Below the pieces are notes generated by a model that ran no database searches, had not been told where the DNA came from, and saw nothing but the letters and a program-made list of their open reading frames with translations. From contig JAYEOW010000023.1 of the NCBI GenBank assembly GCA_034723395.1, positions 1 to 15,413 on the forward strand: a stretch of 15,413 bases of DNA, written 5' to 3'. Both the position numbers and the translations under genes were made by a program. The stretch is from Candidatus Margulisiibacteriota bacterium (lineage in GTDB: Bacteria > Margulisbacteria > WOR-1 > O2-12-FULL-45-9). Shown piece after piece: positions 1 to 15,413 of this stretch. Position 1 is the stretch's first letter. Each line of letters begins with the position of its first letter.

Positions 1-441
1 CTTATGTGCGATCAGGTCGGTCTCCTGGACCGTTCCTAAGATGTCGCCGGTCTTGACCTTGTCCCCTTTTTTAACCCCGGGATTGAATTCCCATTTCTTT
101 TTACGGTCAAGCGCGTTTACCGTAACCCCTCTTTCAAGAAAGGCGCCCGCCTTCTTCTGAATCTCGGCTAAGGGGCGTTGAATTCCATCGAAAATCGAGG
201 TCATTAGTCCCGGTCCGAGCTCGACCGAGAGGGGCATGCCGGTCGATACGACCGGATCGCCAACGCCAGTGCCTGCGGTCTCTTCATAGACCTGGATAGA
301 GGCTTTCTCGCCTTGAAGTTCGATGATCTCGCCGATAATTCCCTGCTCGCCGACCTTAACCACATCTGCCATCTTTGCGTTAGGGATCCCTTCGGCAACG
401 ACCAGCGGCCCCGCAACTTTTATTATTTTTCCTTTGTTCAT
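1..441 (-). CDS. atpA: A/V-type ATP synthase subunit A, N-terminal 147 codons (runs off the window)
   Basis: Not in the ORF track; translated by hand from the ATG at 441: MNKGKIIKVAGPLVVAEGIPNAKMADVVKVGEQGIIGEIIELQGEKASIQVYEETAG...PLSVELGPGLMTSIFDGIQRPL, which are hallmark A/V-ATPase subunit A motifs. ATGA overlap with the subunit F stop. Confidence 0.97.
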   Translation of the reverse strand, partial: MNKGKIIKVAGPLVVAEGIPNAKMADVVKVGEQGIIGEIIELQGEKASIQVYEETAGTGVGDPVVSTGMPLSVELGPGLMTSIFDGIQRPLAEIQKKAGAFLERGVTVNALDRKKKWEFNPGVKKGDKVKTGDILGTVQETDLIAHK

Positions 442-758
442 TGTCTAATTATTACCTCCGCGCCTATAGAATTTTTAACCAGGTTTTGGATCTTTCCCGA
501 TGCAATACCGATGCTTCCCCGGTTGTCCGGGATCATCACTATATTGATGTCTGCTTTTTTGTTCAGTTTACCTATCTCTTCCTGCAGATCGGCTGCTAAT
601 CTTTCGGTAATAAAGATCAAGGCTGGTTCCCTTTTGGCGGTCGCTTCATCCAAAGCGCGCCGGGCATCCGTTTCACTCTCGGCCGGGAATGTTTCGATCC
701 CCAGGATCTGCAGCGGGGCTATTAGATATTTGGGCGCGATGAATTTTATTTTATGCAT
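438..758 (-). CDS. atpF: A/V-type ATP synthase subunit F
   Basis: 106 aa with LGIETF, LIFITE, IVMIPD and C-terminal LVKNSIGAEV; lies between subunits C and A. Confidence 0.92.
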   Translation of the reverse strand: MHKIKFIAPKYLIAPLQILGIETFPAESETDARRALDEATAKREPALIFITERLAADLQEEIGKLNKKADINIVMIPDNRGSIGIASGKIQNLVKNSIGAEVIIRQ

Positions 759-1378
759 TAGTAGGATACCCTAAGCCGTTCTTTGATCTGTTCATTCTTG
801 ACATAATTCTGTTTGCAGATGAACATGAACCTTAAAGTCTTAATTTCGGCCTGTTTAGCCATATAGAATCCGACCAGCGGTTCAACTCCTGAATTTACGT
901 ACTTTGCCTTCCTGAATTTTTCGACGATAAAATTATCGATCTCTTTTTCGATCAGATGGATAGGGAGGGAGAGATCGAGGAAATCAAATTCCATGCCGGG
1001 CATCGGCTTTTCACCTTTGCGCAGGCTGGTACGGACCTTTTCCAGCCCGATTTTATTATTGGCCATCTGCCGGATCAGCGGAGAGGACGCGTTTTTGAGG
1101 GCCGAATAATTATCTTCGACCAGCGCCTGGATGATCTCGTTCCCCGGCGCAAGTTTGTTCATCAGTTTGACCAGGGCTTTCTTCTCCAGTTCGAACAACT
1201 CTTCAAAATCGAAGGGGTGTTTTAATTTCGGCAGGGTTTCGGCATACGGGGTCTCAGACAGGATATTAAATGCCGTTTCAAAATCGTCTGCGACTGCCAT
1301 CCGCTCCAGTTGGGGAGGGGTAACCAGCCTTGCTTCCAAAGCCCTTATTCTGGCAACTCCGTAATAAAATTTATCCAT
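758..1378 (-). CDS. atpC: A/V-type ATP synthase subunit C (d), internally shortened
   Basis: N-terminal YGVARIRALEARL..LSETPY and C-terminal GVEPLVGFYMAKQAEIKTLR..IKERLR match subunit C; only 206 aa; operon position fits. Confidence 0.88.
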   Translation of the reverse strand: MDKFYYGVARIRALEARLVTPPQLERMAVADDFETAFNILSETPYAETLPKLKHPFDFEELFELEKKALVKLMNKLAPGNEIIQALVEDNYSALKNASSPLIRQMANNKIGLEKVRTSLRKGEKPMPGMEFDFLDLSLPIHLIEKEIDNFIVEKFRKAKYVNSGVEPLVGFYMAKQAEIKTLRFMFICKQNYVKNEQIKERLRVSY

Positions 1379-1724
1379 AAAGTATCTTTGCCGCCTTGAC
1401 TTCGCTGTCTTCCCTCAGTTTTACAAGCTCAGCGCCAGAAATTTCTTTCTCCTTTTTAATCTCTTTGTAGATAGAGCCTAAGATCTTCTGTTTTTCTTCG
1501 AGCAGGGCTTTTTTTGCGGAAAGCCGCGCGGGAACGATTAACGCCCGCTTTTTTTCTTCGGCCTTGCGCTTTGCCTCTTCGATGATCCCAGCTTTTAACT
1601 CCGCGCTTTGCCGCGCTTGCATTTTTTCGAGCTGCGCGAGATTTTCATCGTGCTCCTTTCTCAGCGCAGCCGCCTCGGCGCTTGCTTCTTCAATTATCCG
1701 CTTTTCGATCTCTTTTATCGACAT
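1371..1724 (-). CDS. atpE: A/V-type ATP synthase subunit E, internally shortened
   Basis: Coiled-coil N-terminus (IEKRIIEEA..ARLSAKKALLEEKQ) and the typical terminal helix (LREDSEVKAAKILYG); lies between K and C; only 117 aa. Confidence 0.85.
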   Translation of the reverse strand: MSIKEIEKRIIEEASAEAAALRKEHDENLAQLEKMQARQSAELKAGIIEEAKRKAEEKKRALIVPARLSAKKALLEEKQKILGSIYKEIKKEKEISGAELVKLREDSEVKAAKILYG

Positions 1725-2195
1725 CTAGAGTGATATTCCGCTCACCATTAAAATTGTTGCTAACAACCCGATGACCGCGTAGGTCTCGACCATTGCCGGC
1801 ATAATGATCGCTTTACCAACTTCTTCCGGCCTTTTTGCGATCAGGTGGATGCCCGAAGCCGAAGCCTTCCCTTGATAGATCCCCGAGATCAGTCCGGTAA
1901 ATCCGACCGGCAGGGCGCTAAAAAGGAGCGCTAGTCCTGCCATTGGGGAAACCGCAGTTCCTCCCGCAAGCAGCCCGATCTTCATCATGATGTAGAATCC
2001 GCCTAAAAACCCGTAGAAACCCTGGGTCCCCGGAAGGGCGACCATAACCAGCAGCCTTCCGAACTTTTCCGGGTCTTCTGTCAAAACTCCGCCGGCCGCT
2101 TCACCCGCGATCGCTACCCCCCAAGCCGAACCGATCCCTCCCAGTAAAACCGCCAATGCAACCCCGCCAATTGATAACGCTAAACCTAGATCCAT
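1725..2195 (-). CDS. atpK: A/V-type ATP synthase subunit K (c-ring proteolipid, 4 TM, Na+-type signature)
   Basis: 156 aa hydrophobic protein with GIGSAWGV, LPGTQGFYGF, SGIYQGK and MVETYA motifs as in Enterococcus hirae NtpK; GGAGGG Shine-Dalgarno upstream. Confidence 0.96.
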   Translation of the reverse strand: MDLGLALSIGGVALAVLLGGIGSAWGVAIAGEAAGGVLTEDPEKFGRLLVMVALPGTQGFYGFLGGFYIMMKIGLLAGGTAVSPMAGLALLFSALPVGFTGLISGIYQGKASASGIHLIAKRPEEVGKAIIMPAMVETYAVIGLLATILMVSGISL

Positions 2196-2197
2196 GA

Positions 2198-4147
2198 TTA
2201 TCCCTCCTTGATGATTGTAAACTCGGCCTCCCGTTTGAAAGGCCTGAATTCCCGACCTCCTCCTTCATAAAATTTACTAAAAAACTCGACCATTTGCAGT
2301 CTGGTTGAGTGGACAAAAGCGCCTAGAGTGCCGATAACTAAATTAAAGATATGGCCAAAGATCAGGAGGATAACCATTAATACAACTCCGAGAATTGGAA
2401 CGCCGCCCTTAACCATTCCTGCTAGAATATTGATAACCGAACCGATGATCGTGGTCGACATACCGAGAGCTAACAGCCGTGAATAGGAGAGGACATCTCC
2501 CATATATCCTGATAATTTGTATAAGCTTAAGAGGCCGCTTAAAAATTTCTGAACGATATTCTTTTTATGCCTTCCTTGAGTTAAGACCATCAAAACCGCT
2601 CCGGCAATGCTTAGATTAGAGGCAAGTTTGACCGTTGACGGGAAGGCGGCGCTGGAGATGATCAGAAATACTAAAGAGCTTAAGAAATAGATCCAGAGGC
2701 CGTCATCCAAAATCGCGTCCATAAACTGCCGGTTCATGATCTTATGGGCCATCTGCAGGCTGATCCCAAAAAGGATCTGGACGACGCCTAAAGCTAAAGA
2801 AAAACCGAGCATGGTCAAAGGATTTTTAATAGGATCGATAATTTGGATCCTGCTCAGAATTGGTAATAAAACTGGAATATCCTTGGGAGTGAATCCAAGA
2901 TAAGATCCGGTCAATAGCCCGACAATTGTTGCTACCCCTCCGCCAAAGATCAATAGATTAAAAAGTTTTACGCCGCCTTTGGGCAACTGGTAACGTCTTA
3001 GAAAATAAAGCGAGAAAGCGATCAGGACCAGCCCGTAGCCAAAGTCTCCCAGGCATATTCCAAAGAAGAGGGCAAAGAAAAAAGAGAGGGGGCCGGTCGG
3101 GTCGAGCTCATCCGGTTTTGGAGTGCCGTAAATATTGGTGATCAATTCAAAAGGGGAGAGCGCCTTTGCGTTCTTTAGCGCGACCGGAGGTTTTTCTCCC
3201 TTTCGCGGACCAATTTTCGAAACCGCTGCTTCAGGAGTTATCTGCGCAAGCCGCTTCAGGAGCTTTTCGTAATCTGATTTTTTTATCCAGCCTTCGACCA
3301 CGAACGTATAACTGGTATCGATAAATTTATTTTTGGCCTCGGCGATCGATTTATTATCGAGGTTGTGATCGTAAATATATTTTATCTTATCGAGATGGCT
3401 TAGTAGCTGTTTTGCCTCTTTAACATCTTCTTCGATATCTTTTTCGGCGTCGGACAGGATATGCTGTAGTTTTTTTATCTCTTCTCCGGGCGTTTTTTCA
3501 GATATGGGGAGGATGATCTGTTCAAAACCGGTCTTTGACAGAAAATTGACCAGATCATTTTTCTCTGCAGCCAGATAGAGGAGGACCATGTGGGCCTCTT
3601 CTTTGGTCTGTTCGGCGATCACAATATCTACTGCGTCCGAGAATTTTTCGAATCCGCTTTTAAAATCGGCAAAAGCGCCGGTCCTTATCTTTCCGGCGGC
3701 AACGCAGGTTTTAATGCCGCCGCCCAGCTCTTGCAGCGGGACATCCAGTTTCCGCCAGGGGAGGAGTTTTTTAATGTCATTATTCAGTTCGGTTTTAAGG
3801 TTTTTCAGGTTGGTGAGCTTACTTTCGATCCCTTTGCATTTGTCGATAAACTTTTTGCAGTCGAATTCCCGGCAAACGGTGGTGAGCTTTTCTTTGCTGA
3901 TCTCTTTTTTTTCGGTAAAAAAACTTTCGATAAACCCCTTCTTTATCTCGCCGATCGTTTCGAGGAAAGCAATGACCGATTTGATCTCCGCGAGCTGCAG
4001 CTCATATTCCCCAGGTTCTTTGGCGGGAGCTCCCTCTTCGACTTGCTGAATGTCGATAACTTCACTATTTTTAAGTAGATTTACAATCGTATCCTGGTGT
4101 TTTTTAAGGGAGGCGAGATGGATCTTTTGCATCTCTACGATAGACAT
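2198..4147 (-). CDS. atpI: A/V-type ATP synthase subunit I (a)
   Basis: 649 aa; EGWI, YGTPKPDELDPT, FFGICLGDFGYG, DVLSYSRLLALG (essential Arg) and HSTRLQMVEFFSKFYEGGG motifs. Confidence 0.97.
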   Translation of the reverse strand: MSIVEMQKIHLASLKKHQDTIVNLLKNSEVIDIQQVEEGAPAKEPGEYELQLAEIKSVIAFLETIGEIKKGFIESFFTEKKEISKEKLTTVCREFDCKKFIDKCKGIESKLTNLKNLKTELNNDIKKLLPWRKLDVPLQELGGGIKTCVAAGKIRTGAFADFKSGFEKFSDAVDIVIAEQTKEEAHMVLLYLAAEKNDLVNFLSKTGFEQIILPISEKTPGEEIKKLQHILSDAEKDIEEDVKEAKQLLSHLDKIKYIYDHNLDNKSIAEAKNKFIDTSYTFVVEGWIKKSDYEKLLKRLAQITPEAAVSKIGPRKGEKPPVALKNAKALSPFELITNIYGTPKPDELDPTGPLSFFFALFFGICLGDFGYGLVLIAFSLYFLRRYQLPKGGVKLFNLLIFGGGVATIVGLLTGSYLGFTPKDIPVLLPILSRIQIIDPIKNPLTMLGFSLALGVVQILFGISLQMAHKIMNRQFMDAILDDGLWIYFLSSLVFLIISSAAFPSTVKLASNLSIAGAVLMVLTQGRHKKNIVQKFLSGLLSLYKLSGYMGDVLSYSRLLALGMSTTIIGSVINILAGMVKGGVPILGVVLMVILLIFGHIFNLVIGTLGAFVHSTRLQMVEFFSKFYEGGGREFRPFKREAEFTIIKEG

Positions 4148-4440
4148 CGCAGAATTTCCTTTTTCGCCGGGGCAATATTTTGTTTTACGCTCTTTTTAAG
4201 CTCTTTAATCTCTTTTTCCGAATCACTTTCGATCTTTTTTACCTCTGCCTTTGCCTCTGCCTCTGCTTTTTTAACTAGTTCCTGGCCTTCACTTTTCGCC
4301 TTTTTACTTATCTCCTCAAGCTCCTGATCATGTTGTTTCCCGCGCTTTTTCGTATCCAACGCGCACTCCTGCCGCATCTCTTTTACGATCGCCGCCGCCC
4401 GCTCTTCAATTACTTTTATTTTTTGGAGTGTTTCAGACAT
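4135..4440 (-). CDS. A/V-type ATP synthase subunit H/G (peripheral stalk)
   Basis: 101 aa charged coiled coil (ETLQKIKVIEERA..KKAEAEAKAE), first gene of the operon, overlapping the subunit I start. Confidence 0.82.
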   Translation of the reverse strand: MSETLQKIKVIEERAAAIVKEMRQECALDTKKRGKQHDQELEEISKKAKSEGQELVKKAEAEAKAEVKKIESDSEKEIKELKKSVKQNIAPAKKEILRCLS

Positions 4441-4452
4441 TGTAGAGGGATA

Positions 4453-4463
4453 ATTTTAGCATA
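4453..4463 (-). promoter_or_regulatory. Extended -10 promoter (TATGCTAAAAT) for the ATPase operon
   Basis: TGnTAAAAT on the minus strand, ending 12 nt before the ATG at 4440. Confidence 0.6.
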
Positions 4464-4491
4464 AAAGGGATAGTCTAGTCTAATGATTATT

Positions 4492-4596
4492 CCCTCACCC
4501 AAACAATTCGCTGCTGCACAAAATTCTTGAACTCCCTCTCCCTGGGGGCGAGGGAGAAATAGAAATACTATAGATCAATGGAGGGTTGGATGAGGG
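4492..4596. repeat. Palindromic intergenic element (CCCTCACCC/CCCTCTCCC type)
   Basis: Outer arms CCCTCACCCAAAC (4492-4504) and GGTTGGATGAGGG (4584-4596) are 11/13 complementary; inner hairpin CTCCCTCTCCC-TGG-GGGCGAGGGAG (4532-4556) pairs 10/11. Confidence 0.6.
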
Positions 4597-4614
4597 TTGT
4601 TGTTTAACCAATTC

Positions 4615-4625
4615 TATGCTAAAAT
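4615..4625 (+). promoter_or_regulatory. Extended -10 promoter (TATGCTAAAAT) for the wecA-pyrG operon
   Basis: TGnTAAAAT ending 11 nt before the ATG at 4637; the same 11-mer as the divergent promoter. Confidence 0.6.
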
Positions 4626-4636
4626 AAAAACCCGTA

Positions 4637-5590
4637 ATGGCAGTATATCTCCTAACCTTTTTGCTGGCTTTTTTTGTAACCTACTTGACCACTCCAGTAG
4701 TCAAAATATTAGCCTCCAGATTCAATGCTTTAGATATTCCCAACGATCGTAAAGTGCATAGCGAACCGATCCCCCGGTTAGGCGGCCTGGCTATCTATAT
4801 TGGATTCATGGCGGCAGTTATATCCGCCTTCTTTTTTGCCGATTTTACGGGGATAGTTATCGATCCTCGAAACATTATCGGGATAATTATCGGGGCTTCA
4901 TTTTTAGTCGCGGTCGGGATCTATGATGATATTAAAGGGCTAAGGCCGACCCTTAAACTAATCGGCCAGATCGCGGCGGCATTAGTAGTGATCTATTTTG
5001 GAGTAGAGATCACCTTTATCTCGAATCCATTGAATGGGCTTTGGCCGATCGGAGTATTTGCCATTCCTTTGACCTTATTATGGATCGTCGGAATTACCAA
5101 CGCGATCAATATGATCGATGGTCTGGATGGTTTAGCAACCGGTGTTACAGCGATATCGGCGATCACCCTGTTCTTCGTGGCGATCAGAACTCATCAAATA
5201 GGGGCGGCGATACTAATGCTTGCTTTGGGCGCTGCCGCGCTCGGATTTTTGCGCTTTAACTTTGCACCGGCTAAGATCTTTTTGGGCGATTCGGGATCGA
5301 TGTTTTTGGGTTTTATTCTGGCGAGTTCCTCGATTATCGGGGTATTGAAGACGACCCTGGTGGTTGCGCTTGTTATTCCGGTTTTAATTCTCGGGGTGCC
5401 GATCTTTGATACCCTTTTTGCGATCGGGCGAAGGCTGCGATCGGGCAAGCATCCCTTTGAGGCGGATAAAAAACATATCCATCATATGCTTTTGAGGGCG
5501 GGATTTAATACCAGGGAGGCAGTGCTTTCGATCTATATCGCCTGTTTTGTTCTAAGTTTCATTGCGCTGATCATGGCACTACAGAAATGA
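4637..5590 (+). CDS. wecA: Undecaprenyl-phosphate GlcNAc-1-phosphate transferase (WecA/TagO, MraY family)
   Basis: Polytopic membrane protein with DRKVH, PRLGG, GIYDD, NAINMIDGLDGLA, IFLGDSGS and HIHH motifs. Confidence 0.93.
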   Translation: MAVYLLTFLLAFFVTYLTTPVVKILASRFNALDIPNDRKVHSEPIPRLGGLAIYIGFMAAVISAFFFADFTGIVIDPRNIIGIIIGASFLVAVGIYDDIKGLRPTLKLIGQIAAALVVIYFGVEITFISNPLNGLWPIGVFAIPLTLLWIVGITNAINMIDGLDGLATGVTAISAITLFFVAIRTHQIGAAILMLALGAAALGFLRFNFAPAKIFLGDSGSMFLGFILASSSIIGVLKTTLVVALVIPVLILGVPIFDTLFAIGRRLRSGKHPFEADKKHIHHMLLRAGFNTREAVLSIYIACFVLSFIALIMALQK

Positions 5591-6747
5591 TAAATAAAAA
5601 ACGGATAATGTTCGTATTCGGCACTCGGCCCGAAGCTATAAAAATGGCTCCGGTGGTCGCTGAGGTTGAGAAACACCCGGATATTTTGGAGCCGATGATC
5701 GTTTCGACCGGCCAGCACCGCCAGATGCTCGATCAGGTATTGAAATTATTTGGCCTAAAGGTCGATTACGACCTTAATATCATGAAGCATAACCAGACTT
5801 TGACCAGTATTTTAACCAGTACACTGCAGGGATTGGAAGAAATTATTCTGCGTGAAAAACCGGATATGATTTTGGTCCAGGGAGATACCTCGACCTCTTT
5901 TGCCGCCGGCCTGGCCGCTTACTATTACAAAGTGCCTCTGGGACATATCGAGGCAGGATTGAGGACCTTTGATAAATGGAGCCCGTTTCCCGAAGAGATA
6001 AACAGGAAGTTAACGACCTCCCTGGCCGATCTACACTTTCCGCCTACACAAAATTCAGTCGCGAACTTGGTGGAGGAGGGGGTAAGCCGCAATTCGATCT
6101 ACCTGACCGGGAATACAGTGATCGACGCCCTGCTTGAGGTTGTAAAAAAGAATTATGATTTAAAAAAGATCGGCATCAATCTAAATCCGGACAAAAAAAA
6201 CGTGCTGGTTACGACGCATCGGCGGGAGAGCTTCGGAAAGCCGATGGAGAATACCTGCCGGGCGATCTTACGTTTGGCGGAAAGACATAAAGATGAAGTC
6301 GAGATTATCCTGCCGGTACACAAAAATCCGGTAGTGAAGGATACAGTTTCAAATATTTTAGGCCCGGTCGATAATGTTAAACTGATCGATCCGCTCGATT
6401 ACGAGCCATTTGTCCATTTGATGAGGGCTTCCTACATTGTTCTGACCGATTCAGGAGGGGTGCAGGAAGAGGCCCCTTCGTTGGGGAAACCCGTGCTGGT
6501 AATGAGGGACAAAACCGAACGCCCGGAGGCCGTTTCTGCGGGAACGGTTAAATTGGTAGGTGCCAATGAAGAATTACTTTTTGGAGAAGCGAATAATTTG
6601 ATTGAAAACAGTGAGGCTTATAACGCAATGTCGAAAGCGATCAATCCTTACGGGGATGGCCGCGCTTCAGAGAGAATTGTAAAAGCGGTCCTTTTTTATT
6701 TTGGGGCGGTCGACCATAAGCCGGAAGAATTTAAGGTAATAAGATGA
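5587..6747 (+). CDS. wecB: UDP-N-acetylglucosamine 2-epimerase (non-hydrolysing)
   Basis: FGTRPEAIKMAP, VQGDT, HIEAGLRT, PFPEEINR, TDSGGVQEEAPSLGKP and NPYGDG motifs. Confidence 0.97.
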   Translation: MINKKRIMFVFGTRPEAIKMAPVVAEVEKHPDILEPMIVSTGQHRQMLDQVLKLFGLKVDYDLNIMKHNQTLTSILTSTLQGLEEIILREKPDMILVQGDTSTSFAAGLAAYYYKVPLGHIEAGLRTFDKWSPFPEEINRKLTTSLADLHFPPTQNSVANLVEEGVSRNSIYLTGNTVIDALLEVVKKNYDLKKIGINLNPDKKNVLVTTHRRESFGKPMENTCRAILRLAERHKDEVEIILPVHKNPVVKDTVSNILGPVDNVKLIDPLDYEPFVHLMRASYIVLTDSGGVQEEAPSLGKPVLVMRDKTERPEAVSAGTVKLVGANEELLFGEANNLIENSEAYNAMSKAINPYGDGRASERIVKAVLFYFGAVDHKPEEFKVIR

Positions 6748-8000
6748 GAAAAATATTAATTAGAGGAAAAAGCAGGTTGGAGGGAGAGGTCCGGATCTCC
6801 GGATCGAAGAATTCGGGGCTGGCGATCCTGGCCGCGACAATTCTATTGCCGGGCAAAACGGTTATCCGTAATGTCCCGAAGCTTTTGGACATTATAACTT
6901 TTATTCGTGTATTAAGAGCATTAGGTATTCGGGCGGAATATTCGGGTTCCCAGCCAAACACCGTTGAGATCTGGAATAGCGGGGTAAAACATGTCGCGCC
7001 TTACGAGTTGGTAACTAAAATGCGTGCTTCCTTTTTTGTTGTCGGTCCGGTCCTGGCGAAGAACGGCTTGGCAAAAATCCCGCTCCCCGGCGGATGCGCT
7101 ATCGGTTCCCGCCCGGTTAACCTGCATATTAAGGGATTAGAGGCGCTTGGGGCAAAGGTAAGGATCGAACACGGTTTTGTGATCGTTGAAGCAAAAGAGC
7201 TTAAAGGGAGCCGGGTCTATCTCGATTTTCCGTCGGTCGGGGCGACCGAAGCGATCATGATGGCGGCTACTCAGGCTGAAGGGACAACGATCATCGAAAA
7301 CGCCGCCCGGGAGCCGGAGATCGCCGACCTGGCTGAATTCTTAAACAGGGCGGGGGCGGATATTACCGGGGTTGGAACTGAGGAGATCAAAATCAAAGGG
7401 ATAACAAAATTAAAGCCGGTCGAATACTCGATCATTGCCGACCGGATCGAGGCGGGGACGTTTATGGTCGCCGCGGCGATAACAAGGGGAGATGTCCTGG
7501 TAAAAGATATTATCCCCGAACATCTTGAGGCAACTTTTGGGAAATTAAAAGAGATCGGAGTGGAGATAAAGGTAAAGGGGAATGAGGTTAGGGTAATCGC
7601 CAGGAACGGGATCAAGGCGGCGGATATAAAGACGATGCCGTATCCCGGTTTTCCGACCGATATGCAGCCGCAATTTTCGTCGCTCCTCTGTATGGCGAAA
7701 GGGACCTCGGTTGTTACCGAGACCGTTTTTGAAAATCGTTTTATGCATATGCACGAGTTAAAAAGGATGGGGGCCGATATAAAGCTCGAAGGCCAAAGCG
7801 CGATTATTAATGGGGTGAACGATCTTTCCAGCGCGCCGGTCAAGGTTTCCGACCTGCGGGCGGGAGCGGCGCTAATTCTTGCCGGGTTAAGGGCGGATGG
7901 GGAGACGATGATCGAAGACCGGGACCACCATGTTGAGCGCGGTTATGAGAATATTGCCGAAAAATTCAATAAACTTGGTTCGGATATCACAATAGTATAG
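6744..8000 (+). CDS. murA: UDP-N-acetylglucosamine 1-carboxyvinyltransferase
   Basis: SGSKNS, MRAS, LPGGCAIGSRP (catalytic-loop Cys present), SVGAT, NAAREPE, DRIEAGT, PYPGFPTDMQ and DLRAGA motifs. Confidence 0.98.
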   Translation: MRKILIRGKSRLEGEVRISGSKNSGLAILAATILLPGKTVIRNVPKLLDIITFIRVLRALGIRAEYSGSQPNTVEIWNSGVKHVAPYELVTKMRASFFVVGPVLAKNGLAKIPLPGGCAIGSRPVNLHIKGLEALGAKVRIEHGFVIVEAKELKGSRVYLDFPSVGATEAIMMAATQAEGTTIIENAAREPEIADLAEFLNRAGADITGVGTEEIKIKGITKLKPVEYSIIADRIEAGTFMVAAAITRGDVLVKDIIPEHLEATFGKLKEIGVEIKVKGNEVRVIARNGIKAADIKTMPYPGFPTDMQPQFSSLLCMAKGTSVVTETVFENRFMHMHELKRMGADIKLEGQSAIINGVNDLSSAPVKVSDLRAGAALILAGLRADGETMIEDRDHHVERGYENIAEKFNKLGSDITIV

Positions 8001-8336
8001 ATGTTTGATAGTTTAGTAAAAAAGATTTTGAAAAGAGAACGAGTTAAAGGTAGAATTAACATTGTCCTAATTGATGATAAAGAGATACGGAAGCTGAATA
8101 AGCAATTTAGGAAAAAAGATAAAGCAACTGATGTGCTCGCCTTTCCGATGGGGGAAGATGGGATCCTGGGGGATATCGCGATCTCGGCCGGGACGACAAA
8201 AAGAAACGCAAAGAGTTACGGGGTGAGTTATAAGAGCGAGTTGAAAAGATTGGTTGTCCATGGCGTCCTGCATTTGTTGGGTTACGGCCATGGGAAAAGG
8301 ATGAGCGATGCCGAAAAAATTTATCAAGGCCTTTAG
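8001..8336 (+). CDS. ybeY: rRNA maturation endoribonuclease YbeY (short form)
   Basis: IRKLNKQFRKKDKATDVLAFP, LGDIAIS and the H-x3-H-x5-H metal motif HGVLHLLGYGH; upstream of dgkA as usual. Confidence 0.93.
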   Translation: MFDSLVKKILKRERVKGRINIVLIDDKEIRKLNKQFRKKDKATDVLAFPMGEDGILGDIAISAGTTKRNAKSYGVSYKSELKRLVVHGVLHLLGYGHGKRMSDAEKIYQGL

Positions 8337-8667
8337 GTTCGCGAGAGCAGGGGCCGAGCATGCCTGGAAGACCCAGCGTAATCTCTGGATCCACTTTTGC
8401 GTCGGTTTGCTGGTGCTCGCTTTCGGTGTATACATAAATGTAAGCCTTTACGAGCTGTCGATCCTGATCCTGGCGATCTTTGGGGTGATCGTCGCGGAAA
8501 TGTTCAACACGAGTGTTGAAGAAATGGTGAACATCCTTTCTCCGGAACGGAGAAAAGAGGCGGAGCTGGCGAAAAATGTTGCCGCGGGGGCGGTTTTGCT
8601 GTCGGCGTCCGGCGCGGTATTGATCGGACTAATGATTTTTGGAGCGAGGTTATTTCCATGTTATTAA
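8308..8667 (+). CDS. dgkA: Diacylglycerol/undecaprenol kinase (DgkA family)
   Basis: AFRFARAG, QRNLWIH, EMFNTSVE and AKNVAAGAVL motifs; three hydrophobic segments; ybeY-dgkA synteny. Confidence 0.92.
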   Translation: MPKKFIKAFRFARAGAEHAWKTQRNLWIHFCVGLLVLAFGVYINVSLYELSILILAIFGVIVAEMFNTSVEEMVNILSPERRKEAELAKNVAAGAVLLSASGAVLIGLMIFGARLFPCY

Positions 8668-9920
8668 TTGTGTTATTTATTCTATCGGCCCTTTTCTCGG
8701 CTTCGGAGACCGCCTTTACCAGCCTCTCAAGGATAAAAGTGGGGAGGATGGTTGAGCAGAAACTCCGCGGAGCAAAACTGGTCAGTCTATTAAAAGAGAA
8801 TTCGTCCGACTTTTTGGCTACTATACTGATTGGAAATAACCTGGTAAATATAGCGGCCTCGGTGCTGGCGACCTCGATCATTATCAGGATGTTTGAGGAA
8901 AATGGATGGAATATGGGGCTGGCAGTTGGGGCGGCAACCGGGATCATGACATTATTAATCCTGACTTTCGGAGAGATTATCCCAAAAACCATTGCTATCC
9001 GAAGGGCGGAAAAATTTGCGCTCCTGGTTGCGCCGCTGATCTTTGGGCTGAGCATTATTTTAAAGCCATTTGCCTTTATATTCAGTATTATCAGCCGGCC
9101 GTTCATCTTGCTTTTTGGCGGCAAAGCTCCGGAGAAAGGGCCGTTTATCTCTGAAGAAGAGATCAAGCTGATCCTGGCGGCGGGAGAAAAAGAAGGGGTG
9201 ATCGAAGAAGAGGAGCGGGAAATGATCACATCGATCTTTGAGTTTGGTGATACGATCGTTAGGGAGGTCATGACCCCTCGTCCCGATATTTCAGCCTGCC
9301 AGGCCGACCAATCGATCGGCGGGTTGATTAATGTTATCGTTGACAGCGGGCATTCGAGGATCCCGATCTACGAAGGGAACCTGGACAATATAGTGGGGAT
9401 AGTTTACGCCAAAGATATTTTAAAGCAGGGTAAAGATGTGAAGATAAGGGAAATGCTAAGAACGGCGATCTTTATTCCAGAAACGAAAAAAGTGCCTGAA
9501 CTGATGCACGAAATGCAGGCGGCGCGCACCCATCTGGCGGTGATCGTTGATGAATATGGGATGACCTCCGGATTAGTGACCCTGGAGGACCTGGTCGAAG
9601 AGATTGTCGGCGAGATCCATGATGAATTCGAGCGCGACGAAAAGATGCTCGAAAAGATCGATAATAATAATTACTTGGTCGTCGGCCGGATGGCGATAAA
9701 AGACCTTAACGATGAATTAAAGTTGAACCTGCCCGAAAAAGATGTCGATACGATCGGCGGATTTGTCTTTGGATTGTTGGGGCGTTCTCCATCGGTGGGG
9801 GCTTCTGCCAAATACGAAAATATTATCTTTAGCGTAGAAAGGATCCATCGCCGGAGAATAACCCGCGTAAAGATCGTTAAATCGATCGGTGATTTCGGAG
9901 AGGAGTCTGTGGGAGGGTAG
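8658..9920 (+). CDS. HlyC/CorC (CNNM) family transporter: DUF21 + CBS pair + CorC domain
   Basis: SALFSASETAF, TILIGNNLVNI, FGEIIPK, VREVMTPR, GHSRIPIY, VDEYG and TLEDLVEEIVGEIHDE motifs. Confidence 0.94.
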   Translation: MLLIVLFILSALFSASETAFTSLSRIKVGRMVEQKLRGAKLVSLLKENSSDFLATILIGNNLVNIAASVLATSIIIRMFEENGWNMGLAVGAATGIMTLLILTFGEIIPKTIAIRRAEKFALLVAPLIFGLSIILKPFAFIFSIISRPFILLFGGKAPEKGPFISEEEIKLILAAGEKEGVIEEEEREMITSIFEFGDTIVREVMTPRPDISACQADQSIGGLINVIVDSGHSRIPIYEGNLDNIVGIVYAKDILKQGKDVKIREMLRTAIFIPETKKVPELMHEMQAARTHLAVIVDEYGMTSGLVTLEDLVEEIVGEIHDEFERDEKMLEKIDNNNYLVVGRMAIKDLNDELKLNLPEKDVDTIGGFVFGLLGRSPSVGASAKYENIIFSVERIHRRRITRVKIVKSIGDFGEESVGG

Positions 9921-9930
9921 ATGAAGTTCT

Positions 9931-13973
<4,043 letters not shown>

Positions 13974-13986
<13 letters not shown>

Positions 13987-14783
13987 ATTATATCGTTTCC
14001 TTTAAATACCGGGCCGTCGCTGCATACTTTCTGGTACCCGGATTTGGTTTTAATTACGCATCCCAAGCAAGTGCCAATCCCGCAGGCCATTTTTTGCTCC
14101 ATCGAGACCTGGCAGTCGATCTTATTTTGGAATGCTATATCAGTGATCGCTTTTAACATCGGTTTTGGTCCGCAAGCGTATATGGAGACAATGCCGAATT
14201 CCGAATGACCGAATGACGAATTAAGGAGTTTTAATAATTGATCTGAAACAAGACCTTTCTCTCCATAGCTGCCGTTGTCGGTTGAGACTAGAACTTGATC
14301 GGCAACCAGTTTAAATTCTTTTTCGCAAAGAACTCTATCCCTGTTTTTTGCCCCAATTAAAATAAATAATTTATTTGTCATTTTTAATTTGTCATTTGAC
14401 ATTTGCTCCGCGAGTGTAAGGAGCGGAGCTACTCCCATTCCTCCGCCGACTAAAATTGCGATCTCTTTCTTTTGATCGATCTTAAATCCTTTTCCGAGCG
14501 GACCGAGAATGTCGAGCTCTGATCCGACACTATATTTGGAGAGGAGTTCTGTTCCTTTGCCGACTACTTCATAAAGGAGTTCGAATCGTTTATGTTTCTT
14601 CGACGCGCTATGAATGGAGAGTGGTCTTCGAAGCAATGGATCGTAACCATCACTAACTCTGACGTTAACAAATTGGCCCGGTTCGGCGTGGGATGAGATA
14701 TAGGAGGAAGAAATAATTAACTTGAAATGGTTAGGGGCGACATTTTGATGATCGAGGATCCTGCACTTCTCTTGGATCGACAT
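13974..14783 (-). CDS. pyrK: Dihydroorotate dehydrogenase electron transfer subunit
   Basis: PGQFV, LRRPLSI, GPLGKGF, GGGMGVAP, YACGP and the [2Fe-2S] motif MACGIGTCLGC..VCSDGPVF. Confidence 0.96.
14190..14222. repeat. Degenerate ~7-bp tandem repeat inside pyrK (AATGACG-like)
   Basis: AATGCCG AATTCCG AATGACCG AATGACG AATT on the plus strand; encodes NSSFGHSEFGI. Confidence 0.75.
14373..14407. repeat. 7-bp tandem repeat inside pyrK (ATTTGTC-like), opposite orientation to 14190-14222
   Basis: ATTTGTC ATTTTTA ATTTGTC ATTTGAC ATTTGCT, exact period 7 over 5 units; encodes QMSNDKLKMTN. Confidence 0.78.
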
Positions 14784-14793
14784 ATTATATTAT

Positions 14794-14802
14794 ATTCTAG
14801 CA
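14794..14802 (-). promoter_or_regulatory. Extended -10 promoter (TGCTAGAAT) for pyrK-pyrD
   Basis: TGnTAGAAT ending 10 nt before the ATG at 14783; an overlapping TATAAT at 14789-14794 is an alternative -10. Confidence 0.55.
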
Positions 14803-14817
14803 GAAAATCGAAATTAT

Positions 14818-14826
14818 TGCTATAAT
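14818..14826 (+). promoter_or_regulatory. Extended -10 promoter (TGCTATAAT) for tRNA-Gly
   Basis: Perfect TGnTATAAT ending 10 nt before the tRNA 5' end. Confidence 0.7.
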
Positions 14827-14836
14827 TGAGGTCTAA

Positions 14837-14908
14837 GCGGGCGTAGTTCAGCGGTAGAATGTCTGCTTCCCAAGCAGAGGGTCGTGGGTTCGAATCCCAT
14901 CGCCCGCT
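14837..14908 (+). tRNA. tRNA-Gly (anticodon CCC), CCA not encoded
   Basis: Cloverleaf: acceptor GCGGGCG/CGCCCGC, D arm GTTC/GAAT, anticodon arm TCTGC-TTCCCAA-GCAGA, T arm GTGGG-TTCGAAT-CCCAT, discriminator U; followed by TATT. Confidence 0.97.
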
Positions 14909-14913
14909 TATTT

Positions 14914-14981
14914 AACTAACAACACGAGCCGATTTCATCGGCTCTACAACTGCCAACACGGCCCTTCGGGCCTACAACTAA
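14914..14981. repeat. Two tandem hairpin cassettes CAACAC-[stem-TTC-stem]-TACAACT (REP-like)
   Basis: Unit 1 stem GAGCCGAT/ATCGGCTC (14926-14944); unit 2 stem GGCCC/GGGCC (14960-14972); identical flanks and loop. Confidence 0.8.
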
Positions 14982-14990
14982 TGATATAAT
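14982..14990 (+). promoter_or_regulatory. Extended -10 promoter (TGATATAAT) for the four-helix-bundle gene
   Basis: TGnTATAAT inside the inverted repeat ATGATA-N4-TATCAT; GGAG Shine-Dalgarno at 15012-15015. Confidence 0.55.
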
Positions 14991-15022
14991 TATCATATGT
15001 AGATATTGATTGGAGATTAGTA

Positions 15023-15346
15023 ATGACTTTCAGATTCCTAAAATTCCCAGTTTATGCGGATATAAAAAAATATATTAAGAATATATATTCTATTTCCTCT
15101 CAGTTTCCTAAAGAAGAACAATTTGGAATGATTAACCAATTGAGAAGGGCAGCAACCTCAATTGCATTGAACCTTGCGGAAGGCTCCGATCGAGGTTCGG
15201 ATAAGGATTTTAAACGTTTTATTAATATGTCAATCGGTTCGCTTAATGAGACGGTTGCTGTGCTGGATCTTTCATTGGGAAATGGGCGTGTCAAATCATA
15301 TAAAAACCTAACCGAAATGGTTATCGTTAAATCAACTAAGACCTAA
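15023..15346 (+). CDS. Four helix bundle protein (23S rRNA intervening-sequence protein/Avd-like family), probably 3'-disrupted
   Basis: FPKEEQFGMINQLRRAATSIALNLAEGSDRGSDKDFKRFINMSIGSLNET is the family signature; resemblance is lost after about codon 88, where a transposon-like end begins. Confidence 0.88.
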   Translation: MTFRFLKFPVYADIKKYIKNIYSISSQFPKEEQFGMINQLRRAATSIALNLAEGSDRGSDKDFKRFINMSIGSLNETVAVLDLSLGNGRVKSYKNLTEMVIVKSTKT

Positions 15347-15413
15347 CCGAAATCACCTCCTTGGTTTTTGATCTTCGGGTACCGCTTCTACGTTTTGACT
15401 GATAAGTTTGGTA
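15289..15413. mobile_element. Putative insertion-sequence end (IS21-like), element continues beyond the window
   Basis: Starts TGTCAA and contains a 13-bp direct repeat ACCTAACCGAAAT (15306-15318, 15341-15353) within a longer imperfect repeat; coincides with the break in the four-helix-bundle protein. No transposase visible. Confidence 0.6.

Follow-up and report, generated by a model that had tools for sequence, protein, structure and literature searches.

Heptamer arrays in two loops of PyrK and in other core genes of a Margulisbacteria genome, and their probable kinship with the arms of four-helix-bundle gene cassettes

Two predicted loops of PyrK, encoded in a 15,413-nucleotide stretch of Candidatus Margulisiibacteriota DNA (contig JAYEOW010000023.1; the window), contain the products of short in-frame arrays of degenerate heptamers, and similar arrays occur in other core genes and next to four-helix-bundle genes of this lineage. 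Different heptamers are found at the same spots in relatives, and some in-gene arrays match cassette arms of their own genome; hence the loops have likely been overwritten again and again. On balance we consider it probable that lone five-anchor arrays of the cassette-arm kind are written repeatedly over tolerant loops, with units coming from the lineage's own cassette types.

The window contains pyrG, followed by the minus-strand genes pyrD and pyrK, a tRNA-Gly gene and a four-helix-bundle gene. The pyrK gene (13974..14783, minus strand), coding for the electron-transfer subunit of dihydroorotate dehydrogenase, is an intact ORF of 269 aa and is followed by pyrD (13069-13986, minus strand). 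Its best NCBIfam models (PRK00054, E 3e-64) score below their curated cut-offs, the solved structures 5ksw_B and 1ep3_B are matched at E 1e-42, and the nearest named relatives belong to Margulisiibacteriota/Saganbacteria. Two heptamer arrays inside an intact pyrK had been reported in a first-pass annotation, and Tandem Repeats Finder calls both with period 7. The site-1 tract (14373..14405, minus strand; 4.7 copies) encodes QMSNDKLKMTN (residues 127-137), and the site-2 tract (14190..14222, minus strand; 4.4 copies over 14190-14221) encodes NSSFGHSEFGI (residues 188-198). Assembly error as the origin of the tracts was rejected, as a contig from sequencing run X1 reproduces 13000-15315 without any difference, although X1 is possibly the source DNA itself.

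Site 1 has five AAT anchors at 7-nt spacing and adds codons in frame where a helix ends and in the loop after it. It differs from three further places in the genome by 1-3 mismatches over 28 nt, and 31/33 of its positions are identical to an arm of cassette L250 in the relative genome G004. Site 2 is an array of the AATGMCG family in the opposite orientation; one extra base near 14208-14209 preserves the reading frame, and an unrelated 11-kb contig in run X2 has the same tract minus this base. Its unit family is also found in the arms of cassette C7:99415. The cores of the two tracts, described earlier as complementary, are near-complementary, with 13/21 inverted matches, but the units differ (CAAATGA-type versus CGAATGA/GCCGAAT-type).

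The periodicity resides in the DNA and not in a protein repeat, as had been claimed. Among 5000 synonymous recodings of the same peptide, 0.12% reached the periodicity of site 1, and 3.7% of 5000 reached the ungapped score of site 2, which holds one extra base. At the genome level, the real coding sequences contain 61 tracts, compared to 0-6 in recoded and 0-3 in codon-shuffled versions (three runs each). Since recodings seldom reach the observed scores and the controls yield so few tracts, an artefact of the protein sequence or of codon usage is ruled out, and the proposal that codon-shuffled genes might often produce such tracts by chance was not borne out.

Compared to the solved PyrK 5ksw_B, the segment is longer by four residues at site 1 and by eight residues at site 2. 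The statement that the loops exceed those of a usual PyrK thus holds against this structure, but within the class site 2 shows no excess length over orthologues that lack a tract. In an alignment-based model of PyrK (pLDDT 91.6) site 1 covers the end of a helix (115-130) and the stretch up to a strand (138-145), and both peptides, when mapped as had been suggested, lie in predicted helix-to-strand links.

Alignment of 30 PyrK loci of the class revealed hypervariability of both segments, with unrelated heptamers in different genomes, in agreement with the earlier idea that short repeats are deposited in tolerant protein loops. Across the class, a tract at site 1 lengthens the loop by about 3-4 residues or more, and the site-2 segment is as long in genes with a tract as in those lacking one. 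An ACAACT-type tract, QLTTHNFQLSTI, occupies site 2 in the four closest orthologues, which are 79-80% identical to this PyrK once the loops are set aside; another locus (L299) has a third family, and the gene studied here combines the AATGMCG type with one additional base, the codon count being the same in all. As a different heptamer occupies an identical length in the four closest orthologues, the DNA at site 2 has very probably been replaced in place. In a relative's X2 contig, 206 letters correspond to the 224 that span both tracts here. No near-identical second population that would provide strain-level variation was found.

Arrays at the same two loops extend beyond the class. They were found at sites 1 and 2, respectively, in 9/38 and 23/38 Omnitrophota loci (38 parsed of 45), in 4/9 and 4/9 loci of Planctomycetota-labelled genomes (9 parsed of 12), in 0/8 and 1/8 Nitrospirota, and in 17/64 and 34/64 metagenome loci (64 parsed of 80); seven loci of other groups had none.

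The genome as a whole contains 87 period-7 tracts, compared to 3-21 for periods 5, 8, 10, 11 and 13. Their median length is 31 nt and the maximum is at most 48 nt, and many unit families coexist. Sixty of the 87 tracts are in ORFs; as the coding fraction is 0.91, spacers are richer in tracts per base. The hosts of in-gene tracts include ValRS, LeuRS, ArgRS, MutS, LeuC, IspE, TruB, DapF, PurH and RadA. The order of units is not common to copies within the genome beyond that of shuffled order (20.69 vs 20.65, 188 pairs), which gives no general support for verbatim copying of whole tracts; a 'TAAA' variant, the first hint of such copying, proved to be one recurring unit. There is also no effect of distance within the genome, which speaks against local spreading.

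Five orthologue sets of 27-30 genomes each gave a similar picture: 39 period-7 tracts in ispE, 12 in leuC, 44 in leuRS, 41 in valRS and 24 in pyrK, with any other period yielding at most 11. In all five sets the tracts cluster at few alignment columns, IspE, LeuC, LeuRS and ValRS thus repeating the pattern of PyrK. In LeuC of several genomes, conserved codons (KVKAGKG.VY) are swapped for a tract at equal length.

Two minor observations concern these sets. The LeuC of this genome is closest to that of two genomes from the other family, and the tract is common to them (L099, L100, L101; G000, G018, G029). This likeness across the two families hints at gene transfer, for which reason leuC was omitted from the species tree. 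In ValRS, a CxxC zinc-finger insert has a patchy distribution (L156-L185), and where it is present a heptamer tract often splits the first CxxC.

The neighbourhood of pyrK bears on the view of the first-pass annotation that the two tracts pair with each other as binding sites for the protein of a nearby four-helix-bundle gene, and on the wider form of this view in which the paired tracts are a binding or processing site for a regulator of pyrK-pyrD. This gene (15023..15346, plus strand) is real: it scores 83 bits with TIGR02436 (cut-off 24; profile positions 2-90 of 109) and 87 bits with PF05635 (cut-off 33.8). It is, however, cut at 15287 by the end of a multi-copy element, probably an IS (15287..15413), and has lost its last helix and the downstream arm. 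The element shares 125-127 identical nucleotides with the ends of contigs C5, C9, C10 and C22, and a 1563-nt contig starting at 15287 has a depth of 110 vs 16.8 (about 6.5 times). The remaining upstream arm (14914..14981, plus strand) consists of ACAACT-type heptamers; a pair of short palindromes (about 14924-14945 and 14958-14973) breaks up the array, and the closest homologues (L227, L192, L230, L232 and L222) have the same arm type with the same interruptions. A tRNA-Gly(CCC) gene (14836..14909, plus strand) is located immediately 5' of this cassette; tRNA is the only kind of RNA gene found in 13000-15413, and the tracts lie in pyrK rather than in an rRNA helix.

In favor of a paired regulatory site, the RNA of the non-coding strand of the pyrK segment folds with z -4.0 and the tracts paired, and the synonymous codons retained in common tracts (see below) could reflect a constraint at the DNA level. 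The mRNA strand has z of -0.5, however, and the DNA -1.5, and the pairing is not conserved: 2/30 orthologous segments reach z <= -3 on the non-coding strand, and the tracts are complementary in 2/30 pyrK genes with both tracts and in 2/26 close in-gene tract pairs. A conserved hairpin was rejected on these grounds, and with it the earlier suggestion of a functional inverted pair. A role of the neighbour for the pair was rejected as well, because the gene is broken and its arm is of another type; moreover, a four-helix-bundle gene is present within 1.5 kb of pyrK in 2/30 loci of the class and in 1/160 others. The predicted enrichment of tracts near such genes holds for all tracts within 300 nt (6 vs 0.5 expected), but not for in-gene tracts within 2 kb (2/60 vs 1.5 expected). 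The pyrK tracts most probably have no function as a pair, and we consider regulation by pairing quite improbable.

The preferred reading, overwriting with units of cassette origin, raises the question of which factor sets the unit. In a set of 136 in-gene tracts, same-site units were identical in 1/18 of the closest genome pairs and in 7/263 of the most distant ones, showing that the unit at one site has no phylogenetic signal. Within single genomes, two different genes had an identical unit 17 times vs 5.1 expected (0/1000 GC-class-matched permutations). The unit tracks the genome and not the site.

Nineteen genomes supplied the cassette set of 121 four-helix-bundle genes, after removal of one weak locus from 122; eleven TIGR02436 genes, several of them heptamer-armed, are present in the genome studied here. 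In a control, Bacteroides thetaiotaomicron also scored above the cut-off of the family. A period-7 arm is found within 260 nt of 65/121 genes, compared to 0-17 for other periods, which substantiates the statement in the annotation that heptamer tracts often flank such genes. Thirty-six of the 121 are armed on both sides, mostly in inverted orientation. An ORF between inverted arms, a trait of the 23S rRNA intervening sequence (IVS), is thus seen in cassettes of this lineage, but not in the pyrK pair, which encloses pyrK codons. For the other 56/121 genes no period-7 arm was detected, and part of the arms consist of 6- or 8-mers instead.

Cores of in-gene tracts matched cassette flanks of their own genome at >=24/28 bases in 13/112 cases vs 4.1 expected (0/5000 permutations); the other 99/112 had no close match in the assembled cassette flanks of their genome, and the best donor for pyrK site 1 sits in another genome. 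In genome G022, the site-2 tract of pyrK is 31/33 identical to an arm of the cassette adjoining pyrK. Comparison of 64 armed proteins shows that protein clades track arm units: the unit is common to 29% of pairs with 60-80% identity and to <1% of pairs under 30%. This tracking could be simple co-inheritance of the cassette. Over 31 genomes, which are related and in part incomplete, the cassette count correlates modestly with tract density (rho 0.43, p 0.015); in all these tests p-values overstate the significance as the genomes share ancestry. We conclude that the tracts likely originate from cassette arms. Tracts common to two genes also keep their synonymous codons (102/123 vs 2556/5305, or 48%, in the rest of the gene), in 13 of 14 hand-picked pairs and hence with a biased selection; this fits rewriting from one vocabulary, and also selection on DNA.

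The arrays rarely exceed five anchors, an anchor being an invariant trinucleotide at 7-nt spacing, counted per array. The numbers of arrays with 4, 5, 6 and 7 or more anchors are 61, 45, 7 and 0 in the genome, 79, 71, 2 and 1 in gene loci of relatives, and 41, 39, 3 and 1 in loci of other phyla. The intergenic arrays (26, 19 and 1 with 4, 5 and 6 anchors) show the same drop, and therefore the reading frame does not explain it. In a few cassette flanks the five-anchor arrays have longer tails (5/109 with 7 or more anchors). One paralogue (C46:1942) is homologous to the solved structure 2GSC (E 2e-17), which has five chains and is described as five four-helix bundles in a reference title given in the available text of PMC10053308. 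Within this family, pentameric assembly is exemplified by Xcc0516. Five anchors are as many as the subunits of 2GSC, from which we infer one anchor per subunit.

These observations also bear on local polymerase slippage, in which a tract would grow from resident sequence and point mutations would spread through the array. Some tracts do start in codons that look native (at site 1, CAAAT following E/Q codons), and a Coxiella arm shows strain-level loss of units according to the available text of PMC4990558. Slippage does not account for the restriction to period 7, for the vocabulary common to loci and cassette arms, for the lack of phylogenetic signal at a site or for the sharp five-anchor cap. 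Adjacent units differ mostly by transversions (252/312 are G/T, A/C or A/T changes), and only 7/84 AAT arrays are perfect. With few perfect arrays, the cap and a constant length at site 2, the tracts do not behave as simple sequence repeats or contingency loci, where perfect units vary in copy number by slippage. We regard slippage as very improbable.

The writing itself could proceed as follows. A ring of five four-helix bundles would bind one arm as single-stranded nucleic acid; with one anchor per subunit, the about 31 nt bound would set both the unit family and the length. Repair or recombination by the host might then insert the protected arm-length oligomer into the chromosome. Survivors would be frame-keeping events landing in helix-to-strand links, and the same loops would therefore be hit repeatedly. 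An active part of the four-helix-bundle protein in the writing is a serious possibility, somewhat short of probable. More tentatively, in a widespread system of rewriting, each pentameric paralogue may own a heptamer family, measure five anchors and direct the overwriting of chromosomal sequence, codons of essential genes included, without a transposase or a dedicated reverse transcriptase. The RVT_1 domain (PF00078) has no match in this 97%-complete genome and is present in 10/31 genomes with no relation to tract density, and a search for other partners yielded one Y1 transposase fragment (RAYT/Y1) and one GxxExxY fragment; these three kinds of partner were rejected.

Alternatively, host recombination alone might account for the arrays: arms brought in by mobile cassettes would spread and be exchanged through ectopic gene conversion of short tracts, and the protein would just bind or ride along without shaping what is written. 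Some cassettes (L293, L207) have identical arm copies in direct orientation on their flanks, no dedicated writing enzyme was found, and the G022 tract nearly copies the adjacent arm. Gene conversion, however, has no starting homology for the first invasion of conserved LeuC codons, and both the lack of a common unit order between copies and the absence of a distance effect inside the genome speak against it; the five-anchor cap would need separate selection on the donors. This explanation appears unlikely, though it deserves more weight than slippage or regulation by pairing.

Several known systems resemble the one in which arrays are overwritten in place. STRR and REP are established names of repeat classes, and heptamer repeats were reportedly surveyed by Mrazek in 2007. 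As in STRR-type repeats, the tracts described here are dispersed short period-7 arrays of about four to five units. The heptamer arrays of Xanthomonas and Nostoc prefer about four units, form inverted pairs and have an unexplained origin (PMC4692102), and the dispersed heptamer repeats of Beggiatoaceae have period 7 (PMC4679880). Judging from the available text of both papers, our tracts share with these repeats the period, a favoured copy number of about four, inverted pairing in some cases and the unexplained origin. The published repeats, however, have one unit per genome and are mostly intergenic, whereas here there are dozens of unit families, 60/87 tracts in genes, replacement at fixed sites and a link to a protein family. 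The available text of PMC4692102 and PMC4679880 does not mention 'four helix' or 'four helix bundle'.

The Coxiella S23p IVS, as far as described in the available text of PMC4990558, has three tandem heptamers and a degenerate fourth upstream of the ORF at one locus. As in the cassettes, the same protein family lies between terminal inverted repeats in this 23S rRNA element. Intervening sequences of this class are located in an rRNA helix and are removed from the transcript by RNase III. The cassettes here lie outside rRNA, and a single genome has many paralogues that differ in their units; that text has no counterpart of the pyrK tracts, which are solitary arms within protein-coding genes.

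Rickettsia palindromic elements (RPEs) are likewise selfish DNA that lies in frame in metabolic genes and is tolerated by the fold, but they are palindromes of about 150 bp with a conserved peptide (PMC10969869, available text), and the tracts are tandem arrays of about 31 nt with variable peptides that overwrite one another. In-frame presence within core genes is common to the tracts and to RPE- or MITE-like elements; a palindromic or TIR unit copied as a whole is not seen here, as the tracts are single arms, lack a common unit order and can replace sequence with no gain in length. The tandem repeats of Borgs also change fast inside ORFs; in the available text of PMC9879509 their genic units are multiples of three, perfect, locus-unique and judged to be locally derived, whereas the unit of seven found here is not divisible by three and the arrays are imperfect, capped and common to several loci.

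Diversity-generating retroelements (DGRs) have an Avd-like protein and repeatedly replace a fixed stretch of a gene (available text of PMC10053308). The resemblance of the protein family to DGR Avd and the reuse of sites could suggest an adaptive role, in which the tracts would diversify enzyme loops in a programmed manner as the variable repeats of DGRs do. This genome has no reverse transcriptase, however, there is no template/variable repeat pair and the changes are not adenine-specific. In addition, the targets are inert-looking links of core enzymes, and many lineages have no tracts or decaying ones. We consider an adaptive diversifier extremely improbable. The tracts are kin of known heptamer and IVS-type elements, to which they add the overwriting behaviour.

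Neither in-place heptamer replacement inside genes nor a general link of heptamers to the TIGR02436 family was found in the literature covered, which included few subscription journals and no supplements. In-place replacement, the five-anchor cap and the tracking of units by proteins are regarded as new. They tie together quantitatively two long-standing open questions, heptamer repeats and the role of the '23S rRNA intervening sequence protein' family, with the predictions that each protein clade has its own unit and that the five-anchor cap gives the stoichiometry. A mutational process by which about 11 codons of an essential gene change in one step bears on protein evolution, and overwriting by arrays is relevant to sequence alignments and phylogenetic trees of these lineages. 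If rewriting is guided by the protein, it would be the source of the unexplained bacterial heptamer repeats and an ongoing generator of new loop sequence in core enzymes; a protein that steers the writing would also constitute a compact site-writing tool.

Some further observations were made on cassettes and arrays. Cassettes are often found beside tRNA genes, 11/121 having one upstream, with 12 tRNA calls downstream, and the ACAACT-armed clade (L222, L227, L192, L230, L232) sits in tRNA clusters. Arms without a gene form spacers between tRNA genes, where a role in the processing of tRNA precursors is possible. Four cassettes of this genome have purine-rich arms of 8-mers or mixed 6/8-mers (C29:134325, C46:29790, C15:2346 and C3:3030), and three of them follow a tRNA gene. 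A 4625-aa ORF (C43:9212-23086) carries one in-frame ACAACT tract. The minus strand of window positions 1-4440 holds a putative V/A-type ATPase operon, whose subunits we take to be A, F, a C/D fragment, E, K, I and a G-like one. At pyrK site 1 of three loci (L020, L027, L030), REP-like palindromes are located in frame within the arrays (peptides such as ACLPDRQ and PAGRQ); such palindromes within heptamer arrays, both in cassette arms and in pyrK, suggest a second array-targeting element.
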